Shown: positions 1 through 64,000 of the stretch, piece by piece | Position numbering within the stretch: position 1 is the first letter of the stretch | How the letters are laid out: every line of letters starts with the position of its first letter | Assembly (NCBI GenBank): GCA_964451785.1 | Contig: CAYVJG010000012.1 | Location: forward strand, 5,620-69,619 | Reading direction: 5' to 3' | From: an uncultured Flavobacteriaceae bacterium | GTDB lineage: Bacteria; Bacteroidota; Bacteroidia; Flavobacteriales; Flavobacteriaceae | Length of the DNA: 64,000 bases | The notes under the pieces: generated by a model | Told to the model about the DNA's origin: nothing | Database searches by the model: none | Seen by the model: only the letters and a program-made list of their open reading frames with translations | Translations under genes and position numbers: made by a program

Positions 1-2030
1 TGCACATAAGTCAAGTTTATAGCACCATTAATTCGGCCGCCGGCAACAGAAGGCATTCCGGCAATAGGAACTTGAGATTCGCGTTCTAGGCGCGTATAAT
101 TGTTGCCTTCAGGATTCATTTGTAATTGCACCCAAGCCGAATAGATATTATTAGTTACCTCTGTGGTTCCTACCCAGCGCAAGCCTGGTCTAACTTGATT
201 AACGTGACCAAATTCGTGAGGGATTCCCCATAAATCGAGTTGCTCTGGGTTAGCGATGTTGTTAACTCCCCAGGTGATATCAAGGTGAACACCTAATCCA
301 CCAGCATAATAACCCCCGCCGTATTCACTAAAGGCCAGCATATGATTTTTAGGGACGATGTCATGATAGTACAAGCCCATGAGGTTGTGCTCTATACGTA
401 CAATTTGGTCGTATTTTTCAATTAAAGAAATGCCGTCAAAAGGACTGCCAGCTTTTAAAGCATCACGGTTGTAAACAAGATGTGCTTTTTCACCAATGAT
501 ATCTAAACGAGGATAAGTACTGTTGGTTAAAAGTTGCACCCAATCAGCATTAGTGGAGGTGTCAAGGTCAAATACACCATTTACTTGACCAGATACAATG
601 TTGACAGATACATCAGGAGCATTGAGGTTGGTGTTGTAGTAATGGATGTAGCCTAAGCCGGTGACATTGACTTCAAAAACATTTAATCCATTTTTTAGCG
701 GATACAAGCCAGAAGGACCGCCATAGCCTTGTTCATAGTTTTTAACCGTGAGGTAAACAGGGGTGCTGGCATCAATATTCTGAGCAAATAAAACGACCTT
801 TTCACCAGATTCAAAATAAATTCCGGTCGGATTTTCATACGGATCATAGCCACTGGTTTTAAGTTCTTGGCTGAGTATGCCTCTAGGTTTGTAAACCTCA
901 TAGTTATTATAGCGATAGTTACTGTAGGTGCCGTTGTAAATGCACTGTGCTAAATTTTTGTAAAATGAGGAAGCGATAGCATCGATTTGCGTTTGTGTAA
1001 CGCCGGGTAGGAGTTCAGTGTAGAGTGCGTCAGTAAAAATCCCTTCAGGGGCAGTGGCTACAGCATTAGTGTTGTAGCTAAAAAACTCCATTTCAGCACA
1101 GCTAGCAAATCCATTAGCGCCATCTTGAACGATAATTTGGATGTTTAATGGCGTAATGGTATTAGGAAATTCAATAAACTTAGGTTGTTTTTCCTGTTCG
1201 AAATCAAAACTTGTTAAGGTGACAAAACTACTGTTTGTAGAGGTGTTGTATTTGACAATAACGTTGCCAAAAGCGCCATTAATATTATAGTCTGTACGCG
1301 GAGTATATTTAAGATAATCTACAGGCGTATTGCCATCAAAGTGATAATTGAGGGTTACCGGCATTTGAGTATTGCCATATGACGAGTGGTAAAGGGTACT
1401 TAAATCCCCATCAAATGAGCCCGAAATATCTTCACCTGCTTGAAAGGAAGAGGCATAAGAGCCATCAGCTATAACAGCTACTTTAGTATCAGTAGGCAAA
1501 CTGTCAGTGGCTACAGCGCAGCTTTGAAAAGGATTTTCATAAGGCTGGTCTGAATAAAAGCGCATCTCTGCACAGCTAGAGAAATCGTTATAACCGGCAT
1601 TGACCACAAAGCGAATAACAGCTACATTTTCAAGTGGTGTAGAGAGGCTGATCGTTTTGTCAGTGTGATCTGCCGCCCAGCTAATACTGTCTGAAACAGG
1701 AATAAAGGTTGTGGGGTCATCTTGTGTGGCGTACAATAAATCGATATTGGTCCACACCCCATTGAGTTGTGACTGTCGCGGGGTATAAACGATTTCGTTA
1801 ATACTTTGAACGCCGTCTACAAAGTAAAAATCTAGTTGATCGGGGATGCCGGTTTGGTACCAATTGGAGTGGTACATGGTGCTGTCGGCGTCATCAATAG
1901 CTAGAAAAACTTCATTGCCAGGTTGAGGGGATTGTTGAGAGGTAGCCGTATAGACGGGTACCAAGTGCTGTTGTGCTTGCAAGAAGACACAGCAGAGCAA
2001 AAAAAAGGCGAGTGTAATGCTTTTTTTCAT
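1..2030 (-). CDS. Secreted M60-like (enhancin-type) zinc metallopeptidase with two N-terminal F5/8 type C (discoidin)-like domains. The 3' end lies outside the window.
   Basis: The minus-strand frame is open from the ATG at 2030-2028 to the window edge. It is absent from the ORF track because there is no stop in the window. The N-terminus MKKSITLAFFLLCCVFLQAQ is a signal peptide. Domain ends SCAEMRFY and SCAEMEFF occur twice. The HEFGH zinc motif is at 218-204, followed by TTEVTNN. Confidence 0.7.
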   Translation of the reverse strand, partial: MKKSITLAFFLLCCVFLQAQQHLVPVYTATSQQSPQPGNEVFLAIDDADSTMYHSNWYQTGIPDQLDFYFVDGVQSINEIVYTPRQSQLNGVWTNIDLLYATQDDPTTFIPVSDSISWAADHTDKTISLSTPLENVAVIRFVVNAGYNDFSSCAEMRFYSDQPYENPFQSCAVATDSLPTDTKVAVIADGSYASSFQAGEDISGSFDGDLSTLYHSSYGNTQMPVTLNYHFDGNTPVDYLKYTPRTDYNINGAFGNVIVKYNTSTNSSFVTLTSFDFEQEKQPKFIEFPNTITPLNIQIIVQDGANGFASCAEMEFFSYNTNAVATAPEGIFTDALYTELLPGVTQTQIDAIASSFYKNLAQCIYNGTYSNYRYNNYEVYKPRGILSQELKTSGYDPYENPTGIYFESGEKVVLFAQNIDASTPVYLTVKNYEQGYGGPSGLYPLKNGLNVFEVNVTGLGYIHYYNTNLNAPDVSVNIVSGQVNGVFDLDTSTNADWVQLLTNSTYPRLDIIGEKAHLVYNRDALKAGSPFDGISLIEKYDQIVRIEHNLMGLYYHDIVPKNHMLAFSEYGGGYYAGGLGVHLDITWGVNNIANPEQLDLWGIPHEFGHVNQVRPGLRWVGTTEVTNNIYSAWVQLQMNPEGNNYTRLERESQVPIAGMPSVAGGRINGAINLTYV

Positions 2031-2208
2031 GGGTTAAAAATTTATTTTGGTTAATGTGACTTCAAATTTATGTAAATGTTATTAAAAAATGAAAAATAAT
2101 TAGTATTTTATTATGAATACATAATTTGAAATAAAAAAAAATGATGAAAAATTGGGAATTGTAAGCTTAGGTTAAAGTTTTAAAACTTGGTTGTAGCCTG
2201 TTGTGTAT

Positions 2209-2217
2209 GGGGGGGGG
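2209..2217. repeat. G9 homopolymer tract in an AT-rich intergenic region
   Basis: Direct read: tat-ggggggggg-agg. It lies ~180 bp upstream of the peptidase start and directly abuts repeat module R1. Confidence 0.8.
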
Positions 2218-2220
2218 AGG

Positions 2221-2341
2221 CCGTTTTGGAAAACTGATGTTGAACCCTCTTTTGGATTCGTGCGTTGTTTGTATCTAGCCCATAGCTACACTAGGTTTGC
2301 TATGGGTTAATCACATTAAACTCCTACGGAGTTTCCTCAAA
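2221..2341 (+). repeat. Repeat module R1, copy A (~120 bp, with two internal hairpins)
   Basis: Near-identical to 41479-41602. The shared core is gggttaatcacattaaactcctacggagtttcctcaaa. Hairpins are cccatagc..gctatggg and aaactcc-tac-ggagttt. Confidence 0.8.
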
Positions 2342-2467
2342 TCTACCTTAAAATGAAATCTCTTTTTAGGGAAAATATTGCATTCCGAGAGCTGTCTTAT
2401 TTTTACCCTCATAGATTACGCCTCCAGTTGATTTTTTTAAATGGAAATGGAACTCAGTGAAATCCAA

Positions 2468-2542
2468 TATTTGTAAAAAAAAAACAAACTTCTACCACGC
2501 TCTTCACGTCTCTAAAAGGGACGACCCTACCTGCTGAATAGT
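2468..2542 (+). repeat. Repeat module R2, copy A (~75 bp)
   Basis: Matches 42119-42190. The shared sequence is tatttgtaaaa..gctcttcacg.ctc.aaaag.gac.accctacctgctgaatagt. Confidence 0.75.
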
Positions 2543-2922
2543 AACCAAGTACTCTAAAAAAAATAGGACCAAAGCTCTTTTTCTACAGAAGGGAAGATTG
2601 TGATAGGGAGTAGGGCTGAGTAGTAATGGGTAATAAATAAATAAATGCTTCAATTTTTATAATGAAAGCAGCGAAAGCTAGACCTATTATTACAACTAAA
2701 TACAAATGCCTAAAGCGTAAAAAGTGAGTCGTATTTGTGTTATTTAAATTTCAGTCGTGTTAAAAAATGCAGAGAAATAGGACTGCTTTTTACAATTTTG
2801 TTATTGATATTAGTGGTGTTTATTTAGACTAAATTCTAATCATATTTGTATTTTTGCAAAACTCTTTTAAATAAAATATTTTGTACTGATAATCAGTATG
2901 AAAGAAACTATCTAAACGGTTT

Positions 2923-5313
2923 ATGCGGCAATTTTTATGGGTACTCTTAGGTGTAATGACTGGCTTTTCGGCGATAGGACAGTCTTCAAGAAGTATAAGT
3001 GGGCAAATCACCAATACAATTGATCAGCAACTAAATCACATTAAAATAGTGCTTGTTGAGGCTAATCTGACTACATACACAAACACCCAGGGGCAATTTG
3101 AGTTTGAAAGTCTTCAACCTCAACACTACACTTTATATGCCGCTTACGACGGATTTAATTACCAAGCGGTGACGGTTGATCTCACGCAGCAATCGGTTAC
3201 TGATGTGCAACTCAGTGTAGGGGTGAGTCAATATACTTTGGAGACCGTTGAATTAAGAACGCTCAAGCTTAGTGAAGCCTTAAAAAACAATGCAATAAAA
3301 GCCGATATTATAGCCCTAGACGAACATCGCAAGCGCGCTAACTCTGTTGAAGAATTAATGAATCGATCACCCGGCGTGAAAATTAGAAATATAGGAGGTC
3401 TGGGCGGATCGAGTAATATTATTGTCGGTGGATTTTCAGGAAATGCTGTAAAATTGCTCTATGACAACATTCCGATTGATTATTTAGGCTCCAATTACGG
3501 ATTGACTAAAGTGCCGACAAATGCTGTTGACCGTATCGAAATCTATAAGGGTGTTCTGCCGTCTAAAATAGGTGTAGATGCTCTGGGCGGTGCTATCAAT
3601 ATCATGCCTAATGTCAGTGATAAAACTTCAGGAACCATCTCTTATGAATTTGGATCTTTTAACACGCATATTGTCACCATTAATGGGCAAGTTAAATTAG
3701 CCGATCACCTCTTTGTAGGCACCAATAGTTTCTTTAATTACTCAGATAACGACTACAAAGTTGATGATTTACCGTTTTTAGACCAAGAAACCGGACGTAC
3801 AGATTATATAAGAGCCCGCTTGTTTCACAATGCGTTTAAGCAACGTTCTTTTGAAGGTTATGCACAGTTGCGTGATTTGTCATGGGCTGAATTGTTAGAA
3901 TTTAAAGTCAATTCTTACAGTTTGCACAAAGAAATTCAAAATGATCCCTACTCACGCGCCAGACCTTTTGGACAAGTATATCGCGAGGAAAACGGCAATT
4001 TTATACCTTCCTTAAAGTATAAAAATCATTTTCTTGACAATCGCTTAAGCGTCAATCAATTTTTGATGTACAGTCAGATAGATTACGAATTGGTCGATCC
4101 GGCTAAAAATGTGTATTACGATTGGAAAGGCCAGGCGCACACCACCAATTCGGGTTCAGAAATGGGGAATATTCTAGTGAAAGACGGTTATATGCACAAT
4201 ACCTCAACACAATTTACATCGCGTACTTACCTCAATTACTTGTTGGCTGATAATTGGCAAGTTGAAAGTAATACGGTGTATAGTCATTATAATAACAAAT
4301 CTAATAATGATGCTTTAAATCCTGACGGTACGAGCTATAATAAACTGGTGACTAATTTAGCCTTAAATAGCAAACTCTTGGATAGGCGTTTAGAAAGTAA
4401 TACGCAACTAAAATATTATTACGGCCACTTGTCCGGTTATTATGAAACTTCAGATAATCCTTTAATTGATGCTAAAGCGTATAAAGCCATAACCAATACA
4501 GGGGTTAGTTTTTCACAGGCCTTAAAATACAATTTCAACCGCCAAAATTATGTGCGCTTGTCTTATGAAAACACATATCGCTTGCCCAGTCAACGCGAAC
4601 TCTTTGGCGATAATAGTTTTGTGGTGGCTAATTATAAATTGGTCCCTGAAGAAAGTCGCAATTACAATTTGGGATTCACTCATGCTGATGAGCAATTGCG
4701 TTTTGAAGTCAATGCTTATTATCGCGATATTAAAAATTTGATTCGCCTTAAAAACCTCAATCAATACCAGGCTAAATACCTCAACTTAGATAAAGTGAAT
4801 GGGCTGGGGGTGGAGCTTTCAGTAACCTATACCCCAATTGAGCATTTGACCCTATCTGGTAATTTGACTTGGAACGATTTTCGCCTGGAGTCATCCCGTG
4901 ATAAAAGTATAGATAATCAGGTGTATAAAAATGCACGTATAGCCAATATGCCTTTTTATTATGGCAATGTTGAGGCCGTTTATAATTTTAGAGAGCTGCT
5001 GAATTTGAGTAATGATTTATCCTTGTTTTGGAATTACAGCTACGTGCATCAATATTACCTCGATTTTATTGAAAAACAATTTGAACCCGATGGATTTTTA
5101 GGACTTTGGGGAACCTCAAAAATCAACACCAGTCGTATAATTCCTGAGCAACACGTACACAATATCGGACTAGTTTATGTACGCAATATTCAGGGACATC
5201 GCGTTTCGTTTGGTGCCGAACTCAAAAATGCCTTTAACGCTGCGGTTTACAACGCATTTAAAATGCAAAGCCCGGGACGACACTTTAGTTTGAAAATCAC
5301 TTATAGTCTATAA
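2923..5313 (+). CDS. TonB-dependent outer-membrane receptor (CarboxypepD_reg-like N-domain, plug, beta-barrel)
   Basis: 796 aa with a signal peptide and an Ig-like N-domain (GQITN..GQFEFESL). The plug region is RSPGVKIRN..GGFSG, and the protein ends in an aromatic-rich C-terminal strand (LKITYSL). Confidence 0.85.
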   Translation: MRQFLWVLLGVMTGFSAIGQSSRSISGQITNTIDQQLNHIKIVLVEANLTTYTNTQGQFEFESLQPQHYTLYAAYDGFNYQAVTVDLTQQSVTDVQLSVGVSQYTLETVELRTLKLSEALKNNAIKADIIALDEHRKRANSVEELMNRSPGVKIRNIGGLGGSSNIIVGGFSGNAVKLLYDNIPIDYLGSNYGLTKVPTNAVDRIEIYKGVLPSKIGVDALGGAINIMPNVSDKTSGTISYEFGSFNTHIVTINGQVKLADHLFVGTNSFFNYSDNDYKVDDLPFLDQETGRTDYIRARLFHNAFKQRSFEGYAQLRDLSWAELLEFKVNSYSLHKEIQNDPYSRARPFGQVYREENGNFIPSLKYKNHFLDNRLSVNQFLMYSQIDYELVDPAKNVYYDWKGQAHTTNSGSEMGNILVKDGYMHNTSTQFTSRTYLNYLLADNWQVESNTVYSHYNNKSNNDALNPDGTSYNKLVTNLALNSKLLDRRLESNTQLKYYYGHLSGYYETSDNPLIDAKAYKAITNTGVSFSQALKYNFNRQNYVRLSYENTYRLPSQRELFGDNSFVVANYKLVPEESRNYNLGFTHADEQLRFEVNAYYRDIKNLIRLKNLNQYQAKYLNLDKVNGLGVELSVTYTPIEHLTLSGNLTWNDFRLESSRDKSIDNQVYKNARIANMPFYYGNVEAVYNFRELLNLSNDLSLFWNYSYVHQYYLDFIEKQFEPDGFLGLWGTSKINTSRIIPEQHVHNIGLVYVRNIQGHRVSFGAELKNAFNAAVYNAFKMQSPGRHFSLKITYSL

Positions 5314-5316
5314 ACC

Positions 5317-6648
5317 ATGTATAATCGATTTCTTCTCTTTTTGACTATTATAACTGCTGTTTTAAGCACTGTGAGTTGTACTGTTGAAAATGTAGATACC
5401 AACATTATTCCTAAAACAGATTATTCACATTACAATTATGTGATGGCTACTGAAGACGCCTCAAATTCAGATATTACACGTTTCTTTACCTTTGATTTAT
5501 CTGCAATAGATCCGACTGTTTCTTATGATTTGATTGCGCAGAATCAACAGTTTGTAAATTCAGATCCTTCAACCTCATCGGGTTATCGTTCATTTGATAA
5601 TTACATCTTTAGTATGGCTAAAGATAAAAAGGGATTTTCCTCAACCCCCGGCTTATTTCGATTGACCTTAAATACGGATAACCGTATGTTTATCGATCGC
5701 GAGATTTTTATTGGTAAAGAAAATTTATTTCCGCCGCGCAAGCTGTGTATCGTCAATGACCATATCGGATTTTTCTACAATGAATCTGCCGGAGGCCAAG
5801 TGATACAAATGTTTGACCCCTCCACGATGATGACCTTAGATCAAATCGACCTCAAACCTTATATCAAAGCCTTTAAACCTGATGCTAAATTTGAAGATGA
5901 ATCAGGAAACAACTTGATACGTACCGGAACTTTAGTACTCGATTATCAAGCAGATAAACTCTATGTGAGTGTTGCTTTTTTAGAACAAGCTAGTTTTAAT
6001 TTAATCAGTGAAGATGAAACTAATTTTTACCTAGCGGTAATCGATATTCCGAGTTTTAGCTTTGATAAAATTATCAGTTATCCACATGCTAAAACAGTTG
6101 GTTTTTTTGTGTCAGAAAACAATCCGACTACACGTGATGAAGCCGGAAATCTCTATTTTTGTTCGTGGGGATGGAACCAATTTTACAGTCAAGATCCTTC
6201 AAAAATATTTCGAATCAAAGCCGGAGAAAACGACTTTGATGACCAATGGATGATTGATATCGAAAGCTTATTTGGCGAAGATCATATTGCGCAATCTATT
6301 CAAGCTTATAATGGTAAAATTTACTTGCATATTTCACAAGCGCCTTATTTGTTTTCTTCAAGTGAACAGATAGAAAACAATAATGAAATGGTCATGGGTT
6401 ACTATGAATTTGATCCCGCACATCCCGGTCAATTTCACAAATTGGCAATTCCTGAATCCAATCCTTCATCGCGTATGAGTGTGTTTAGTATTGTGGATAA
6501 TAAATTGTTTATCGCTGTTCCGAATGAAAACCCTGATAAATTTAATGGATTCTATTCTTTAAATCGACAAGGTGAATTGAAAAAAGAAATTACAATAGCT
6601 AATAAATATCGCCCAACACGTTTGTATAAATTGAAAATCAGTGAATAA
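5317..6648 (+). CDS. Surface lipoprotein partnered with the TonB-dependent receptor (possibly DUF4374/XusB-like)
   Basis: 443 aa with lipoprotein leader LSTVSC. It starts 4 nt after the receptor stop. The family assignment is from memory of synteny and size only. Confidence 0.5.
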   Translation: MYNRFLLFLTIITAVLSTVSCTVENVDTNIIPKTDYSHYNYVMATEDASNSDITRFFTFDLSAIDPTVSYDLIAQNQQFVNSDPSTSSGYRSFDNYIFSMAKDKKGFSSTPGLFRLTLNTDNRMFIDREIFIGKENLFPPRKLCIVNDHIGFFYNESAGGQVIQMFDPSTMMTLDQIDLKPYIKAFKPDAKFEDESGNNLIRTGTLVLDYQADKLYVSVAFLEQASFNLISEDETNFYLAVIDIPSFSFDKIISYPHAKTVGFFVSENNPTTRDEAGNLYFCSWGWNQFYSQDPSKIFRIKAGENDFDDQWMIDIESLFGEDHIAQSIQAYNGKIYLHISQAPYLFSSSEQIENNNEMVMGYYEFDPAHPGQFHKLAIPESNPSSRMSVFSIVDNKLFIAVPNENPDKFNGFYSLNRQGELKKEITIANKYRPTRLYKLKISE

Positions 6649-6892
6649 TTTAGTTGAATAAACTTGCTATCGCGTACTGATATTAGAAAATAATCAATGT
6701 TTTTGTGACTTATGCAGTGTAAAGTCACTATAAAACAGGGTTTTGTTAATAAACATGTGAAAAATAAATTATAATATTTTGCGGTAAAAATTAGACCATA
6801 ATTGAGTAAATAATTATTTTCGCACTTATTATTAATTTAAAACGGCTCGAATTAAAGAGCTCATTTCTAACCCAAACCTATAACACAACACT

Positions 6893-9076
6893 ATGCCTAC
6901 CCTCAGATTTCAGGCTTTACACGATGCTTCAACGCATAAGCCAATTGATGTAAAAACACCCGTACGCCATTCCGAATTATTTGCGACTAATGTTTTTAAT
7001 CAGCAGGCAAGACGTCAATATTTGACAAAAGAATCTTACAAAAGCGTGGAACGCGCTATTAAAGAAGATGCTAAAATTGATCGCAATTTAGCCGATCAAA
7101 TTTCAACTGGAATGAAAGAATGGGCCATCTCAAAAGGAGCCACCCATTACACACACTGGTTTCAGCCTTTAAATGGTACATCGGCAGAAAAACACGATGC
7201 TTTTTTTGAAAGCGAAATGGACGGCACTGCTCTTGAAAAATTTGGAGGAGGCGCATTAGTACAGCAAGAACCTGATGCTTCAAGTTTTCCGAATGGAGGG
7301 ATTAGAAATACTTTTGAAGCACGTGGTTATACCGCTTGGGACCCAACTTCACCTGCCTTTGTATACGGCACCACCCTTTGCATTCCTACAATATTTGTAG
7401 CCTACACCGGTGAGGCATTAGATTATAAAACCCCGCTTTTACGCTCACTACAAGTCTTAGATAAACAAGCTACAGATGTGGTTAATTATTTTAATGACGA
7501 TGTTAAACGTGTTTCGGCTACCCTAGGCTGGGAACAAGAATATTTCTTGATTGATTCTGCTTTAGCAAACTCACGCCCAGATCTTATCATGACTGGCCGC
7601 ACTTTGTTTGGACACGCACCAGCTAAAGGTCAACAATTAGACGATCATTATTTTGGTTCAATCCCAGAACGCGTTTTGCGTTTTATGCGTGAAATGGAAC
7701 TCGAAGCCCTCAAGCTAGGTATTCCGGTTAAAACGCGCCACAACGAAGTTGCCCCTAATCAATTTGAATTAGCGCCTATTTTTGAAGAAGCTAACCTGGC
7801 TGTTGACCACAACTTATTGTTGATGGACATCATGGGTAAGATTGCTGAAAAACACAATTTTAAAATCCTATTTCACGAAAAGCCATTTGACCATGTTAAT
7901 GGTAGCGGTAAGCACAACAACTGGTCACTGTCAACAGATACAGGTATTAACTTGTTGAGCCCTGGCTCTACACCTCATAAAAACTTGTTGTTTTTGACCT
8001 TTTTTATCAACACTATTAAAGCCGTTTGTGAGCACGAAGAGCTTGTAAGAGCTTGCTTTGCTACGGCATCAAACGATTGTAGATTAGGTTCAAGTGAAGC
8101 GCCGCCTGCCATTGTTTCTGTGTTTGTTGGTTCACAGTTGACTGAGGTTTTAGATGAACTTGAAAAAATTACTGAAGGCAACCTCTCTGCTAAAGAAGAA
8201 ACAGAGTACAAATTAAATGTGGTCAGTAAAATTCCTGAAATTTTACAAGACAACACTGACCGTAACCGTACCTCTACTTTCGCCTTTACCGGAAATAAAT
8301 TTGAATTGCGCGCCGTTGGCTCATCTGCCAACTGTGCCAATGCAATGACCATTGTTAACTCTATCGTAGCTGAACAACTCAAATCGTTTAAAGAAGAAGT
8401 TGATGGCTTAATTAAAGATGGTGTTGATAAAGATGAAGCCATCTTTACCGTATTGAGAGAAGCGATTAAACTCTCTAAAAAAATACGTTTTGAAGGCGAT
8501 GGCTATAGCCAAGAATGGGTTGATGAAGCTGCAAAACGCGGGTTGAGTAATAATATGACTACCCCACAAGCCTTAAAAGTAAAAAGTGCGCCACGTACAG
8601 TTAAACTTTTTGAGGAATTGGCAATTATGAATCGCACTGAAATAGATGCCCGTCACGAAATTGAATTGGAAGAATACGTTAAGCACATCCAAATTGAAGC
8701 ACGTGTGATGGGTGATTTAGCGCGTAATCACATTATTCCTACAGCTATTCAATACCAAAATGTACTCATTAAAAATGTCAAAGGTTTAAAAGAAATTTTT
8801 GGCGAAAACTATACCAAATACGCTAAGGAACAATTGTATATCCTAGAAAAAGTATCATTACATATTGAAGAAATTAATGCCTCAATTACAAAAATGATTG
8901 ATACGCGTAAGGTGGCTAACAAAATTGAAAATATGGAAGAGCGTGCATTTATGTATTGTGATGAGATTAAGCCATTTTTTAAGACAATCCGTTACCACTG
9001 TGATAAATTAGAAATTTTGATTGATGATCAATTGTGGCCATTGACAAAATATCGCGAAATGTTGTTTACTAAATAA
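6893..9076 (+). CDS. glnN: Glutamine synthetase type III
   Basis: 727 aa with motifs THYTHWFQPL, QQEPDASSFPNGGIRNTFEARGYTAWD and NEVAPNQFELAP, typical of Bacteroidota GSIII. Confidence 0.95.
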   Translation: MPTLRFQALHDASTHKPIDVKTPVRHSELFATNVFNQQARRQYLTKESYKSVERAIKEDAKIDRNLADQISTGMKEWAISKGATHYTHWFQPLNGTSAEKHDAFFESEMDGTALEKFGGGALVQQEPDASSFPNGGIRNTFEARGYTAWDPTSPAFVYGTTLCIPTIFVAYTGEALDYKTPLLRSLQVLDKQATDVVNYFNDDVKRVSATLGWEQEYFLIDSALANSRPDLIMTGRTLFGHAPAKGQQLDDHYFGSIPERVLRFMREMELEALKLGIPVKTRHNEVAPNQFELAPIFEEANLAVDHNLLLMDIMGKIAEKHNFKILFHEKPFDHVNGSGKHNNWSLSTDTGINLLSPGSTPHKNLLFLTFFINTIKAVCEHEELVRACFATASNDCRLGSSEAPPAIVSVFVGSQLTEVLDELEKITEGNLSAKEETEYKLNVVSKIPEILQDNTDRNRTSTFAFTGNKFELRAVGSSANCANAMTIVNSIVAEQLKSFKEEVDGLIKDGVDKDEAIFTVLREAIKLSKKIRFEGDGYSQEWVDEAAKRGLSNNMTTPQALKVKSAPRTVKLFEELAIMNRTEIDARHEIELEEYVKHIQIEARVMGDLARNHIIPTAIQYQNVLIKNVKGLKEIFGENYTKYAKEQLYILEKVSLHIEEINASITKMIDTRKVANKIENMEERAFMYCDEIKPFFKTIRYHCDKLEILIDDQLWPLTKYREMLFTK

Positions 9077-9085
9077 TTTTAAAAC

Positions 9086-9913
9086 ATGACCTTAGACAAG
9101 CTGATTAGCGAGATAAAACGCAAGCAATCTTTTTTGTGTGTAGGCTTAGATGTCGACCTTGAAAAAATCCCTGCGTTTTTAAAATCAGAAGACGACCCCA
9201 TATTTGCTTTTAATAAGGCTATTATTGATCAAACTCATGACCTAGCCGTAGCCTATAAACCGAATATCGCTTTTTATGAAGCTTATGGTTTAAAAGGATG
9301 GGCCGCACTTCAAAAAACGATTGATTACCTCAATGCTAATCATCCTGAAATTTTGATTATAGCTGATGCAAAACGCGGTGATATTGGCAATACTGCCACC
9401 CGTTATGCAAAGGCATTTTTTGAAGAAATGCAGTGTGATGCCTTGACCATTGCACCTTATATGGGACGAGATTCAGTGGAGCCTTTCTTAGCGTTTGACA
9501 ATAAATTTGCCATTATGTTAGGATTAACTTCTAATCCGGGATCGGCAGATTATCAATTACAAAAAGTAGGCGATAAGTATTTGTTTGAAACGGTTTTAGA
9601 AAAAGCACTGACTTGGAAAAATAGTCAAAATTTGATATTTGTTGTGGGGGCTACCAAGCCTGAATATTTTCAAGCCATTCGCAAAATTGCCCCAGAACAT
9701 TTCTTGTTAGTTCCTGGAGTTGGCGCTCAAGGAGGTGATTTGCACAGTGTTTGTAAGCACGGTTTTGCTTCAAATTGTGGCTTGTTGGTCAATTCAACTC
9801 GCGGAATTATTTATGCTAGTCAAGCACAAGATTTTGCTGAGGCTGCTCGTGAAAAAGCTAAAGCCTTACAAGTGGATATGGCTCAAATTCTAAAAGAACG
9901 CGCTTTTATTTAA
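9086..9913 (+). CDS. pyrF: Orotidine 5'-phosphate decarboxylase (type 2)
   Basis: 275 aa with FLCVGLDV, DAKRGDIGNT and PGVGAQGG motifs. Confidence 0.92.
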   Translation: MTLDKLISEIKRKQSFLCVGLDVDLEKIPAFLKSEDDPIFAFNKAIIDQTHDLAVAYKPNIAFYEAYGLKGWAALQKTIDYLNANHPEILIIADAKRGDIGNTATRYAKAFFEEMQCDALTIAPYMGRDSVEPFLAFDNKFAIMLGLTSNPGSADYQLQKVGDKYLFETVLEKALTWKNSQNLIFVVGATKPEYFQAIRKIAPEHFLLVPGVGAQGGDLHSVCKHGFASNCGLLVNSTRGIIYASQAQDFAEAAREKAKALQVDMAQILKERAFI

Positions 9914-9937
9914 AGCCTAGGTTTCTTAAATACGAGA

Positions 9938-9981
9938 GCGGGTGATAAATTGATTTTTTTCAATTTATCACCCGCTTTTTT
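9938..9981 (+). terminator. Rho-independent terminator after pyrF
   Basis: Hairpin gcgggtgataaattg..caatttatcacccgc followed by tttttt. Confidence 0.8.
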
Positions 9982-10459
9982 GTGGTTATTAAATCAAAGA
10001 TAAGCATTGTGCGTTTTACACACTTTTTAGGAACAGTATCCAGTATCACTATTTACCTAAAATTATAGCACTAAAGTCTTTCTATTTAACTAAAAACCTA
10101 GTTTTATTAATACAGGAGTAAAGGTTTGGAAAACAAACACTTCTTACCGAAATGGCTTAAGTTAAAGTTAATGAAATAATAAAAAATACAATTAAGAAGT
10201 AAAAAGATATTCCTATCTACTAACTAGTGTAATAATAGTTATATCTAATATATTTATATAATATAGTAGAAAAATAATCACATATTATTTAAAATACAAA
10301 CATAAAAAACTTGAAAAGTTAAATGTTGAAATTAATATGGTTAAATTTTAATTAATATTTAGTAAGCGTTAGAAAATTGATAATTTAGGGCATTTGTAAT
10401 TCAAAGGTTGTTATAATTTATAATAACCTGGTAAAATGTTTAACTTATAATCAATATTC

Positions 10460-13396
10460 ATGAAACACTTGTTTTTAATTGTACTTACTTGTTTGCTTAT
10501 TCAGCCTGTGGCTTGGTCTCAAGAAAGTAAAATTATCGTAAAGGGATCTGTAGTCGATGCAGGTACGCAAACTCCAATTCCGGGAGTTTTTATTGTTGAA
10601 CAAGGAACTGATAATGGTGTAGTTACCGATTTTGATGGTAATTTTACAATTGAAGTTCCTGGAAATGCTAGCTTAGAAGCTTCATACATGGGCTACGCTA
10701 CTCAAACTGTAGCTGTCAACAATCAAACCGAACTGTTTATTAATCTAAAAGTATCTACCAATAGCCTTGATGAAGTTGTTATTGTGGGATATAGCACACA
10801 ACAAAAAGGAAAACTAACCGCTGCAGTTTCTACTATTGAAGGTGAAGACCTCGAAGAGGTGAGTACACCAAATGTGTCAGGAATGCTACAAGGAAAAGCT
10901 GCCGGTGTTCAAGTAGTTAATTCTAGTGGACAACCAGGAGCCTTGCCGGATATTCATATTCGTGGCATCTCTTCATTAAACGGAAGTACAAGTCCGCTTT
11001 GGGTAGTTGATGGGGTTATCGTTCACGGTACACCAAATATTGATCCTAATAATGTCAAGTCAATTTCTGTGTTGAAAGACGCTTCTGCAACCGCTCTTTA
11101 CGGTTCACGTGGTGCTAACGGAGTTGTGGTGGTGACCACTAAAACAGGTAAAGTTGGCGAGACCGTAGTTAATGTTAGTGCTCGTACTGGGTTTTCTAAC
11201 TTTAATATGGGGAATTTTGAAGTGATGAACTCTCAAGAACTCTACAATTATTATCAAAAGTTTAGTAACCCTGATCGAATTCCTGCCGGCATTACTGAAG
11301 ATGTGCTTAATACTGATTTTGATTGGGTTAAAAATGGAACGCAAACAGGCCAATTACAAGATTATAATGTGTCGCTTTCCGGAGGAACCGAAAAATCACG
11401 AACTTACTTATCTCTAGGCTATTTTGATGCTACAGGTACACTAAAAGGATTTGACTACAACCGTATGAGTATGCGCCTTAATTTAGAATATGATGTTACT
11501 GATAAACTAACCGTTAAGCCTAAAGTAGGGGTGAACTATACCACACGCAAAAATCGCCAACACGATTTGTATTCTATGTTTACAAACATGCCTTGGGATA
11601 ATCCTTATGCTGAAGATGGTTCAGTTGTTAATCCTCAGGAAACAGGTGTACAATGGTTTGGTCGTGATAAATCTAATTACTTATATGATTTACAGTGGAA
11701 TCACTCTAAAACAAATACCCTAAACTTGTTTACTAACATGGATTTGGTTTATGATATTACACCAAACTTGAAGTTTATCTCTACTAACAGTTATACCTTA
11801 TACTATAGTCGTGCTAAATCTTATACTGATCCACGCTCTAACGGTGGTAAAGCTATTGATGGCGCTTTAGAAGAATCAAATGCACAACGCATTACCAGAT
11901 TCACCAACCAAATGCTGCGTTATACCAACAAATTTGGAGATAATCAAGCGCATGAAATTAGTGCCTTAGCTGCTTATGAATATAATGATTATGTGTATGA
12001 AAGTATGGGCACACGCGGCATTGGCTTGATTGCCGGTAGTGAAATTTTAGATGTGACCGCAACCCCTGATAAGGCTTATGGAACTAAAAATGACTATGCT
12101 TTGCAATCATTTTTAACTAATGTTGACTATAGCTATGACGATCGCTATATGGGGCAAATATCTTTGCGTTATGACGGCGCGTCAAACTTTGGGGAGAACA
12201 ACAAATACGGAGTCTTTTACTCATTTAGTGGTGGATGGAATATTCACAATGAAAGCTTCTTCAAAAGCAATATTTTTGATCAGTTAAAACTCAGAGCTAG
12301 TTATGGTGCTGTCGGAAATAGACCGAGCTCATTGTATCCACAATACGCTTTATACGACATTAAAAATACCTATACAGGCCTGCCGGCTGCAACGCCTTCT
12401 CAATTAGGAAACCCTGATTTAGGTTGGGAAAAATCATACCAAACGAACCTTGCTGTTGACGCTATTGTCTTTGATCGTTTTAATGTGACTCTTGAATATT
12501 ATAACAAAAATACATCAGACTTGCTATATTTTGTAACCTTACCTTCTGTAACCGGTTATACAGGTTATTGGGAAAATATTGGTGGTGTGAAAAATACAGG
12601 AGTTGAACTTGCTGTAGGCGCTGATATCTTTAAACCTGAAAGCGATTTCCAATGGAACTTAAACGTTAATATTGGAAGCAACCAAAACGAAGTTACTGAT
12701 CTATATGAAGGACAAGAAGTTACTCGTGGGTACAAAATTACTCAAATCGGAGAAGATTTTAATACCTGGTACATGCGCAAATGGTTAGGCGTAGATCCTG
12801 AAAATGGAAATCCACTTTGGGAAGCCGTTGACCCTAATACTGGTGAGCGCACTGCAACATCAGATTATAACGAGGCGACTAAACAAAAGGTAGGAACTTC
12901 TAGTCCTGATTTTTACGGGGGTATAAATTCTGCTATGACTTATAAAGGCTTTAGCTTAAATATGAGCTTCTCTTTTGTCAGTGGCGGCGAAATCTTAAAC
13001 TTGTCTCGTCAGCTTTACGATGCCGATGGTACTTACCCAACTTACAATCAACAAAAACTAGCTGATGGCTGGAACCGTTGGGAAAAACCGGGCGACATAG
13101 CCACACACCCTAAATTAGTGTACGGTGGTAACAATAACTCCAATAAACCCTCTTCTCGTTATTTAGAAGACGGCAGTTATTTTAGATTGAGAAACATAAA
13201 ACTCGGTTATTCTTTTTCTGATAAAGTTACAGAATCACTTAAAATCAATCGTTTAAGTGTATATTTTACAGCAGACAATGTCTTTACGTTAACTGATTTT
13301 AGCGGTACAGACCCTGAAGTTGGTGTAGGGGGTATTTATAACAACCTCTATCCAATTCCGCGTCGTTTTGCCATAGGTGTTAATCTTTCTCTTTAA
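10460..13396 (+). CDS. SusC/RagA-family TonB-linked outer-membrane protein
   Basis: 978 aa with a signal peptide and CarboxypepD_reg N-domain (GSVVDAGTQTPIPGV). It carries the SusC signature region (DEVVIVGYSTQQK, LYGSRGANGVVVVTTKTG) and a C-terminal barrel. Confidence 0.93.
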   Translation: MKHLFLIVLTCLLIQPVAWSQESKIIVKGSVVDAGTQTPIPGVFIVEQGTDNGVVTDFDGNFTIEVPGNASLEASYMGYATQTVAVNNQTELFINLKVSTNSLDEVVIVGYSTQQKGKLTAAVSTIEGEDLEEVSTPNVSGMLQGKAAGVQVVNSSGQPGALPDIHIRGISSLNGSTSPLWVVDGVIVHGTPNIDPNNVKSISVLKDASATALYGSRGANGVVVVTTKTGKVGETVVNVSARTGFSNFNMGNFEVMNSQELYNYYQKFSNPDRIPAGITEDVLNTDFDWVKNGTQTGQLQDYNVSLSGGTEKSRTYLSLGYFDATGTLKGFDYNRMSMRLNLEYDVTDKLTVKPKVGVNYTTRKNRQHDLYSMFTNMPWDNPYAEDGSVVNPQETGVQWFGRDKSNYLYDLQWNHSKTNTLNLFTNMDLVYDITPNLKFISTNSYTLYYSRAKSYTDPRSNGGKAIDGALEESNAQRITRFTNQMLRYTNKFGDNQAHEISALAAYEYNDYVYESMGTRGIGLIAGSEILDVTATPDKAYGTKNDYALQSFLTNVDYSYDDRYMGQISLRYDGASNFGENNKYGVFYSFSGGWNIHNESFFKSNIFDQLKLRASYGAVGNRPSSLYPQYALYDIKNTYTGLPAATPSQLGNPDLGWEKSYQTNLAVDAIVFDRFNVTLEYYNKNTSDLLYFVTLPSVTGYTGYWENIGGVKNTGVELAVGADIFKPESDFQWNLNVNIGSNQNEVTDLYEGQEVTRGYKITQIGEDFNTWYMRKWLGVDPENGNPLWEAVDPNTGERTATSDYNEATKQKVGTSSPDFYGGINSAMTYKGFSLNMSFSFVSGGEILNLSRQLYDADGTYPTYNQQKLADGWNRWEKPGDIATHPKLVYGGNNNSNKPSSRYLEDGSYFRLRNIKLGYSFSDKVTESLKINRLSVYFTADNVFTLTDFSGTDPEVGVGGIYNNLYPIPRRFAIGVNLSL

Positions 13397-13407
13397 AACT
13401 AAGCCAA

Positions 13408-15063
13408 ATGAAAAAATCAATTTATATTATTTTATTAAGCGTTTTTCTATTTAGCGCTTGTGATATTGAACGTCATCCCTATGATTCAGTGGTGACCGAA
13501 GACTTGTTAAGTACTGAAGAGGGGTTACAAGCGGCTACGCTCGGTAATTACGCCATTCTTAAAGGCCCTGTTGACAGCGATGGTTGGGCGGCTGTTTTAC
13601 ACAGAATTGTAGAATATGCCGGAGATAATGTGTCGCTGAGTGGCGCGACTACAGATCAACTGTACTATTTTTATAACTATAAGAATATTAAAAATAACGG
13701 TAGATCAAATTCATTCTGGAATTTGTCTTATAAGGCTATAGTTGGCGCTAATAAAGTTATCGAACTTGTTGACGAAGGCGTTTCTGCCGAAAACGATCAG
13801 TTAATCGGTGAAAACTATTATTTAAGAGCTTTGATTTACTTCCAAATAGTCAATGTGTACGGTCGTCAATATGCGCAAGATCCTAATGCGCTAGGGGTAC
13901 CACTTAAATTGACTTCAGATATTACTGACCTTCCTGATCGCAATACGGTTGGTGAAGTGTATGAGCAAGTGGTTAAAGACCTTAAAAAAGCAGAATCTTT
14001 AATGAGTATTGACAAAGGCCCTGCTTTTGCTTCTAAACCGGCTGCTCAAGCATTGTTGTCACGGGTTTATTTGTATATGGAAGAAAATCAGTTGGCTATT
14101 GATTATGCCAATAAGGTGATCGAATCTGGTAAATACTCATTAGTGCCTACCACTCAATTTGGGGATTATATTAAAATGGAACCTAAAAATAATCCGGAAA
14201 CTATTTTCGCCATTAAATACGAAAAAGAATCAGATTATGGCAGTGGCTATTATACTGTAGGTTCATTCTATGCGCAGATTGAAGGTGTAGGCTGGGGCGA
14301 AATGTACGCGTCTAGTTCTTACCTCAACTTGATTAATCAACATCCTGAAGATGTGCGTAAAGAATTTATAGATCCACAATATTTGTTAGATGATAACGGC
14401 AACAAAATTCCTGCAGTTTACTGGGTTGACGAAGATTATAACTATGTGTTTAAACGCACCACTACGCAAAACGGCAATTTGTATTTTGACGATAATGGCA
14501 CCCAACGTCAAGTGGTGACTGAGTCACAAACCGGAATGGCTGATAAGTACTACTTTATCAATGCAGATGGCGATAAAACCTATGTCACTAAAGGTTATGA
14601 TATTGATAAACGCAATGGTTATCCTAAATTTTACATCTTAAAATGCTCATTACAACAAGATGTACCACAATTGTGGTCGCCAGTGATTTCACGTTTAGGC
14701 GAATTGTACCTCAATCGCGCAGAGGCTTATGCTAAGTTGGGTAACGCAGCAGCAGCTTTAGAAGATGTTAATCGCATTAGAACGCGTGCCGGTATTCCTA
14801 CTTATACTTCTGCAGCTGATTTTCCTACCGGAATGGATATTTTAGATATCGTCTTGCAAGAACGTCATCTAGAAATGGCTTGGGAAGGTCAACGCAAATT
14901 TGATATTTTCCGCAATGGACTTACTTTAGATCGCCATTATCCGGGTTCTCATCTCAATGGAAATTCTCCTTATTATGAAGTTACTCCTCAGGATAATCGC
15001 ACAATCTTGTTTATTCCGGAACAACAAATGGAGGCTCAACCTTCTTTACAACAAAATCCTTAA
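13408..15063 (+). CDS. SusD/RagB-family nutrient-binding lipoprotein
   Basis: 551 aa with lipoprotein leader LFSAC. It sits immediately after SusC and has a TPR-like SusD C-terminal region (LYLNRAEAYAKLGN, ERHLEMAWEGQRKFD). Confidence 0.92.
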   Translation: MKKSIYIILLSVFLFSACDIERHPYDSVVTEDLLSTEEGLQAATLGNYAILKGPVDSDGWAAVLHRIVEYAGDNVSLSGATTDQLYYFYNYKNIKNNGRSNSFWNLSYKAIVGANKVIELVDEGVSAENDQLIGENYYLRALIYFQIVNVYGRQYAQDPNALGVPLKLTSDITDLPDRNTVGEVYEQVVKDLKKAESLMSIDKGPAFASKPAAQALLSRVYLYMEENQLAIDYANKVIESGKYSLVPTTQFGDYIKMEPKNNPETIFAIKYEKESDYGSGYYTVGSFYAQIEGVGWGEMYASSSYLNLINQHPEDVRKEFIDPQYLLDDNGNKIPAVYWVDEDYNYVFKRTTTQNGNLYFDDNGTQRQVVTESQTGMADKYYFINADGDKTYVTKGYDIDKRNGYPKFYILKCSLQQDVPQLWSPVISRLGELYLNRAEAYAKLGNAAAALEDVNRIRTRAGIPTYTSAADFPTGMDILDIVLQERHLEMAWEGQRKFDIFRNGLTLDRHYPGSHLNGNSPYYEVTPQDNRTILFIPEQQMEAQPSLQQNP

Positions 15064-15094
15064 GCTTTTGAATTGACTGCTTAATGTTATAAAA

Positions 15095-15126
15095 GGGAAC
15101 ACTTGCTAAAAGTTGTTCCCTTTTTT
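15095..15126 (+). terminator. Rho-independent terminator after susD
   Basis: Hairpin gggaaca..tgttccc followed by tttttt. Confidence 0.75.
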
Positions 15127-15335
15127 AGTAACCAAGGTTTCGGAGTTAGTTTACTTTGATCTTTAGTATTGAACTACTTCGCAGTTCTGTAAGATGCGGC
15201 AATCCCAGTGCCCCGAGTTTTGCACTCGGGATTAATCAAATTCAATTTTTTAGGGATACTACCATTTTTTAAAAGCAGAATCCTTTATATTGGTCTAATT
15301 TGATACTTTTGTAAACTCTAATTTTTCTGTTCTAA

Positions 15336-17327
15336 ATGATAAAAAAATCTACCATAGATCGTGTTTTTGAAGCTGCTCGCGTAGAGGAAGTCATCGGTGA
15401 TTATGTCAGTCTCAAACGTTCTGGTAGTAATTTTAAAGGCTTAAGTCCGTTTACTGATGAGCGTACGCCGAGTTTTATGGTGTCGCCGGCAAAGCAGATT
15501 TGGAAAGATTTTTCGAGTGGAAAAGGCGGGAGCGTCGTCACATTTTTGATGGAGCACGAGCACTTTAGTTATCCGGAAGCCATTAAGCATTTGGCTAAAA
15601 AATACGGCATCGAAATAGAAGAAACCGAGCAGACAGAGGAAGAAAAAAAGGAAGCTGACGAGCGCGAAAGCATGTATCTGGTCAATACATTTGCTAATAC
15701 ATATTTCCAAAATCAATTGCAGCGAACAGAAGTCGGTAAGGCCATAGGACTGAGTTATTTTAAAGAACGCGGCTTTACAGATGAAACCCTTAAACAATTT
15801 GAACTCGGTTATTCTCCAGACCAATGGGAAGCCTTTACTCAAACCGCTTTAGGAAAAGGCTATAAATTAGAATTTCTAGAAAAAACAGGTCTAACAGTAG
15901 TGAAATCCGGGAGCGATGGCTTGCCAGCCAAGCAATTTGACCGCTTTAAAGGACGCGTGATGTTTCCTATTCACTCCATGTCGGGGCGCGTTTTAGGTTT
16001 TGGCGGACGTATTTTAGACAATACTAAAAAAGCCGCTAAATACCTCAACTCACCTGAAAGTGAAGTCTATCACAAAAGCAAAGTGCTTTATGGCTTATAC
16101 CAAGCTAAGAAAAGTATTGCAAAAGAAGACGTGTGTTATTTGGTTGAGGGCTATGCGGATGTTATCCAATTTCACCAAAGCGGGATTACCAATACTGTGG
16201 CCTCTTCAGGGACGGCTTTAACACCTGACCAGATTCGACTCATTCGTCGGTTAACTAAAAATATTATTGTGTTATATGACGGTGATGCTGCCGGAGCGCG
16301 GGCATCTTTGCGCGGTATAGACTTGATTTTGGAGCAAGATATGCACGTTAAGGTTTGTTCGTTTCCAGAAGGCGATGATCCCGATAGCTTTGCAAAAAAG
16401 CATACCACTGACGAAATTAAAGAATTCTTGGCCTCTAATGCTAAAGATTTTATCCATTATAAGGCTGAAATCTTAATGGCTGATGCACAAAATGACCCGG
16501 TTAAAAAAGCAGGAGTGATTCGTGATATGATGCATAGCATTGCAAAAATTCCTGATGATATTCAGCAAGAACTCTATTTGCGCGCGTGTGCTAAATTGAT
16601 GGATATTTCTGAAAATGCCTTGTATAGCACTTTAGCCCAAATTAAAGCTAAAGAAGAAAAAGATAATCGTCGTCAGAACAAATCTGATGCGGCTGCTAAA
16701 CCACTGCAGGTTGTCAAAAATGATGCTGTAGATACTCGAAAAATTGATCCTCAAGAAAAGTTAGAATACAATATCATTAAGCTGTTACTGCTTTATGGGG
16801 ATATGGAAGGGAAGTTTGTAGATTATCTTTTAAAAAAGAACGAAGACGAAGAACTGGAGTTAGAAGAATCTGTTGAGCATATCAAAGTTTACGAAAAAAT
16901 ATATAAAGATATTCAAGAAGATGAATCTGAATTTGCTAATGAAAAGTTTAGAGTTCTTTATAGTTTCGTTATAAAGGAATATGAACAAAAGCAGAAGTTA
17001 GTTGTCAAAGAGCTTATTCATGATGCAGACCCTGAAATAACAGCAGATTTGACGTCTATATTGATGCAAAACGATCACTATAAACTGCACGATTGGGAGC
17101 GCCATGGCATCTTTGTCAAAGATATTTCGCAGTTAGAAGAAAAAGAAGTGATACAAACTATTCTTAATCTGCGCACACGTCTTTTAAAGAAAAAAGTGGA
17201 TGCTTTACTGCAAGAGATGATGAATGATCGCGAAAACCAACATGTAGACATTCTTGAAGTTATCAGAGATTATAAAAAGCTACAGGTTTTAATTGCCCAT
17301 AAATTAGACAATGTCATTCGTCCGTAA
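15336..17327 (+). CDS. dnaG: DNA primase
   Basis: 663 aa. The N-terminus is CHC2 zinc-finger-like (GLSPFTDERTPSFMVSP). The Toprim region contains EGYADV and LYDGDAAG. Confidence 0.93.
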   Translation: MIKKSTIDRVFEAARVEEVIGDYVSLKRSGSNFKGLSPFTDERTPSFMVSPAKQIWKDFSSGKGGSVVTFLMEHEHFSYPEAIKHLAKKYGIEIEETEQTEEEKKEADERESMYLVNTFANTYFQNQLQRTEVGKAIGLSYFKERGFTDETLKQFELGYSPDQWEAFTQTALGKGYKLEFLEKTGLTVVKSGSDGLPAKQFDRFKGRVMFPIHSMSGRVLGFGGRILDNTKKAAKYLNSPESEVYHKSKVLYGLYQAKKSIAKEDVCYLVEGYADVIQFHQSGITNTVASSGTALTPDQIRLIRRLTKNIIVLYDGDAAGARASLRGIDLILEQDMHVKVCSFPEGDDPDSFAKKHTTDEIKEFLASNAKDFIHYKAEILMADAQNDPVKKAGVIRDMMHSIAKIPDDIQQELYLRACAKLMDISENALYSTLAQIKAKEEKDNRRQNKSDAAAKPLQVVKNDAVDTRKIDPQEKLEYNIIKLLLLYGDMEGKFVDYLLKKNEDEELELEESVEHIKVYEKIYKDIQEDESEFANEKFRVLYSFVIKEYEQKQKLVVKELIHDADPEITADLTSILMQNDHYKLHDWERHGIFVKDISQLEEKEVIQTILNLRTRLLKKKVDALLQEMMNDRENQHVDILEVIRDYKKLQVLIAHKLDNVIRP

Positions 17328-17338
17328 AAACGGCTCAT

Positions 17339-17381
17339 AAAAAAACTCCCTATAAATTATTGAATTTACAGAGAGTTTTGT
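17339..17381. terminator. Hairpin between convergent dnaG and the DUF5606-like gene
   Basis: aactccctataaatt-attg-aatttacagagagtt, a 15 bp stem with 2 mismatches, flanked by an A-run and ttt. Confidence 0.5.
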
Positions 17382-17398
17382 GTGGTTAGCTTATAAAA

Positions 17399-17842
17399 CT
17401 AAGCCTTCTCTTCAGCAACTGTTTCTTCAACAGCTTCTTCTTCAGTTTCTTCTGATTTAGTGAAAGACGTAATGCCGTTTTCAATTAATAAGTTGTACCA
17501 TTGGAACACTTTTTTGATATCGCTACCATATACGCGATCAGCATCGTATTCTGGAAGGATTTCTGAAAAATAGGCTTCTAGTTCAGCTTTAGAACTTTTG
17601 TGGCTGATAGATTTTTTACCCTCTTCCTTAGCGTAAATTTTTTCAAAAACTACAGGTAAAGGCATTTCGTCATCAACAGTATAAATAGCAATTTCACTGA
17701 GCATGCTCACATCGTGACGCAAGTTAACGGCTAATTTTTTGCCATTGATTAACGATTCAGCAACAAATCCTGCACGGGTTTGCGCTTTTAACTCATATAA
17801 ACCCGGTTTTCCGGAAATCGAAAGAATTTTTTCTAAGCTCAT
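17399..17842 (-). CDS. Conserved Bacteroidota protein (DUF5606-like)
   Basis: The ORF track gives 154 aa. The likely real start is MSLEKILSISGKPGLYEL (7 codons in). The C-terminal tail is acidic. The family name is recalled, not verified. Confidence 0.6.
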   Translation of the reverse strand: MSLEKILSISGKPGLYELKAQTRAGFVAESLINGKKLAVNLRHDVSMLSEIAIYTVDDEMPLPVVFEKIYAKEEGKKSISHKSSKAELEAYFSEILPEYDADRVYGSDIKKVFQWYNLLIENGITSFTKSEETEEEAVEETVAEEKA

Positions 17843-17894
17843 TTTATTTTTTTTGAGGAGCAAATATGCAATCTCTGCTGGATATTACAAAATA

Positions 17895-18485
17895 TCAACG
17901 CGTTTTTTTTGCTTTTGGAAAACGCATGCGATAATCAATATTGATATTGCCCTTTGCTATGTTTTTTAATTTATTATTAATCAAGCGCTTCTTTAAACTC
18001 GATAACTTGTCAGTAAATAAAATCCCTTCAATATGATCGTATTCGTGTTGTACAACGCGCGCTAAAAGACCATCAATAGTATCGACATGGTGCTCAAAAT
18101 TTTCGTCGTAATAATCGATGGTGATTTCTTCAGGTCTGAAGACATCTTCATGAATACCGGGAATACTCAAGCAGCCTTCCATAAAGCCCCATTCTTCTCC
18201 TTGACGATGTGTGATTTTAGGATTGATAAATACTTTTTTAGACTGTTTTAAAATCTCTTTTTCTTCATCATCTAAGTCATCATCCTCAGCAAAAGGAGAG
18301 GGGTCAACAACAAATAAACGTATAGAACGACCAATTTGTGGCGCTGCAATACCAACACCACTGGCATTATACATGGTTTCAAACATATTTTCAATAAGTT
18401 CTTGAAGCCCATCGTAGTCTTTGCTGATGTCTTGTGCTTTTTTCTTTAATACGGTATCTCCGTATGCGACGATTGGTAAAATCAT
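17895..18485 (-). CDS. def: Peptide deformylase
   Basis: Motifs GVGIAAPQIG, EGCLSIPG and HEYDHIEG. The start was chosen at MILPIVAYGD rather than the upstream ATG of the track ORF. Confidence 0.93.
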   Translation of the reverse strand: MILPIVAYGDTVLKKKAQDISKDYDGLQELIENMFETMYNASGVGIAAPQIGRSIRLFVVDPSPFAEDDDLDDEEKEILKQSKKVFINPKITHRQGEEWGFMEGCLSIPGIHEDVFRPEEITIDYYDENFEHHVDTIDGLLARVVQHEYDHIEGILFTDKLSSLKKRLINNKLKNIAKGNINIDYRMRFPKAKKTR

Positions 18486-18683
18486 AATTTTCAATCTTGT
18501 GGATTGCAAATGTAAGAAATTGTCTATTTTTAGAATACATTTGCTACTGATTTATAGTTGTTTTATCAATAATGTCCAAAACGGTTTTCGAAAATCTCTG
18601 TAAAACACTTGTATATTTTGTTCTTGAACGATTTTAGTATTGAAAAGATTGTTTTTAAAAGTTTTACTTCTTTTGGCCTATCG

Positions 18684-18811
18684 AAAATTTATCGTAAAAT
18701 TTGAAGTGAAAATACCGTAAAATTTTAGGCTGTTCGAGCTGGATGTATTTTTTATATTGAGCTGAATTTCAGTAGCGAGTTCCTAAAATTTAGGTATTGA
18801 ACGATAAATTT
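18684..18811. repeat. ~128 bp imperfect palindromic element (R5) in the def-ruvX spacer
   Basis: Inverted pairs are aaatttatcgt/acgataaattt and aataccgtaaaattttagg/cctaaaatttaggtatt. It shares the ataccgta motif with family R3. Confidence 0.6.
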
Positions 18812-18906
18812 AGATAAAGTTTCGTCAGCCTAGATTTTTTTGGTTCGTTTTTTCATCAATGGAAAAAATGAACAACATAAGCATTTAAGACAGAATTGTT
18901 GTTTTA

Positions 18907-19311
18907 TCAATACAAGTAGCTTTGTAAGATGACAGTGGCACTAATCTCATCGATTAAAGCTTTGTTGCGACGCTTCTTTTTGCCCAATCCACTGTCTATC
19001 ATCGTCTGAAAAGCTATTTTAGAACTGTAGCGCTCATCGACACGCTTGTAAGGCATCTCAGGGAATTTAGCGGTAAAAACTTTTAAAAATTCTTGAATAT
19101 ACACCTCGCTTTGTGATGGGCTGCCGTCTTTTTGCTTAGGTTCACCAACTAATACAAGTTCAACCGACTCTTTAGCAAAGTAATCTGTTAAAAATGGAAT
19201 CAATTCTGGCGTGTGGACGGTGGTTAACCCCGATGCAATAATCTTCATCTCATCTGTAACCGCTATTCCACAGCGTTTCGTGCCGTAATCTATTGCTAAA
19301 ATCCTTGCCAT
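18907..19311 (-). CDS. ruvX: Holliday junction resolvase-like protein RuvX/YqgF
   Basis: MARILAIDYGTKRCGIAVTD is the typical YqgF N-terminus. The track ORF's 43-codon upstream extension runs into repeat R3 and is rejected. Confidence 0.88.
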   Translation of the reverse strand: MARILAIDYGTKRCGIAVTDEMKIIASGLTTVHTPELIPFLTDYFAKESVELVLVGEPKQKDGSPSQSEVYIQEFLKVFTAKFPEMPYKRVDERYSSKIAFQTMIDSGLGKKKRRNKALIDEISATVILQSYLY

Positions 19312-19408
19312 ATTTTTATTTTGCACAAAGATAAAGTTTATTCTTAAACTGCTTTTGATTTTTCTGTTTTGGTTTTGGAGAGTGAGCGTTTCAGTTGCCA
19401 TAAGGAGT

Positions 19409-19541
19409 CTAATACCGTATGGATAAATTAAATAGTCCAATTTCGACTTTGTCTCATTGTACTAGTAATTTATATACCACGATATTATACCTATAAAGAA
19501 TATTCTAAATCGGACTAAAAAAATAATTCTAACGGGTATAA
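19409..19541 (+). mobile_element. R3 MITE/REP-like element, copy 1 (133 bp)
   Basis: Begins ctaataccgtatgg and ends gggtataa. Nearly the same sequence occurs at 54455-54586, 25687-25819 (reverse) and 41667-41786. Confidence 0.8.
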
Positions 19542-19731
19542 TATTCTAGGGTAAAGAATAGGTGTAAGAATTATTTATGATAATATTCCCGTCCGTTTCC
19601 TGTGTTAAAAGTGGGGCTTTGGGTTAGAAAGGGAAAGCGACGGTGTTTCCAACGATTGCGATTTTTCTTTTCCCCAGCCCTAAAGGTTGTGAAAATCATG
19701 AAACTTTGTTTTTGCTGAAGGTTATTAGAAT

Positions 19732-19789
19732 AATTTTACATATCTTTAACAAACGCAAATCAACCGTGTTACTTTTAACAAAACCCTAA
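19732..19789 (+). repeat. Left 58 bp direct repeat bracketing the RHS island
   Basis: aattttacatatctttaacaaaCgcaaatcaaccgt..aacaaaaccctaa matches 23338-23395 with 5 mismatches. It is in frame with the downstream RHS ORF. Confidence 0.85.
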
Positions 19790-19818
19790 GGGGGAAACAC
19801 TATGACGAATTCAACCGC

Positions 19819-21711
19819 TTGCGCGAGGCCAATGGCTTTTACATCGCCCCTAATGACACCCCGCAGAATCAATTGCTGCGGCAGCAATACCGCACCAGTA
19901 TGAGCTATAATGACAATCAAGACATTAGCGTGAAATACCAAGACCACCACCAAGCCGTGGTGGGCAACTTGACGCCGCCTCAGTCGAGCGCGCTGCAGCA
20001 GGTTTTTCCGACAAGCTACATCTTGGTATATGACGATTATGCCACGGGCAGCTTTTCGGCGGGCAACTACACCTATGTGCAGCCACACGCCCCGCGCACC
20101 CTGGTGGTGAAACCAACTGTTCCTACGGCGAGCAACGACCCGCGCATTAGTCATAAAAAACTGCAGTATGACGCTAATGGAAATTTGACAAGCGTTTCTC
20201 AGAACATTACAACTCCCGGAGCGCCATTAGCCGACACGCAGCTGCTTTTGCGCCAGTATCGCTGGGACGAAGAAAACCGATTGCGCGCTGTTGACTTGCA
20301 GCCTGAAAACCCAACTAACCAGCCCAAAATTGCGGCTTACACTTATGATGCAAGCGGGCAACGCGTGGTGCGCTATGTGTCTGAACAGTTGAAAGCTTAT
20401 TTTAGTGGTCACCCCTCCGGGCGGGCACACCAACTGGAAATAGCGGTGTATCCCAGTGGTTTTATCTCGGCAAAAGCCTTGACTGAACGGGGGATACACA
20501 AGGAATTTATGACCTATACCAAGCATTTTTACATCGGCAGTCAACGCGTGGCTAGCGTGAAGGGCGGCAGCAATGGTGTGGGGCGGTATTTGAGCAACAG
20601 TAGCTTGGAAACGGCAAGCTCCTATTTTGGAATTTTGCAAGAAAAGCGACAGACCGCCACCCAAGCCTTAGCCGCCGATTATGCGGCTTTCAACAAAACC
20701 CTAACCCTGCCACAGCCGTTTGCGCTCTCGCCCATTACGTCAAGCTCCTACCGACAACAGCGCCACACCTACTGGTTTCACCCCGACCACCTCGGCAGCT
20801 CGAGTTATATTTCAAATATAAACGGGAGGATTTCACAGCATATAGAATACTTCCCTTTCGGCGAAACCTTGGTTGAAGAACACAAAAACTCCAATAACTC
20901 GCCTTATAAATTTAATGGCAAAATGCTAGACGCTGAAACCGGGAATTATTACTACGGCGCAAGATATTACAACCCTAAATGGAGCCTGTGGCTGAGCGTT
21001 GACCCGCTGGCGGAAAACTACCCCGGCTGGTCACCGTATAATTATACCTTGTATAATCCGGTGCGGTTTGTGGACCCGGATGGGCGGAGTGTGGCGATGC
21101 CGGACAACTGGTATAAGAACAAAGAAACAGGTGAAGTAATTTGGATTGATGGGGATAAGGATTATTACGGTTACGAAAACTTAGGATTTGATCATCATGA
21201 GGTTTTTCGTAAAAACCCTGATGATTTGTGGTTGACCCGTGTACAGTATGATGGAGATACAAAAACAAAATCGGTTAACCGTCAAGTGGTCAAACATTAT
21301 GAATCGAGTACAATGCGCAAAGGATACAATTTTGTAATGGACAACTTTGTCGGTTCTACGATGGCAGGGGTACAAGAATTGGGTTGGATAGTCGTTGGGA
21401 CAGGAATTGCCGTAAAAGCCCAGTTTAAAGAAGTGATGAATGGCGGCGATGGTTTGGGCATACACATTGATATGGCTATGCCCATTTATGTCATTCAAAA
21501 CGGGAAACTTATGAAAATGGATTTAGCTGAATATTCCTTTGGGGAATTAGTGAGTAATGGGTTTTCGGGACTGACTGCATTGGCTGGAGGGACAAGTACT
21601 GTGTTTAAAACAGGAATAAAAGAATGGTATGGTGAAGCTATTGATTATTTGGCAGATAAAACCTTAGGATATTATATTGGCGAAGGATTGGGAAAATTAA
21701 AGGGGAAGTAA
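19819..21711 (+). CDS. 5'-truncated RHS/YD-repeat core fragment with an unrecognised C-terminal toxin tip
   Basis: YD repeats are present (QYDANGNLTS, YTYDASGQRV). The RHS-associated core end is YYYGARYYNPKWSLWLSVDPL..YNPVRFVDPDGR at ~20950-21087. About 200 aa of lower-GC tip follow. The frame is open from 19750 and the track start is a TTG. No N-terminal RHS part lies upstream. Confidence 0.85.
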   Translation: MREANGFYIAPNDTPQNQLLRQQYRTSMSYNDNQDISVKYQDHHQAVVGNLTPPQSSALQQVFPTSYILVYDDYATGSFSAGNYTYVQPHAPRTLVVKPTVPTASNDPRISHKKLQYDANGNLTSVSQNITTPGAPLADTQLLLRQYRWDEENRLRAVDLQPENPTNQPKIAAYTYDASGQRVVRYVSEQLKAYFSGHPSGRAHQLEIAVYPSGFISAKALTERGIHKEFMTYTKHFYIGSQRVASVKGGSNGVGRYLSNSSLETASSYFGILQEKRQTATQALAADYAAFNKTLTLPQPFALSPITSSSYRQQRHTYWFHPDHLGSSSYISNINGRISQHIEYFPFGETLVEEHKNSNNSPYKFNGKMLDAETGNYYYGARYYNPKWSLWLSVDPLAENYPGWSPYNYTLYNPVRFVDPDGRSVAMPDNWYKNKETGEVIWIDGDKDYYGYENLGFDHHEVFRKNPDDLWLTRVQYDGDTKTKSVNRQVVKHYESSTMRKGYNFVMDNFVGSTMAGVQELGWIVVGTGIAVKAQFKEVMNGGDGLGIHIDMAMPIYVIQNGKLMKMDLAEYSFGELVSNGFSGLTALAGGTSTVFKTGIKEWYGEAIDYLADKTLGYYIGEGLGKLKGK

Positions 21712-21899
21712 TGGGATTACCTGGTTTAATAGGGATGTGTATCAGGTTTATATTTGTATTTCATTGCAGTTTCAAAAAGAAAAATGAGGCAACAAAAAAA
21801 GATATGGATGCAGAGAAAGCCAAGGATGGTCAGGTCGGATTAATTGGCTTAATTGTAATTATTATAGCAATGGGGGTTACTTATGAATTGATGCACTAA
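21711..21899 (+). CDS. 62 aa two-TM membrane protein, candidate cognate immunity protein
   Basis: Its ATG overlaps the toxin stop (gTAATGg). Hydrophobic segments are GLPGLIGMCIRFIFVF and VGLIGLIVIIIAMGV, joined by a charged loop. A paralogue sits at 22140-22331. Confidence 0.6.
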   Translation: MGLPGLIGMCIRFIFVFHCSFKKKNEATKKDMDAEKAKDGQVGLIGLIVIIIAMGVTYELMH

Positions 21900-21939
21900 G
21901 TAGTTAAGGTTATTTTACAGTATTCAAAACGGGAAACTA

Positions 21940-22140
21940 ATGAAAATGGATTTAGCCGAATATTCTTTTGGGGAGTTAGTGAGTAATGGGTTTTCTGGGA
22001 TAACAACTTTGGCCGGAGGTGTTGGTTCTGTACTGAAATCAGGAATTAAAGGAAAATTTGGAGATATATTAGATTTTTCATCTGAGAAAGTCACAGATTA
22101 TTATATTGGAGAGAGATTAAAGGAGTTAAAAGAGAGATAA
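21940..22140 (+). CDS. Orphan copy of the toxin C-terminal tail (last ~70 aa)
   Basis: The frame is open from 21904. IQNGKLMKMDLAEYSFGELVSNGFSG is identical to the main toxin at 21493 onward, then diverges. There is no RHS core upstream. Confidence 0.6.
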   Translation: MKMDLAEYSFGELVSNGFSGITTLAGGVGSVLKSGIKGKFGDILDFSSEKVTDYYIGERLKELKER

Positions 22141-22331
22141 TGGGGTTGCCAGGTTTAGTAGGAATAGTTATAAGATTTATTTTTGTATTTCGCTTTAGTC
22201 TAAAAAAGATGGACAAAGCATCGAGGGAAAATTCTGACAGCGAAAAACAAAAAGATGCACAAGTAGGTCTAATAACCATTTTCGTCTTTATAATCGGCGT
22301 GATAATTTGGGGTGCGATATGGTATCCTTGA
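22140..22331 (+). CDS. 63 aa two-TM membrane protein, second immunity paralogue
   Basis: It has the same TAATG overlap with the orphan tail. MGLPGLVGIVIRFIFVF..VGLITIFVFIIGVII parallels 21711-21899. Confidence 0.6.
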   Translation: MGLPGLVGIVIRFIFVFRFSLKKMDKASRENSDSEKQKDAQVGLITIFVFIIGVIIWGAIWYP

Positions 22332-22334
22332 TTA

Positions 22335-22757
22335 TTGTTTCACGGAATTTACATAGACGGAATAGGCAGCACTAATATGGGTGTTATAACAGGTTCAGGC
22401 GCGAGCTCTCGAATAGGCTACGACGAGCTGACAGGTTTTGGAAGCGAAGCCGGCAGTAGCCGATTGGGGAAACTACTTCAGTCGGTGGCGTTATTTTTTC
22501 AAGCGTTGATGCCGGGAGAGGATAACACAATGACCACTACCGTTGTGAAACCGGGGAGGACAAATCAGCTTCCGGCGGAAAAAAAGGTGAAAATGATAAA
22601 ATTTAAAGTGGTGGAAATTAACAATAAAACGTTTTACCCATCAGGTGCGTATGACTATAGAGAGTTCGATACACTAGTCCCTATAAATGGTGTCGAAAAT
22701 TTTAAAATAATGACAAGTAAGGATAGAGATTCAGTCTATAGATATCCGAAATATTAA
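22335..22757 (+). CDS. Hypothetical protein; possible further orphan toxin fragment
   Basis: The frame opens immediately after the stop of the preceding gene. The track start is TTG and the first ATG is at 22377. The 5' half is G+C-richer (Gly/Ser-rich) and the 3' half AT-rich. I recognise no motif. Confidence 0.4.
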   Translation: MFHGIYIDGIGSTNMGVITGSGASSRIGYDELTGFGSEAGSSRLGKLLQSVALFFQALMPGEDNTMTTTVVKPGRTNQLPAEKKVKMIKFKVVEINNKTFYPSGAYDYREFDTLVPINGVENFKIMTSKDRDSVYRYPKY

Positions 22758-22764
22758 TAACAAT

Positions 22765-23271
22765 ATGAAAAAAATATTAATAACAATCATATGCATAGGG
22801 GTATTGTTTTCTTGTAACAATACTAAGCACTCTTCTCATAATAAGGAAAATATAAAACCTTTAAAAGATACACTATGGCTTGAATTTACCCCTGAAAATA
22901 ATGATTCACTAAAGGTTGCTGTAAATTATTATTTTGGGATAGACACATTGGCTTCCCAAGAAGTTATGGATAGAGCTACTATTTTTTACTTTACTTTTAG
23001 AGAAATATCGATTGATGAATTAAAGAAAATTATTTTCTTAAAGTATAGTGAAAAACGGAGAAATGAAGTCAATGAAAATAAAATCAGCCAAATTCATATA
23101 CCTGTTAATAAGCAGTATAGTTTCTATGTGCAATTAGGAACTAAAAAAGTTCATCATTTAACAGGAATGGTTGTTGACAATTTTTTAATTAAAATTAAGG
23201 ACTCTATAAAAAGCGATACCGTAGTTGTAAGAAAAGTAGGAACGTCTATAGAACAGTACTTTAAGTTTTAA
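22765..23271 (+). CDS. Small lipoprotein; candidate immunity partner of 22335-22757
   Basis: 168 aa with leader ICIGVLFSC. It starts 8 nt after the preceding stop. It is AT-rich with no recognisable family. Confidence 0.45.
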   Translation: MKKILITIICIGVLFSCNNTKHSSHNKENIKPLKDTLWLEFTPENNDSLKVAVNYYFGIDTLASQEVMDRATIFYFTFREISIDELKKIIFLKYSEKRRNEVNENKISQIHIPVNKQYSFYVQLGTKKVHHLTGMVVDNFLIKIKDSIKSDTVVVRKVGTSIEQYFKF

Positions 23272-23337
23272 ATTGAGTTAAGTCAGTTCTAATAGCCTAT
23301 TGGCAGGTAAATCTTACACATAATTGCATAGCAAAAC

Positions 23338-23420
23338 AATTTTACATATCTTTAACAAATGCAAATCAACCGTCTCGCTTTCAACAAAACCCTAACCCTG
23401 CCACAGCCGTTTGCGCTCTC
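23338..23420 (+). repeat. Right 58 bp direct repeat plus an exact 44 bp copy of internal RHS sequence
   Basis: 23338-23395 matches 19732-19789. 23377-23420 is identical to 20686-20729 (gctttcaacaaaaccctaaccctgccacagccgtttgcgctctc). It contains an ATG at 23359 heading a 25-codon mini-ORF. Confidence 0.85.
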
Positions 23421-23500
23421 TTGCTTTCTTATATAAATCCTCTTTATAAAGGCTTGTAGTTTGGTGGAGTTCCTTATATTTATCGCAAATTTAGAAGGAC

Positions 23501-24319
23501 ATGGAAGAATTAAAAAATAAGATTTTAGCAGCTTGGGATAATCGAGAGCTCTTAAAAGAAGAAGCAACTAAAGCAGCCATTAAAGAAGTGGTTAACTTAT
23601 TAGATGCAGGTAAATTGCGCTGTGCTGAACCAGATGCTAATGGCGGATGGCAAGTTAACGAATGGGTTAAAAAAGGCGTTGTGTTGTATTTTCCTATTCA
23701 AGAAATGAAAACCCTCGAAGCTGGTATCTTTGAATATCACGACAAAATGCCACTAAAATCAGGCTATAAAGAAAAAGGCATTCGTGTGGTGCCTAACGCT
23801 GTAGCTCGCCATGGCGCTTATATTTCAAAAGGAGTCATCATGATGCCTAGTTATGTCAACATCGGCGCTTATGTTGATGAAGGTACTATGGTTGACACCT
23901 GGGCAACAGTGGGAAGTTGTGCTCAAATTGGCAAAAATGTGCACCTTTCGGGTGGCGTGGGCATTGGTGGCGTGCTCGAACCTCTACAAGCGGCTCCTGT
24001 GATTATTGAAGACAACGCATTTATCGGTTCGCGTTGTATTGTAGTTGAAGGGGCACGCGTTGAAAAAGAAGCAGTACTAGGGGCTAATGTGGTGTTGACG
24101 GGATCAACTAAAATTATCGATGTCACTGGCGATGAGCCTAAAATTATGAAAGGAGTAGTGCCAGCGCGTAGTGTGGTGATTCCTGGAAGCTATACCAAAT
24201 CTTTTCCGGCTGGTGATTTTCAAGTGCCTTGTGCCTTGATTATCGGAAAACGCAAGGAGAGTACTAATAAAAAAACATCGCTTAACGATGCACTTCGTGA
24301 ATACAATGTGTCTGCTTAA
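23501..24319 (+). CDS. dapD: 2,3,4,5-tetrahydropyridine-2,6-dicarboxylate N-succinyltransferase
   Basis: 272 aa with hexapeptide-repeat region (GAYVDEGTMVDTWATVGSCAQIGKNVHLSGGVGIGG) and a typical DapD N-terminus. Confidence 0.9.
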   Translation: MEELKNKILAAWDNRELLKEEATKAAIKEVVNLLDAGKLRCAEPDANGGWQVNEWVKKGVVLYFPIQEMKTLEAGIFEYHDKMPLKSGYKEKGIRVVPNAVARHGAYISKGVIMMPSYVNIGAYVDEGTMVDTWATVGSCAQIGKNVHLSGGVGIGGVLEPLQAAPVIIEDNAFIGSRCIVVEGARVEKEAVLGANVVLTGSTKIIDVTGDEPKIMKGVVPARSVVIPGSYTKSFPAGDFQVPCALIIGKRKESTNKKTSLNDALREYNVSA

Positions 24320-24361
24320 TACGGAAATGATTTTTGGTCTATTTTGAATGTCACTTCCGTA
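24320..24361. repeat. Minimal 42 bp R4 element (the two R4 termini joined head to head)
   Basis: tacggaaatgattttt-gg-tctattttgaatgtcacttccgta. It begins on the nucleotide after the dapD stop. Confidence 0.7.
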
Positions 24362-24433
24362 TAAGCTTTAATAAATAACTTTTTAAAGGACTTGCCTCTC
24401 TTTGCGACAAGTTCTTTTTTTAGCACTTTAATT

Positions 24434-24787
24434 ATGGAAAATACAGTTTTTTATTTGTCGTCATGTTCAACCTGTAAACGTATTTTAGACAGTGTAAATC
24501 TACCTGAAGATTTTGCGCAACAAGATATCAAAAATCAGCCGATGACCGCTGCTCAGCTCGATGAACTCAAAGCTTTGTCAGGAAGTTATGAAGCGCTGTT
24601 TAGTAAGCGTGCTCAGTTGTATCGCCAACGCAACTTAAAAGCGCAAAATTTGACAGAATCAGATTATAGAACTTTGCTTTTAGAGCACTATACATTTTTG
24701 AAACGACCGGTATTTGTTATCGATGGACAGGTTTACATAGGTAATTCTAAAAAGATTGTCGCTCAAGTGCAAGAAGCCTTGCACTAA
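24434..24787 (+). CDS. ArsC/Spx-family (arsenate reductase-like) protein
   Basis: MENTVFYLSSCSTCKRIL has the N-terminal Cys motif. The start is set at the ATG at 24434 rather than the upstream TTG of the track ORF. Confidence 0.75.
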   Translation: MENTVFYLSSCSTCKRILDSVNLPEDFAQQDIKNQPMTAAQLDELKALSGSYEALFSKRAQLYRQRNLKAQNLTESDYRTLLLEHYTFLKRPVFVIDGQVYIGNSKKIVAQVQEALH

Positions 24788-24805
24788 ATTCCAAAAATGT
24801 AAACC

Positions 24806-24839
24806 CATAAAAAAACCGCTTTTCAATAGAGAAGCGGTT
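24806..24839 (-). terminator. Terminator hairpin between convergent genes (T-run on the minus strand)
   Basis: aaccgcttttc-aata-gagaagcggtt, with aaaaaaa on the plus side, which reads as a T-run for the minus-strand M48 gene. Confidence 0.7.
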
Positions 24840-24859
24840 AATTAATCGACAAGAAAATA

Positions 24860-25675
24860 TTAGCGTTTAAACTGGGTGACGCCAAATTTTCGAGCAGTAG
24901 CTTTTGCAGCATCTACCCAACCTTGAATGTTGTTAATGCGGGTTTGATTAGAGGGGTGAGTGCTCAAAAACTCAGGAGGTTGTTGTCCACCATTTTGACT
25001 CATACGCTGCCATAAACTGACTGCTACACTAGGGTCATAACCCGCTACAGCCATTAAATCTAGTCCCAATTTATCGGCTTGGGTTTCAAATTTTCTACTG
25101 TAAGGAAGGGTAACCCCTAGCTTAGTGCCAACGCCATAAGCCTTATTGAAAATTTCTCCGTATTCAGTGTTGCTTAAGGCCTCACTACCCACTTGACCAA
25201 CCATACCTTGAATTTGCTCTTGACTCATGCGGCGTTGCCCATGATTGAGTAAGGCATGTGATACTTCGTGCCCTAAAACTACGGCTAAGCCCGCTTCATC
25301 TTTGGTAATAGGTAGAATGCCGGTGTACACAACAATTTTTCCGCCAGGCATGCACCAGGCATTTACTTGGTTGCTCTTTACCAAGTGATATTCCCATTTA
25401 TAGTCTTTTAAATAACCTGCTTTGCCTTTGGCACGTAGTATTTTTTCAGCAGCTTCGGCTATTTTCTGCCCTACTTTTTTGACTAATGCCGCTTCAGGGG
25501 TGCCTGTTACAACTTGATTCTCCTCTAAAAAAGCATCATATTGACTGAAAGCCATAGGAAAAAGTTGTGAGTTTGGTACTAAAGCTAAGTTTTGTTTTCC
25601 TGTAAAAGGATTGACTTGACAAGCTTGCATGATGCCTATAACTAGCAAAGCTGTAATAATTTTTGAGGTTTTCAT
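24860..25675 (-). CDS. M48-family zinc metallopeptidase, lipoprotein
   Basis: 271 aa with leader VIGIMQAC and the HEVSH motif within VLGHEVSHALLNHG. Confidence 0.85.
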   Translation of the reverse strand: MKTSKIITALLVIGIMQACQVNPFTGKQNLALVPNSQLFPMAFSQYDAFLEENQVVTGTPEAALVKKVGQKIAEAAEKILRAKGKAGYLKDYKWEYHLVKSNQVNAWCMPGGKIVVYTGILPITKDEAGLAVVLGHEVSHALLNHGQRRMSQEQIQGMVGQVGSEALSNTEYGEIFNKAYGVGTKLGVTLPYSRKFETQADKLGLDLMAVAGYDPSVAVSLWQRMSQNGGQQPPEFLSTHPSNQTRINNIQGWVDAAKATARKFGVTQFKR

Positions 25676-25686
25676 GAGTTAAGATG

Positions 25687-25819
25687 TTATACCAATTAGA
25701 ATTATTTTTTAGTCCGATTTATAATATCTTTTGTAGGTATAATACCGTGGGCCATAAATTAACGAGTACGATGAGATAAAGTCGAAATTGGACTAGTTAA
25801 TTTATCCATACGGTATTAG
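25687..25819 (-). mobile_element. R3 MITE/REP-like element, copy 3 (reverse orientation)
   Basis: It is the reverse complement of the 19409-19541 family. Its ggtataa end lies 11 nt upstream of the M48 start codon. Confidence 0.8.
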
Positions 25820-26070
25820 TGCTGTATGTTACAAAATTATGATTTTTTATTGTAATTTTATTTTTCTTTCACTCAAAACCTCTTCTGAAGCGAACTCATT
25901 TTGGCGTGAATCTTGTAGGTTTAGTGTAGAGGGGCATGTAAAGTTTTATGTTGTTGGAGCTAAAATTGGATATATAAAATTCGGCTTTTATAGACCTTAT
26001 TAAAGGTGTATAATAACTGATATGCCACTTAGAATTTTGGGACAGTAATGTTTAATGAGAAGTATGGGTT

Positions 26071-26574
26071 ATGAAAACGAGATGGTGTTATATGATTGTA
26101 TTGCTTTTGATGTGGGGCTGTCAAGGAAATGCCCAGGAAAATAAAGATATGCCTAAATTTGCTGTACAAAAAACAGAACAGCAATGGCGAGCAGAACTCA
26201 CTCCTGAAGAATATCATATTTTGCGTGAAGCAGGTACTGAACCGCGATTTTCAAGTCCTATTTTAGATATTAAAGAAAAAGGTAAATTGGTTTGTGCCGC
26301 TTGTGGCAATGTGGTGTTTCTCAATCAATATCAATTTGAATCAGAATGCGGTTGGCCTAGTTTTGATCGCGCCGTAAAAGGAGCGGTGGTTTACCGAACT
26401 GATTACAAATTATTTTATCCGCGCACAGAAGTGTTATGCGCAAAATGCGGTAGTCATTTAGGACACTTGTTTAACGATGGTCCGCGTAAAACAACCGGTA
26501 AACGTTACTGTATCGATGGAGTAGCTTTAAACTTTATTGCTGATAAAAGCCCTATAAATAATAAGGAAAAATGA
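26071..26574 (+). CDS. msrB: Peptide-methionine (R)-S-oxide reductase with an N-terminal signal peptide (exported)
   Basis: 167 aa with leader MKTRWCYMIVLLLMWGC. It has two CxxC zinc motifs (CAAC, CAKC), CGWPSF, and the catalytic RYCIDG. Confidence 0.85.
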   Translation: MKTRWCYMIVLLLMWGCQGNAQENKDMPKFAVQKTEQQWRAELTPEEYHILREAGTEPRFSSPILDIKEKGKLVCAACGNVVFLNQYQFESECGWPSFDRAVKGAVVYRTDYKLFYPRTEVLCAKCGSHLGHLFNDGPRKTTGKRYCIDGVALNFIADKSPINNKEK

Positions 26575-26963
26575 AAAAATTTGCGATAGAAAAAACGGAA
26601 AGTGAATGGCGCAATCAGCTTTCTGAAGAACAATTTCACGTGTTGCGCGAAAAAGGAACTGAATATCCACATACCGGAAAGTACAATCTTCATTTTGAAG
26701 ATGGTACTTACGCTTGTGCCGGATGCGGTCAAGAATTGTTTGACAGTTCAACAAAATTTGAAAGTAGTTGTGGTTGGCCTAGTTTTGATAAAGGCCTTGA
26801 AGGTCGAGTGATCTTTAAACGCGATACGAGTTTTGGCATGCTGCGCACCGAAGTGCTCTGTGCAAACTGTGGTGGTCACTTAGGGCATGTATTTAATGAT
26901 GGTCCTACAGCTACAGGTGAGCGATTTTGTGTAAATTCGGCCAGTCTAACGTTTAATAAATAA
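26571..26963 (+). CDS. msrB: Peptide-methionine (R)-S-oxide reductase (cytoplasmic)
   Basis: 130 aa with no leader. Motifs are CAGC, CANC, CGWPSF and RFCVNS. It overlaps the upstream msrB by ATGA. Confidence 0.9.
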   Translation: MKKFAIEKTESEWRNQLSEEQFHVLREKGTEYPHTGKYNLHFEDGTYACAGCGQELFDSSTKFESSCGWPSFDKGLEGRVIFKRDTSFGMLRTEVLCANCGGHLGHVFNDGPTATGERFCVNSASLTFNK

Positions 26964-26985
26964 TCTAACCTAAAAATCATTTGTT

Positions 26986-27483
26986 ATGAAGAAAATCATG
27001 TTATGCCTTTTGGTATGTGTCGCTCTGTGGAGCTGTGAAGGGGAAACTGGACCTGTAGGCCCTCCGGGACCTGCAATTGTCGGTCAAACGTTTGAGTTTG
27101 ATGGCATTAATTTTCAATATGAACCCGATGTTAATTTGTGGTCTGCATTAATCGATGTCCCAACAGATATTGAAGTGTTAGAATCAGATGCTATTTTGGT
27201 TTATCGTATAGAAGACGGAGGAAATGGTCCGCTTTATAGCCTTATTCCACAAAACTTTTTTACCCCTAATGGCACTATTTCTTATGTGTATAACCACACG
27301 CCTGTAGATGTAGAACTATTGATTGATGGTAATTTTAATATGGCTAATCTCGATCCTGTTTTTACAGATAATCAAGCCTTCCGTTTTGTAGTTGTGCCAT
27401 CTGATTTTGCTAAAACGTACAAAGACCAAATCCAAAGTTTTGACGATTTGCAAGCTTTAGATATTCAATTGCAACAATTTTAA
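26986..27483 (+). CDS. Hypothetical lipoprotein
   Basis: 165 aa with leader CVALWSC and a short collagen-like run GPVGPPGPA. Confidence 0.55.
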   Translation: MKKIMLCLLVCVALWSCEGETGPVGPPGPAIVGQTFEFDGINFQYEPDVNLWSALIDVPTDIEVLESDAILVYRIEDGGNGPLYSLIPQNFFTPNGTISYVYNHTPVDVELLIDGNFNMANLDPVFTDNQAFRFVVVPSDFAKTYKDQIQSFDDLQALDIQLQQF

Positions 27484-27550
27484 AATAGACAATTAGTTAT
27501 CTTGCTAAGTTATAATTGTAATTTGATTGACGAAATCTTCTGATTACAAG

Positions 27551-27575
27551 CTATATTTTAAAAATCATTTCCGTA
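27551..27575. repeat. Solo R4 terminus
   Basis: ctatattttaaaaatcatttccgta matches the end of the R4 copy at 42001-42025. Confidence 0.6.
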
Positions 27576-27602
27576 TAGATTGATAATTCTGTATACAAAA
27601 TC

Positions 27603-27644
27603 AAAAGAAAACGAGAAGTTAATACCGACTTCTCGTTTTCTTTT
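27603..27644. terminator. Bidirectional terminator hairpin
   Basis: Perfect 17 bp stem aaaagaaaacgagaagt..acttctcgttttctttt between convergent genes. Confidence 0.8.
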
Positions 27645-27652
27645 GATTCAGT

Positions 27653-28756
27653 TTAAGTAGTATAGAAATGCTTATCAAGCGTCTTTTTTCGACTCACTTT
27701 TCCGCTGTGGGTTTCTTCAAAACACGGAATAAAAAAGATTTCTTTTGGACGTTGATAACGCGATAAACTATTGAGTTTAGCAATGGCGTTGTGATAAGCT
27801 TGTAATTTTTCAGCGGTCGGCGTATCTTCGATGAACAGGCTTACTTTTTGTCCTAAGCTGTCATCTTTTAGTCCGTGAATAAAAAAGCGTTGCGAAATAA
27901 TAGACGCCAATATTTGTTCAACTTCTTCAGGTTGAATTTTGATGCCGCCTGAATTAATAACATTGTCAAATCGGCCTTTTAACCAAAATGAATGATCAGA
28001 ATCGAGCTGAACGATATCGTTAGTGACAATAGTTTCGGCGGTTACACGCGGCGCTTTAATGACTAAACACTCACGGTTGTCTTGTGAAATACTCACGCCG
28101 GAAAGTACCTTAAAAGGAGCGTTTTTTACTCCGGTGTGATTAATAGGACGCGCCGCAATATGCGTCAAGGTTTCAGTCATGCCATAAGTTTCGTATAACT
28201 GGGTATTGAGCTGCTGTAATTTTTCTTTTAAGGGGATAGAAACGGCGCCGCCACCGACAATAATCTTACGAGCATGCTCTAATTGAGGAAGTGATTTCTC
28301 AACCTGAAAAGGTGTTAACGCAGAAAAATCATAATCTTTATCAGTGACCGAAAACGGATTGGATTGCGGTTTAACGCTGCCGAGTTTCCAACCTAAAACC
28401 ATGGCTCTAACCAGCATCAACTTGCCGGCAATATAAGTAGCCGGCAAGCATAACAAGGCGGTAGTGCCAGCTGGTAAATCAAAGAAATCTCCCGTAGCGG
28501 CGGCGCTATTAACCATGTTTTGTTTTTTGACCAACATCGTTTTAGGCGTTCCTGTAGAGCCTGAAGTTTGTACAGAAATCCATTCGCTATTGTCTAGCCA
28601 ATCACTAAAAAACTGCCCTATATGTTGTAAGTAATCTTCATCTGAAACGCTGTATGACTGGCCTAACTCAATTAATTCTTGTCGTGTGAGTTGCTTGCCT
28701 TGCCAGCTGAATTCTGGATGGATAAATGTGTAATTAGGTATGGATAAATCGTTCAT
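27653..28756 (-). CDS. menE: O-succinylbenzoate-CoA ligase-like AMP-binding enzyme
   Basis: 367 aa with AMP-binding motifs TSGSTGTPK and YGMTET. It lies in a cluster with an o-succinylbenzoate synthase-like gene. Confidence 0.75.
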   Translation of the reverse strand: MNDLSIPNYTFIHPEFSWQGKQLTRQELIELGQSYSVSDEDYLQHIGQFFSDWLDNSEWISVQTSGSTGTPKTMLVKKQNMVNSAAATGDFFDLPAGTTALLCLPATYIAGKLMLVRAMVLGWKLGSVKPQSNPFSVTDKDYDFSALTPFQVEKSLPQLEHARKIIVGGGAVSIPLKEKLQQLNTQLYETYGMTETLTHIAARPINHTGVKNAPFKVLSGVSISQDNRECLVIKAPRVTAETIVTNDIVQLDSDHSFWLKGRFDNVINSGGIKIQPEEVEQILASIISQRFFIHGLKDDSLGQKVSLFIEDTPTAEKLQAYHNAIAKLNSLSRYQRPKEIFFIPCFEETHSGKVSRKKTLDKHFYTT

Positions 28757-28777
28757 TATAAGATAATTCTCAATTTA

Positions 28778-28937
28778 TACGAAAGTGATTTTTGAAATAG
28801 ACTAAATATTTTGTAGTAAAAATTTCAAAGGTCAAGGCAAAAAGCACAGGCATAGCCAGAGCTATGATGAGCATTTTTAACGCAGAGATTTGTAATTTTA
28901 GCAGAAAGATTCGTCTATTTTGAATGTCACTTTCGTA
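28778..28937 (-). mobile_element. R4 MITE-like element (160 bp), full copy
   Basis: Termini are tacgaaagtgattttt.. and ..tattttgaatgtcactttcgta. It is roughly nine-tenths identical to the inverted copy at 41866-42025. It fills the CPBP-menE spacer. Confidence 0.8.
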
Positions 28938-28948
28938 TTACATAAAAC

Positions 28949-29899
28949 TTAATTCTCAATGTGTAGTGGAGGGGTAACACGGCCTGTAAGTCGTGATTTC
29001 CAATTTTTCCAGTGGTAAACCTTAGTAAAAATCAGTAGTAAAATAGGATAAAATACCAAAAGCGCAAAGATAATTTCACCACCAATTTCGCTAGGGTTAG
29101 TCAAATCTCTTAAAATGGAAGGCGATTGAAAAGCCGACCAATCGGAAGTGACTAACAGCACTTGTATCAGGTTGTTTGAGGCGTGAAAGCCCATTGATAG
29201 CTCCATACCTTCATCCATTAAAGTGGTGATTCCCAGAAACAGTCCGGTGCCGACGTAATAAAACATGATTAAAGGCCCGAATTGGGATACTTCAGGATTG
29301 GAAAAATGCAACCCACCAAAGCACAAAGAGGTGATGATTAAAGGAAACCAACGATTTTTAGTCAATACGCCTAAACCTTGCATCAAGTAGCCGCGAAACA
29401 GGTATTCTTCAAAACTGGTTTGAATGGGTACTAAAACAATGCTGATGATAAAAAGGATGATAAATGGCATCCATTGAAATTGGAGTTCATAATTATCTGG
29501 ATTAGCGTTATAATCGATGAGTGTGCTGGCAATGATGTAAACGGCAATTAGCGAAAAACTGAAAAAGAAACGTTTCCAATCTATTTTTTTGCGCGAAGTA
29601 GTCAGTGACGTAAAGCTGCGTTTATGCCAATATTTAACGACGAGATAAATGCTGAGCAAGCCAACGGCAAAGGAAAGCAACATCAAAAAAGTGAACATAT
29701 TTGCCGATAATCCGGAGGCGTCGAGTAGGGCTTTTGTTGAGGTACTTGTCAAGCTGTGACCTGTATTTTTTACGGCGCCGAGTAAGACGACTATACTCAA
29801 AGGTATTTGCCCTAAAAAGAAACAAAAAAAGATAGCTAAAGTGCCGACAAAGTAACGCCACCACTCGTGTTTTCCGCGATAAGCTTGTTCTATAAACAT
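28949..29899 (-). CDS. CPBP-family intramembrane glutamic endopeptidase (CAAX protease-like)
   Basis: 316 aa and polytopic, with motifs EEYLFRGYL and FGGLHF. Confidence 0.85.
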   Translation of the reverse strand: MFIEQAYRGKHEWWRYFVGTLAIFFCFFLGQIPLSIVVLLGAVKNTGHSLTSTSTKALLDASGLSANMFTFLMLLSFAVGLLSIYLVVKYWHKRSFTSLTTSRKKIDWKRFFFSFSLIAVYIIASTLIDYNANPDNYELQFQWMPFIILFIISIVLVPIQTSFEEYLFRGYLMQGLGVLTKNRWFPLIITSLCFGGLHFSNPEVSQFGPLIMFYYVGTGLFLGITTLMDEGMELSMGFHASNNLIQVLLVTSDWSAFQSPSILRDLTNPSEIGGEIIFALLVFYPILLLIFTKVYHWKNWKSRLTGRVTPPLHIEN

Positions 29900-29903
29900 G
29901 GGT

Positions 29904-30950
29904 TTAAAATTTTAGAGCATCGAGAAGCCAAGGGCTATCAGGATGATAAGTTAGGGTTTCTCCAACAACTTCTAGTGGACTCGGAATGTTATTGGTGTAT
30001 AAACTACCGGTACCTAAGCCTTGTGGAAGGCAGATAGACTGAGTAGCGGTCCATTGCGCAATGGCATTGAGACCGATATTGCTTTCTAAAGCACTGGTAA
30101 TCCACCAACCGATTTGGCGTTCTTCAGCGAGATCAATCCACTCTTGACTACCGGAAAATCCACCGACAAGACTCGGTTTTAAAATGATGTATTGAGGTTG
30201 GATGGTGTTGAGTAATTCTGCTTTTTTTGCTTTTGAAAACACACCGATAAGCTCTTCATCTAAAGCGATGGGTAAAGGCGTTTGCGCACATAATTGACGC
30301 ATTGCTTCAGGTTGATGTTGCTTGATGGGTTGTTCAATGCTGTGCAGATTGAGTGCACTTAAACGTTGCAGTTTGTCAAGCGCTTCATCTGGTGAAAATC
30401 CACCGTTGGCGTCTACGCGCAATTCGATTTGTTCAGCAGAATAGTGTTGACGAATAAATTGCAGTAAATCCAATTCTTTATCAAAATCTATCGCTCCAAT
30501 TTTGAGTTTTATACACGAAAAGCCTTGTGCCAACTTTTCGTCTATTTGGGTTTTCATAAATTCTTTTTCGCCCATCCAAATTAATCCATTGATGGCAATA
30601 GGTGCTTTATTTTGAGTGAAACCTGTAGGGAAAAGCACAAAAGGATCAGCTTGCTGAAGCGATTGCAGAGCAGTTTCTAGTCCAAATTGAATAGACGGAA
30701 ATTCAGTTAAAGCTTTGAGTAAGTTAGCTTTGTCTTCATTGATATGTTGACATAGCCATTGAATTTTTTCTTTATAATCCGGTCGGTCATCGACACTGAG
30801 GCCTCGCAAAATACCACATTCGCCATAACCTACTTTTTCGTTTTCTTCAAGTTTGAGAAACCAAGTTTCCTTTTCAGTCAAAACGCCCCTAGAGGTTCCA
30901 CTGGGGCGCTTAAAGTGTAGTATATATTTTTGATAACTAGCTCTAATCAT
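29904..30950 (-). CDS. menC: o-Succinylbenzoate synthase / enolase-superfamily enzyme
   Basis: 348 aa enolase-superfamily barrel (IKLKIG, LRVDANGGF, IEQP, ALDEEL). Its context beside the menE-like gene supports the call. Confidence 0.75.
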   Translation of the reverse strand: MIRASYQKYILHFKRPSGTSRGVLTEKETWFLKLEENEKVGYGECGILRGLSVDDRPDYKEKIQWLCQHINEDKANLLKALTEFPSIQFGLETALQSLQQADPFVLFPTGFTQNKAPIAINGLIWMGEKEFMKTQIDEKLAQGFSCIKLKIGAIDFDKELDLLQFIRQHYSAEQIELRVDANGGFSPDEALDKLQRLSALNLHSIEQPIKQHQPEAMRQLCAQTPLPIALDEELIGVFSKAKKAELLNTIQPQYIILKPSLVGGFSGSQEWIDLAEERQIGWWITSALESNIGLNAIAQWTATQSICLPQGLGTGSLYTNNIPSPLEVVGETLTYHPDSPWLLDALKF

Positions 30951-31627
30951 ACGGTAAGCGATTCGCCAATAGGTAATAAAATGAGTTCTTTATTTTTGGC
31001 TTTAAAGCAGTCAATCGCTTTTTGATGGTCAATTTTAATGTATCCAAAGGTATCGTAATGGCAGCCTAAAATGCGGTCACATTCAATAAAATCACTGGCA
31101 ATAGCAGCTTCTTCGGCATCCATGGTAAAATTGTCGCCAATAGGCAACACGGCTAGATCGAGTTTGTAACGCATCGGAATTAGTTTCATGTCCATAGTTA
31201 ACGCGGTGTCGCCGGCAATGTATAGGGTTTTACCATCGGCTTGTAAGATAAATCCACCTGGATTTCCACCGTAAGTACCATCGGGAAAAGAGCTGCTGTG
31301 AATGGCATTGACATATTTTAAGACGCCAAAGTCAAAGCTGTATTTTCCGCCGTGGTTCATGGGATGAGCTTTAAAGCCTTTAGCCTCGTAATATCCGGCT
31401 ATTTCAGCATTGCTAATAATGGTAGCTCCTGTGTTTTTGGCAATGGTTTCTACATCTAAAACATGATCGCCATGCGCATGCGTTAATAAGATATAATCAA
31501 CTTGAAGGCTGTTAATATCGATTTGATCTTTAGCTAATGGATTGCCGCTTATAAAAGGGTCAACTAACAGGTGTTTCCCTTCAGCAGTAATCGCTAAAGT
31601 ATTTTGTCCAAAAAAATGAAGTGTCAT
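30947..31627 (-). CDS. Metallo-beta-lactamase-fold hydrolase (UPF0173-like)
   Basis: 226 aa with the HAHGDH motif. It overlaps menC by 4 nt. Confidence 0.8.
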   Translation of the reverse strand: MTLHFFGQNTLAITAEGKHLLVDPFISGNPLAKDQIDINSLQVDYILLTHAHGDHVLDVETIAKNTGATIISNAEIAGYYEAKGFKAHPMNHGGKYSFDFGVLKYVNAIHSSSFPDGTYGGNPGGFILQADGKTLYIAGDTALTMDMKLIPMRYKLDLAVLPIGDNFTMDAEEAAIASDFIECDRILGCHYDTFGYIKIDHQKAIDCFKAKNKELILLPIGESLTV

Positions 31628-31660
31628 AAGTAGCGTATTTTATGAAGAGTAAAAGTAACA

Positions 31661-31690
31661 AAAAAAAGCAGTTTTTTACAACTGCTTTTT
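31661..31690 (-). terminator. Terminator after the outer-membrane barrel gene
   Basis: aaagcagtt-ttttac-aactgcttt, with a T-run on the minus strand. Confidence 0.7.
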
Positions 31691-31745
31691 GAGGTTAAGG
31701 TAAGTTTAAGTAATGTTTAGGGGGTATGGCTTTGAATATCAATTG

Positions 31746-33407
31746 CTAGAAAGACAGAGCTAGATTCATTGTTAAGCCGGTATTTGAAGAGACATAGCGA
31801 CAAACCCCACCTACACAAAGTAAGCCGCCGCGTTGGCGACCATAGCCTAATCTGAAGCGCGCTCGTCCTTTAGAGTAACCTACACCGACATTGTAATAGT
31901 GAATTTCTTTTTCGCCACCGTAATTCCATGAATCGGCTAAATAGATAGAAATATTAGGGTTGTAGTTAAATTCTAACATGGCGCCAGCCCAGTTTTTGCG
32001 ATCTTCTTTTGTCCACAAATGTTGTACTTCAAATCGTATAGATTGACCGGGTTGGATGAGGTAAGTATTTTCAATAACAGCTACCTGGGCTTTGATGTCA
32101 CCATTGCTACCAGGGGTTCCTCCATTGGCTATACTTTCGTCAATAACTTGATTGATATAAGTAAAAACACTGTGCCAAGATTTAGACCATTGCTTTTTAA
32201 TTTCGATATTAAAATCGCGATAATAGCGCTGTCCATTGCCGATAAATTTAGTGTCGTAGGTGTTGTGTGTAAAATCAAATTCGGTGTCTAAGGCTCCCCA
32301 ATAAGAAAAATTGGCAGCAAAACGTGTTCCGTATTTTCCACCGAGGGCGGTTCCTTCTTTGGCGGTGTAATAGACATCCCATTGTGTGCCAACTTCACCT
32401 GATCGTGCTTCAAAAGGATTATTACGATCAAAGAACAAACGTGGCTGAGCGTTGTACACATAGATGTTAGCCAAGAGGTAATCTTGCTGTTTTGTCAGTG
32501 CCGGAACGTAGTTGACCAGGGCTTGATTGTATTGATTGCCTTCAAGGGTACGATCGCTATAAAAGCTGAAGTTATCCATACGGCGGAAGGTTCCATTGAT
32601 AGCAAAACCACTTTGTGCATAGCCCAAATTAACTTGTAAAGCATTACCATCAAATAAACGCGGATTGCGCATAATATTGTCGTTATATAAGGCTTTTTTG
32701 TCTAGTTGAACATATTCTACTCCGCCATAAAATTTACCTTTCGAAATATCGAGGCGAGCGGCAAAGGCATTTGAATAATTTGGTAAAGAATCAGAAGTCA
32801 CATCATTTTGGTAACGACCAACATAGCTACCACCGATTTCAACAAACCAAGAGTTGAGCTTGAGCAATTGTCCCAAATCAATATCGGCATCTAAGCCTTG
32901 CACCATCCCTTCTGATAAGCCAAATCCATAACGTTGTTTACCATAATCTGCTTTTAATGTGATAAAGCTGGTTGGTGTGAATTTGACTTTTATTCCGCGC
33001 AAGGCATTATTGATGCCGAGTTGTCTGTTTTCGTAGCTTCTAAAAATTAGTCCACTACCAAATTGGTCATAAAAATAACCAGCGGTAATATCAATAGTTT
33101 CACCGCGATAATTGACATAATAGGTAGCAATGCCATCTTCTCCGTTTAAAACAGGAGGATAGTCTAGCAGGGCTTGTGGCAGATAAGCTTCATATTGTAC
33201 GCCTGCTGTAAACTGGTCATAGCTGTAATTGAGGTTGAAGTAATTATTGGATCTGAATTTGGCATCAGGAGCAGTAAATCCGAGTTTAGAATCGTTTTGC
33301 AACCATTGAGAATTAGATTCAAAATCGCCAAAAAAATACCCGTGATCTTGAGCTTTAGCTGAAAGTGTTAAGCCTAAAGCTAAGATAAACGCAAATGTTT
33401 TTCTCAT
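31746..33407 (-). CDS. Outer-membrane beta-barrel protein (porin-like; possibly DUF6029 family)
   Basis: 553 aa with a signal peptide (LTLSAKAQ), alternating-hydrophobic strands rich in Y/G/N, and a C-terminal ..LALSF. The family name is recalled only. Confidence 0.55.
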   Translation of the reverse strand: MRKTFAFILALGLTLSAKAQDHGYFFGDFESNSQWLQNDSKLGFTAPDAKFRSNNYFNLNYSYDQFTAGVQYEAYLPQALLDYPPVLNGEDGIATYYVNYRGETIDITAGYFYDQFGSGLIFRSYENRQLGINNALRGIKVKFTPTSFITLKADYGKQRYGFGLSEGMVQGLDADIDLGQLLKLNSWFVEIGGSYVGRYQNDVTSDSLPNYSNAFAARLDISKGKFYGGVEYVQLDKKALYNDNIMRNPRLFDGNALQVNLGYAQSGFAINGTFRRMDNFSFYSDRTLEGNQYNQALVNYVPALTKQQDYLLANIYVYNAQPRLFFDRNNPFEARSGEVGTQWDVYYTAKEGTALGGKYGTRFAANFSYWGALDTEFDFTHNTYDTKFIGNGQRYYRDFNIEIKKQWSKSWHSVFTYINQVIDESIANGGTPGSNGDIKAQVAVIENTYLIQPGQSIRFEVQHLWTKEDRKNWAGAMLEFNYNPNISIYLADSWNYGGEKEIHYYNVGVGYSKGRARFRLGYGRQRGGLLCVGGVCRYVSSNTGLTMNLALSF

Positions 33408-33436
33408 TATAAATGCTTTATTGTAGAGGGGGCTGA

Positions 33437-33916
33437 TTAATTAGAAAATTCTTTGATTTTAGCATAAAGCTCTTTTTCGGCTCCCGGCGCATAGCCATTA
33501 TGGCGGTAAAGGATTTCATTGTTTTTAACCACCAAGACCATAGGGACAGCCGAAGCACCTACGGCGCGTTTGAAGCTGTGATTAGTGTCTAATAAAATGG
33601 TATAAGGCCAGGCTTTTCCTCTTACCATGGGACGGACGCGTTTTACAGTGCGTGAGTCATCAACAGAAACCGCATAAAGTTTTACGCCGGTTTCTTTTTG
33701 CCATTCAGGATATACTTCGCTGATAGCTTCTAACTCTTTAATACAAGGAACACACCAGGTGGCCCATAGTGAAATAACCACCACTTGATCCTTAGAAATT
33801 TCAGCCATTGATACAGGACGCCCATTGAGATTGTCTAAACGAACATTAGGCAAACGGTCTTGCGCTACTAATATTGAGCTTATAGAAAAGAACAAAACAG
33901 TCAATAATGTTTTCAT
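33437..33916 (-). CDS. TlpA/ResA-like periplasmic thiol-disulfide oxidoreductase
   Basis: 159 aa with a signal peptide and the WCVPC active site. Confidence 0.85.
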   Translation of the reverse strand: MKTLLTVLFFSISSILVAQDRLPNVRLDNLNGRPVSMAEISKDQVVVISLWATWCVPCIKELEAISEVYPEWQKETGVKLYAVSVDDSRTVKRVRPMVRGKAWPYTILLDTNHSFKRAVGASAVPMVLVVKNNEILYRHNGYAPGAEKELYAKIKEFSN

Positions 33917-34147
33917 AAATTTTAGTTTTACTTTTGTTCACGCAATATTAACGAATTATTATTAATTAAGTGGGTGTGAGCAGATAATTTAAAAATAAAC
34001 TTTTTGTAAAAATTGCAATTCATTGTAAAATAGAGAATTAAGTATTTTTATTATTAACAGTATATTTTTTTTGAATTACTAATTTTTTGTAATTTGTGCC
34101 CTGAATAACTGCATTGAAAATATAGTTAACTTAATTTAAACATATAC

Positions 34148-35416
34148 ATGAAGATTTTTCGCTTATTATTTTCTCTTTTTATCTTGGTTAGTTTGGTGTC
34201 TTGTACCGAAAATGACGAAGTTATAACGTTAAAAAGTTTACAATTACAATTTAATACTCAAACCACTCAAATACCTGTTCACAAAGCGGTGGAGTTTACG
34301 GTTTCAGGTAATAACTATGTAGACTATACACAAGCAATGACGCTAAAAGTTAATGGTAATCCTGTTGAGGGAAATACCTATACATTTGCTGAGCCAGGGG
34401 TTTACACGGTGCAGGCTGTAGTTGAAAATTTGAATTCAAATACTGTAAATTTTACAGTGTCTGACGGGTTAATAGTGAGTAGCAATAGTGTATTGAAAAA
34501 CCAATCTGTAGTGTTTACTTTATTTGATGTGTCAACAGCAGAGGAAATTACAAGTCAAGGGCAGTTTTACGTCAATAATAACTTGATAAATGGCAATCAA
34601 TTCAGCTCTGAACAGCCTGGTGCTTACGAGGTTTATGCTACTTATGTTGATGCTGAAGGTGAAACACAAACTAGTGATGTGAAAACATTTTTAGTAGTTG
34701 AACCTACACAACGGGTGCTGATTGAGGATTATACCGGAACCTGGTGTGGCTATTGTCCAAAATTACAAACAGCTATTGAAGATGTACAAGCGCTCACTGA
34801 TGATGTAGTGGCAGTGGCTGTGCACTCGAGTAGTAGCGATACTAATCCGGATCCATTTGCTTATGAAAATGTAGAGGCTTTACTCGATTTGTATAATCCT
34901 TATGGTGAATTCCCTATGGGGCGCTTAGATCGAACCACATATTGGCAAGATGCTGATCCTGCAATGGTGATGAGTAGAGTAGGTGGCGTAAGTTCTATAG
35001 GTATAGCTGCTACAACAACGGTTACTGGTGATCAGTTGTCAGTAGACGTAAGAGTAGCTTCAATTGATGGCCTACACAACTTAAAGATGGTTGTTATGGG
35101 CATAGAAAATAATTTGATTCACGACCAAGCTAATTACTTAAATAACGATCCAAGTAGTCAATGGTATCAAGCAGGAAATCCTATTGAAGGTTATGAAAAT
35201 GACCATGTATTACGTCATGCCATGACTAATATTTTTGGTGATCCTATAGCTGATACAGATGCGTTGACTAATTATACAAACACTTATACCATGACGATGA
35301 GTGATTATTTTGCAAACTCTGAAAATGCCGAAGTGGTTATTGCTGTACTGAATCAAGATGGTAAAGTGCTTCAGGTAAAACAGATAGGACTAAACATGAC
35401 CCTCGAATTTGAATAG
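34148..35416 (+). CDS. Omp28-related lipoprotein with N-terminal Ig-like repeats and a thioredoxin-like CxxC domain
   Basis: 422 aa with leader LVSLVSC and the EDYTGTWCGYCP motif. The family assignment is from memory of that motif. Confidence 0.6.
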   Translation: MKIFRLLFSLFILVSLVSCTENDEVITLKSLQLQFNTQTTQIPVHKAVEFTVSGNNYVDYTQAMTLKVNGNPVEGNTYTFAEPGVYTVQAVVENLNSNTVNFTVSDGLIVSSNSVLKNQSVVFTLFDVSTAEEITSQGQFYVNNNLINGNQFSSEQPGAYEVYATYVDAEGETQTSDVKTFLVVEPTQRVLIEDYTGTWCGYCPKLQTAIEDVQALTDDVVAVAVHSSSSDTNPDPFAYENVEALLDLYNPYGEFPMGRLDRTTYWQDADPAMVMSRVGGVSSIGIAATTTVTGDQLSVDVRVASIDGLHNLKMVVMGIENNLIHDQANYLNNDPSSQWYQAGNPIEGYENDHVLRHAMTNIFGDPIADTDALTNYTNTYTMTMSDYFANSENAEVVIAVLNQDGKVLQVKQIGLNMTLEFE

Positions 35417-35442
35417 GCCTACACTGATTTTTAGAGTGATGA

Positions 35443-35479
35443 GAGTCGATAAATATTGAGCCATTTATCGGCTCTTTTT
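35443..35479 (+). terminator. Rho-independent terminator
   Basis: gagtcgataaat..atttatcggctc followed by ttttt. Confidence 0.75.
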
Positions 35480-35570
35480 ACGTAGTTTTAACCCGTTATT
35501 TTTGTTAAACCGGTACTAAACATCAGGGTCTGTATAAATTAAATGCCGATATTCACAGAAAAAATAGCCT

Positions 35571-36482
35571 ATGAAATTTTTAGTCTCTGGTGCCACAGGC
35601 CTTATTGGTCAACATATATGTGCTGTATTGCGTGCACAGGGACATACGATTAATTATCTGACCACTAATCGTGACAAAATAGAACATACGCCAGAATATC
35701 AAGGTTATTTTTGGAATCCTACTACTGGTGAAATTGATGTTGATTGCCTCAAGGATGTCGATAAAATTATTCATTTAGCAGGAGCAAGTATAGCCAAGCG
35801 CTGGACTAAAAAACGCAAAAAGGAAATTATAGCAAGCCGTATTCAAAGTGCAAGACTGTTATTTGAGTTTTTAGAAAAAACAGATAATCAGGTTACTCAA
35901 TTTTTGTCAGCTAGTGCTATTGGTATTTATCCGAGTTCTTTGTCTAATTTATACGATGAATTTTCAACAGAGTGTGCTTCGGATTTTTTAGGCTTAGTCG
36001 TTAAAGAATGGGAAGCCGAAGCGGATCGTTTTAAAACGATAGGCGTCGAAGTGACTAAGGTTCGTATTGGCTTGGTTTTAGCAAATGAATCAGGTTTTTT
36101 AGCTGAAATGAAGCGCGTAGTAGGCTTGGGGTTAGGTGCGTCTTTAGGGTCTGGCAGTCAGTGGCAATCTTGGATACATATATCAGATCTCGCGCGTCTA
36201 TTTGTTTATTTAGCAGAAGAAGAATTAGCTGGATTATACAATGCTGTAGCACCAAATCCTACTAAACAAAAACGCTTATTGAAGTGTTTGGCTAAAGAGC
36301 TACACGTGTCATTTTTTTTACCACCAATCCCTAAATCAGCTTTAAAAATTGTGTTGGGAGATATGGCTAATATGGTAACTTCAAGCCAATTGGTGATGAG
36401 TAAACGTTTGCAGGGTACAGACTTTACCTTTGAGTATAAGCACGCTGAAAAGGCAATAAAAAACTTGGTAAGAACTACTTAA
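35571..36482 (+). CDS. TIGR01777/YfcH-type NAD-dependent epimerase-family protein
   Basis: 303 aa with an N-terminal GATGLIG Rossmann motif and a DUF1731-like C-terminus. Confidence 0.8.
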   Translation: MKFLVSGATGLIGQHICAVLRAQGHTINYLTTNRDKIEHTPEYQGYFWNPTTGEIDVDCLKDVDKIIHLAGASIAKRWTKKRKKEIIASRIQSARLLFEFLEKTDNQVTQFLSASAIGIYPSSLSNLYDEFSTECASDFLGLVVKEWEAEADRFKTIGVEVTKVRIGLVLANESGFLAEMKRVVGLGLGASLGSGSQWQSWIHISDLARLFVYLAEEELAGLYNAVAPNPTKQKRLLKCLAKELHVSFFLPPIPKSALKIVLGDMANMVTSSQLVMSKRLQGTDFTFEYKHAEKAIKNLVRTT

Positions 36483-36548
36483 TAGATTCGCTCTGCTATT
36501 TAGTGCAGAGAAAGGCTTATTATTCTTAGGTTAAGCGATTGAAGATGT

Positions 36549-38330
36549 TTAGTATTCTTTGTAAATTTCGTCATATAAATCGCGATATATTTTTAGAACA
36601 ACCTTGCGTTTAACTTTTAAAGTAGGGGTGAGGTGTCCAGCTTCAATACTCCACTCATCAGGCGTAAGTTTAAAAACTTTTATTTGTTCCCAACGGCCAA
36701 AGTGCTTATTGCATTGATCGATTTCACGTTGAATACGATCGATGACAATTTGATTTTTACTCAAGCCTTCTAAACTGTCGTCATCTACTGATAGCTCTTT
36801 GTGTGCGAGCCAAGATTTTACATAAGGTAAATTGAGCTGAATAAGAGCAGCCGGCATTTTTTCTCCTTCACCAATAACCATGATATTCTCAATAAATTGA
36901 GATTTATTAAGTTGATTTTCGAGCATTTGAGGTGAAATATACTTGCCGCCAGAGGTTTTAAAAAGCTGTTTTTTACGATCGGTGATGGTTAAAAATCCTT
37001 CTTCATCTAAGGTGCCTATATCACCTGTATAAAAGTAGCCATCCTCGGTAAAGGCTGCTTTAGTTTTAGCTCCGTCTTTGTAATATTGCTTCATGATGCT
37101 AGGGCCTTTGACTAATATCTCGCCATCCTCGGCAATTTTAACTTCTAAATTGTCAAGTGGTTTCCCTACAGTACCTAATTTAAAATATTCTTTTGAGGTA
37201 GTATTTACAGCAATTACTGGAGAAGTTTCAGTCAATCCGTAACCCTCGATAATTTGCATTTGAGCGGCGGCATAAATGCGTGAAAGTTCGGGTGATAGTG
37301 GAGCACTACCTGATACAATTAAATCTAAACGCCCACCAAGACCAGCTTTCCATTTAGAGAGTACTAATTTGCGGGCTAAATTTAACTGAATGCGATAGCC
37401 TAAAGATTGCTCTTGGTAGGGTTGATAGGCTTTGGCTATACCTAGAGCCCAATAAAATAAAGCGCGTTTTATACCTTTAGTTTCATTGCCTTTGCGACGA
37501 AAGGCAGCATACACTTTTTCTAAAACACGGGGAACAGCAGTGACAAAGGTTGGTTTGACTTCTTTAAAGTTGTCTGATAAAGCTTCTATGGATTCAGCAT
37601 AAACAATTGAAATAGAATAGTATTGGTAGAGGTAAATTAATAAGCGCTCAAAAACATGGCAAACGGGTAAATAGCTCAAGGCTGTCTGTGTGCCAGTTTC
37701 AAAGGGAACACGTGGAGCACTGCCTTTGAGGTTGCTCACAAGATTGCGATGTGTAAGCATGACTCCTTTTGGTTTTCCTGTCGTTCCTGAGGTGTATATT
37801 AAAGTGGCTAAATCGTCAGGTTTAACTTGTGATTTAAGCTTATCTACTTGGTGTTGAAGACTTAAATCTTCGCCTAAAGCTAATATTTTGCCCCAGTTTG
37901 AACAGTCCTCTAATTCGGTGAAACTAAAAATTTCTTGAACAGATGAATCGATTGTGGCTGCTTTAGTTTTAGCGAGAACCTCCCGGTCAGAAACAAATAC
38001 ATATTTAGCTTCGCTATGCGTTAAGATATAGTGATACGCCTCGCTTGAGCTGGTGGGGTAAATAGGTACGTTTTGCGCTCCTATTTGTAGTATACCGATG
38101 TCTAAGATGTTCCATTCGCTACAGTTAGCTGTAGAAATTACCGCAATTTTATCACCAGGTTTTACGCCTAATTTAAGTAGGCCACGGCTGAGTTTGTTAG
38201 CACGGTCAATGTATTCTTGTGTTGATAAGGCCTCCCAGTGACCATTGTATTTTGTCACCAAAGCTTTTTTTAGCGGGTGATTTTCTAATTGATGATAAGC
38301 AACGTCAAAAATTCGGGAGATACTTTTCAT
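36549..38330 (-). CDS. Long-chain fatty-acid-CoA ligase (AMP-binding)
   Basis: 593 aa with motifs YTSGTTGKPKG, GYGLTET and GDIG..D..G.L.I.DRKK. Confidence 0.88.
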   Translation of the reverse strand: MKSISRIFDVAYHQLENHPLKKALVTKYNGHWEALSTQEYIDRANKLSRGLLKLGVKPGDKIAVISTANCSEWNILDIGILQIGAQNVPIYPTSSSEAYHYILTHSEAKYVFVSDREVLAKTKAATIDSSVQEIFSFTELEDCSNWGKILALGEDLSLQHQVDKLKSQVKPDDLATLIYTSGTTGKPKGVMLTHRNLVSNLKGSAPRVPFETGTQTALSYLPVCHVFERLLIYLYQYYSISIVYAESIEALSDNFKEVKPTFVTAVPRVLEKVYAAFRRKGNETKGIKRALFYWALGIAKAYQPYQEQSLGYRIQLNLARKLVLSKWKAGLGGRLDLIVSGSAPLSPELSRIYAAAQMQIIEGYGLTETSPVIAVNTTSKEYFKLGTVGKPLDNLEVKIAEDGEILVKGPSIMKQYYKDGAKTKAAFTEDGYFYTGDIGTLDEEGFLTITDRKKQLFKTSGGKYISPQMLENQLNKSQFIENIMVIGEGEKMPAALIQLNLPYVKSWLAHKELSVDDDSLEGLSKNQIVIDRIQREIDQCNKHFGRWEQIKVFKLTPDEWSIEAGHLTPTLKVKRKVVLKIYRDLYDEIYKEY

Positions 38331-38383
38331 AATAAAAATGACAAAACGTGAGTGATTAAATAGTTATAGGAACAACTAAAATA

Positions 38384-38773
38384 TTAATTTCTGCTGAGTT
38401 GTAAGGTTAAGACAGTTTGTCCTTCGGTAGATTTCCAAACTTGTTTTTTAGCATCAGATTGTACTATAATCCAAGCTTTGTCCAGCTTAGAAGTAGAAGT
38501 GTTTTGCGCCGGTTTTAAAAGGATATAACCTTCGTGTTTTTCCCATTTAAAAGGAGCTTTATCGGTATAATTTTGATCGTAAATACTGTAGCTAATATCT
38601 TTATTTCCAGAGCCATTTTTATTAAAAGTAATGGTACCAATATTGTTTGATTCTGTTTTCTGACCATTTTCTTTAATCACCTGAAAGGTGTCAATGTTCC
38701 AAGTGTGAATTAAATCTGACGAGCAAGAGGTCAAAAAGAGTACGCAGAGCAGTAAAAGTAATTTTGATTTCAT
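38384..38773 (-). CDS. Small lipoprotein (lipocalin-like), hypothetical
   Basis: 129 aa with leader LFLTSC. Confidence 0.5.
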   Translation of the reverse strand: MKSKLLLLLCVLFLTSCSSDLIHTWNIDTFQVIKENGQKTESNNIGTITFNKNGSGNKDISYSIYDQNYTDKAPFKWEKHEGYILLKPAQNTSTSKLDKAWIIVQSDAKKQVWKSTEGQTVLTLQLSRN

Positions 38774-38928
38774 AAGATTTTCATTTGTTAAGGAACGGCA
38801 ATTTATAGTATTTTATCTATATAAATTGATTTTAAGAAGTATTTAAACCCTAAGCTAAATTATTTTATGATTTATATAAGTTTTCTAAACATTATAAATT
38901 TACTAAATATTTTTTAGTTTAAGAAATG

Positions 38929-39474
38929 TCATAAATCTATTTTGACGCGGTAATCTTTGAGTTTATCGAGGTATTCATGAGAGGCAAAATCTTTGTGTTC
39001 AAAGGTATTGTTGTACTCAATGCGTAGCTCATGGCGCGTCAGTCCTCTTACAAATCGCCTCACTTCGTTGTCATTACTCAAAATTAGGCCTGGCACCTGT
39101 ACGCTTTTTCCTGAATCAGATTTGGCAACCATGGTAAAGTAAGATGAGTTGCAGTGTTTTTTTTGACCCGTTTGGATGTTTTCAGAAGTCACGCGAATGC
39201 CTACAATCATTGAGCTGTTGCCTACATAATTTACAGAAGCCTTAAGGGTGACAATCTCGCCAACTTCAATGGGATTTAAGAAATCAACAGCTTCAACACT
39301 AGCTGTTACACAATAAGTTTCGCTGTGTTTTGAGGCACAAGCAAAAGCAATTTGATCCATGAGGGATAGGAGGTAACCGCCGTGTATTTTGCCGTTAAAA
39401 TTGGTGTGTGAGGGCAGCATCAGTTGAGAGATGATGACTTCAGAGGCTTTGATGGGTTTGTACTTTGAATTCAT
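38929..39474 (-). CDS. Acyl-CoA thioesterase (hotdog fold)
   Basis: 181 aa with MLPSHTNFNGKIHGG, the typical N-terminal motif. Confidence 0.85.
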   Translation of the reverse strand: MNSKYKPIKASEVIISQLMLPSHTNFNGKIHGGYLLSLMDQIAFACASKHSETYCVTASVEAVDFLNPIEVGEIVTLKASVNYVGNSSMIVGIRVTSENIQTGQKKHCNSSYFTMVAKSDSGKSVQVPGLILSNDNEVRRFVRGLTRHELRIEYNNTFEHKDFASHEYLDKLKDYRVKIDL

Positions 39475-40838
39475 GAGTTTTCAGAGTTTAGTGTGTTATC
39501 GGTAGAGTTAATATATTTTGAATCAATTTGTTTTTGAGCTTTCGCGCCAAGCGTTTTGAGCTGCTCCACACGGGTCACTAAATTGCCGCGACCTGTGAGT
39601 TTACGCATGGTTTTGTCATAGGTGGTTTGTACTGTGCCTAATTGTTTGCCTAGACGATCTAATTCTGAGATTAAATTAACGAAATTATCGTAGAGTTTTC
39701 CGGCTTGTGTGGCAATTTCTATCGCATTTTGTTTTTGCTTTTCATTTTGCCACATGCTGTCAATGGTTTTTAAAACAGCTAGCAGTGTTGTTGGAGTAAC
39801 AATAATGATGTTTTTTGTAAAAGCTTCATTGTATAAATTAGGATAGAGCTGTGTGGCTAAGGCAAAAGCAGATTCAATAGGAATAAATAGCAGTACAAAA
39901 TCAGGACTTGCCATGGTGTATAATTCTTGATAATTTTTGCGACTGAGCTGTTCAATATGCGTTTTGATAGAGAGCAAGTGTTGCTGCGCACTAGCTTTTT
40001 GAGCTTCTTCGGTAGAGGCATTAATATAGCGTTCATAGCCTATTAAAGATACTTTTGAGTCTACAATCATGCGTTTATCTCCCGGTAATGCAATGATGAC
40101 ATCGGGTTGTAGGCGTTTATTGTTTTCGGTGGTAAAGCTTTTTTGTGTAAAATACTCGCGTCCTTTTTCTAATCCACTTTGCTCAAGCACACGTTCTAAG
40201 ATCATCTCACCCCAGTTACCTTGCATTTTGGTATTACCTTTTAAGGCGCGGGTTAAATTGATGGCTTCTTCGCTGATTTTTTGATTGTGTTTGCTGAGTT
40301 GTTCAAGTTGCTGTCCCAGCTCAGCGTGACGTTCTATAAAGGCAATTTTATTTTTTTCAACTTGGATTTCAAAACCTTTAATCTTGTCTTGCAAAGGGAG
40401 AAGAATGCGACTGATATTTTCCTGATTGAGCTTGGTAAATTTTTCAGATTTCTGTTCTAAAATTTTATTGGCTAAATTTTCAAATTCTTTTTCAAATTTT
40501 TCCTGTAAGGCTTGAGTTTCTGTTTTCTGCAGATTTAATTTTTCTTGTAGATTTCTATACTCAGTCTGCACACGGGTGAGTTGTGTGTGGAGGATATCTT
40601 TTTCAGTGCGCAGGGCATTGCGTTCGTCTTTGAGTTCGATTAATTGATTGCGAAAATCGCTTTCTTGCTTTTGTAGTTGCTGTTGGGTTGTAGATAGCTG
40701 TAATTGAGCTGAATTGACCTGTTGTTTTAGTTGTTCTTGAACAGCATTCTGTTTTAACTTACCTAGGTTGCGCCCTAGGTATAGACCAATAAAAAATAAA
40801 ACTAGAGCCAAAAGACTCATGATGATATAGTTTTCCAT
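39471..40838 (-). CDS. rmuC: DNA recombination protein RmuC
   Basis: An N-terminal TM helix and long coiled coil are followed by the RmuC nuclease-like C-domain. The start is moved to MENYIIMSLL because the 35-codon upstream extension of the track ORF covers the hpf terminator hairpin. Confidence 0.85.
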   Translation of the reverse strand: MENYIIMSLLALVLFFIGLYLGRNLGKLKQNAVQEQLKQQVNSAQLQLSTTQQQLQKQESDFRNQLIELKDERNALRTEKDILHTQLTRVQTEYRNLQEKLNLQKTETQALQEKFEKEFENLANKILEQKSEKFTKLNQENISRILLPLQDKIKGFEIQVEKNKIAFIERHAELGQQLEQLSKHNQKISEEAINLTRALKGNTKMQGNWGEMILERVLEQSGLEKGREYFTQKSFTTENNKRLQPDVIIALPGDKRMIVDSKVSLIGYERYINASTEEAQKASAQQHLLSIKTHIEQLSRKNYQELYTMASPDFVLLFIPIESAFALATQLYPNLYNEAFTKNIIIVTPTTLLAVLKTIDSMWQNEKQKQNAIEIATQAGKLYDNFVNLISELDRLGKQLGTVQTTYDKTMRKLTGRGNLVTRVEQLKTLGAKAQKQIDSKYINSTDNTLNSENS

Positions 40839-40909
40839 GAACAATGAGATAGGAGAAAAGCATAATAAGTGGATAAAGATAATAAATATCAGCATTGCAT
40901 GGAGCTGTA

Positions 40910-40942
40910 AAATGCAAAAGCCGCCCAAAAAGGCGGCTTGCA
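40910..40942 (-). terminator. Terminator after hpf
   Basis: On the minus strand: gcaagccgcc-tttttg-ggcggcttttgc, followed by a T-rich tail. Confidence 0.75.
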
Positions 40943-40962
40943 CGTTTAATGTTGACTATAAA

Positions 40963-41268
40963 TTAAATATGAGCCTTCATTTTTTCTTTGCGTTTTTGAA
41001 GCTGACGTTTGAGATCAGACATGGTTTTGTAAATGGCTTTGTCAAAATTTTCTTCATTAGCCGAAACAAAAATCTCTGGTCCTGGAACGTTGAGCTGGAT
41101 TTCACATATTCTTCCCGAATCGTTTGCTGTTGAATTTTCTGTCTTAAAATAGACATCAGCACTCACGATAAAGTCATAGTGATTTTTTAACTTGTCGAGT
41201 TTCTTTTGAGCAAATTCTTCAAGTCTTCCACTGGCTGAAACGTGTACATAATTGAAATGCGTATCCAT
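40963..41268 (-). CDS. hpf: Ribosome hibernation promoting factor / RaiA family
   Basis: 101 aa showing the typical short HPF pattern (..FAQKKLDKL..AIYKTMSDLKRQLQKRKEK). Confidence 0.85.
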   Translation of the reverse strand: MDTHFNYVHVSASGRLEEFAQKKLDKLKNHYDFIVSADVYFKTENSTANDSGRICEIQLNVPGPEIFVSANEENFDKAIYKTMSDLKRQLQKRKEKMKAHI

Positions 41269-41478
41269 AAAGTAGTAGTTTAAGTTTGAGTTATAAAGTT
41301 ACACTTTTTGGTGAATTTAATCAACTTTGTTACGATAAAATTAAGGCTATATTTTTTAAATGTTACGCAAAGCTAACGTATTGTGAGGTTTATGCACTTA
41401 AAATTGTCCGAATCGCCTTTGTAGAATAACTCGTAGATAGCCTATTGATAGTTTCTAGTCAATAATGGTAACTATTCA

Positions 41479-41602
41479 GCTGTTTTGAAAAAACTAATAT
41501 TGAACCCACTCCGGGATTCGCGTGTTGTTTGCACCTAGCCTAATAGCTACGCTACGTTTGCTGTGGGTTAATCACATTAAACTCCTACGGAGTTTCCTCA
41601 AA
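41479..41602 (+). repeat. Repeat module R1, copy B
   Basis: Matches 2221-2341, including the two hairpins. Confidence 0.8.
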
Positions 41603-41666
41603 CCCACTAACTCAGGTTTTGGTGTCATTATTATAGGTTTCCTCTCTTTTCTTCAAACGAAATAAG

Positions 41667-41786
41667 CTAATACCATATAGTCCAATGAGACTGCTGTCGA
41701 AATTGGACTATTAATTTGTTACCCACGGTATTATACCTACAAAAAATAGTATAAATCGGGCTGTAAAATAATTCTAATTGGTATAA
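41667..41786 (+). mobile_element. R3 MITE/REP-like element, copy 4 (variant with inverted central hairpin)
   Basis: It has the same termini and right half as the other copies. The central ~30 bp is the reverse complement of the other copies, and 13 nt are missing on the left. Confidence 0.75.
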
Positions 41787-41865
41787 TAAAGTTTGTCCAT
41801 TTACCACTAGTATTTTACTAAGGGAATAAGGTTTTTATCTGGATTCCTTGAACCTTATTAGCTTA

Positions 41866-42025
41866 TACGGAAGTGACATTCAAAATGGACCAATCTTCTT
41901 GTTAAAATTACAAATCTCTGCGTTATAAATGCTCGTCATAGCTATGGCTATGCCTGTGCTTTTTGCCTTGACCTTTGAAATTTTAATGACAAAATATTTA
42001 GTCTATTTTAAAAATCATTTCCGTA
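41866..42025 (+). mobile_element. R4 MITE-like element (160 bp), full copy
   Basis: Runs tacggaagtgacattcaaaat..gtctattttaaaaatcatttccgta. It is the inverted counterpart of 28778-28937. Confidence 0.8.
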
Positions 42026-42101
42026 TTAGTAATCCACAAACAGCGCTCAACCATAAACCTTATTAGCTCGTATGTTTTAATATTATTCAAGGAACCACTA
42101 T

Positions 42102-42122
42102 ATAATTTATCCATATGGTATT
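42102..42122 (-). repeat. Solo R3 terminus
   Basis: ataatttatccatatggtatt matches the left terminus of R3 in reverse orientation. Confidence 0.55.
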
Positions 42123-42190
42123 TGTAAAATAATAAACTTTTTCCATGCTCTTCACGCCTCCAAAAGCGACAACCCTACCTGCTGAATAGT
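42119..42190 (+). repeat. Repeat module R2, copy B
   Basis: Matches 2468-2542. Confidence 0.75.
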
Positions 42191-42399
42191 TATTAGTGAA
42201 ATGAATAATAGTTTAAAATGCTGTTTATTAGAGTTTTGAGTGGTTTTGTTTAGATTATTATGATAATTAAAGTTGATTTTATAGATTTTTTTACCTGTTA
42301 AACTATAAATCTAATAAGCAACGCTGTTTTTTCATAAATCTAAAGCATAAGTGTGCTGATCTGTATAAAAATTATATTTTTTTATTTTCTGAAAATCAA

Positions 42400-42407
42400 T
42401 ATCTTTG
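42400..42407 (+). promoter_or_regulatory. Bacteroidota-type -7 promoter box (TAnnTTTG)
   Basis: tatctttg is a perfect match to TAnnTTTG. It lies ~12 nt upstream of the riboswitch aptamer. Confidence 0.5.
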
Positions 42408-42418
42408 TGCCCTCAAAA

Positions 42419-42463
42419 GGCGATGGAGTTCGCCTAAACCGCTTTGTAAGCTGATGACTCCTG
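42419..42463 (+). promoter_or_regulatory. Fluoride riboswitch (crcB RNA motif)
   Basis: ggcgatggagttcgcctaaaccgctttgtaagctgatgactcctg follows the remembered crcB-motif pattern GGCGAUG..CGCC.AAAC..GCUGAUG..CCU. It lies directly upstream of crcB. Confidence 0.85.
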
Positions 42464-42499
42464 TTTTATAATTTGTCGGATAATTTAAATTCTTAAACG

Positions 42500-42874
42500 A
42501 TGATTAAAACATTGTTATTGGTAGGTTTAGGAGGATTTTTAGGTAGCGTTAGTCGCTATTTAACAAGTCTTGTTTTTACGCGTTTTTGGCCCATAAACAT
42601 GCCCTTAGGAACATTTGCAGCCAATGTACTTGGCTGTTTTTTAATTGGTATTGCTTATGGACTATCGCTAAAGCTGGGCTGGTTTAACCCGCAATGGCGT
42701 TTGTTTTTTATAACGGGCTTTTGTGGCGGTTATACTACGTTTTCTTCTTTTGCGTATGAAAATGTCAAGTTACTGCAGTCTGGTCAATACGGATTGTTTG
42801 GTGGTTATGTCTTATTAAGTGTAGCCCTGGGCTTATTAGCAGTATTTGGCGGTTTATTAATTACGAAAATATAA
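42500..42874 (+). CDS. crcB: Fluoride ion channel CrcB/FluC
   Basis: 124 aa with four TM segments and the GFCGGYTTFSSF motif. Confidence 0.92.
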   Translation: MIKTLLLVGLGGFLGSVSRYLTSLVFTRFWPINMPLGTFAANVLGCFLIGIAYGLSLKLGWFNPQWRLFFITGFCGGYTTFSSFAYENVKLLQSGQYGLFGGYVLLSVALGLLAVFGGLLITKI

Positions 42875-42885
42875 AATTACAATCT

Positions 42886-43434
42886 ATGAAATTTAATCCT
42901 TGGCACGATGCTCCTATTGGTGAGCATGCACCTGAAGTAGTTGAAGCAATTATTGAAATTCCACGCAATAGTAAAGCAAAATATGAACTTGATAAAACTA
43001 CGGGTATGTTGCGCTTAGATCGTGTGTTGTATTCATCTATGGGCTATCCTGAAAACTATGGATTTATTCCGCAAACATTAGGTGATGATAACGATCCACT
43101 TGATATCCTTGTAATGTCTCAAATCCAAGTGCAACCGCTCTGCTTACTCGAAGCAAAAGTTATCGGAGTTATGAAAATGATTGACGGTGGTGAAGGCGAT
43201 GAAAAAATTATTGCTGTAGCTAATAATGACCCTAGCGTGAATCACATTAACTCGTTAGACGAACTATCAGATCACTACAAAGATCAATTACAGAATTTCT
43301 TTGAAGATTATAAAAAATTAGAAAAGAAAGAAGTAGAAGTAGAAGGATTTGAAGGTCGTGAAGTGGCTATAGAAATCATTAAAGGCGCCATTGAAAATTA
43401 CGATCAAAAATACCGCAAAGTCAATGTAAAATAA
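42886..43434 (+). CDS. ppa: Inorganic pyrophosphatase (family I)
   Basis: 182 aa with motifs IEIPRNSKAKYELD, YGFIPQT and DGDPLD-like DNDPLDILV. Confidence 0.92.
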   Translation: MKFNPWHDAPIGEHAPEVVEAIIEIPRNSKAKYELDKTTGMLRLDRVLYSSMGYPENYGFIPQTLGDDNDPLDILVMSQIQVQPLCLLEAKVIGVMKMIDGGEGDEKIIAVANNDPSVNHINSLDELSDHYKDQLQNFFEDYKKLEKKEVEVEGFEGREVAIEIIKGAIENYDQKYRKVNVK

Positions 43435-43496
43435 GATTTGTTTTCTCGCGTCTTAGTACTCTAGAACAACAAATTAATAGTTTGACTTTTCTAAAT

Positions 43497-43538
43497 AAAA
43501 ATACAGCCGTAAATCAATTGATTTACGGCTGTATTTTT
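43497..43538. terminator. Bidirectional terminator
   Basis: Perfect palindrome atacagccgtaaatcaattgatttacggctgtat flanked by aaaa and tttt. Confidence 0.85.
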
Positions 43539-43555
43539 ATAGAGTAATCTTGATT

Positions 43556-44419
43556 TTATACAGTAGGGGTATTAATTCTGTTTTGAAAATAGGCTGTTAA
43601 TCCATCAACCGGATGGCGGGTAACATTACCGATAGACAAACCTTTGCTCTCAAGAACTTCTGCAATAATTTCTTTTGAGAAATGTGCAATAGAACCTACA
43701 AAGTGGATAGGACACTCTTTAGCTTGAGGTAAGGTTAAAATCCAATTTTCAGTAAAATCTTCAATACCTTTAGCAATGAGTGTTCTGAAATACTCAGGTA
43801 GCGGATCAAAGCTAAACATAAACCTAGCAAATGCAGCTAGATAGGAGCTCGCATTTTCGTTGCGATAAAGATTCTCTTTTATGGTGTGAGGAAAGAGGTC
43901 GTACTCAGCTTTAAATTTTTCAGCAATTTCAGCAGGCATTTTTTTATAAAAATAATCTCTGAGTAATTGCTTTCCAAAATAGTTACCACTGGCTTCATCC
44001 ATTACAGAGTAGCCCAAAGAAGGCGCTGCAACTTCAGCATTAATGCCATCAAAGTAACACGAGTTAGAACCAGTTCCTAAAATGCAGACGATACCCGGTC
44101 GATCGGTCACCGACAAGCAAGCTGCCATCAAATCTTCATACACTTCACACTCGGCATGTCTAAAATATTTTTCAAGAAAACGTTTAAGGCGGATGCGAGC
44201 TTTTTCAGATCCACATCCTGCACCATAAAAGTAAACGTGTTTAATATCTTGATTGACATGAGCAATTTCTTCGCTTTGTGCCAAACGTTTGTGCATTTTT
44301 TGAGTGGTTAGCATGTTGGGATTGAGCCCTTGAGTACGCGATTTGAATACTACGCTTCCTATCTCATCGAGTAAGACCCAGTCGCACTTTGTCGAACCGC
44401 CGTCTGCTAATAAAACCAT
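43556..44419 (-). CDS. N-acetylglucosamine kinase-like ATPase (BadF/BadG/BcrA/BcrD family)
   Basis: 287 aa with the typical N-terminus LLADGGSTKCDWVLLDE and LGTGSNS. Confidence 0.8.
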   Translation of the reverse strand: MVLLADGGSTKCDWVLLDEIGSVVFKSRTQGLNPNMLTTQKMHKRLAQSEEIAHVNQDIKHVYFYGAGCGSEKARIRLKRFLEKYFRHAECEVYEDLMAACLSVTDRPGIVCILGTGSNSCYFDGINAEVAAPSLGYSVMDEASGNYFGKQLLRDYFYKKMPAEIAEKFKAEYDLFPHTIKENLYRNENASSYLAAFARFMFSFDPLPEYFRTLIAKGIEDFTENWILTLPQAKECPIHFVGSIAHFSKEIIAEVLESKGLSIGNVTRHPVDGLTAYFQNRINTPTV

Positions 44420-44422
44420 AAT

Positions 44423-45433
44423 TTATTTGTTTAAAGAATTAACATATGTGGCTAGATCTATTAGTCTGCTAGAATAGCCAAATTCATTATCATACCAGGC
44501 TACTAATTTAAAAAATTTAGAGTTAAGTTCCATACTAGCGCCGGCATCAAATATACAACTATGTGAGTCAGATACAAAATCTTGAGACACAACATCGTCC
44601 TCAGTGTAGGCTAGGAAGCCTTTTAGCTCATTTTCTGATGCTTTTTTTAGCGTTGATTTTATCTCTTCTAAGCTAGTTTCTTTATCAGTTTTTAATGTTA
44701 AATCTACTACAGAAACGTCATTTGAAGAAACTCTAAACGCCATTCCGGTCAATTTTCCTTTTAACTCAGGTATAACTTTTGTTACTGCAATGGCAGCCCC
44801 AGTTGAAGTTGGAATAATGTTGTTTAAAGACGCTCTACCAAGACGATAATTCTTTTTTGATGGCGCATCAACAGTGGCTTGAGTTGAAGTAGTAGCGTGA
44901 ACAGTAGTCATTAAACCTTCAGCAATGCCGAAATTGTCATTGAGCACTTTAGCAAAAGTAGCTAAACAGTTAGTAGTACATGAAGCGTTTGAGACTACGC
45001 GGTCTTCAGCTTTTACGTCTTGGTGGTTAACGCCCATTACAAACATTGGAGCATCACCAGATGGCGCTGAGATAACCACTTTTTTGGCACCCGCTTTTAA
45101 GTGAACACTAGCTTGTTCATGAGATTTGAAGATACCAGTACATTCTAAAACGATATCAGCATCTACAGCGTCCCATTTTAGGTTTTCAGGATTGCGTTCA
45201 GCTGTAACGCGAATTTCTTGGCCATTAACAACGAGGTTTCCATTGTTTACACTGATTTCGCCATCAAAACGGCCGTGAACAGTGTCGTATTTTAAAAGAT
45301 AAGCAAGTTGCTCAACAGGAATTAAGTCGTTAATAGCAACTATTTTTACATTTTCTCTTTGGTTTGCAATGCGGAAAGCAATACGGCCAATACGGCCAAA
45401 TCCATTAATAGCAATTTTTGTTTCTTGAGCCAT
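44423..45433 (-). CDS. gap: Glyceraldehyde-3-phosphate dehydrogenase, type I
   Basis: 336 aa with INGFGRIGR and [11 protein letters not shown]. Confidence 0.95.
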
Positions 45434-45458
45434 TTTAGATCAATTTTAGGTTTTGTAA

Positions 45459-46448
45459 TTAAAATGAGGTGATATCGGCAACACGTAATAATTCCATATT
45501 AACGCTGTTTTGCCCGGAAATAGCTTCATCAAATGGAACAGTAACAAGTTTTCCATTTTGAATGCCCACCATAATATTTCCTTGATGATTTTCTAATAAT
45601 AAGTCTACAGCATAAACACCCATTCTGCTAGCTAAAACACGGTCAGAGCAACTTGGAGCTCCTCCACGTTGAACATGCCCTAAAACGGTAACACGCACTT
45701 CGTAATCTGTAAGATGCGTACCGATGTAGTCAGCGAGTTCAAAGGTGTTTTTACCGGTAGTTTTGCCTTCAGATACAACCACAATGCTTGAGGTTTTACC
45801 TGATTTGCGACTGTGTTGAAGTGATTGGATAAGACGATCAGTACCGAGGTTTTCTTCGGGAATCAAAATTTCTTCTGCACCAGCACCAACCCCTGCATTA
45901 AGGGCGATGTCTCCTGCATTACGGCCCATTACTTCTATTAAAAATAAGCGATTATGTGAGTTTGCTGTATCCCTAATCTTGTCAATAGCTTCAACTACTG
46001 TGTTTAAGGCCGTGTCATAACCAATGGTATAATCTGTACCGCGAATATCATTGTCAATGGTTCCCGGAATACCGATAACAGGAAAATTGTTTTCTAGTGC
46101 AAACAAATTGGCTCCGGTAAAAGTGCCGTTACCACCAATGGTAATTAGGGCATCAATTCCCTCTGAACGCAAGTTGTCAGCGGCTATTTTGCGGCCTTCT
46201 TTTGAAAGGAAGCGTTTTGAACGTGTAGATTTTAAAAAGGTTCCTCCACGATTTATAATATTGCGTACAGATCGCGCATTTAGAGATTTAAAGTCTTTTT
46301 CGATTAAGCCTTCGTATCCGCGAAATACACCAGTACATTCAACTCCGTGGTAGGCGCAACAGCGCACTACTGCACGTATGGCAGCATTCATTCCTGGAGA
46401 ATCACCTCCTGAAGTCAGCACAGCTATGTGTTTAGGTTTCTCTGTCAT
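45459..46448 (-). CDS. pfkA: ATP-dependent 6-phosphofructokinase
   Basis: 329 aa with TSGGDSPGMNAAIR, IGGNGT, PGTIDNDI and MGR motifs. Confidence 0.95.
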   Translation of the reverse strand: MTEKPKHIAVLTSGGDSPGMNAAIRAVVRCCAYHGVECTGVFRGYEGLIEKDFKSLNARSVRNIINRGGTFLKSTRSKRFLSKEGRKIAADNLRSEGIDALITIGGNGTFTGANLFALENNFPVIGIPGTIDNDIRGTDYTIGYDTALNTVVEAIDKIRDTANSHNRLFLIEVMGRNAGDIALNAGVGAGAEEILIPEENLGTDRLIQSLQHSRKSGKTSSIVVVSEGKTTGKNTFELADYIGTHLTDYEVRVTVLGHVQRGGAPSCSDRVLASRMGVYAVDLLLENHQGNIMVGIQNGKLVTVPFDEAISGQNSVNMELLRVADITSF

Positions 46449-46509
46449 TGAGCTTGTTGTTAATTCAGTTTTACGCTATGGCAAGATGTAACTCCTGTCA
46501 TAGGATATT

Positions 46510-46561
46510 AAAATAAGAAACACCTTTCTGAGATTTTAAACATTCTCTTAAGAAAGGTGTT
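46510..46561 (-). terminator. Terminator after ilvE
   Basis: 11 bp stem aacacctttct/agaaaggtgtt with inner gaga..tctc pairing and a T-rich tail on the minus strand. Confidence 0.65.
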
Positions 46562-46665
46562 CGAATTAACTACATTTTTGGAGATAAACGAGTTAAAAAA
46601 AAGTTAAAAATTTATTTTCATCTAATTTCAGTAGATTTTATCTTTATAATTCTAACTCACTAGTG

Positions 46666-47739
46666 TTATTTTATTTCGTATAACCAGCCAAATTTGTCTT
46701 CAGAGCGGTGGTATTGAATATCTTGAATTGCTTTTTTTAAGCTTAACCCAAAACTGTGATCAATTTTTGGTAATTCAAAGACATCTTCTTTATAGCCAAA
46801 GCCTGTAAATGGAACTACGGTAGCTGCTGTTCCGGCTCCAAAAATTTCTTTGAGTTCTCCGTTTTTTTGAGCAGCGATAATCTCACTTACTTTTAAAGGA
46901 CGGATTTCAACCTTGTAGCCTTTGTCTTGGGCGAGTTTAATTAAACTTTTACGCGTAATACCATCTAAAATGCGATCGTCAGTAGGCGCAGTCATCAAGG
47001 TGTCTCCAATACGGAAGAACACATTCATGGTTCCAGCTTCTTCAACATACTCGTGCGCTTTAGAATCTGTCCAAATAATTTGTTTAAATCCTTTTTCTTT
47101 TGCGATTTGCGTAGGGTAGAATGACGAACCGTAGTTACCTCCAGCTTTGACAAAACCTATCCCGCCTTCCATAGAACGACTAAAACGATCTTGAATCAAC
47201 ACTTTCATGTCGCTAACAGCGTCAGAGTAGTACGATTTTACTGGGCTGCAAATGATAATCACACGGTACTCTGTGGCCGGTGAGGCGGCAACTTGATTTT
47301 CGATACCTATAGCAAATGGACGAATGTAAAGTGAATAACCGTCTCTGCTTGAAATCCAGTCACTGTCAATTTTCATTAAAATGTCAAGGGCTCCAAAAAA
47401 GTATTCTTTAGGAAACTCAGGCATGCACATTCTGACACAAGATTTGTTGAAACGTGCAAAATTTTGATCAGGACGAAACAACCATACTTTTCCTGCATCA
47501 TCCTTAAAGGCTTTCATGCCTTCAAAAACACTTTGTCCATAGTGAAAGATTTTTGAGGCCGGATCTAATTGCATAGGGCCGTAAGGCTTGATTTCAGGTT
47601 TTTGCCAAGCACCATCTTTATAATCACAAATCAACATGTGATCGGCATAATACTTTCCAAAACCTGGATTCTCCATATCGGTTTCAGATAGTTTTGATTG
47701 GCTAGTTTTTGTAATTGAAAAATCGTCTTTACTGTACAT
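46666..47739 (-). CDS. ilvE: Branched-chain amino-acid aminotransferase
   Basis: 357 aa class IV aminotransferase pattern (FEGMKAF, AGGNYG, EEAGTMNVF, GITR). Confidence 0.92.
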   Translation of the reverse strand: MYSKDDFSITKTSQSKLSETDMENPGFGKYYADHMLICDYKDGAWQKPEIKPYGPMQLDPASKIFHYGQSVFEGMKAFKDDAGKVWLFRPDQNFARFNKSCVRMCMPEFPKEYFFGALDILMKIDSDWISSRDGYSLYIRPFAIGIENQVAASPATEYRVIIICSPVKSYYSDAVSDMKVLIQDRFSRSMEGGIGFVKAGGNYGSSFYPTQIAKEKGFKQIIWTDSKAHEYVEEAGTMNVFFRIGDTLMTAPTDDRILDGITRKSLIKLAQDKGYKVEIRPLKVSEIIAAQKNGELKEIFGAGTAATVVPFTGFGYKEDVFELPKIDHSFGLSLKKAIQDIQYHRSEDKFGWLYEIK

Positions 47740-48133
47740 TAATTAGTGTTTTTTTAGCGCATTGAGCAAATTTTGTTAATAATATATTAGTATTGCAATG
47801 CTGCTTTTTTTTGCTGGTATGAAAATAATAAAAAAATCGTTTTGAAATTTACTGTCACTGTTAATATTTGAAAATGATTTAATCGATTTGGCTAAATAGA
47901 TTTAGGATTATTTAAAACATTAGTGGATAGAGATTAATTTAGTTTAAGTTACGAATAAATAATGAAAGTATACGAAAATTACTTTATTTTATTTGAAATT
48001 GATAATTTAAGTGTTAAAAAAGAATTCACTTTGTTTTGTTGTGATTTAGGTAGGTTTCTGTTCTTTCTTTTTAAATTGGCGTTTTAAACCTGTGATTTCT
48101 TAATTTTGAATTTTAAAACATAGGTTTTGGGTT

Positions 48134-48811
48134 ATGAAAAGAGAGATTTTTACGACTGAAGATGGATCGAGCAGTTTATTTATACCTGAACTGAATGAGC
48201 AGTACCATTCTAAACATGGGGCTATTCAAGAAGCACAACACGTCTATTTAAAGAGTGGATTGATTTATTTTACAGAGCGATTCCTTCCTACTACTACAAT
48301 TAATGTGTTAGAAATAGGACTGGGGACAGGTTTAGATGCTTTGCTGACTGCTGAGTTGGCAGATTGTAAACGGCAATCCATAGCTTATACAGGCTTAGAA
48401 GCTTATCCAGTTAAACAAAAAGAGTGGGAAATGCTCAATTATCCTGAGCAACTGTCTTGGGGTAAAGCCGCAGAAGTTTTTAGTCGCATTCATCAATCTC
48501 CTTGGGAAGAAACGACGGCTTTAACGGATTATTTTTCCTTGTATAAACGCCAAATGCGATTTGAAGATTTTTCAGATAGGGAAACCTATCACGTCATTTA
48601 TTTTGATGCTTTTGGAGCGCAGGTGCAACCCGAACTTTGGGAAGAACGTATTTTTAAAGCGATGTATGACAGCTTGAAGTCGCAAAGTGTATTGGTGACT
48701 TACTCAGCCAAGGGCAGTGTAAAACGCGCCTTAAAAGCAGTGGGGTTTGAAGTTGAAAAAATACCGGGCCCTCCGGGAAAACGCGAAATGCTACGTGCTG
48801 TCAAACTATAG
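48134..48811 (+). CDS. mnmD: tRNA 5-methylaminomethyl-2-thiouridine methyltransferase MnmD-type (SAM-dependent)
   Basis: 225 aa. TEDGSSSLFIPELNEQYHSKHGAIQEAQHVY is typical of standalone MnmD. The SAM motif is LEIGLGTG. Confidence 0.8.
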   Translation: MKREIFTTEDGSSSLFIPELNEQYHSKHGAIQEAQHVYLKSGLIYFTERFLPTTTINVLEIGLGTGLDALLTAELADCKRQSIAYTGLEAYPVKQKEWEMLNYPEQLSWGKAAEVFSRIHQSPWEETTALTDYFSLYKRQMRFEDFSDRETYHVIYFDAFGAQVQPELWEERIFKAMYDSLKSQSVLVTYSAKGSVKRALKAVGFEVEKIPGPPGKREMLRAVKL

Positions 48812-48825
48812 CTACTATTAGAAGT

Positions 48826-48861
48826 AAAAAAAGCCGTTTCTGATTCAGAAACGGCTTTTTT
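48826..48861. terminator. Bidirectional terminator
   Basis: aagccgtttctga-tt-cagaaacggctt flanked by an A-run and a T-run, between convergent genes. Confidence 0.85.
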
Positions 48862-48879
48862 ATGAAGTGTTACTATGCT

Positions 48880-52041
<3,162 letters not shown>

Positions 52042-52120
52042 CTAAAATGTATGTGAGGCTGTAAGTAGCCAAATATAATTAAAACCTATTAAACTGGGAC
52101 TTATACATAAGGCTTATATA

Positions 52121-52142
52121 TGTTAAAATATTAATTTTAACA
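52121..52142. promoter_or_regulatory. 22 bp palindrome in the divergent lacZ / galT control region (candidate operator)
   Basis: tgttaaaatattaattttaaca has perfect 8 bp outer arms tgttaaaa/ttttaaca. Confidence 0.3.
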
Positions 52143-52248
52143 TACAAACCCGTTAATATTTGTTATTTCTGCAAACCCGGTTGTGGTTTTGAATCGGTGG
52201 TTGAAACACAATAATGACAAAATCCTTATTTTTGAAGAAATTTAAATT

Positions 52249-53283
52249 ATGATTGATAACAATTCTCCTCATATGCGCGTCAATATTTTGACAGGCGAAA
52301 AAGTGTTGGTGTCTCCACATCGCAGTAAGCGTCCTTGGCAGGGCAAACAAGAAGAAGTAGCGGTAGACAAGAAAAATGAATACGAACCTGAATGTTATTT
52401 GTGTCCGGGTAACACGCGTGCTGATGGCACACAAAATCCGGATTATCAACAAAACTTCACCTTTGTAAATGATTTTTCAGCCTTGCTTAAAGACAGCTCT
52501 ACGGCTGTAGATAATGAGGACGATTTGCTAATCAAAGAGGGTATTCGCGGTATTTGTAAAGTACTCGCTTTTACATCACGCCACGATTTAACTTTGGCTA
52601 CTATGCCTGAGGAAGATATTGTGACCGTGGTTAAGTTGTGGCAAAAAGAATTTGACGAATTGCGTCAAAACGACTGGATTAAATACATTCAGATTTTTGA
52701 AAACAAAGGCGCAATTATGGGCTGTAGTAATCCACATCCTCATGGTCAAATTTGGTCGCAAAGCAGTTTACCGGTTGAAGTAGAAAAAGAACTTAAGCAA
52801 CAAAAATTATATTTTGATAAACACGGCAAAACTTTGTTGAGTGCTTATATTGCTTTAGAACAACGCAAAGATGAGCGTATCATTTATCAAAATGATTCAT
52901 TTGTCGTATTGGTACCTTTTTGGGCAGCATGGCCTTATGAAACGATGATTGTTTCAAAACGAGCAGTGCAGTATGTTACCGAATTTACTGAACAAGAACA
53001 ACGCGATTTAGCTGCTGCTCTAAAAGTGTTGACAGTTAAATATGACAATTTATTTAATACTTCATTTCCTTATTCTGCCGGTATTCATCAAGCTCCGGTC
53101 AATAGCGGTGAATTTCCGGAATGGCATTGGCACATGCATTTTTACCCACCATTGTTGCGCTCTGCGACAGTAAAGAAATTTATGGTGGGCTATGAAATGA
53201 TGGCTAATCCACAACGCGATATTACAGCTGAATTGGCAGCACAACAACTAAAAGATTTATCAACTCAACACTATAGCCTTTAA
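52249..53283 (+). CDS. galT: Galactose-1-phosphate uridylyltransferase
   Basis: 344 aa with CYLCPGN zinc-site Cys, the HPHGQ active site and SAGIHQAP. Confidence 0.93.
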   Translation: MIDNNSPHMRVNILTGEKVLVSPHRSKRPWQGKQEEVAVDKKNEYEPECYLCPGNTRADGTQNPDYQQNFTFVNDFSALLKDSSTAVDNEDDLLIKEGIRGICKVLAFTSRHDLTLATMPEEDIVTVVKLWQKEFDELRQNDWIKYIQIFENKGAIMGCSNPHPHGQIWSQSSLPVEVEKELKQQKLYFDKHGKTLLSAYIALEQRKDERIIYQNDSFVVLVPFWAAWPYETMIVSKRAVQYVTEFTEQEQRDLAAALKVLTVKYDNLFNTSFPYSAGIHQAPVNSGEFPEWHWHMHFYPPLLRSATVKKFMVGYEMMANPQRDITAELAAQQLKDLSTQHYSL

Positions 53284-53287
53284 GCTT

Positions 53288-54448
53288 ATGATGACTAAAG
53301 ACGAAATTAGCAGTCTGTTTGAACAGCAGTTTAACCAAGCTCCAGACGTGGTAGCGCAAGCCCCGGGACGCATTAATATTATTGGTGAACACACAGATTA
53401 TAACGATGGTTTTGTTTTGCCCGCAGCTATAGCACAACACACCTTGGTGGCGTGCTCAAAACGCACGGATGATAAAGTGGTTTTGTATTCTGTTTTATTT
53501 GATGAAACTTTTGAAATCGAATTAGCTCAACTCGCTCCGCAAGCTCAAGATGCTTGGACAAACTATATTTTAGGGGTTGCCGATCAGTTTTTAAAACGCG
53601 ATATTGCTCTTACAGGATTTAACTTGATTGTAGATGGTAACGTGCCTTTAGGGTCAGGATTATCTTCTTCAGCTTCTGTAGAGTGCGCCACAGCTGTAGC
53701 CTTAAATCAAATGTATAACAGTCAATTTGAAGCTATTGAACTGGTGAAGATAGCTCAGGCTGCTGAGCATACTTTTGCCGAGGTAAAATGCGGAATTATG
53801 GATCAATTTGCTTCTGTATTTGGCAAAGAAGAGCAAGTAGTTCGTTTAGATTGTCGTGATTTGACTTATGAGTATTATCCGCTGGAACTAGGTGATTACG
53901 CTTTGCTATTACTCAATACTAATATAAAACACTCACTAGCTTCTTCAGCTTATAACGATCGTCGCGAGGCTTGCGAAACAGCTGTCAAACTCATTCAACA
54001 AAAATACCCTGAAGTTAATTCTTTACGCGATGTGACTGTAGATATGCTCGATGAAATTATAGCTACTCAACAGCCTGATATTTACCCTAAAGTAAAATAT
54101 GTGGTGGCCGAAATAAATCGCGTTTTGCAAGCCTCGGAGGCATTGAATAAAGGCGACTTGGAAACAGTAGGCGAATTGATGTATGCTACTCATCAGGGTT
54201 TGAGTGAAAACTATCAAGTGAGCTGCCCTGAGTTAGATTTTCTAGTCGACTTTGTAAAAGCTGATGAAAACGTGCTCGGCGCGCGCGTGATGGGAGGCGG
54301 TTTTGGTGGATGCACCATCAATTTAGTCAAAAAAGATTATCGCGATGCACTTATTGCTAAGATTAAACCTGCTTATGAAGCGCAGTTTGATTTAGAATTA
54401 ACGCCGATTAAAGTGCGCCCTTCACAAGGTGCCGGATGTTTAAATTAA
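53288..54448 (+). CDS. galK: Galactokinase
   Basis: 386 aa with the galactokinase signature GRINIIGEHTDYNDG and the GHMP motif PLGSGLSSSAS. Confidence 0.95.
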   Translation: MMTKDEISSLFEQQFNQAPDVVAQAPGRINIIGEHTDYNDGFVLPAAIAQHTLVACSKRTDDKVVLYSVLFDETFEIELAQLAPQAQDAWTNYILGVADQFLKRDIALTGFNLIVDGNVPLGSGLSSSASVECATAVALNQMYNSQFEAIELVKIAQAAEHTFAEVKCGIMDQFASVFGKEEQVVRLDCRDLTYEYYPLELGDYALLLLNTNIKHSLASSAYNDRREACETAVKLIQQKYPEVNSLRDVTVDMLDEIIATQQPDIYPKVKYVVAEINRVLQASEALNKGDLETVGELMYATHQGLSENYQVSCPELDFLVDFVKADENVLGARVMGGGFGGCTINLVKKDYRDALIAKIKPAYEAQFDLELTPIKVRPSQGAGCLN

Positions 54449-54454
54449 ATAGCG

Positions 54455-54586
54455 CTAATACCGTATGTATAAATTAAATAGTCCAATTTCGACTTTGTCT
54501 CATTGTACTAGTAATTTATGAACCACGGTATTATACCTATAAAAAATATTCTAAATCGGACTAAAAAATAATTCTAATTGGTATAA
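54455..54586 (+). mobile_element. R3 MITE/REP-like element, copy 2, filling the galK-galM spacer
   Basis: It starts 6 nt after the galK stop and ends 1 nt before the galM ATG. It is near-identical to 19409-19541. Confidence 0.85.
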
Positions 54587-54587
54587 G

Positions 54588-55646
54588 ATGGTAAAGGAAA
54601 AAGATTTTATAGCTGAACACAACGGAAAGCAAACTCGTTTGATTACTCTGACTAATCAGCACGGCATGCAAGTACAAATCACAAATTATGGCGCCCGTAT
54701 AGTGAGCATTTTGGTGCCCGATAAAACAGGCGCATTAATCGATGTGAATATAGGACACAGTTCTATTCAGCAGTATTTATCTGAAAAAGATAACTATTAC
54801 GGTACAGTGGTTGGCCGCGTGTGTGGTCGTATTCGCGATGCACGTTTTACAATTGATGAGCAAACTTATGAGTTAACACCTAATAATGGAGCTAACTTTT
54901 TGCACGGTGGAGAAAACGGATTTCACACACAAGTTTTTGAAATTGTTGAGCAGACCAATGAACGTGTAACTTTAAATTATAAAGCTAAGGATGGAGAAGA
55001 AGGTTTCCCCGGAAATTTAGACTTGACACTTACCTATACCTTGGCGGGCGACAATAGTATCGATTTAAGTTTTGAAGCCGTATCGGATAAAAAAACACCT
55101 CTTAATTTAACGCATCACGCCTTTTTTAATTTGAATGGCGAGGGGAGTGGAACAGTGCTTAAACATCAATTACAAATTTTTACAGATACCTATTTGCCTA
55201 TAAAAGACGATGTGTTACCAACAGGTGAGCTAGCAAAAGTAAAAGATATTGTATTTGATTTTACACAGTTAAAACCAATTGGAGAAGCTATAGATCAACC
55301 CGATCAACAACTTATCTACGGTAAAGGTTACGATCATACTTTTGTGTTGGATACAAAATTTAAACCCGGAAAAATCAAAAAAGCAGCTTATGCCATTGGT
55401 GATCAAACAGGAATTAGCTTAACAGTTTTTACCGACCAACCAGGGATACACTTATATACTGGAAATTTTATGGAAGGGCAGTTTGAATTAAAGTCTGGCG
55501 CTAAGGATGAGTGTAGAACAGCGTTTTGTTTAGAAACACAACATTTAGCTGACGCCCTGAATCAACCGCAGTTTCCGTCAATCATTTTACAGCCACAGGA
55601 AGTGTTTAAAACCCAAACTAAATTTAAGTTTGCTGTAGAAAAATAA
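54588..55646 (+). CDS. galM: Aldose 1-epimerase (galactose mutarotase)
   Basis: 352 aa with NFLHGG, LTHHAFFNL and a C-terminal ..ETQH region. Confidence 0.9.
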   Translation: MVKEKDFIAEHNGKQTRLITLTNQHGMQVQITNYGARIVSILVPDKTGALIDVNIGHSSIQQYLSEKDNYYGTVVGRVCGRIRDARFTIDEQTYELTPNNGANFLHGGENGFHTQVFEIVEQTNERVTLNYKAKDGEEGFPGNLDLTLTYTLAGDNSIDLSFEAVSDKKTPLNLTHHAFFNLNGEGSGTVLKHQLQIFTDTYLPIKDDVLPTGELAKVKDIVFDFTQLKPIGEAIDQPDQQLIYGKGYDHTFVLDTKFKPGKIKKAAYAIGDQTGISLTVFTDQPGIHLYTGNFMEGQFELKSGAKDECRTAFCLETQHLADALNQPQFPSIILQPQEVFKTQTKFKFAVEK

Positions 55647-55651
55647 GATTT

Positions 55652-55689
55652 AAAAAAAAGGCTATCGATTATCGATAGCCCTTTTTTTA
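55652..55689. terminator. Bidirectional terminator
   Basis: aaggctatcgat-t-atcgatagcc(c)tt flanked by an A-run and a T-run. Confidence 0.85.
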
Positions 55690-55707
55690 AAATAGAAATG
55701 AATGTGA

Positions 55708-56013
55708 CTAGTTAGCCATTTCGTCAGCTTTTTCTTTTAGCTTTTTAGCAGCATCTTCAGTTTTTTTAGCAATGGTATCAGCGGCATCTTCTACTTTGTC
55801 AGATACTGTATCTACAGCTTCGTCAATTTTGTCAGCTGCATTATCAATAGCTTCACCTGTTTTTTCCATAGTTTTATCAACATGGTCACCTGCTTCATCT
55901 AAAGTTTTTTCAACTTTAGAGTTGTCTTCTTTAGTTGTGTTTTTACATGAAGTAACCGTTAGAGATAATCCAAAAACAGCAACAAGACCTAATGTGAGAA
56001 TTGATTTTTTCAT
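55708..56013 (-). CDS. Small lipoprotein with repetitive acidic/lysine-rich helical region, hypothetical
   Basis: 101 aa with leader LSLTVTSC and repeated D-K-x-E-x-A-x-D patterns. Confidence 0.55.
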   Translation of the reverse strand: MKKSILTLGLVAVFGLSLTVTSCKNTTKEDNSKVEKTLDEAGDHVDKTMEKTGEAIDNAADKIDEAVDTVSDKVEDAADTIAKKTEDAAKKLKEKADEMAN

Positions 56014-56123
56014 TTTATATTTTATTAATGGTTAGACCACAAAGGTAATAAAATTTATGAATTAACAAATATGCAGATGTTTTTTATCAAATAGCTATAA
56101 CCAATGGTTAGTAGTTATATTTA

Positions 56124-57371
56124 TCATTTAATCAGTTTGTTAGCTTTAATATAACCAATAATGCAAGCTGTGGCGCCGCGATGTGAGTTGATGTAATCTT
56201 TAGCTAATTGGCCTGTGTGTATTCTAAATTGATCATCTTCAACCAAATGCTTTAAGCTAGCACTACATTCAGAAGGCGTTTTGACAGAAAAAACAGCGTT
56301 TAGGTCTATAAGTTGTTGAGCTTCTGGGAATTTTTGATGATTCTGTCCAATAATAATGGGTACGCCAAAAGTGGCAGGTTCTAGAATATTGTGTAGTCCT
56401 GTTGTACCAGCTGCACCGCCCACATAAGCCAAATCAGCATAAGCGTATATTTTAGAAAGCAAGCCGACCGTGTTGACAATTAAAATACTGCAATCCACTA
56501 GTGATTGACCTGCTCGTTCAGAGTAGAGTAGGGCGGATTTGGTCAATTTAGAACGAAATTCTTCTATTTTTTGCTGTTTTATCTGATGAGGAGCAATGAT
56601 AAATTTGACCTGTTTAGGTGCTGAATTGATATAGTCGAGTAAAAGTGCTTCGTCTTCAGGCCAGGTGCTACCACAAACAACACAGAGTGACTTTCCTTTA
56701 AATTCTTCTACAAAATCTAAATGATTATCGATGTTGAGTTGATTGGCCACCCGGTCAAAGCGTGTGTCACCACTGATGCTTACATTTTTAAAGCCTTGTT
56801 GTTTTAATAAATCACGCGCTTGAGCAGTTTGCACAAAAAGATGCTGAAAGCGTTGTAAAGCTTGACGCATAAACCTGCCATAGGGTTTAAAGTAGATTTG
56901 CTCTTTTCTGAAATTTCCCGAAACCAAAAGTGTTGGGGTGTGCTGTTTGGTCAATTCCTTTAAATAATTTGGCCAAATTTCATACTTTACAAATAAAGCT
57001 AATTGTGGATGTGCAAGTGTTACAAAGCGTTTCGCAGCTTGTGGCGTGTCTAGTGGAAGGTAAGTCGTGCAATCGGCTAATGGATTATTTTTTTTAACCT
57101 CATAACCTGAAGGGGAGAAAAACGTGACCAAAAGTTTGTAGTTAGGATAATCTTTTTTCAAGACTTCTAGTATTGGAACGCCTTGTTCATATTCGCCTAA
57201 AGAAGCTGCATGTAGCCAAATCACTTTATCATTCTTAGAAATTTTTTTTTGTATTTCGTTAAAAGTTTGACGACGACCATTGACAAATAAGCGCATTTTA
57301 GCACTGAATAATTTGCTGATAGGGAGTAGCTTATGAATGATTATGAGTAAGAAGTTATAAAGGTACTGCAA
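56124..57371 (-). CDS. waaA: 3-deoxy-D-manno-octulosonic acid (Kdo) transferase
   Basis: 415 aa. WLHAASLGEYEQGVP is the typical KdtA N-domain, followed by a GT-B C-domain. Confidence 0.88.
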   Translation of the reverse strand: MQYLYNFLLIIIHKLLPISKLFSAKMRLFVNGRRQTFNEIQKKISKNDKVIWLHAASLGEYEQGVPILEVLKKDYPNYKLLVTFFSPSGYEVKKNNPLADCTTYLPLDTPQAAKRFVTLAHPQLALFVKYEIWPNYLKELTKQHTPTLLVSGNFRKEQIYFKPYGRFMRQALQRFQHLFVQTAQARDLLKQQGFKNVSISGDTRFDRVANQLNIDNHLDFVEEFKGKSLCVVCGSTWPEDEALLLDYINSAPKQVKFIIAPHQIKQQKIEEFRSKLTKSALLYSERAGQSLVDCSILIVNTVGLLSKIYAYADLAYVGGAAGTTGLHNILEPATFGVPIIIGQNHQKFPEAQQLIDLNAVFSVKTPSECSASLKHLVEDDQFRIHTGQLAKDYINSHRGATACIIGYIKANKLIK

Positions 57372-57465
57372 GGTTAAAATTTTTGTACAAAAGTAAGGCT
57401 TTCTCTAAAATCTTATGGATAGAAACAGCTTATTTCGTACTTTTGAGCTAGATAAAAAAAACCGT

Positions 57466-58599
57466 ATGAAAAAGATACAAATGGTTGACCTCAAAGGTCA
57501 ATACCAAGGAATTAAAGATGAAGTTAACGCTTCGTTTGATACAATTTTGGATAATACAGCTTTTATCAATGGCCCGGCAGTGCATTCATTTCAAGCTAAT
57601 TTAGAAAAATACCTCGGCGTCAAACACGTCATTCCATGTGCTAATGGTACTGATGCTTTGCAAATCGCGATGATGGGGCTTGGACTTAAGCCTGGTGATG
57701 AAGTTATTACAACCGACTTTACTTTTGCGGCTACTGCTGAGGTGATTGGTCTTTTACAATTGACACCGGTTTTAGTTGATATCGATGAAAAATCATTTAA
57801 CATCGATCCTGAAGCAATTAAAGCGGCTATTACACCTAACACTAAAGCGATTGTTCCGGTACACCTTTTTGGTCAAGTAGCTAATATGGAAGCGATTATG
57901 AAAATTGCTGAGGCTCACGATCTTTTTGTTATTGAAGATAATGCACAAGCGATAGGAGCTGATTACGTGTTTAGCGATGGTTCGGTTAAAAAAACAGGAA
58001 CTATTGGACACATTGGGGCAACTTCATTCTTCCCTTCAAAAAACTTAGGTTGCTATGGTGATGGCGGTGCGTTGTTTACTAATGATGATGATTTGGCACA
58101 CATTATTCGCGGTATTGTCAACCACGGAATGTATGAGCGCTATTATCACGATGTGGTAGGGGTAAACTCGCGTTTAGATAGTTTTCAAGCGGCAGTACTC
58201 GACGCTAAATTACCTAAATTAGATGCGTATAATACAGCGCGGCGTGAGGCGGCTAAAAAATATACAGCTGCCTTTGCCGATAATAAAAACTTAGCTGCTC
58301 CTGATATCATTGCCGAAAATGAAAATACACATGTTTATCACCAATATTCTTTACGCGTATTAAACGGCAAACGCGATGAACTCGTTCAACATTTACGTGA
58401 AAAAGAAATCCCTTGTGGTATTTATTACCCGGTTCCATTACACCGTCAAAAAGCTTATTTAGACGAACGTTATAACGAAGCAGATTTTGAGGTGACAAAC
58501 CAAATGTGTAAGGAGGTAATTGCACTACCAATGCACACGGAGCTGGATGATGAACAAATCACTTACATCACTGATACAGTGAATGCGTTTATTGGTTAA
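57466..58599 (+). CDS. DegT/DnrJ/EryC1/StrS-family PLP-dependent sugar aminotransferase
   Basis: The MKKIQMVDLKGQY start is preferred over the upstream ATG at 57415. Motifs are NGTDAL, and SFFPSKNLG carrying the PLP lysine. Confidence 0.88.
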   Translation: MKKIQMVDLKGQYQGIKDEVNASFDTILDNTAFINGPAVHSFQANLEKYLGVKHVIPCANGTDALQIAMMGLGLKPGDEVITTDFTFAATAEVIGLLQLTPVLVDIDEKSFNIDPEAIKAAITPNTKAIVPVHLFGQVANMEAIMKIAEAHDLFVIEDNAQAIGADYVFSDGSVKKTGTIGHIGATSFFPSKNLGCYGDGGALFTNDDDLAHIIRGIVNHGMYERYYHDVVGVNSRLDSFQAAVLDAKLPKLDAYNTARREAAKKYTAAFADNKNLAAPDIIAENENTHVYHQYSLRVLNGKRDELVQHLREKEIPCGIYYPVPLHRQKAYLDERYNEADFEVTNQMCKEVIALPMHTELDDEQITYITDTVNAFIG

Positions 58600-58650
58600 G
58601 ATTAATTGAAATTGTTTTTGTTTAGAAAACAGTTTTGATTTAAACTTCAT

Positions 58651-58687
58651 AAAAAAGCCGGTAAGATTAATTTCTTACCGGCTTTTT
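58651..58687. terminator. Bidirectional terminator
   Basis: aagccggtaag..cttaccggctt flanked by an A-run and a T-run. Confidence 0.85.
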
Positions 58688-58712
58688 AGAACCTTATTGT
58701 CAGGAGACAATT

Positions 58713-61004
58713 TTATTTTGCTTCTGAGTAAGATGAGGGGTAACTAGCAGATTGTGTGCCGCGCGTTTTATTAGGTGTGTCGCCCATATCGATAGTGAGT
58801 GTGCCACCGTTTAGAATGTCAAAGTGATTAATCCAGTTTTTGTCGTAAGACTTACCATTGAGTTGCATACCTTCTACATAGATGTTTTTAGCGCTGTTTT
58901 GCGGTGCTTTGATGACAAAATCATTGCCGTTGCTGAGGTGTAAAGTGATTTCTTTAAATAATGGAGCTCCAAAAACATATTCTGTACTTGCCGGATTAAC
59001 AGGGTAAAAGCCCATGGCTGAGAAAACGTACCAAGCTGAAGTTTGTCCATTGTCTTCGTCACCAGAATACCCAAATGGAATAGGTGCGTATAAGCGATTC
59101 ATCACTTGACGGACCCAATATTGAGTTTTCCAAGGTTGACCGGCATAGTTGTACAGATAAATCATGTGCTGTATAGGTTGATTGCCGTGCGCATATTGTC
59201 CAAATCCGGCAATTTGCATCTCGCGGATTTCGTGAATCACCTGTCCGTAATAACTGTCGTCAAAAACAGGTGGCATGACAAAAACAGAATCTAACATTTG
59301 TGTAAACTCTTGTTGGCCTCCCATCAAATTGATTAAGCCTTGAACATCGTGAAAAACCGACCAAGAGTAGTGCCAGCTGTTACCTTCTGTAAAGGCGTCG
59401 CCCCATTTAAAGGGATTAAAAGGCGATTGAAAAGTGCCATCTTCGTTTTTACCGCGCATTAAGTTGTGAGTAGGATCAAAAAGATTGCGGTAATTTTGAC
59501 TGCGTTTTTCGTATAGTTTAGTTTCTTTTTTAGGGCGATCTAAGGCTTTCCCTAAGGCATAAATGGCGTAATCATCGTAGGCATATTCTAGTGTGCGAGC
59601 AGCATTTTCGTTGATTCCTACATTATACGGTACATAACCTAAGTTGTTGTAATAATCAACGCCTTCGCGACCTACAGCAGGGATGGGACCTTCGTTGTTG
59701 GCATCGTGAAGAAGTGCTTTATACAAGGTTTTGATGTCATAGCCGCGTAAGCCTTTTAAGTAAGCTCCCGCCACAACTGAGGCTGAGTTGTTACCAATCA
59801 TCACATCGCGGAATCCCGGAGCAGACCATTCTGGTAAGAATCCGCCTTCTTGATAATCGTTCACTAATCCTTTTTGCATTTCGATATTGATTTCAGGATA
59901 CATCAAGGTTAAGAAAGGGTATAATGCTCTAAAGGTGTCCCAAAATCCGGTGCCAGCAAACATGTAGCCTTTTTCGATTTTACCGTTGTACGGACTGTAA
60001 TGCACAATTTTTCCCTTAGCATCGATTTCATACATTTTTAGTGGGAAAAACAACATGCGATAAAGGCTGGAGTAAAAGGTACGCACTTGGTCAATAGTGC
60101 CACCAGACACTTCAATACGGCTGAGCTTTTCATTCCAAGCTTTCTTGGCTTTTGTTTTAGTTTGAGCAAAAGAATCGGTGCCGATTTCTGATTTTAAATT
60201 GCGTTCAGCTTGCTCAAAACTGGTGAATGAAGAGGCGACTTTTAAATGGATTTTTTCGCCTTTTTTGGTGTTAAATTGGATTAACGCGCCGGAGTGGTCA
60301 GCTGTTAATTCTAATTTGTTTTTGTGAAGAATTTCTCCACTCCAGGTGTTGCTAGCTGTAAAGGGCTTGTCAAAATAAATGACAAAATAATTTTTGAAAT
60401 TATCAGGTACGCCACCACTATTTTTGGAGGTGTAACCGATAATTTTTTGTTCTTCGGGAATAATTTTGATATACGACCCATCATCATAAGCGTCAATAAC
60501 AATATAAGCACTATCAGACTTAGGGAAAGTGAATTGGAATTGAGCGCCGCGCGTAGTTGGCGTCACCTCAGCCCACACATCGTGATCAGCTAAATAGACT
60601 TCATAATAGTAAGGCGTAGCGGTTTCTGTTTGATGTGAAAACCAGCTAGCGCGTTCTTTTTCAGTAAAGGTTGCAGAGCCTGTCACTGGCATGATTGAAA
60701 ATTGTGCATAATCATTCATCCAAGGAGAAGGTTGGTGTGTTTGTTTAAGCCCTCTAATTTTATGGGCATCATAGCGGTATTGCCAGCCATCGCCGTTTTT
60801 TCCGGTTTGGGGTGTCCACAAGTTCATTCCCCAAGGCATGCCTACAGCAGGATAGGTGTTGCCGGTTGATAATTCATAGCTCGATAGAGTTCCCATTAAG
60901 GTATTGACATACTGAACGGGGTTTTCTACTCGTGTGATTTGTTGAGCAAAGCTGCTATAACTGTAGTATAAAAAACAGAATAAGGAAAGTAAACGGATTT
61001 TCAT
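58713..61004 (-). CDS. GH92-family alpha-mannosidase, secreted
   Basis: 763 aa with a signal peptide. YVNTLMGT..GNTYPAVGMPWGM is the typical GH92 N-terminus. The catalytic region includes GNQP and SGDEDNGQTSAWYVFSAMGFYPV. Confidence 0.9.
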   Translation of the reverse strand: MKIRLLSLFCFLYYSYSSFAQQITRVENPVQYVNTLMGTLSSYELSTGNTYPAVGMPWGMNLWTPQTGKNGDGWQYRYDAHKIRGLKQTHQPSPWMNDYAQFSIMPVTGSATFTEKERASWFSHQTETATPYYYEVYLADHDVWAEVTPTTRGAQFQFTFPKSDSAYIVIDAYDDGSYIKIIPEEQKIIGYTSKNSGGVPDNFKNYFVIYFDKPFTASNTWSGEILHKNKLELTADHSGALIQFNTKKGEKIHLKVASSFTSFEQAERNLKSEIGTDSFAQTKTKAKKAWNEKLSRIEVSGGTIDQVRTFYSSLYRMLFFPLKMYEIDAKGKIVHYSPYNGKIEKGYMFAGTGFWDTFRALYPFLTLMYPEINIEMQKGLVNDYQEGGFLPEWSAPGFRDVMIGNNSASVVAGAYLKGLRGYDIKTLYKALLHDANNEGPIPAVGREGVDYYNNLGYVPYNVGINENAARTLEYAYDDYAIYALGKALDRPKKETKLYEKRSQNYRNLFDPTHNLMRGKNEDGTFQSPFNPFKWGDAFTEGNSWHYSWSVFHDVQGLINLMGGQQEFTQMLDSVFVMPPVFDDSYYGQVIHEIREMQIAGFGQYAHGNQPIQHMIYLYNYAGQPWKTQYWVRQVMNRLYAPIPFGYSGDEDNGQTSAWYVFSAMGFYPVNPASTEYVFGAPLFKEITLHLSNGNDFVIKAPQNSAKNIYVEGMQLNGKSYDKNWINHFDILNGGTLTIDMGDTPNKTRGTQSASYPSSYSEAK

Positions 61005-61288
61005 ATAAAAAGGGAATTTAAACTATGAGATAGATCAAAAAATAAGTGATTTAAGCATTGTGTACAAGCTGAAAAACTAGATAGGATTTAAATTAGTACT
61101 TTTTTGCGTAATAAGCTGGTCGTATTTCTAGAGATAAGGCATAAATACACCAAAACATACCCCAAACACTAGTTGTCAGATGCACGTAAAGTATTAAATC
61201 TTCCTTATTAAATCAGAGGCTAATGATAGTTAAAAAAAGTGAGCTTAAAAAGAGATTGGCGTCAGAAAAGGGATTAAATAAAATCAAA

Positions 61289-61326
61289 AAACTCTCTTTA
61301 ACACAAAGTTAGAGAGAGCTTGTTTT
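61289..61326 (-). terminator. Terminator after the small membrane protein gene
   Basis: aactctcttt..agagagagctt hairpin with a T-run on the minus strand. Confidence 0.55.
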
Positions 61327-61372
61327 ATAGAGTGGATTAATCAAAGAGATTGATTAATGGGAAAATATTCAA

Positions 61373-61555
61373 TTATTGTTCTGTCTTTTGTTTTTGTAGT
61401 TTTTTGACTTGACTAATCATCAACCAAATACTGGTACCACAGATGATACCATTGGCAAAATAATGACCATGGCTATCAATTTCTAGGCTGAAACCAACTA
61501 AGCTAATGGCAAGTAGAACAACGGACAATATAATAAGTAGCTGTGTTTTTTTCAT
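61373..61555 (-). CDS. Small two-TM membrane protein, hypothetical
   Basis: 60 aa with two hydrophobic segments and a basic C-tail. Confidence 0.4.
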   Translation of the reverse strand: MKKTQLLIILSVVLLAISLVGFSLEIDSHGHYFANGIICGTSIWLMISQVKKLQKQKTEQ

Positions 61556-61721
61556 AATTTAAAGAATGTGATTGACTTGTAAGGTGTTGCTAAATAATTA
61601 AGCGCAAAATTTTAAATCCTTTACAGGTTTAAAATAAGGTTTAGGTTTACAAAGTAATGAAATAATTGATAAACTGTTACAAGTAATTGATGAATAGTGT
61701 ATTAAGTCAATGTAAAATTAA

Positions 61722-61760
61722 TAAATAAAACTCCCCTAATCAGCAGTGTTTAGGGGAGTT
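61722..61760 (-). terminator. Terminator after the DUF2723 gene
   Basis: aactcccctaa..ttaggggagtt with a T-rich tail on the minus strand. Confidence 0.7.
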
Positions 61761-61786
61761 TAGAAGAAAATATTAAGTTCTGTTAT

Positions 61787-64000
61787 TTACTGATTAGTCG
61801 TGTCTTTTGGCGTGCTCTTAGGAGCGCTTGGCGCTGGTTCATCAACTTTTAACTGCTCAGCATTTTGTGCTAAAACACCAATTTGCTCAATGTAGTTGTT
61901 GTATTTTGCAACTTGCTTTTGTGCAAACTCATCAGTATCATTGACAACAACAATATCCACTAAATCGCGATAACTGTATATGTTATTGACAATTTCTTGA
62001 ATATTAGCATCTTGTTCTTCCATTGGTAGGGCTGCGTAATAATCTAGCCATTGTTGATAAATAACCACTAATTTAGACCATAGTTGACGTGCTTTATCAG
62101 TTTTATCAAGGGCATAATAATCTGTGATAAATGGATTGACCATGGTATAATACTGTGTTTTATACACTGGCATTTTTTCAATAGCTAAATCGACTACTTT
62201 TTCAGCTTTGTCGAGTTTGTTTTGCGCAATCAAATTATGCACTAATCGAATCATACGCGTGCGGTAGCTAATCGAGTTAAGACGTGTTTGCGGATCGTAA
62301 TAAATGTCAGGATCACCGCTGTTCCCCCAATGCCAATTCATGACTGTTTGATAGAGTGCTTCTGTATCAATTCGTCCTAAAGAACCATAGCCTTTGGCTG
62401 GCGTTTTAATAGGCACCAGTTGATAACCTAAGCCTGAAACTTGCAAGTAGTCTTTCATCCATAGGTATTGTGCATCGTCATTAGTGCCGCCACTAAAATG
62501 GACAGGACGTTTCCAATTGGTATTGGCTACAACATCGAGCATCATTAAAACGTTTTTGGCAATTTGACTACTGGTGATGTTAATCGGAATATAATCCACA
62601 ATCTTGTCGCGATCTTCAGGTTTGACGATTCCTGATTTAATCACTTGATCTTTATCTACCATCAATTTGAGATGTTTGGTAGGGAAGGTGTGGATTTTGT
62701 GTCCGTTTTGTAAGGTCACCATTGTTGAAGGATCGTTACTTTTGACGTATTTCAACCAATTTTTAACCGTCATCGTATCAGGCATGCGCGGATCTTCTTG
62801 GTAGATAATCACATCATTAGTGCCGTAAACATAATCTTTATGACCGAGGATGGTTTTAATACCCGGGCTGTCATAGGTTTTATTGTGCATTTGATCAATA
62901 TACCATTCTGTAGCAAAGAGCGAGGTATTGATAATTTTGACATCAGTGCGATGCTCTTCAATTTCCTGAACATACCACAATGGGAAGGTGTCATTATCGC
63001 CGATGGTAAATATGATACCATCTTTTCCCACAGAGTCTAAATAATTTTTAGCCAATGCTGTAGCGGTATATTTATTAGAGCGATCGTGATCATTCCAGTT
63101 TTGTTGAGCGAGCACCCCAGGGACGGCGAGTAAGGCTATAGCTGTTAAGCCACCAGCAACGAGTTTAGGGTTGAGGTATTTTTTAAATTTAGCATAGAGG
63201 GCATAGACGCCAAATCCCATCCAAATGGCAAAGGCATAAAAAGAGCCCACTACTGCATAATCGCGTTCTCGAGGTTCAAAGGCGCGTTCGTTAAGGTATA
63301 TTTTGAGTGCTAAGCCTGTAAAGAGAAAGAGCACCATAATCACCCAGAAGTTGCGTTTGTCTTTGTCGTATTGGAAAAATAAGCCTACAAGTCCTAAGAG
63401 TAGGGGCAAAAAGTAATAGGTGTTGCGTGACGGATCATTTTTGACAACATCAGGAAGGTTTTCTTGAGAACCTAAAAAGAAATTATCAATAGGTGTAATG
63501 CCACTTAACCAGTTGCCTGACAGATTGGTATATTCGCCTTGCTGATCGTTTTGGCGACCGACAAAGTTCCACATAAAATAGCGGAAATACATATACCAAA
63601 ATTGATATTCAAACATGAACTCAAGGTTGGCAGACATGGAAGGTTTTTCAATTTCTAAATACTGGTTGTATTGATTGAAAAACTTAATGAGTCCACCATT
63701 GTCAATCTTACCTTCAGCATAGCCTTGCCTTACTTGTTGTACCAAGTTGATAAGCTGCTTATTAGAACTGTATTCAGGTTTGATATGATACTTGACGGGT
63801 TCTGTGATGTTCATATAATTCACCATGTTTGAAGTCGAAGTACTCCACATACGCGGCAAAAGAGATTTTTGAGAATCACTTAAATTTTGATCGGCATTTT
63901 TCCAGTTGTTAACGATGACATATTCGCCTAATTTTTCATTCTTTTCATATTTAGGTTTTCCATCGGTATACGGATTAGCAGCATCGAGTCCGGCAAAAGT
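61787..64000 (-). CDS. DUF2723-domain polytopic membrane protein (putative glycosyltransferase); N-terminus outside the window
   Basis: I checked that the frame stays open from 63859 to the window edge; the track start is only a TTG. It has multiple TM segments, the typical FWYMYFRYFMWNFVGRQND, and a large soluble C-terminal domain. Confidence 0.8.
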   Translation of the reverse strand, partial: TFAGLDAANPYTDGKPKYEKNEKLGEYVIVNNWKNADQNLSDSQKSLLPRMWSTSTSNMVNYMNITEPVKYHIKPEYSSNKQLINLVQQVRQGYAEGKIDNGGLIKFFNQYNQYLEIEKPSMSANLEFMFEYQFWYMYFRYFMWNFVGRQNDQQGEYTNLSGNWLSGITPIDNFFLGSQENLPDVVKNDPSRNTYYFLPLLLGLVGLFFQYDKDKRNFWVIMVLFLFTGLALKIYLNERAFEPRERDYAVVGSFYAFAIWMGFGVYALYAKFKKYLNPKLVAGGLTAIALLAVPGVLAQQNWNDHDRSNKYTATALAKNYLDSVGKDGIIFTIGDNDTFPLWYVQEIEEHRTDVKIINTSLFATEWYIDQMHNKTYDSPGIKTILGHKDYVYGTNDVIIYQEDPRMPDTMTVKNWLKYVKSNDPSTMVTLQNGHKIHTFPTKHLKLMVDKDQVIKSGIVKPEDRDKIVDYIPINITSSQIAKNVLMMLDVVANTNWKRPVHFSGGTNDDAQYLWMKDYLQVSGLGYQLVPIKTPAKGYGSLGRIDTEALYQTVMNWHWGNSGDPDIYYDPQTRLNSISYRTRMIRLVHNLIAQNKLDKAEKVVDLAIEKMPVYKTQYYTMVNPFITDYYALDKTDKARQLWSKLVVIYQQWLDYYAALPMEEQDANIQEIVNNIYSYRDLVDIVVVNDTDEFAQKQVAKYNNYIEQIGVLAQNAEQLKVDEPAPSAPKSTPKDTTNQ

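Follow-up and report, generated by a model that had tools for sequence, protein, structure and literature searches.

Orphan tips of RHS proteins are commonly interpreted as spares for the toxin gene next to them. What, then, should be made of an RHS island that is without a detectable partner, yet carries intact tip/immunity modules that are polymorphic? Such an island lies between the core genes ruvX and dapD in a 64,000-nucleotide stretch of DNA (the window) from an uncultured Flavobacteriaceae bacterium (GCA_964451785.1, CAYVJG010000012.1:5620-69619). A first-pass annotation had described it as an orphan RHS C-terminal cassette array, of a kind that may serve as a reservoir for tip switching. 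The structural part of that description holds, in that a truncated shell, an intact core and three tip/partner modules are found together in an insertion (Table 1). As to its role, the account that we consider probable, though by no means secure, is that of a stranded, headless cassette array in the ruvX-dapD spacer, an immunity island or relic that has been remodelled by recombination.

Table 1. Features of the island and its flanks (positions counted from the first nucleotide of the window)
Feature	Position	Strand	Basis or remark
ruvX, left core-gene flank	18907..19311	-	Pfam RuvX, E 1.4e-30
Host REP-like intergenic repeat	19409..19544	.	Marks native DNA left of the island
61-nt imperfect direct repeat (D6), left copy	19729..19789	+	90% identical to 23335-23395
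Truncated RHS/YD shell fragment ending in RHS-associated core (..VDPDGR)	19790..21087	+	Homolog alignments; G+C 0.513
Internal RHS segment AFNKTLTLPQPFAL (D7)	20686..20729	+	44/44 nt identical to 23377-23420
RHS-associated core domain, autoproteolysis motif region intact	20848..21084	+	TIGR03696 Rhs_assc_core, 71.6 bits (cut-off 32.5), E 5.6e-20
Toxin tip 1, 207 aa	21088..21711	+	Follows RHS core; rare, uncharacterised domain
Putative immunity gene 1, 62 aa	21711..21899	+	Two hydrophobic helices; start overlaps toxin stop (TAATG)
Displaced (orphan) copy of tip 1 tail, last ~70 residues	21922..22140	+	ORF 21940-22140
Putative immunity gene 2, 63 aa	22140..22331	+	Two hydrophobic helices (hydropathy); TAATG overlap
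Third module, first gene: 140-aa open frame (126 aa from ATG 22377)	22335..22757	+	Few relatives; allele comparison
Third module, second gene: 168-aa lipoprotein	22765..23271	+	Signal peptide and LFSC lipobox (hydropathy, sequence)
61-nt direct repeat (D6), right copy	23335..23395	+	Repeat search
44-nt RHS remnant, perfect copy of 20686-20729	23377..23420	+	Right side joined to native dapD leader
Native dapD leader and promoter region	23421..23500	+	Resembles dapD-proximal spacer of L090 and L092
dapD, right core-gene flank	23501..24319	+	Pfam THDPS_N_2 (E 8e-24) and Hexapep

A foreign insert in the ruvX-dapD spacer

The foreign-looking interval of about 4 kb noted in the first-pass annotation stands out clearly when relatives are compared. 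The two core genes are 4,189 bp apart in the window, versus a median of ~105 bp among 137 comparison loci of Flavobacteriaceae that hold both genes (70 genome loci and 67 metagenome loci). RHS sequence is present in none of the 137 gaps. The closest relative (L090) has a gap of 90 bp, and the def-ruvX-dapD gene order is kept in relatives. Further copies of the host REP-like repeat occur at 54455-54589 (93%), 25684-25819 (inverted, 88%) and 41702-41788, and on the right the dapD leader contains a consensus match to a -7-like box, TATATTTA, at 23475.

Base composition was another element of the original claim, and it agrees with our measurements. The first ~1.3 kb of the island (19790-21087) has a G+C content of 0.513 in a window that averages 37.5%, and is richer than any other 1.3-kb window (average 0.375, SD 0.023, maximum 0.423). 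Past the RHS core the content drops, as had been stated: tip 1 has 0.40, and most of the ORFs after it have 0.27-0.36. The 3.7-kb insert between two housekeeping genes of this marine-type flavobacterium is foreign. When all ORFs of at least 130 aa within ~12 kb on each side were searched with Pfam, only housekeeping families were found, with no delivery module, recombinase or T6SS gene among them.

A truncated RHS shell with three tip/partner modules

The RHS reading frame is open from 19750 to 21711 (654 codons), following a TAA at 19747-19749, and the public gene call starts at the ATG at 19900 to give a 603-aa protein (P0001). The in-frame stop noted in the first-pass annotation is real, but RHS homology begins at about 19790-19798 and not at the stop codon. 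Alignments to homologs (n = 5,803 at E <= 1e-5, colinear over residues 18-446) begin at query residue 17/18, corresponding to nucleotide 19798, and the homologs extend 40-470 residues upstream of this point. The RHS piece is truncated. Its parent family comprises SpvB/TcdB-type RHS proteins of more than 3,400 aa, of which only the last ~430-440 residues are matched. In the 3434-aa main protein of L085 (SpvB/TcdB_midN/FG-GAP/RHS), the alignment is confined to residues 2468-2909, and no sequence elsewhere in the window matches that protein. The complete shell and the N-terminal delivery/plug region are thus missing upstream, as the annotation had proposed. With ~85% of the shell gone and no delivery domain at all, the fragment should be incapable of making an exportable toxin.

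Profile searches recover both the YD repeats (TIGR01643, 21.8 bits against a cut-off of 15.8) and the RHS-associated core end (TIGR03696, residues 367-445 of the ORF) that the annotation had named, and Pfam RHS_repeat scores 20.2 bits, slightly below its cut-off of 22. The core ends in ..YNPVRFVDPDGR at 21052-21087, and a ..LSVDPLAE..VDPDGR motif of the DPxG cleavage type can be read ahead of the variable tip. An intact 654-codon ORF with an intact core motif fits a very recent arrival and selection on the fragment equally well.

Five ORFs (62, 66, 63, 126/140 and 168 aa) follow the RHS gene rather than the four small genes counted earlier. The first ~33 residues of tip 1 form a conserved linker (PxxWYxNxxTG..W.DG..GY..LG). 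Only 19 relatives of this tip were found among 1.84 billion representatives, and the best of them also follow RHS core ends. Searches of Pfam and the PDB with tip 1 gave zero matches, and AlphaFold yielded no usable fold (pLDDT 33-49). In one relative (P0140), a tip-1-like toxin tail is joined to a two-helix segment similar to the product of the gene that comes next in the island. This pairing of toxin tail and two-helix ORF recurs in the duplicated module, where the displaced tail shares 67% amino-acid identity with the product of 21493-21708 and the second two-helix ORF is a paralog of the first (59-62% identical). TAATG overlaps are present in both modules. From this arrangement, the two-helix ORFs are predicted to be the cognate immunity partners of the tips. 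At the nucleotide level, 21922-22331 is ~96% identical to 21493-21899 in its first ~75 nt and ~70% identical beyond, and hence the modular duplication shows a recombination-type identity gradient.

The third module is polymorphic between samples. An allele from another sample (L088) is 100% identical to the window over 21948-22518, has 10 differences within 22519-22667 and diverges completely from 22676 onwards. A search with the 126/140-aa ORF recovered nothing beyond the ORF itself and one allele; the ORF probably encodes a toxin-type fragment whose C-terminus varies. The lipoprotein is strongly diverged in the L088 allele and has zero matches in Pfam or the PDB; it is a putative cognate immunity protein or partner of the 126/140-aa ORF.

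Repeats, recombination and competing readings

The island is bracketed by direct repeats. The 34-nt core of the 61-nt repeat occurs twice in the window versus zero occurrences expected, and no integron-like intergenic repeats separate the cassettes, with only the two flanking copies present. In the left copy, a segment X (19729-19770) is followed by a 19-nt stretch (b) similar to the beginning of the internal RHS segment at 20686. This copy includes the sequence TATCTTTA, which nearly matches the -7 box of Bacteroidetes, and a consensus match of the form TTG-N20-TATCTTTA lies at 23324-23354 in the region of the right copy. The right copy runs into the 44-nt RHS remnant, whose internal counterpart falls in the conserved FxKxLxLPxPF motif of the shell. 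The ends of the island given in the first-pass annotation, 19732 and 23420, coincide with these repeats, which it left unmentioned. A second headless array (L170) has the same layout.

This arrangement suggests how the locus might have formed. We propose that the array was built and remodelled by homologous recombination of the C-terminal displacement kind, probably involving circular intermediates by analogy with an existing model (PMC2935791). On this view, a resident RHS remnant that ended at 20729 and an incoming cassette that began at 20686 would have overlapped in the 44 nt that are now repeated. Two integration models fit the repeat arrangement equally well. The same repeats may also allow losses: recombination between the 61-nt pair would remove the whole island (3,606 bp), and between the 44-nt pair the core end and all tips (2,691 bp). 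Judging from the promoter-like element in X, the island genes are probably transcribed from there, with reading through towards dapD. Selection most likely keeps the small immunity genes, which would guard the cell against the same toxins when delivered by neighbours.

A different and rather unlikely reading is that headless RHS arrays of Flavobacteriia are a mobile unit in their own right, leaving rhs loci as circles and integrating just upstream of housekeeping genes while duplicating 60-160 nt of target. The window island, bracketed by its 61-nt repeat and 44-nt RHS remnant, would be one instance. The second would be a headless array in an unrelated genome (L170), which is bracketed by a repeat of ~160 nt (86% identity) and has an RHS remnant near its right end. 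The 10-mer TTTACATATC occurs at the RHS 5′ junctions of both (five matches; the background count is 11 in 2.13 Mb on both strands), and the junction motif TTTTTACATATC would belong to a recombination or promoter signal. However, these are two loci only, their flanking repeat sequences differ, and a recombinase is absent nearby. Furthermore, X has no hairpin and no significant fold (z-scores -0.5 to +1.4), nor does it resemble the IS200/IS605 left end present in L172; the 10-mer is short and A+T-rich, with copies within a locus that duplicate each other.

The reservoir function assigned to the array in the first-pass annotation did not find support, and we regard it as unlikely. By that account the cassettes are silent until homologous recombination fuses them to a complete rhs gene at another site in the genome and so switches the toxin tip of that gene. 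This model is established for enterobacterial rhs genes (PMC2935791). Related arrays offer substrates for it as well, although this habit of the family fits the headless-array account equally: in L085, L086 and L172, giant SpvB/TcdB RHS genes are followed downstream by series of similar fragments, each with a small gene after it, and the array fragments of L085 are 77-99% identical in nucleotide sequence to the end of the main gene. It is also true that the source assembly is draft-like (contigs of at most 77 kb) and that repeated rhs genes are often missing from drafts. Nevertheless, in a search of 5.8 billion protein clusters the shell reached no more than 46% identity to any non-self protein (55% to one partial match), only the last ~110-155 shell residues reach 70-74% identity, and other RHS sequence is absent from the 64-kb window. 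A k=31 metagenome contig (L089) runs without a branch through 20730-23376, across the boundary between core end and tip, which argues against a near-identical second core end in that community. Moreover, a crossover with a remote locus would not simply swap a tip but rearrange the chromosome.

It seems more improbable still that the locus is a self-acting, toxin-antitoxin-like module, in which an Rhs-CT made from an internal start (ATG 19900 or later) is restrained by a co-translated membrane protein. The intact ORF and core cleavage motif, the promoter-like box upstream in X and the TAATG overlaps, which translationally couple the downstream genes, are all compatible with such a device, and a report on a Salmonella orphan rhs (PMC7043789) provides a precedent. 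The membrane and lipoprotein partners predicted from hydropathy, however, suggest toxins that act from outside or in the envelope rather than in the cytoplasm, and the displaced tip 2 fragment clearly could not work as a toxin. Lastly, a misjoining of the island into the spacer at its repeats is very improbable: although short-k assemblies break at the 44-nt repeat (the Logan contig L003 starts at 23377, whereas L089 spans 20686-23406) and the Logan contigs are also compatible with a pairing of R5'-B-dapD and a 2,691-bp circle, ordinary reads span a 44-nt repeat, independent Logan contigs match 20686-23406 and 23377-25714 at 100% (including the T-X-B and B-dapD joints), and homologs align colinearly with the RHS frame through 20686-20729.

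Relation to known systems and significance

Remnants of this kind are already known, but the stand-alone position with flanking direct repeats is unusual. As with the orphan rhs tips of Enterobacteriaceae (PMC2935791; Poole et al. 2011, PMC3150448), the island has a G+C-rich core, an A+T-rich tip with a small gene, and successive displaced tips. Its direct repeats fit a single crossover with a circular intermediate, the route proposed for the dissociated enterobacterial tips (Jackson et al. 2009, PMC2935791). Unlike those tips, it lies in a housekeeping intergenic spacer and not downstream of a main rhs gene, a core-identical partner was not detected, and its parent proteins are of the SpvB/TcdB type described above rather than T6SS-type Rhs proteins of ~1,400 aa. 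The orphan rhs of Salmonella Typhimurium (PMC7043789) likewise lacks the delivery part, has its own immunity gene (here putative) and may use an internal start; it adjoins the corresponding full-length gene and has core sequence in common with that gene, whereas the window fragment is without such a neighbour.

Orphan immunity arrays protect Bacteroidales (AID and rAID-1; bioRxiv 10.1101/471110), and the window island resembles them in its co-directional orphan immunity-type genes with toxin remnants and in its non-host composition. By analogy, the likely benefit would be protection from the toxins of neighbours. It differs from rAID-1 in lacking a XerD-like recombinase, a repeated intergenic motif and a mobile-element context, and in having only three modules. 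A locus in Flavobacterium sp. CS20 (L087) looks nearer to rAID than the window island does. Full-length relatives of the fragment carry SpvB, TcdB_toxin_midN and TEN_YD-shell domains, like Tc-toxin TcB/TcC-type and teneurin-like YD-shell proteins, with shell, aspartyl-protease core and encapsulated variable tip in the same arrangement. The window holds ~14% of such a protein, and SpvB, mid-N, FG-GAP and a TcA-like partner are absent. The locus is also unlike an integrase-type genomic island, since direct repeats are present while an integrase (within ~12 kb on each side) and a tRNA gene (in the window) are absent.

To our knowledge, RHS delivery and tips have been little studied in marine Flavobacteriia. 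Tip 1 represents a toxin domain that is rare and uncharacterised, its two-helix membrane partner is conserved, and the pair is open to experiment. Together with the L170 array, the island also gives a lead, open to test, on the way in which RHS cassettes arrive at non-rhs sites. If such arrays are mobile units after all, one 60-160 nt promoter-proximal copy would drive the array while the other keeps the host gene expressed, and each captured RHS piece would be marked at its 5′ edge by a conserved element containing TTTTTACATATC. Because this island has intact modules and no detectable partner, it is a clean natural setting in which to ask whether arrays of this type are maintained as immunity islands by marine Flavobacteriia.

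A headless RHS fragment between ruvX and dapD

The first-pass annotation described about 4 kb of foreign-looking DNA parting the core genes ruvX and dapD, and the spacing measured between these two Pfam-recognised genes is indeed 4,189 bp. Relatives have short intervals free of RHS sequence. The gap is 69-260 bp in 51 of the 70 DapD-anchored loci (80 species genomes) that carry both genes, its median is 105 bp in the 67 RuvX-anchored metagenome loci that do so, and none of these 70 and 67 loci has RHS sequence in it, which shows at the family level that relatives are without the insert. The closest relative found (L090; DapD 89% and RuvX 78% identity) has a spacer of 90 bp whose halves resemble window positions 19312-19350 and 23440-23500. 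The best DapD match among GTDB species representatives has 86% identity, the highest values in metagenome loci are 78% for RuvX and 89% for DapD, and exact DapD look-ups matched only short Logan contigs.

The first ~1.3 kb of the island is, as was noted at first reading, the G+C-richest part of the window, with 0.513 at 19790-21087 versus a mean of 0.375 (SD 0.023, maximum 0.423) for all other 1.3-kb windows of the 64 kb. The drop in G+C reported past the core is also seen, to 0.27-0.40 downstream except for a stretch of 0.45 at 22335-22675. In loci L085, L086 and L172, fragments of the same RHS family are arrayed 3′ of giant genes, with a small gene after each, and the L085 fragments have 77-99% nucleotide identity to the 3′ end of the L085 main gene. 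In those arrays too, G+C is higher in the shell parts than in the tips; the compositional pattern is thus characteristic of the family and not only a sign of foreign origin.

A single frame is open over 19750-21711, preceded by the TAA at 19747-19749 that had been read as an in-frame stop. HMM searches bear out the YD repeats and the RHS-associated core end predicted for it, with a YD-repeat match above cut-off and a TIGR03696 match of 71.6 bits (cut-off 32.5) at nt 20848-21084; the core ends with ..YNPVRFVDPDGR. The public record holds a 603-aa protein (P0001) starting at ATG 19900. Homolog alignments start at nt 19798 (residue 17/18 in the frame opening at 19750), and the homologs reach 40-470 residues further upstream, in typical ..GGPVNHSYT|YDxxNRL.. 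shell sequence. Only residues 2468-2909 of the 3434-aa SpvB/TcdB_midN/FG-GAP/RHS protein of L085 are covered, with no further match to that protein elsewhere in the window. The alignments show the RHS piece to be a tail fragment unable to encode a complete shell or delivery domain, in keeping with the earlier statement that an RHS N-terminal region is missing.

Genes within ~12 kb of the island are all housekeeping genes: upstream type III glnA, pyrF, susC/susD, dnaG, a DUF5606 gene, def and ruvX, and downstream dapD, an ArsC-family gene, an M48 peptidase, two msrB genes and men-type genes. Both sides are free, over this distance, of recombinase, transposase, VgrG, PAAR and T6SS genes, which agrees with the reported lack of an upstream delivery module. 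There are no tRNA genes in the window and no phage matches; plasmid matches are weak and confined to the RHS core.

Several features of the surrounding DNA were recorded in passing. Two adjacent SelR/MsrB-domain genes (26071-26963) overlap at their ends and have the look of a tandem duplication. A REP-like family of ~136-nt intergenic repeats (19409-19544, 25684-25819, 41678-41788 and 54455-54589; 80-93% identity, both orientations) served as a marker of DNA native to the source genome; comparison loci L170 and L171, both without this element, were ruled out as source-genome DNA. Other intergenic repeats (28777-28945 / 41858-42026, 24334-24367 and 2282-2542 / 41543-42190) include a 169-nt inverted pair (89%) and 65-nt direct repeats clustered around 41.5-42.2 kb. 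A fluoride riboswitch lies at 42410-42470 on the plus strand (Rfam RF01734, 58.8 bits).

Toxin tips, partner genes and their possible expression

Features of the ruvX-dapD interval and of headless RHS arrays
Feature	Position	Strand	Description
ruvX	18907-19311	minus	Pfam
Tip 1	21088-21711		207 aa
Displaced tail module	21922-22331		repeat of 21493-21899: last ~70 tip codons and 63-aa small-protein paralog
Module 3 first ORF	22335-22757		140 aa open; 126 aa from ATG 22377
Module 3 second ORF	22765-23271		168-aa lipoprotein
dapD	23501-24319	plus	Pfam
TTTTTACATATC motif			feature considered for headless RHS arrays, beside flanking direct repeats and right-end RHS remnants

The first ~33 residues of tip 1 are a linker common to other Bacteroidetes RHS tips. 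Beyond it, only 19 of 1.84 billion representative proteins are related to tip 1, and the best of them directly follow RHS core ends. Pfam, NCBIfam and PDB sequence searches gave no match for tip 1, a word-indexed homolog search with tip 1 alone as query returned nothing, and metagenome loci scanned with a profile of its conserved core contained no relative. The AlphaFold2 pLDDT of 33 (single sequence) to 49 (15-sequence alignment) is too low for the model to be fit for a fold search. The linker itself (PxxWYxNxxTGxxxWxDGxxxxxGYxxLG; window 21088-21186; homologs P0030, P0072, P0097 and P0133) directly follows the DPxG cleavage site, is kept in many Bacteroidetes RHS tips with otherwise unrelated toxins, and is predicted in a low-confidence model to form beta-strands.

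At a TAATG, the tip 1 stop overlaps the start of a 62-aa ORF with two hydrophobic helices. Protein P0140 joins a homologous toxin tail to a similar two-helix segment, and the pairing of toxin tail and two-helix protein is therefore conserved. The displaced tail module matches its counterpart with ~96% identity over the first ~75 nt and ~70% thereafter, a gradient that is the classical signature of recombinational tip displacement. For the third module, neither protein has relatives beyond one allele (L088), and a PDB sequence search found no match for the lipoprotein. This allele comes from another sequencing run. It matches the window at 100% over 21948-22518, differs at 10 sites over 22519-22667 (8 of them within five amino-acid-changing codons), and is unalignable from 22676 onward, lipoprotein included. 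Thus, module 3 is polymorphic in nature, with a recombination-type breakpoint. The membrane and lipoprotein partners suggest that the toxins may act on the envelope.

All island ORFs are directed towards dapD. The 42-nt repeat X, which lies at both ends of the island, contains TATCTTTA (19741 and 23347), preceded in the right copy by a TTG at a distance of 20 nt. Bacteroidetes promoters of the -33/-7 type read TTG...TAnnTTTG, and TATCTTTA, a near match, may be promoter-like; the native dapD box TATATTTA is kept at 23475. A sigma-70 scan is uninformative for Bacteroidetes promoters. An internally expressed toxin-antitoxin-like module (PMC7043789) is an alternative reading of the island.

Flanking repeats and parallel arrays

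The first-pass annotation does not mention the repeats at the edges of the island. A 61-nt direct repeat brackets it (19729-19789 and 23335-23395, 90% identity), and an internal RHS segment encoding AFNKTLTLPQPFAL (20686-20729) is perfectly repeated at 23377-23420. The order on the right is X, 3 nt, this 44-nt RHS piece and the native dapD leader; on the left it is X, 19 nt like the start of the 44-nt piece (17/19) and the start of RHS homology. Of the six mismatches that separate the 61-nt copies, four are grouped at the joint of X and RHS sequence.

A circular intermediate with a single crossover has been proposed for rhs tip displacement (PMC2935791). In one model, a circle consisting of X, the 44-nt segment, the core end and tips would have integrated where a resident remnant (ending at 20729) and a cassette (starting at 20686) overlap by 44 nt, which would explain why the 44-mer is perfectly identical, has exactly this length and has the edges it has on both sides. 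In a second model, a circle of X, the 19 nt and shell sequence would have entered a scar allele through the 61-nt repeat. Both fit the repeat structure.

Three readings of X were rejected. X has no significant fold, against an attC-like hairpin, and an origin as the ancestral dapD leader is discounted by the absence of X from the closest relatives' spacers; X resembles the leader of locus L097. An IS200/IS605 link was considered because RHS cassettes of L087 and L172 carry a fused tnpA N-terminal fragment, but the window and L170 junctions align with the L172 left end no better than shuffles do. A weak tblastn match at 45.4 kb in this test was spurious and lies in the gapA/pfkA region.

The array at L170, in an unrelated MAG (GCA_964346785.1, CAYFWH010000006.1, 3400-14647), has five RHS tail fragments and no head, and is flanked by a ParE toxin-antitoxin pair on one side and a phosphoribosyltransferase gene on the other. 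An imperfect direct repeat of ~160 nt (86%) brackets the array: its left copy ends at the first cassette's ATG, and its right copy is found ~100 nt before the housekeeping gene. Near the right end of the array is a 79-nt RHS remnant. The architecture is the same as that of the island: headless, repeat-bracketed and with a right-end RHS remnant. Moreover, the 10-mer TTTACATATC stands immediately 5′ of truncated RHS pieces in both, at 19735 and 23341 in the window (the two X copies) and at 5956, 10017 and 14341 in L170, against a background of 11 matches in 2.13 Mb of other loci, both strands. This junction has no hairpin and no likeness to an IS200/IS605 left end. The parallel is suggestive rather than conclusive. 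A mobilisable cassette unit is another alternative for the island; the L170 parallel and TTTACATATC are the basis for reading headless RHS arrays as mobile units, which we consider rather unlikely.

Other arrays differ in setting. In Flavobacterium sp. CS20 (L087:3900-19300) and Psychroflexus sp. MBR-150 (L172:9800-15800), a 43-nt palindromic repeat, counted eight times in L087, precedes RHS cassettes. Several of these cassettes also include codons 1-23 of a tnpA of IS200/IS605 type (VQNYRKTSHTTYDCKYHIVWITK), which in P0024, P0028 and P0031 is joined in frame with the RHS fragment. The L087 array starts beside Phage_integrase gene fragments and recalls integron-like or rAID-like arrays. In Mesonia sp. 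MT50 (L173:9400-14800), orphan-size RHS cassettes with no main gene adjoin a TraG-type coupling protein, an SSB gene and an rve transposase, a conjugative-element context.

Integrity, partner gene and proposed role

Against an assembly artefact as the alternative stand independent k=31 Logan contigs, which break exactly at the 44-nt repeat (L089 covers 20686-23406, L003 begins at 23377 and L001 at 23391); the island structure is therefore present in the sampled population. The core interpretation of the first-pass annotation, an orphan RHS cassette island, holds: a tail fragment has been inserted, and there is no complete toxin gene.

Its further proposal, a reservoir for tip switching with a distant full-length rhs gene, lacks support, as across 5.8 billion protein clusters the shell has no non-self match better than 46% (55% for one partial sequence), RHS sequence is otherwise absent from the window, and L089 is unbranched over 20730-23376, across the core end. 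Identity of 70-74% to the shell is reached only over the last ~110-155 residues. A second core-end copy at ~85-90%+ identity would be expected to share 31-mers and so to break L089. For a source assembly that is a draft, these observations argue against a putative recombination-competent main gene.

We instead regard the array as most likely a by-product of RHS cassette turnover that became stranded. Its lasting value probably lies in its putative immunity genes, a role like that of the Bacteroidales orphan immunity clusters (bioRxiv 10.1101/471110). The island is of a well-known kind; what it contributes is a novel tip family and a stand-alone site flanked by repeats, for which there is at least one parallel.

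Follow-up and report, generated by a model that had tools for sequence, protein, structure and literature searches.

The 64,000-nt window, the whole stretch of Flavobacteriaceae DNA analysed here, holds an island of 3.6 kb between ruvX and dapD that is flanked by repeats; this location and the repeats had been overlooked in the initial annotation. The island and its boundaries comprise the following features:

19729..19789, + strand: left 61-nt direct repeat, 90% identical to 23335-23395
19790..21087, + strand: 5′-truncated Rhs/YD shell fragment, ending with the Rhs-associated core and DPDGR
21100..21306, + strand: N-subdomain of the tip (tip residues 5-73, DWYKNKETGEVIWIDG...), a small β-rich module
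21307..21711, + strand: C-domain of the tip (tip residues 74-207 and the stop codon), the family-specific putative toxin domain
21711..21899, + strand: candidate immunity gene 1 (62 aa), a helical-hairpin membrane protein whose start overlaps the toxin stop codon (TAATG)
21904..22140, + strand: orphan (displaced) C-domain fragment, equivalent to the tip's final 66-72 residues
22140..22331, + strand: candidate immunity gene 2 (63 aa), following the orphan fragment with the same TAATG overlap
22335-22757, + strand: ORF of 140 aa (GC 0.45), part of a possible third orphan module (22335..23271)
22765-23271, + strand: lipoprotein-like ORF of 168 aa, part of the same possible module
23335..23420, + strand: right boundary, where a 61-nt repeat at 23335-23395 and a 44-nt relic at 23377-23420 overlap

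The Rhs ORF (19819-21711, + strand, 630 aa) is called from a TTG at 19819 in a frame that is open from 19750. In profile searches, residues 344-422 match TIGR03696, the Rhs-associated core (E = 5.4e-20); the truncated fragment also contains a YD repeat. The alignment of the PDB shell proteins YenC2, TccC3 and Tse5 ends at residue 422/423, and residues ~311-423 are the only part covered by Rhs/Tc proteins in the PDB. The DPDGR boundary follows at 21073-21087; this version of the DPxGx autoproteolysis motif ends the core and the variable tip begins immediately after it, an arrangement that identifies the gene as a member of the Rhs/YD class. The homology to Rhs proteins begins abruptly at ~19790, preceded by AT-rich non-coding DNA, and the core that is present amounts to only ~420 aa. 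The gene has no N-terminal domain; its YD-repeat shell is incomplete, and the plug and delivery domain at the N-terminus are missing. Full-length relatives possess a DUF6443 domain, for which our literature search returned nothing, and more than 1100 aa. This loss of the N-terminal half had previously escaped notice. Because that half and any delivery domain are missing, the gene can probably not fire, and we are confident in regarding it as an orphan cassette. Its GC content of 0.46-0.55 compares with ~0.35 in the flanks.

The tip (21088-21708, 207 aa) directly follows DPDGR and is bipartite, with an exchangeable β-rich N-subdomain preceding a C-domain of ~130 aa that is the candidate for the family-specific toxin. 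The N-subdomain was modelled by AF2 with seven strands (pLDDT 70-90) and also occurs in tips with unrelated C-termini, with five of the retrieved proteins (P0005, P0010, P0011, P0013 and P0016) matching this part only. Homologues of the C-domain (P0001, P0002, P0006, P0007, P0008, P0012, P0014 and P0020-26) include versions from Chryseobacterium that carry it behind other N-linkers. Thus, of the ~200-aa toxin family initially proposed, a tip of that size is indeed present, but only its C-terminal ~130 aa form the family-specific toxin domain. The relatives came only from an exhaustive HMMER search with the tip, in which 1.84 billion proteins yielded 19 representatives with E-values of 1e-3 or lower, the best being 2.9e-27, and a profile search added 13 further matches; a word-indexed protein search with the tip alone, a tip-derived peptide pattern run against genome and metagenome contigs, and tblastn against plasmids recovered none. 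The family is rare, its members coming from Flavobacteriales and metagenomes.

The lack of a recognisable motif in the tip, noted from the sequence at the outset, was borne out by searches against Pfam, NCBIfam, PDB sequence profiles and, by Foldseek, PDB structures, none of which gave a significant match. AF2 predicted the order helix, helix, β-hairpin, helix, helix for the C-domain but no confident fold (pLDDT <50, with the first half reaching 60-77 in a second model), and neither of the two models retrieved a PDB structure at E ≤ 0.001. The tip profile matched only HU-like and S8 proteins among PDB sequences, with E-values of at least 0.18. A reading of the tip as HU/IHF-like was dropped, since E = 0.18 is not significant and Foldseek lent it no support, and because a DNA-bending protein is also unsuited to a membrane immunity partner. 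Likewise, we did not accept DUF7675, the only Pfam match of the N-subdomain (E = 0.19), as it was found in just one of 19 family members. The C-domain thus defines a new family of polymorphic toxin that is unnamed in Pfam and NCBIfam. Its conserved features are a polar motif (R..WNFxxDNxxSxPxEGxQ) and an invariant N-G turn, whereas conserved His, Cys or Lys residues are absent throughout the family. The window copy has Ala in place of the conserved Glu of the polar motif and, going by this substitution, may be inactive.

A homologue of the small protein encoded by 21711-21899 lies directly 3′ of the C-domain in every independent locus that we examined. Adjacent ORFs matching the C-domain and small-protein HMMs were recovered twice in the window and on further contigs (L003, L004, L005/6, L009, L010, L011-13 and L101-104), while another contig (L008) has the two fused in one frame. 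Since the same pair recurs in distant relatives, the association is not due to chance. The identities of toxin and small protein co-vary across 28 pairs (r = 0.82), and in L094-97 and L098-100 the small gene stands by itself in orphan-gene arrays that lack the toxin; in L101-104, integrases adjoin its homologues. As the C-domain is always accompanied by the small protein, we consider the latter the cognate immunity candidate, in agreement with its first description as a putative immunity gene overlapping the toxin stop codon, and it is highly probable that the tip and the small ORF constitute a toxin/immunity pair.

The small-protein family comprises 47 clusters of 60-67 aa, conserved down to ~30% identity with four invariant residues (G8, R12, I14 and F15). 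In the 62-aa window protein, which AF2 models as a helical hairpin (pLDDT 87-90), two hydrophobic segments with Kyte-Doolittle (KD) 19-residue means of 1.7 and 2.3 are separated by a 20-residue loop rich in Lys, Glu and Asp. The two transmembrane (TM) helices and charged loop originally predicted are accordingly upheld for the second segment (family KD 2.6) and the loop, but the first segment is only borderline (family mean KD 1.59) and contains the invariant Arg. The family averages are 0.04 positive charges ahead of this Arg, 4.7 for the loop and 0.4 for the C-tail, and because of this distribution the loop is predicted to be cytoplasmic and both termini periplasmic. The C-tail averages ~4 residues, leaving few residues exposed at either terminus. 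An AF2 model of a toxin/immunity chimera displayed no confident interface, though the immunity hairpin within it was confident.

The tip itself presents a different picture from the two glycine-rich hydrophobic stretches that the initial annotation had likened to the glycine zippers of membrane-depolarising effectors. Such stretches exist (tip residues 89-109 and 156-176), but "hydrophobic" overstates their character: they peak at KD 1.27 in a 19-residue window, below the usual threshold of 1.6, and the maxima across the 19 relatives are 0.7-1.5, such that by this measure no TM-grade segment is present in the window tip or in any of these relatives. No strong amphipathicity or hydrophobicity is seen in the tip helices, whose mean Eisenberg hydrophobicity of 0.46-0.54 lies below the initiator level of 0.68. 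GxxxG-type motifs are not enriched in the C-domain over 5000 composition-matched shuffles (P = 0.12, 0.44 and 0.52), and their positions are not conserved among homologues; the tip contains a single strict zipper, the polar C-terminal GYYIGEGLGKLKG, and neither the second copy nor the homologues have it. The likeness to glycine-zipper effectors is therefore not supported, with the motif count at chance level and no positional conservation. Correspondingly, the proposal of an undescribed pore-forming or ionophoric Rhs tip family holds as regards the unrecognised family, but the toxin shows little sign of membrane insertion. The argument that a tiny, almost wholly intramembrane immunity protein speaks for toxin action within the membrane or at its surface did survive scrutiny; the case for membrane action thus comes from the immunity protein, which has almost nothing beyond the bilayer, and not from the toxin. 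We hold with moderate confidence that the target is at the level of the membrane; that the toxin is a true pore or ionophore is a tentative and rather doubtful proposition.

The non-TM, soluble-looking helices of the C-domain would also suit a soluble enzyme working at the surface of the membrane, where its substrate would be lipid-linked (for instance lipid II or undecaprenyl-phosphate carriers) and the small membrane protein would block it. Colicin M, TelC and the diffusible "lipocone" toxins act on lipid-linked substrates at the membrane. The R, N, D, N, S, E and Q of the conserved motif, along with the N-G turn, could furnish a catalytic or ligand-binding site, and there is precedent for helical tips of low hydrophobicity being paired with membrane-anchored or multi-TM immunity proteins in polymorphic toxins, the predicted site of action of these immunity proteins being the periplasm or membrane (PMC12419801). 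An enzyme of this kind is harder to reconcile with an immunity protein that lacks any domain able to cap an active site and has few predicted-periplasmic residues, and with a C-domain that is devoid of conserved His, Cys and Lys and in the window copy has also replaced the conserved Glu. Moreover, the Pfam, PDB and Foldseek searches revealed no sequence or fold match to lipid-carrier toxins, the lipocone profiles lying outside those libraries. We therefore judge the enzymatic alternative unlikely, while giving it serious consideration.

Downstream of the first pair lies a second, diverged tip-fragment/immunity pair (21940-22331) that had been missed earlier. The orphan fragment, to which the protein P0027 is identical, occupies a frame open from 21904, with homology from 21922 (IQNGKL) and an ATG at 21940, and is 64% identical to tip residues 142-205 (E = 1e-26). 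Its immunity protein is 62% identical to the first over 45 aa (E = 5e-21). A 5′-truncated fragment homologous to the end of the preceding toxin and followed by its own immunity gene represents a displaced rhs-CT. Between the two window copies, the toxin C-termini show a dN/dS of 0.19, with the first 20 codons of the orphan fragment having dN = 0 and dS = 0.67 relative to the tip, and the two immunity genes differ at 0.21-0.29 of non-synonymous sites while synonymous sites are saturated. Judged from these substitution patterns, both copies evolved under purifying selection.

These values also bear on whether the cassette is decaying debris, with the tip and small ORFs being functionless relics conserved merely through recent common descent. 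The truncation of the Rhs gene and its TTG start, the reduction of the second toxin copy to a 66-aa fragment, the missing Glu in the window tip and the rearrangement scars at the junctions would all fit such decay. However, every ORF is intact, the dN/dS of ~0.2 in the toxin C-termini is accompanied by a strong synonymous excess in the immunity genes, and the small-protein family preserves its invariant residues across 47 clusters despite identities of ~30%. Further, in polymorphic-toxin systems orphan immunity genes are generally kept for the protection that they give against the toxins of neighbours (cf. PMC10470768 and PMC10539506). Decay is hence an improbable account of the locus.

It is less probable still that the small ORF encodes an accessory membrane factor (for example a chaperone, a holin-like partner or a helper in export or insertion) in place of immunity: one metagenomic contig (P0008) does have the toxin C-terminus and the small protein in a single frame, but the small gene is found alone in orphan-gene arrays without the toxin, its 3′ position, stop/start overlap and diversification in step with the toxin C-terminus are the signature of immunity, and known accessory factors of Rhs proteins (the Eag/DUF1795 chaperones of T6SS Rhs effectors, for example) have their genes upstream and attach to N-terminal regions.

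Among known systems, the closest parallels to a toxin/immunity pair with a membrane-level target come from Tse5 (RhsP1)/Tsi5 of the Pseudomonas aeruginosa H1-T6SS and from the CDI ionophores. Tse5 is likewise an Rhs toxin whose released C-terminal fragment has no recognisable enzymatic motif (PMC9637101, PMC10684867). This membrane-inserting toxin is countered by Tsi5, a tiny two-helix membrane immunity protein (PMC9637101) that, like the window protein with its borderline first segment, is located in the cytoplasmic membrane, has two predicted TM regions and is encoded directly downstream. In the search of the tip profile against the PDB, among whose entries a separate Tse5-CT chain is unconfirmed, Tse5-CT showed no sequence similarity to the tip, and the Tse5 chain 8cp6_B was matched by the window Rhs core and not by the tip. 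Tse5-CT regions behaved as transmembrane in reporter fusions, whereas the window tip family is without TM-grade segments. Tse5 is also complete, being a PAAR-like/Rhs effector with a link to VgrG, in contrast to the truncated orphan gene of the Flavobacteriaceae window. The CDI ionophores (the CdiA-CT EC93 family; PMC11630599) share with the window family a bipartite tip in which an exchangeable N-terminal module precedes the toxin domain, and a strongly polymorphic toxin domain whose changes are paralleled in a tiny immunity protein folded as a two-helix hairpin (CdiI in the CDI systems); immunity by CdiI is allele-specific, as we predict here too. They differ in being delivered by CdiA and not by an Rhs protein, and in having an all-helical five-helix bundle with a shared GxxxGxxxG, as against the four helices and β-hairpin tentatively predicted (pLDDT <50 to 77) and no conserved zipper in the window C-domain. 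Furthermore, CdiI has 72-100 aa and termini that are both predicted to be cytoplasmic, in contrast to 60-67 aa and two predicted periplasmic termini in the window family.

The organisation of the locus recalls orphan (displaced) rhs-CT/immunity modules, in which toxin fragments without their 5′ part keep the cognate immunity gene and are stacked as in the window, with a composition unlike that of the host genome in both cases. In contrast to those modules, the island has no full-length rhs gene upstream of it in the window, and it is placed between the housekeeping genes ruvX and dapD and bounded by 61-nt repeats. Homologues of the window immunity gene occur alone in arrays of the kind known from Bacteroidales as orphan immunity arrays (acquired interbacterial defence). 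Colicin V and the class II microcins, ribosomal peptides exported with leader peptides and countered by small 2-TM immunity proteins, are comparable in combining a C-terminal polypeptide rich in glycine and small residues with a membrane immunity protein of ~60-80 aa; they are not Rhs cargo, and we detected no similarity between them and the window tip.

On balance, we favour, with some reserve, the reading of the region as a polymorphic-toxin cassette of an unnamed family, orphaned here, that has a membrane-level target. A full-length Rhs protein would deliver the toxin and release it at DPDGR, upon which the C-domain would act in or at the cytoplasmic membrane of the target cell, either dissipating membrane integrity or potential or attacking a membrane-embedded component. 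The immunity hairpin, with its predicted periplasmic termini and cytoplasmic charged loop, would neutralise the toxin within the bilayer, the invariant Arg being predicted to sit deep in the first hydrophobic segment. Allele specificity would reside in the C-terminal ~45 residues of the toxin and, on the immunity side, in the loop and the second helix. The locus itself, with its two cassettes and possibly a third unrelated one, is most likely a store of immunity genes and recombination substrates. A new mechanistic class, in which a soluble-looking α/β toxin without TM segments acts inside the membrane and is disarmed by the Arg of a ~60-aa hairpin, with the cassettes exchanged at a 17-mer site, is a distinctly unlikely outcome.

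Rhs tips harbour a wealth of untested antibacterial activities, and membrane-acting toxins are among the least understood of these. If the window family proved to be membrane-active without a hydrophobic helix, it would broaden the known forms of pore-forming or ionophoric effector; if it proved enzymatic, it would add a new fold to the envelope-targeting toxins. As it stands, it is another uncharacterised polymorphic-toxin family, useful and unsurprising. The unusually minimal immunity protein offers a direct handle for mutagenesis in its invariant arginine, and the two adjacent diverged cassettes amount to a natural specificity-swap experiment, from which the specificity determinants proposed above were mapped.

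Finally, we considered the surroundings and boundaries of the island. The two ORFs between the second immunity gene and the right boundary (140 and 168 aa) had no match in Pfam, NCBIfam or the PDB and, going by their position, are possibly a third orphan module unrelated to this family. A scan for σ70 promoters and terminators gave nothing above shuffled sequences, the σ70 model being inapplicable to Bacteroidota promoters, and no recombinase gene was noticed among the ORFs scanned against Pfam from dnaG (15336) to the M48 peptidase gene (25675). A search with dapD showed that ruvX and dapD are normally adjacent in other genomes; the best dapD relative is 86% identical at the protein level and hence too distant for an empty-site comparison. 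The 44-nt relic at the right boundary is 100% identical to an Rhs-internal stretch (20686-20729), and a Logan contig (L001) starts and finishes within this 44-mer. The last 17 nt of the left repeat, TTTTAACAAAACCCTAA, recur inside the Rhs core. The 17-mer TTTYAACAAAACCCTAA occurs three times, against 0.08 expected, at both island junctions and in frame within the Rhs core, and could mark an exchange site for C-terminal cassettes.

The Rhs gene of the window is truncated and its cassette is held as an orphan: the N-terminal domain is absent and the shell before the tip spans only ~420 aa. Features of the Rhs island and of the two genes that border it:

18910-19320, minus strand: ruvX
19819-21711, plus strand: Rhs protein fragment ORF, 630 aa (TTG start, frame open from 19750)
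21073-21087, plus strand: DPDGR motif, the core/tip boundary
21088-21708, plus strand: tip, 207 aa after DPDGR
21940-22140, plus strand: orphan toxin C-terminal fragment, 66 aa (64% identity to the last 66 tip residues, E = 1e-26)
22140-22331, plus strand: second small protein, 63 aa (62% identity to the first, again with a TAATG overlap)
22335-22757: 140-aa ORF with raised GC (0.45)
22765-23271: 168-aa ORF with a lipoprotein-type N-terminus (MKKILITIICIGVLFSC)
23501-24319, plus strand: dapD

An NCBIfam scan of the 630-aa ORF recovered the Rhs-associated core TIGR03696 (residues 344-422, E = 5.4e-20) plus a YD repeat, and the alignment to solved Rhs/Tc shell proteins (YenC2, TccC3, Tse5, and others) stops at residue 422/423. 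The tip boundary and extent are as proposed in the initial annotation, and the TAATG overlap it described between the tip stop codon and the start of a 62-aa ORF (21711-21899; hereinafter the small protein) is seen in the sequence. Rhs homology starts abruptly near 19790, 3′ of AT-rich non-coding DNA; GC content is 0.46-0.55 in the Rhs core and ~0.35 outside it, with the tip and small ORFs at 0.34-0.41.

The tip and small protein constitute a new, unnamed toxin/immunity family that is rare and confined to Flavobacteriales. A word-indexed protein search with the tip retrieved zero relatives; 1.84 billion representatives, searched exhaustively with HMMER, yielded 19 proteins at E <= 1e-3 (best 2.9e-27), and a profile search added 13 further relatives, mostly Rhs fragments from Chryseobacterium, with no Pfam domains detected in the relatives. 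The tip has two modules. Its N-subdomain (residues 5-73), typified by the motif DWYxNxETGExxW, also occurs ahead of unrelated, often glycine-rich C-termini (proteins P0005, P0010, P0011, P0013, and P0016), and other linkers precede the C-domain (residues ~74-207) in Chryseobacterium. From these alignments, in which each module is found with other partners, the last ~130 aa are therefore the putative family-specific toxin. This bipartite layout parallels the entry-plus-toxin organization of CDI tips (PMC11630599). Structure prediction, which the initial annotation had suggested, was run with AF2 and yielded a beta-rich N-subdomain (pLDDT 70-90) and only low-confidence models of the C-domain (pLDDT < 50 in the first, 60-77 for the first half in the second); a Foldseek search of PDB with the tip models returned no match at E <= 0.001.

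Tips sharing the N-subdomain or the Chryseobacterium linker (P0005, P0011, P0013, P0016, P0029, and P0030) bear C-termini that differ from the family's and are markedly rich in glycine (up to 16%), with no Pfam match, two of them with hydrophobic segments of Kyte-Doolittle (KD) value 1.8-1.9; these may be further uncharacterized toxin families. In GCA_965111995.1 (L003, 2325-5657), the last ~115 nt of a DUF6443/Rhs ORF are shared, in a second frame, with the tip-bearing ORF, which looks like a full-length Rhs gene with a tip of this family broken by a frameshift, real or an assembly error.

Linkage of the C-domain to the membrane-hairpin protein is obligate: in every C-domain locus examined (the window, twice, L003, L004, L005/6, L009, L010, L011-13, and L101-104), HMMs of the C-domain and small protein match neighboring ORFs, spaced from an overlap up to a ~40-nt gap. 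The small-protein family comprises 47 clusters, all of 60-67 aa and unannotated, from Chryseobacterium, Epilithonimonas, or metagenomes, with the motif G..G..IRxIF[IV][YF][KR] (invariant G8, R12, I14, and F15). Sequence identity among the toxins tracks that among their immunity proteins (r = 0.82). Loci L094-100 have the small protein but no toxin, either following a degenerate Rhs tip or within small-gene arrays, which is the behavior of orphan immunity genes. On these sequence associations, we consider the small protein the candidate cognate immunity protein of the C-domain. In one ENA metagenome contig (P0008, L008 116-613), the toxin C-terminus and small protein form one 165-aa frame with no intervening stop, either a natural fusion or a decayed orphan or sequencing error. 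In further ENA metagenome contigs (L101-L104), a homologous tip/immunity pair is found where an Rhs protein at least 790 aa long ends. Its neighbors are a ParE-like toxin/antitoxin pair, a gene resembling a primase, and two genes for tyrosine recombinases, a setting that suggests that an integrative element carries the pair.

The small protein had been credited with two transmembrane helices; its second hydrophobic segment is clearly one (family mean KD 2.6), and the first, which holds the invariant Arg, is only borderline (1.59). AF2 models it as a helical hairpin (pLDDT 87-90). Its positive charges are concentrated in the loop of 19-24 residues (mean 4.7, against 0.04 before the Arg and 0.4 in the C-tail), from which a cytoplasmic loop and periplasmic termini are predicted. 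Almost nothing protrudes on the outer side of the membrane; therefore, neutralization by this candidate must occur in the bilayer or via the short cytoplasmic loop.

The frame of the second toxin fragment is open from 21904, with homology to the tip from IQNGKL onward. The toxin ends of the two window copies have dN/dS = 0.19 (first 20 codons: dN = 0, dS = 0.67), and their immunity genes are saturated at synonymous sites (pN 0.21-0.29); this divergence marks them as old alleles rather than a recent duplication. The diverged second cassette also maps the putative determinants of allele specificity, on the toxin side, to the final ~45 residues and, on the immunity side, to the loop and second helix. 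The 140-aa and 168-aa ORFs further downstream match nothing in Pfam, NCBIfam, or PDB; judged by their position, they may form a third orphan pair of toxin fragment and immunity gene.

As a type, the locus is an ordinary Rhs-CT/immunity cassette. There is precedent for toxins that insert into membranes and have tiny two-helix membrane proteins as their immunity partners: the pore-forming, cell-depolarizing Rhs toxin Tse5 is paired with Tsi5 (PMC9637101), and the CDI ionophores with CdiI proteins (PMC11630599). Given this precedent, the toxin would be released at DPDGR from a full-length carrier, its C-domain would act at the cytoplasmic membrane, and the hairpin protein would neutralize it inside the membrane. 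By this analogy, a target at the membrane level is somewhat favored, and a true pore or ionophore is less likely than not. The C-domain looks only weakly membrane-active: its maximum KD mean over 19 residues is 1.27 in the window tip and 0.7-1.5 across 19 relatives, always below the usual transmembrane threshold of 1.6, and its helices have neither strong hydrophobicity nor strong amphipathicity. Both glycine-rich stretches reported earlier are present (tip residues 89-109 and 156-176), but their likeness to glycine zippers is not supported: GxxxG-type motifs lack conservation and occur about as often as expected by chance (P = 0.12 to 0.52), and the one strict zipper, the polar C-terminal GYYIGEGLGKLKG, is absent from the second copy. 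The cassette would work most like Tse5-CT/Tsi5 or the CDI ionophores, but the family could be placed in neither group, showing no sequence or fold similarity to them, no transmembrane helices, and no conserved zipper. The main rival is an enzyme that works at the membrane surface and has lipid-linked substrates, a mode put forward for helical tips of low hydrophobicity that are paired with membrane immunity proteins (PMC12419801); we regard it as rather unlikely here. The positions conserved family-wide, R..WNFxxDNxxSxPxEGxQ and a turn (N-G) of a predicted hairpin, are consistent with such an enzyme, the polar motif leaving room for enzymatic or ligand-binding activity; the conserved Glu is Ala in the window copy. 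One more uncharacterized Rhs tip will not surprise specialists; a minimal immunity protein with an invariant arginine and a natural allele pair nonetheless makes a tidy experimental system.

The genes flanking the island are, by Pfam, housekeeping (dnaG, def, ruvX, dapD, an ArsC-family gene, and an M48 peptidase gene). Of 69 Flavobacteriaceae loci retrieved via dapD (best identity 86%), the majority have ruvX divergent from dapD and 60-200 bp upstream of it; in the window, the Rhs island separates the two genes by ~4.2 kb. The gap is also enlarged, to 0.6-1.6 kb, in several other genomes. Direct repeats of 61 nt, 90% identical (19729-19789 and 23335-23395), flank the 3.6-kb island, the right one running into a 44-nt relic upstream of dapD (23377-23420) that is 100% identical to 20686-20729 within the Rhs core. 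The shared 17-mer TTTYAACAAAACCCTAA is present in three copies (0.08 expected), two of them in frame (FNKTL), and public-run short-read contigs break exactly inside the 44-mer. These elements may represent either the scar of a recombination event or a site that marks a cassette boundary. In the assembly graph, a circular form of 2.69 kb is an equivalent solution. Upstream of the island, a SusC-like TonB-dependent receptor gene is paired with a SusD-family gene (10460-15063), which fits the Bacteroidota (Flavobacteriaceae) origin of the window.

Follow-up and report, generated by a model that had tools for sequence, protein, structure and literature searches.

Orphan toxin and immunity modules and the displacement of toxin C-termini are already established. 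In the orphan rhs-CT/rhsI modules described by Poole 2011 (PMC3150448), by Koskiniemi 2014 (PMC3967940) and, according to PMC5361080, by Jackson 2009, a toxin-immunity pair is followed by a 5'-truncated toxin fragment that has an immunity gene of its own. Part of the orphan is still homologous to the upstream gene; a crossover there would join the orphan tip onto the main gene, with loss of the first immunity gene. The Salmonella orphan with demonstrated activation has 522 bp of such homology at 95% identity (PMC3967940), compared with 78 nt at 92% at the locus described below. In the T6SS arrays of Vibrio cholerae, an incoming module displaces the effector, while the immunity gene and in places the effector 3' end are kept; homology-facilitated illegitimate recombination was proposed there, with old immunity genes kept for protection (Kirchberger 2017, PMC5361080). 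The AID and rAID clusters of Bacteroidales (bioRxiv 10.1101/471110; 10.1101/2025.05.03.651265) keep immunity genes without a deliverable cognate toxin and stack homologous immunity copies side by side. A further precedent is Tse5-CT of Pseudomonas aeruginosa, an Rhs pore-former (PMC9637101) that has no enzymatic signature and is predicted to contain membrane-inserting helices, and whose small cognate immunity protein Tsi5 has two predicted transmembrane regions (PMC9637101, PMC10684867).

We analyzed a locus in a window of 64,000 nucleotides from an uncultured Flavobacteriaceae bacterium (contig CAYVJG010000012.1), in which a 429-bp segment containing a toxin tail and a small two-TM ORF occurs twice. 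Its layout agrees with that of the orphan rhs-CT/rhsI modules. A toxin fragment lacking its 5' part, with an open frame from 21904, follows another toxin-immunity pair across a 22-nt gap, and the retained homology gives way to a divergent tip that has an immunity gene of its own. The homology is located inside the toxin domain, whereas in the classic cases it is located in the RHS core. The upstream "main" gene also differs in being a start-less fragment, and activation through recombination with a functional main gene finds no counterpart in this genome, which contains no full-length rhs. Unlike the V. cholerae arrays, which belong to another effector class and delivery context, the locus holds two homologous alleles only, inside an RHS fragment. 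As in the AID and rAID clusters, homologous immunity copies are stacked, and solo copies of the immunity family of the window occur in other Bacteroidota contigs. In contrast to those clusters, the ORFs of at least 40 aa between 14000 and 27000 included no recognisable recombinase, the island showed no conserved inter-gene repeats, and toxin remnants are still attached.

The general phenomenon is therefore ordinary; new here are the rare toxin and immunity families and an exchange point inside the toxin domain. We consider it fairly probable that the repeat is a displaced orphan cassette of tail and immunity gene, the two being exchanged jointly, that the toxin acts on membranes and that the locus has a relic or defence role in this genome.

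The RHS fragment and its island

The RHS-repeat toxin gene fragment (19819-21711, forward strand) encodes 630 aa from a TTG codon within an open frame of 653 aa and has no in-frame ATG at its start. The RHS core matched TIGR03696 above the cut-off of 32.5 bits, scoring 71.7 bits for the protein and 75.3 bits in the genome. The match covered residues 344-422 and ended in VDPDG, and this DPxG-type motif directly precedes the variable tip, as in RHS toxins. Only 422 residues precede the tip, and neither a full YD-repeat shell with an N-terminal plug or delivery domain nor a translation start was found. Open frames with an RHS core in the relatives reach about 1,150-3,960 aa, and the shell of Tse5 alone comprises residues 48-1168 (PMC9637101). 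The whole assembly, a draft of 83 contigs (2.87 Mb, 99.8% complete), contained only this one RHS core, no further copy of any part of the island and no T6SS sheath gene VipB/TssC, the one marker family searched. The original prediction had regarded the upstream gene as the main toxin, which does not agree with a 3' fragment that is the sole RHS core of a genome in which no TssC was detected. The fragment sits between ruvX and dapD.

The island is bracketed by direct repeats. The left repeat (61 nt, 19729-19789) is 90% identical to 23335-23395, and the RHS frame opens inside it. On the right side (23335-23420), the end of the repeat is shared with a 44-nt segment (23377-23420), whose sequence recurs with 100% identity in RHS coding DNA at 20686-20729. 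The promoter-like left repeat could drive expression of the 630-aa fragment, with translation from the TTG.

Downstream of the two units, a third, unrelated pair (22335-23271, forward strand) is formed by a start-less 140-aa ORF (ORF3, 22335-22757) and a 168-aa lipoprotein-like ORF. This pair is probably another displaced tip plus immunity gene. Neither product matched a family in Pfam, NCBIfam or PADLOC, and a set of 5.8 billion proteins contained nothing homologous to the lipoprotein. ORF3 was rejected as a third diverged handle (hhalign probability 0.4% against the family of the toxin tip). It was also rejected as kin of the third ORF of contig L033, with which it has FDTLVP in common; BLASTP matched this hexapeptide alone.

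Anatomy of the repeat and the toxin tip family

The alignment of 21493-21921 with 21922-22331 was free of gaps and had a period of 429 bp, which is also the spacing of the repeat families D3 and D4, and the repeat runs on beyond 22331. The coordinates and the length given in the original prediction were thus reproduced, and its estimate of about 70 toxin codons per unit became exactly 72. The 5' edge of the repeat is sharp, with 8 of 12 nt mismatched just before 21493 and 21922. As predicted, the first 26 codons of both units (21493-21570 and 21922-21999, forward strand), referred to here as the handle, encode the same peptide, IQNGKLMKMDLAEYSFGELVSNGFSG. In these 78 nt, 72 positions are identical, and all six differences are at third codon positions. 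The longest perfect identity between the two units is 20 nt and is located in the handle, values that weaken the earlier description of this edge as an "obvious" site for homologous recombination. Past the handle, the nucleotide identity per 30-nt window falls from 0.90-0.97 to 0.5-0.7 (~60%).

The handles are followed by variable tails (21571-21711 and 22000-22140, forward strand), each of 46 codons plus stop, which are 46% identical in protein. Two helices were predicted for tail 1, and tail 2 is most closely related to orphan tails from the metagenome contigs L015 and L033. In each unit, the stop codon of the tail and the start codon of the small ORF behind it overlap as TAATG. These ORFs (21711-21899, 62 aa, and 22140-22331, 63 aa, forward strand) are homologous, with 49% protein identity, and each encodes two hydrophobic segments (about 1-21 and 38-62) with a charged loop between them. 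A junction of 22 nt (21900-21921) separates the first ORF from the orphan, and homology to the main toxin starts abruptly at 21922.

With an overall identity of ~70%, the pair is under the threshold of Tandem Repeats Finder and was not reported by it. The objection that the similarity could be limited to low-complexity sequence fails, since the family, which occurs in other organisms too, is conserved most strongly at the handle peptide. The synonymous divergence between the units was heterogeneous: dS was 0.56 in the handle versus 1.75 in the rest of the tail, and 1.3-1.75 overall outside the handle, where synonymous sites are near saturation. Synonymous changes at conserved codons were found in 6 of 24 cases in the handle, which comprises 26 codons only, versus 28 of 51 elsewhere (Fisher p = 0.024).

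The RHS core ends in DPDG, and the sequence behind it is the complete C-terminal toxin domain (CT, 208 aa, 21085-21708, forward strand). This domain comprises a beta N-domain (CT 6-75), a middle part that is helical, the handle and the tail. The layout is best explained by a beta-rich N-domain common to other tips, a hydrophobic helical middle and a hairpin-like handle. Among 1.84 billion representative proteins, 17 genuine relatives of the CT were detected. No relatives were detected by a single-protein scan of genome contigs with the CT, and a word-based homologue search with it returned nothing. Across 400 genomes from the order, the N-terminal beta domain was present, but neither the handle nor the tail. 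The comparison of the CT with the PDB by single sequence, profile and Foldseek gave no credible match, with no chain at E < 0.1. No family in Pfam, NCBIfam or PADLOC was assigned to the CT or to the small ORFs, and the CT had no enzymatic family match.

AlphaFold modeled residues 8-71 of the CT with pLDDT > 90 and the rest with < 50, the helical part included. The hydropathy of the helical part is moderate only, with a maximum of 1.44 over 15 residues. The tail combines predicted helices with runs of small residues of the type [GAS]xxx[GAS]xxx[GAS]. The mean pairwise identity across the family was highest in the handle (0.51) and lowest in the tail (0.13), and the identity break between units 1 and 2 coincides with this family-wide boundary between conserved and variable sequence. 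The handle was also considered as a double-glycine leader; this was rejected, as the GG position reads SG, ST, NA or SA and is not conserved.

Origin of the second unit

A member of the same two-TM family was found within 25 nt of the tail in all ten distinct outside cassettes with downstream DNA, as well as in both units of the window, which extends the predicted pairing of a toxin tail with a two-TM ORF to other genomes. In L030-32, L125 and L126, an immunity homologue comes after a full tip that is attached to an RHS core. The same order was found in L038, where a frameshift separates core and tip. 5'-truncated orphans followed by an immunity homologue were found in L014, L016, L017, L015 and L033-35. 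The divergence of the tails was correlated with that of the two-TM proteins (Mantel r = 0.70, p = 1e-4 for nine pairs; r = 0.59, p = 0.004 for seven lineages), while that of the handle was not (r = -0.03, p = 0.58). This bears out the parallel divergence of tails and immunity paralogues predicted earlier, and supports, at the level of sequence, that tail and immunity gene form one exchangeable specificity unit. Tight linkage alone would also predict co-divergence of the two.

The proposed mechanism follows the model of C-terminal displacement by homology-facilitated illegitimate recombination, for which precedents exist (PMC5361080, PMC3150448, PMC3967940). A tail and the next two-TM protein of 58-68 aa would be inherited and exchanged together, with crossovers in or near the handle. 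A second allele would have entered by recombination that was homologous on its 5' side and illegitimate on its 3' side. The resident tail 2 and immunity gene 2 would have been pushed downstream, the orphan keeping only the 26 handle codons and coming to lie as a cassette immediately downstream of the 5'-truncated rhs fragment's cognate tail and immunity gene. Cassettes of this kind do move, because one of them was found both as a full toxin (L030/31) and as a truncated orphan (L017), 98.4% identical over 623 nt with an abrupt onset of homology.

The original prediction explained the repeat by tandem duplication. In this case, a 429-bp segment would have been duplicated in situ by unequal crossing-over or slippage and have diverged under diversifying selection. 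The gap-free register, the same organisation and the TAATG coupling in both units are in agreement with this, and the two immunity proteins of the window and that of L033 form one clade (84/89 support). However, immunity protein 2 is 78% identical to its homologue P0023 of L033, versus 49% to immunity protein 1, and unit 2 as a whole is nearer to the alleles of L015 and L033 than to unit 1. The two units are thus not mutual closest relatives, and their synonymous divergence is not uniform, as would be expected after a recent tandem duplication. In addition, L015 and L033 carry unit-2-like orphans without unit 1 upstream, which may reflect an ancient duplication with later loss of unit 1 in these lineages, and a recent displacement of a like kind is directly visible between L017 and L030. 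Acquisition and displacement fit better than local duplication because unit 2 is nearer to foreign alleles and dS is higher outside the handle; duplication is therefore considered unlikely. For the Bacteroidales rAID clusters, in which stacked homologous immunity genes could stem from duplication or from repeated acquisition, the evidence from this locus favours acquisition.

The orphan could also be a free-standing small gene rather than a silent remnant, with an ORF of 66 aa from the ATG at 21940 acting in an addiction-type or bacteriocin-like pair. This ORF is intact, the orphans of L014, L016 and L017 likewise start with Met codons, and the orphan tails of L015 and L033 have dN/dS near 0.4 rather than near 1. 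In Salmonella, orphan Rhs elements can act as toxin-antitoxin modules (PMC7043789). However, the ATG appears to be coincidental: it lies in sequence identical to the main toxin, and the homologues read K/R-L/F-I/L-K-T/S-D at this site, without conservation of the start. The truncation points of the orphans differ (CT about 108-116, 137 and about 150), as those of remnants would, and the handle is only loosely double-glycine-like, failing at the GG position. Such a gene is improbable, and the displaced cassette is preferred.

The small two-TM ORFs are candidates for the cognate immunity proteins of the adjacent toxins, as judged from sequence by their constant adjacency, their solo occurrence and their co-divergence with the tails. 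The family comprised 11 clusters in 5.8 billion proteins and belongs to no known family, so to this extent its members might as well be accessory factors that help the toxin to insert into the membrane or stabilise it. Against this, immunity genes were found alone, without toxin remnant, in L024-28 and L036/37, which is typical of orphan immunity and would be pointless for a toxin accessory, and their place and coupling right after the toxin stop match those of toxin-immunity pairs. An accessory function is thus very improbable. Exact Bacteroidota -7 boxes (TAnnTTTG) are present at the homologous sites 21749 and 22178 in the two genes; they were not taken as promoters, because they lie inside the conserved coding motif RFIFVF and occur at background frequency.

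An assembly artefact, with two strain variants of one tail-immunity locus joined in tandem in a draft of 83 contigs, is hardly credible, given that the longest exact match between the units (20 nt) is too short to mislead usual assemblers, that the 22-nt junction is unique and that comparable orphan layouts occur in independent assemblies.

Toxin action and role in the host genome

The toxin family is probably membrane-acting, as suggested by the predicted helices, the lack of an enzymatic match, the two-TM immunity candidates and the precedent of Tse5-CT/Tsi5. The cytoplasmic membrane would be the target of the toxin and also the place where the two-TM proteins would recognise the tail and so neutralise the toxin. 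No sequence or fold match to Tse5-CT was found in a 2026 copy of the PDB, which presumably includes the 2023 Tse5 entry. The likeness to Tse5-CT is one of logic only. If the toxin acts in this way, the pair would provide a compact, testable system for studying how a membrane-acting toxin is recognised by a small immunity protein of the membrane.

In this genome, the toxin pieces appear undeliverable because neither a full-length RHS gene nor the T6SS sheath gene is present in the assembly. A swap of the tails cannot arm a deliverable toxin here either, since the only RHS core belongs to the start-less fragment, TssC was not detected and the handle offers at most 20 nt of perfect identity. Most likely, the island is a relic or serves defence, its two immunity genes guarding against two allelic toxins of neighbours.

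As a tentative further reading, which we hold to be possible rather than probable, a second tier of polymorphism may be nested in the Rhs toxin domain. A helical hairpin of ~46 aa would be the determinant recognised by immunity, and would be swapped together with the two-TM protein of ~60 aa as a mini-cassette of ~350-430 bp, with the conserved handle as demarcating and crossover motif. The handle, ..MPIYxFxNGKLxKxDLxxYSxGExxSNGxS, would then be the counterpart of VENN or DPxGL one level up. If this holds true, toxin/immunity specificity could be mapped to two short helices.

Two minor observations concern the immunity family. One of the solo immunity copies has an RteC gene about 4 kb away on the same Bacteroidota contig, and the protein P0008 is a naturally fused tail-immunity ORF.

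Structure of the repeat and the RHS gene fragment

The 429-bp period of the two units (21493-21921 and 21922-22331) was confirmed by a gap-free alignment and by repeat families spaced 429 nt apart, so the repeat itself is real. The first 26 codons of each unit, here called the handle (21493-21570 and 21922-21999), encode the same peptide, IQNGKLMKMDLAEYSFGELVSNGFSG, as originally predicted, and their DNA differed at only 6 of 78 nt, each of them a third codon position. Beyond the handle, the identity per 30-nt window dropped from 0.90-0.97 to 0.5-0.7, and the remaining 46 tail codons showed a protein identity of 46%. The 5' edge of the repeat was sharp, with 8 mismatches in the 12 nt just before it. 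Both tails end in TAATG, which overlaps the start of the next ORF. These small ORFs (62 and 63 aa) were 49% identical, each with a charged loop between two hydrophobic segments. The pair was not reported by Tandem Repeats Finder because it is too diverged.

The ORF ending in tail 1 (19819-21711) has 630 aa from a TTG and no in-frame ATG. The TIGR03696 RHS-associated core domain was detected at residues 344-422, ending in VDPDG (71.7 bits, cut-off 32.5 bits). The frame opens within the direct repeat flanking the island, and RHS-core-bearing open frames in relatives reach up to about 1,150-3,960 aa. By these features, the ORF is only a 3' fragment of an RHS gene. The draft genome (2.87 Mb, 99.8% complete) had no other RHS core and no further copies of the tip, the handle, the immunity genes or the flanking repeats, and a T6SS sheath gene (VipB/TssC) was not found. 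On these grounds a working "main toxin", as the original prediction had it, was not supported. The closest match of the genome's DnaG (70% identical) came from an uncultured MAG, and the organism belongs to the Flavobacteriaceae.

The toxin tip family and its two-TM partners

The tip, comprising the 208 residues (CT) after the RHS core, matched no Pfam, NCBIfam or PADLOC family, and neither sequence, profile nor fold comparison revealed a PDB relative. Among 1.84 billion representative proteins, 19 matches were obtained, 17 of them genuine, and their alignment divided the tip into four parts: an N-terminal beta domain (DWYKNKETGEVIW..GY..LG..Y.GDTK), a helical, moderately hydrophobic middle, the handle block (..GGDG...V.MEMP.YEF.NGKL.K.DL..YS..E..SNG.S) and the tail, for which AlphaFold predicted two helices with low confidence. 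The beta domain (21100-21309, CT residues 6-75) was modelled by AlphaFold with pLDDT above 90 and had no PDB fold match. It was joined to unrelated C-terminal parts in proteins P0005, P0010, P0011, P0013/P0016 and P0018/P0019, was also present in a few genomes of the order, and could act as a common adaptor or pre-toxin domain. Among six full tips, the mean pairwise identity was highest in the handle (0.51), intermediate in the N-domain (0.39) and the middle (0.38), and lowest in the tail (0.13); therefore, the break between units 1 and 2 is a family-wide boundary between conserved and variable sequence.

A profile built from five of the small two-TM ORFs and run against 5.8 billion proteins detected just 11 clusters. 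All members had 58-78 aa and the common pattern MxxxPxxGxxLRFIFVYRFN...K...G..hydrophobic, and their genomic contexts were of three kinds. The small ORF followed a full tip, located on an RHS core (loci L030-32, L125 and L126) or cut off from it by a frameshift (L038); it followed a 5'-truncated tail situated behind non-RHS DNA or an unrelated gene (L014, L016, L017, L015 and L033-35); or it stood alone (L024-28 and L036/37), tblastn detecting no remnant of a tail. An RteC gene was located about 4 kb upstream of the L024 small ORF on the same contig. A family member was encoded within 25 nt past the tail in 10 of 10 distinct outside cassettes with downstream DNA and in both window units. Such adjacency together with solo occurrence is typical of toxin-immunity pairs and of orphan immunity genes, and the small ORFs are regarded as putative immunity genes.

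In L014 (116-613), the orphan tail runs without an intervening stop into the immunity ORF, giving one fused 165-aa frame (P0008). On the + strand of 19400-23520, exact Bacteroidota -7 boxes (TAnnTTTG) occurred just twice, at 21749 and 22178, homologous positions inside the conserved RFIFVF coding motif of the two immunity genes; at background frequency, they probably result from the coding sequence itself.

Exchange of tail and immunity gene

Pairwise identities of tails and immunity proteins were correlated across nine pairs (r=0.70, Mantel p=1e-4) and across seven independent lineages (r=0.59, Mantel p=0.004), whereas those of handle and immunity protein in the same seven lineages were not (r=-0.03, p=0.58). 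Immunity gene and tail have a common history, in which the adjoining handle block has no part. The orphan at L017 and the full toxin plus immunity gene of L030/31 shared 98.4% identity over 623 nt. Their homology starts abruptly, directly behind the stop of an unrelated gene, and the two represent a recent displacement seen in both states. The truncation point of the orphans lay near CT residues 108-116 in L014, L016 and L017, at 137 in the window and near 150 in L015 and L033, a scatter that would be expected of remnants, not of designed genes. Co-divergence, a cassette in two contexts and variable truncation points together argue that tail and immunity gene are a single exchangeable unit, as had been predicted.

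L015 (1380-1540) and L033 (200-330), both orphan loci found in a single metagenome sample, had the same truncation point. The last 60 nt or so of their non-coding upstream flank were nearly identical, and their tail and immunity DNA was just 76-80% identical (dN/dS about 0.3-0.4); therefore, evolution or replacement is more rapid in the cassette than in the flank.

The 429-bp repeat is an orphan toxin/immunity cassette, an already known phenomenon. The immunity protein of unit 2 was 78% identical to that of L033 but 49% to that of unit 1, and DNA identity to L033/L015 was 72-75% for unit 2 and 67-70% for unit 1, so that unit 2 is nearer to alleles of other organisms than to unit 1. Between the units, dS was 0.56 in the handle, reached 1.75 in the remainder of the tail and was saturated in the immunity genes; codons for the same amino acid differed in 6 of 24 cases in the handle versus 28 of 51 elsewhere (Fisher p=0.024). 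We consider an ancient in-situ duplication with later loss of unit 1 in other lineages unlikely, and the term "tandem duplication" was too optimistic. The dS contrast, the codon differences and the affinities of unit 2 point instead to old, balanced tail/immunity alleles in a recombining constant region. The pattern fits the published model of C-terminal displacement / homology-facilitated illegitimate recombination (PMC5361080, PMC3150448), by which the stacked units may have originated.

The handle copies are 78 nt long and 92% identical, and no more than 20 nt match without interruption, whereas in Salmonella orphans were activated through 522 bp of 95% identity (PMC3967940). The handle probably no longer works to any effect in this genome, because the identity is short, a crossover would merely fuse tail 2 to the start-less RHS fragment, and the genome has neither a full rhs gene nor a T6SS sheath. 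Present-day tail swapping, proposed in the original prediction, was thus overstated.

The island, its proposed role and its edges

Anatomy, linkage, co-divergence and, in a sister lineage, cassette mobility are documented by these data. Since the tip has no enzymatic signature, its predicted helices contain small-residue repeats and its partner has two TM segments, it may be a membrane-acting toxin. It could work similarly to Tse5-CT/Tsi5 (PMC9637101), although it does not belong to that family, as no similarity was found. The tail would be recognised by the immunity protein within the membrane. The island in this genome is possibly a relic whose lasting value would be its two immunity alleles, comparable to the immunity genes retained in Vibrio arrays (PMC5361080) and AID clusters (bioRxiv 10.1101/471110).

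The whole island (19729-23420) is located between ruvX and dapD, with 61-nt direct repeats at both ends (19729-19789 and within 23335-23420) that are 90% identical. The right repeat runs on into a 44-nt stretch matching RHS coding DNA located 2.7 kb upstream (20686-20729) with 100% identity. The common TT(T/C)AACAAAACCCTAA, FNKTL in the RHS frame, occurs at 19774-19788 and 20689-20703. These identities point to past recombination or deletion between parts of the island. The island repeat was absent from genus relatives and from the rest of the genome.

The distal end of the island contains a third pair (22335-23271), a start-less 140-aa ORF opening 3 nt past the immunity 2 stop and a 168-aa lipoprotein-like ORF. 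The pair was unrelated to the tail family by hhalign, neither ORF had a family match, and the lipoprotein-like ORF had no detectable homologue. In a different genus of the same family, locus L003 (G008:C4, 1501-3530) encodes a start-less 526-aa RHS 3' fragment, 46% identical to residues 103-441 of the window fragment, with an HExxH-containing tip, a 159-aa lipoprotein and a cytochrome oxidase subunit I gene directly upstream. Short RHS 3' fragments between housekeeping genes may be recurrent in Flavobacteriaceae.

What the first reader, a model, noticed from the sequence alone, without database searches (positions are those of the whole stretch)
23338..23420. 58 bp direct repeats bracket the island, each fused in frame to RHS sequence at a different point
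19732-19789 and 23338-23395 are the same 58 bp with 5 mismatches. The repeat carries a near-consensus Bacteroidota -7 box (tatcttta versus TAnnTTTG), then an in-frame stop. In the right copy an ATG follows (23359); the left copy has ACG at that position.

Both copies run in frame into RHS coding sequence. The left copy joins at 19790 and continues for 640 codons. The right copy joins a 44 bp segment identical to internal RHS positions 20686-20729, then stops after 4 more codons.

The shared aacaaaaccctaa (FNKTL) is present at both junctions and also inside the RHS gene. This looks like a footprint of repeated recombination: a promoter plus start 'head' captured different RHS 3' portions, and the right-hand copy then suffered a deletion. 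It could be how otherwise start-less orphan tips become expressed.
Basis: seen in the sequence. Interest (0 to 1): 0.6.

Follow-up and report, generated by a model that had tools for sequence, protein, structure and literature searches.

The report
Duplicated junction scar in orphan RHS island
The two 58-base repeats are real and are copies of one old joint between a short non-coding "head" and a cut-down RHS toxin gene, an ordinary recombination scar of such toxin/immunity islands and not a proven portable promoter-plus-start module.

Summary
19732-19789 and 23338-23395 match at 53/58, and 20686-20729 equals 23377-23420 at 44/44. Independent Logan contigs reproduce both junctions.

The repeats flank a roughly 4 kb insertion into the ruvX<>dapD spacer, which is uninterrupted in 8/8 relatives. 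The insert holds the only RHS sequence in this assembly: a 5'-truncated fragment with a toxin tip and three immunity-type ORFs.

Both repeat copies share the same head-to-RHS joint, at RHS position about 20683-20686. This points to one fusion that was later duplicated, not two independent captures. The left copy carries a second, RHS-to-RHS joint at 19789|19790. The right copy is a stump cut off 44 nt into RHS.

The head occurs only at this locus. Its ATG is a strain-specific T/C polymorphism; a co-occurring strain has ACG. The ATG lies 4 nt after the -7-like box, whereas this genome's boxes lie 15-29 nt before starts.

An unrelated flavobacterial-type array shows the same layout: a head plus RHS joint before two cassettes and as a terminal stump. 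I rate this an ordinary member of orphan rhs arrays, of modest interest.

The parts
18907..19305 (-). ruvX, the native left flank. The true start is near 19305, and its -7 box (CAAAGATA on the + strand) lies about 14 nt upstream of the start.
   Evidence: Pfam RuvX E=1.4e-30, starting at residue 46 of the long ORF. Orthologues lie next to dapD in 8/8 relatives.
19409..19544 (.). A copy of a ~135-nt dispersed, MITE-like intergenic repeat. It is not part of the direct repeat.
   Evidence: blastn against the whole assembly finds more than 130 copies at 75-95% identity. An inverted copy lies at 25684-25819.
19545..19731 (.). Unique spacer upstream of the left head. It has no counterpart elsewhere in the genome or in the relatives' spacers.
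   Evidence: No Rfam match.
19732..19767 (+). Left head: 36 nt of non-RHS sequence with the -7-like box TATCTTTA at 19741-19748, an in-frame TAA at 19747-49 and ACG at 19753-55.
   Evidence: It differs from the right head only at 19754, which is the strain-polymorphic site.
19768..19789 (+). Left F segment: 22 nt derived from RHS, encoding V-T-F-N-K-T-L. It matches internal 20683-20704 at 18/22. It ends at the RHS-to-RHS joint 19789|19790.
   Evidence: plus direct reading.
19790..21711 (+). 5'-truncated RHS fragment: YD-repeat shell remnant, core end (..YNPVRFVDPDGR) and a C-terminal toxin tip. It is the only RHS sequence in the assembly.
   Evidence: Thousands of RHS homologues, best outside this genome E about 1e-117. 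Homology to longer RHS proteins starts at window 19798-19801, for example at residue 468 of P0019. There is no second locus. GC rises from about 37% to about 52-55% at 19790.
20686..20729 (+). Internal RHS source of the 44-nt repeat, encoding A-F-N-K-T-L-T-L-P-Q-P-F-A-L-S. This is a native, conserved RHS motif.
   Evidence: 44/44 identity with 23377-23420. Homologues carry Y-x-x-F-x-K-x-L-x-L-P-x-P-F/Y at this position.
21711..23271 (+). Three immunity-type ORFs (21711-21899, 22140-22331, 22765-23271) and two start-less orphan toxin fragments (about 21922-22140 and 22335-22757).
   Evidence: ORF list. The toxin-tail/immunity duplication 21493-21780 vs 21922-22209 is 74% identical. No Pfam hits.
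23338..23373 (+). Right head: 36 nt with the box TATCTTTA at 23347-23354, TAA at 23353-55 and ATG at 23359. The T at 23360 is C in a co-occurring strain.
23374..23420 (+). Right joint (3 nt, ctc) followed by a 44-nt RHS stump identical to 20686-20729. The island ends at 23420|23421.
23421..23500 (+). Native dapD upstream region with its own -7 box TATATTTA at 23475-23482, 18 nt before ATG 23501.
   Evidence: It is orthologous to the dapD promoters of relatives, which show box, then 16-21 nt, then the start codon. The geometry fits the genome-wide peak.
23501..24319 (+). dapD, the native right flank.
   Evidence: 75-87% amino-acid identity to the 15 closest relatives (59-71% in four more distant ones, and a 79% partial match). 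Pfam THDPS_N_2/Hexapep on the identical Logan product.

Best explanation
The 58-61 nt repeat is a duplicated junction scar inside a stand-alone orphan rhs toxin/immunity island. The island was inserted into the normally short divergent ruvX<>dapD promoter spacer.

**Structure.** Each copy consists of about 36 nt of non-RHS DNA (the head) welded to the same point of an RHS core, at about 20683-20686, the A-F-N-K-T-L codons. Both copies therefore descend from a single earlier 5'-truncated orphan of the form head-AFNKTLTLPQPF...toxin.
- The right copy is the stump of such an orphan. It keeps 44 nt of RHS, identical to the resident fragment, and is cut off by the island's right boundary.
- The left copy keeps the head plus a diverged 22-nt version of the same RHS stretch. 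A second, illegitimate but in-frame RHS-to-RHS joint at 19789|19790 then attaches it to a longer RHS piece that begins 305 codons further 5'.

**Mechanism (inferred).** Such layouts arise when cassettes are added to or lost from rhs arrays. The likely routes are homologous or homology-facilitated illegitimate recombination, in the repeated head/RHS 5' region, between diverged alleles, sister chromosomes or excised circles.

**Function.** The repeat is a by-product of that traffic, not a mobile promoter cassette. The head may still carry a promoter that reads into the island, most usefully for the immunity genes. That is unproven, and the ATG in the right copy is a recent strain-specific mutation.

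**Shown versus inferred.** Shown: the anatomy, the uniqueness of the head, the insertion into a conserved site, the absence of any other RHS, the strain polymorphism, and the analogous array. Inferred: the order and mechanism of the events.
For: 1. **Shared joint.** After discounting the strain SNP, the heads are identical at 36/36. The copies continue through the joint into the same RHS-derived stretch: 13/13 identical, plus cttt. The right copy is 44/44 identical to 20686-20729 and the left is 18/22 to 20683-20704.
2. **Native RHS motif.** The internal AAFNKTLTLPQPF is a conserved RHS motif. RHS homology in the left copy restarts only at KHYDEFNRL, window 19796-19801. So 19789|19790 is an RHS-to-RHS joint.
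3. **Insertion into a conserved site.** ruvX and dapD are adjacent and divergent in 8/8 relatives, with spacers of 92-745 nt. Both native -7 boxes survive outside the island.
4. **No main gene.** There is no other RHS sequence in the 99.8%-complete assembly.
5. **Head restricted to this locus**.
6. **ATG not conserved.** It is polymorphic (T/C) among co-occurring strains. The box-to-ATG gap is 4 nt against the genomic mode of 15-29 nt.
7. **Analogue.** In a classical array (L051: a 3434-aa RHS plus six orphans), a ~215-nt non-RHS head plus RHS joint occurs three times. It stands before orphan 1, before orphan 4, and as a truncated stump at the distal end of the array. Its ATGs are also mutated to ACG/ATA in some copies.
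8. **Commonness.** Idiosyncratic 5' truncations of RHS fragments are common in Flavobacteriia.
Against: - The exact order of events cannot be reconstructed. The closest RHS relative is only 46% identical in protein, and no strain lacking the island or carrying an intermediate was found.
- Four of the five left/right differences cluster within 9 nt at the joint. The 3 nt ctc in the right copy matches neither the left copy nor the internal RHS. The joint may therefore have been remodelled, or even formed twice at almost the same point.
- The 44/44 identity of the stump contrasts with the diverged left F segment. Explaining it requires either allelic recombination or gene conversion.
- The head does carry a 7/8 match to the Bacteroidota -7 box, and both copies stay in frame with RHS. 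This could reflect selection for expression.
Confidence: 0.6

Rival explanations
1. First reader's model. The head is a portable promoter-plus-start module that independently captured different RHS 3' portions. This would give otherwise start-less orphan tips their own expression.
For: - The head has a -7-like box TATCTTTA, an in-frame stop and then ATG in the right copy, and both copies are in frame with RHS.
- The right copy has a TTG 20 nt upstream of the box (printout).
- In the L051 array, the head before orphan 4 has TAnnTTTA, then 17 nt, then ATG. That is a canonical geometry.
- Internal promoters that drive orphan Rhs toxins are documented in Salmonella (PMC7043789).
Against: - Both copies share one head-to-RHS joint. 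The second joint is RHS-to-RHS.
- The head is found nowhere else.
- The ATG is a strain-specific SNP, and the left copy and the variant right copy have ACG.
- The ATG lies 4 nt after the box, where starts are not enriched in this genome.
- No start codon lies 15-29 nt downstream in the RHS frame.
- TAnnTTTA is frequent in upstream regions, about once per 370 nt.
- The repeat begins only 9-12 nt upstream of the box, so no -33 element travels with it.
Confidence: 0.12
2. Functional landing-pad or switch model. The head/RHS stump and the perfect 44-nt repeat are maintained substrates for recombinase-free, RecA-dependent cassette cycling.
- Recombination between the 44-nt repeats would excise or duplicate the 2691-bp unit 20686-23376.
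- In a duplication or a circle, the right head's ATG would read in frame into a 347-aa self-starting orphan (MQINRL-AFNKTL...toxin).
- Recombination between the two heads would leave a solo head that could accept new cassettes.
For: - The 44/44 identity stands out against the diverged left F segment.
- The predicted fusion ORF is open, at 347 aa.
- The Logan unitig L045 is bounded by the repeat at both ends. This is compatible with the linear layout, a circle or tandem copies.
- The L051 array shows the same head-plus-stump layout.
- Duplication followed by recombination activates an orphan Rhs in Salmonella (PMC3967940).
Against: - 36-44 nt of homology is near the lower limit for efficient RecA recombination.
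- The ATG is absent in the variant strain.
- No full-length RHS is present to deliver the product. No TssC was detected either, though that search is weak evidence.
Confidence: 0.15
3. The repeats are attL/attR sites or a target-site duplication of a self-mobile or site-specifically integrated element.
For: Direct repeats bracket a compositionally foreign insert in a conserved intergenic site.
Against: - The island contains no integrase, transposase or relaxase ORF. Its ORFs are RHS or toxin fragments and small immunity-type genes.
- A third of the repeat is RHS coding sequence.
- The copies differ at 5 of 58 positions.
- 58 nt is far longer than any target-site duplication.
- The true boundaries of the insertion lie outside the repeat, at about 19409 and about 23421-23468.
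Confidence: 0.03
4. Assembly artefact: a chimeric join of metagenomic reads at short repeats.
For: The genome is an 83-contig draft. The repeats coincide with unitig breaks.
Against: Independent Logan assemblies from several runs reproduce the left junction (L048, 5 samples), the right head (L045, L046) and the stump-dapD junction (L041-L044) at 100% identity.
Confidence: 0.03

Closest known systems
Orphan rhs-CT/rhsI arrays formed by C-terminal displacement in Enterobacteria (Poole et al. 2011, PMC3150448; Koskiniemi et al. 2014, PMC3967940)
   Same: - 5'-truncated rhs fragments, each followed by a small immunity gene.
- Orphans keep a piece of core sequence homologous to another rhs copy, which is the substrate for recombination.
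- The island is compositionally foreign.
   Different: - No full-length main rhs is present anywhere in the genome.
- The homology is tiny: 44 nt, against 522 bp at 95% in Salmonella.
- The repeated unit includes a non-RHS head, and its distal copy is a 5' stump without a toxin.
- The host is a flavobacterium.
Internal promoters driving main and orphan Rhs toxins as TA-like modules in Salmonella Typhimurium (Starsta et al. 2020, PMC7043789)
   Same: The idea that orphan toxin/immunity pairs are transcribed from their own promoters independently of a delivery gene. Non-canonical or weak starts are also involved.
   Different: In Salmonella the promoters lie inside the RHS coding sequence and were mapped by 5'RACE and reporters. 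Here the candidate box lies in non-RHS DNA, is a sigma-A(Bacteroidota)-type -7 motif, and is untested.
Flavobacterial-type rhs array L051 (JGI metagenome 3300061914): a 3434-aa RHS plus six orphans
   Same: A non-RHS head welded to one RHS point recurs in front of cassettes and as a truncated stump at the distal end of the array. The ATG codons in the head vary (ATG, ACG or ATA) between copies.
   Different: - That head is about 215 nt and starts with a terminator-like hairpin.
- Its RHS stump is about 205 nt.
- A full-length main gene is present.
- There is no sequence similarity to the head studied here.

Membership tests
Orphan rhs-CT / immunity array | RHS/YD-repeat core that ends in the conserved core motif and is followed by a variable C-terminal tip | tested here: met
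   5,803 RHS homologues in all; the best one outside this genome has E 9.5e-118. The core end ..YNPVRFVDPDGR is visible in the translation. Pfam RHS_repeat gives only a sub-threshold hit, E=0.0013.
Orphan rhs-CT / immunity array | 5' truncation: no N-terminal delivery region and no native start | tested here: met
   Homology to longer RHS proteins begins at window 19798-19801, equal to residue 155-468 of the homologues. The in-frame stop is at 19747 and there is no ATG before 19900.
Orphan rhs-CT / immunity array | A small immunity gene directly downstream of each tip | tested here: inconclusive
   The arrangement fits: ORFs at 21711-21899, 22140-22331 and 22765-23271. There is no family match, and protection was not testable.
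Orphan rhs-CT / immunity array | Located downstream of a full-length main rhs gene | tested here: not met
   tblastn with the fragment and with 11 longer homologues finds only this locus in the assembly. It is therefore a stand-alone array. Similar cases are seen in other Flavobacteriia.
Orphan rhs-CT / immunity array | Shared core sequence between array members that allows homologous recombination | tested here: met
   A 44/44 repeat (20686-20729 = 23377-23420) and a toxin-tail repeat at 74-95% identity.
Bacteroidota primary-sigma promoter (-33 TTG / -7 TAnnTTTG) | -7 box TAnnTTTG | tested here: inconclusive
   TATCTTTA is a 7/8 match, with A in place of G. In this genome the TAnnTTTA variant shows only weak positional enrichment, and it occurs about once per 370 nt upstream of genes.
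Bacteroidota primary-sigma promoter (-33 TTG / -7 TAnnTTTG) | Start codon 15-29 nt downstream of the box (this genome's own distribution) | tested here: not met
   ATG 23359 begins 4 nt after the box. No in-frame ATG, GTG or TTG lies in the 15-29 nt window of either copy.
Bacteroidota primary-sigma promoter (-33 TTG / -7 TAnnTTTG) | Transcription initiates downstream of the box | not testable with these tools
Site-specific integrative element (att repeats) | An integrase or recombinase gene within or beside the bracketed segment | tested here: not met
   All ORFs of 19790-23271 are accounted for as RHS or toxin fragments and small immunity-type ORFs, with no recombinase domain.

The most novel reading that the evidence does not exclude
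Head-plus-RHS stumps are not mere debris. They would be the recombinase-free attachment points of flavobacterial rhs cassette arrays.
- Cassettes would leave as circles or duplicate by RecA recombination between short perfect repeats (here 44 nt and 36 nt).
- They would re-enter at a solo head.
- In the duplicated or circular form, the head would supply a promoter and start, so that a previously silent orphan (here a 347-aa MQINRL-AFNKTL...toxin) becomes self-expressed.
Probability: 0.12. Interest if true: 0.55.

Novelty: new member of a known kind. Interest (0 to 1): 0.3.

Why it matters
This locus documents, at base resolution, how an rhs orphan island without any main gene is organised in a flavobacterium. 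It also shows that junction duplicates (head plus RHS stump) recur in unrelated arrays.

If the heads proved to be active promoters or recombination pads, that would explain two things. It would explain how start-less toxin/immunity cassettes stay expressed, at least their immunity genes. It would also explain how they are exchanged without dedicated recombinases.

As it stands, the feature is an ordinary recombination scar. Its main value is as a caution. An in-frame ATG and a -7-like box in such a scar can be a recent SNP and a common AT-rich motif.

Tried and rejected
- **Head in public collections.** An exact 26-mer with one degenerate base found nothing in genome contigs or metagenome contigs.
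- **DNA-level relatives.** No relative within the genus matches the junction; only dapD coding sequence matches.
- **Closer RHS relatives, to recover the sequence 5' of 19790.** The best protein is 46% identical, and the search for related loci gave one 40% hit. The missing part cannot be inferred.
- **Origin of the head in the native spacer.** The head, the upstream spacer (19545-19728) and the pre-head spacer (23272-23334) have no homology to the ruvX-dapD spacers of 8 relatives. Only the 10-nt promoter-like TATCTTTAAC is shared with one dapD promoter. The window's own dapD promoter persists at 23475. A duplicated native promoter is therefore rejected.
- **Rfam.** Nothing relevant in 18500-24500.
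- **-33 element.** It is poorly conserved in this genome, so it is not informative.
- **T6SS sheath (PF05943).** The search was negative. The same tool also missed the window's own RHS with PF25023, so I treat this negative as weak.
- **A weak resemblance set aside.** The 9-mer aaggttatt occurs upstream of both the left head and orphan 2. I judged it a chance match.

Full report
**1. Observation**

The repeat is real. 19732-19789 and 23338-23395 match at 53/58. With three more bases on the left the match is 55/61, or 90%. The 34-nt head is expected 0 times by chance in the window and occurs twice. It occurs exactly twice in the 2.87 Mb assembly. 20686-20729 is identical to 23377-23420 at 44/44.

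- In the left copy, TAA (19747-49) is followed by Q-T(ACG)-Q-I-N-R-V-T-F-N-K-T-L and then 640 RHS codons.
- In the right copy, TAA (23353-55) is followed by ATG 23359, giving MQINRLAFNKTLTLPQPFALS-CFLI-stop.

The structure is not an assembly artefact. Independent Logan contigs from several runs of one study reproduce the left junction (L048, 19445-20715, seen in 5 samples). They also reproduce the right head (L045, 20686-23406) and the stump-dapD junction (L041-L044). All match at 100% identity and break only at the 44-nt repeat, as k=31 unitigs must.

**2. Context**

The island lies between ruvX (minus strand) and dapD (plus strand). In 8/8 relatives examined (two species of the same genus and six other genera of the family), ruvX and dapD are adjacent and divergent. 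Their spacers are 92-745 nt long.

Both native -7 boxes survive outside the island.
- For ruvX it is CAAAGATA on the plus strand, about 14 nt from the start.
- For dapD it is TATATTTA at 23475-82, 18 nt before ATG 23501, and it is clearly orthologous to the relatives' dapD promoters.

Everything from about 19409 to about 23468 is therefore inserted. The insert consists of:
- a copy of a ~135-nt dispersed repeat with more than 130 genomic copies;
- about 185 nt of unique spacer;
- the left repeat;
- a 5'-truncated RHS fragment with a toxin tip;
- three immunity-type ORFs and two start-less toxin fragments;
- a 63-nt spacer and the right repeat.

GC jumps from about 37% to 52-55% exactly at 19790. 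The fragment is the only RHS sequence in the 99.8%-complete assembly. Eleven longer homologues all hit only this locus, and their matches start at window 19798-19801, for example at residue 468 of P0019.

**3. Anatomy of the repeat**

The repeat has two parts.

The first 36 nt (19732-19767 and 23338-23373) are non-RHS. The two copies differ at one base only, 19754 C against 23360 T.

The rest is RHS-derived. In the right copy, 3 nt (ctc) are followed by 44 nt identical to 20686-20729. In the left copy, 22 nt (19768-19789) match 20683-20704 at 18/22, and there the similarity ends.

The internal stretch encodes AAFNKTLTLPQPF. This is a motif conserved at that position in RHS homologues (Y-x-x-F-x-K-x-L-x-L-P-x-P-F/Y), so it is native RHS. 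In the left copy, homology to RHS proteins resumes only at KHYDEFNRL.

It follows that both copies share one head-to-RHS joint. The joint that differs between them, 19789|19790, connects RHS codons FNKTL to RHS sequence that normally lies 305 codons upstream. It is an illegitimate, in-frame RHS-to-RHS joint.

This contradicts the idea that the head captured RHS independently at two points. It supports one fusion that was later duplicated and rearranged.

The four remaining left/right differences cluster within 9 nt at the joint (19768, 19770, 19771, 19776). The stump is 44/44 identical to the resident fragment. This pattern suggests recombination between diverged alleles, or conversion at this site, more than uniform decay.

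**4. Is the head a promoter-plus-start module?**

The head is not found anywhere else. This holds for the own genome, for 185,579 species representatives and for JGI metagenome contigs.

A co-occurring strain (L047, 8 SNPs in 942 nt) carries C at 23360. Its right head therefore reads ACG, like the left head. The ATG is a recent, strain-specific mutation.

In this genome TAnnTTTG boxes peak 15-29 nt before the ATG of long ORFs: 226 of 559 occurrences fall in that range. There is no enrichment at 0-4 nt. The TAnnTTTA variant shows only a weak peak and occurs about once per 370 nt of upstream sequence.

The head's ATG begins 4 nt after its box. No in-frame start lies 15-29 nt downstream in either copy. 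The repeat also starts only 9-12 nt upstream of the box, so no -33 region travels with it. The -33 region is in any case poorly conserved here.

Promoter activity remains possible, but the sequence evidence is weak.

**5. Comparative evidence**

5'-truncated RHS fragments with idiosyncratic N-termini are very common among flavobacterial homologues. Stand-alone arrays next to housekeeping genes also occur (L049).

The most instructive case is L051, a classical array with a 3434-aa RHS and six orphans. There a ~215-nt non-RHS head welded to one RHS point occurs three times. It stands before orphan 1, before orphan 4, and as a truncated stump (head plus about 205 nt of RHS) at the distal end of the array. 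Its start codons vary between ATG, ACG and ATA among the copies.

The window shows a miniature of the same layout. This supports a general process in which head/RHS 5' units are duplicated as cassettes are inserted or lost by recombination. Possible routes are a homologous single crossover of circles, unequal exchange, and homology-facilitated illegitimate recombination.

The literature on Enterobacteria documents recombination between an orphan and the main rhs through shared core sequence after duplication (PMC3967940). It also documents internal promoters for orphan toxins (PMC7043789).

**6. Most likely history (inferred)**

An older orphan of the form head-AFNKTLTLPQPF...toxin existed. 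Array dynamics produced two head-bearing units. One was then joined, through its FNKTL codons, to a longer RHS piece, giving the left copy. The other was reduced to the 44-nt stump at the island boundary, giving the right copy.

Several orders of events are equally parsimonious. None can be chosen without closer relatives, and the best RHS relative is only 46% identical.

**7. Less ordinary possibility**

The perfect 44-nt repeats lie 2691 bp apart. They could mediate deletion, or duplication or circle formation, of 20686-23376. In the duplicated or circular form, the right head's ATG reads in frame into a 347-aa orphan. Unitig L045 is bounded by the repeat at both ends, which is compatible with this but equally with the linear layout.

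I give this about 0.12-0.15. The homology is short. The ATG is not conserved. There is no delivery-competent RHS. A T6SS sheath gene was not detected, though that negative is weak.

**8. Verdict**

The feature is an ordinary junction scar of an orphan rhs array, a new member of a known kind, and of modest interest.

Noticed in passing
window 19409-19544 (also 25684-25819, inverted): A ~135-nt dispersed intergenic repeat with more than 130 copies at 75-95% identity across the assembly. One copy sits at the left edge of the island and an inverted copy lies 6.1 kb away, beyond dapD.
   Followed up: partly
window 19802-19903: The first ATG downstream of the left head is out of frame. It opens a 33-codon uORF whose stop overlaps the first in-frame ATG of the RHS fragment (19900) as ATGA. 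This could give translational coupling, or it could be chance.
   Followed up: partly
window 22430-22555 (orphan 3, 5' part) vs L047: The co-occurring strain has 6 SNPs within 126 nt here, 4 of them at third codon positions. There are none in the following ~780 nt. This suggests a recombination patch or a hypervariable stretch in a coding region that is still under constraint.
   Followed up: partly
L052:1-531 vs L051:1-531: Two samples carry the same six-orphan array at 99.98% identity from position 532 on. In one of them the 3434-aa main RHS is interrupted about 530 nt before its 3' end, and RHS N-terminal-type sequence is encoded on the opposite strand. The likely cause is an inversion or rearrangement that orphans the whole array.
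   Followed up: partly
homologues P0024, P0028, P0031: Some flavobacterial RHS fragments begin with MQNYRKTSHTTYDCKYHIVWITK.., which looks like the N-terminus of an IS200/IS605-type transposase fused to RHS at the same point as an alternative head (MCKITEKHH..). This hints that IS insertion is one source of 5' truncations.
   Followed up: no
L051:1600-1640, 9830-9860, 17800-17840: Each copy of the ~215-nt head in that array starts with a GC-rich hairpin followed by a T-run (AAACCACCTTCGGGTGGTTTTT), i.e. a terminator-like element. It precedes a TAnnTTT(A/T) box and the start.
   Followed up: partly
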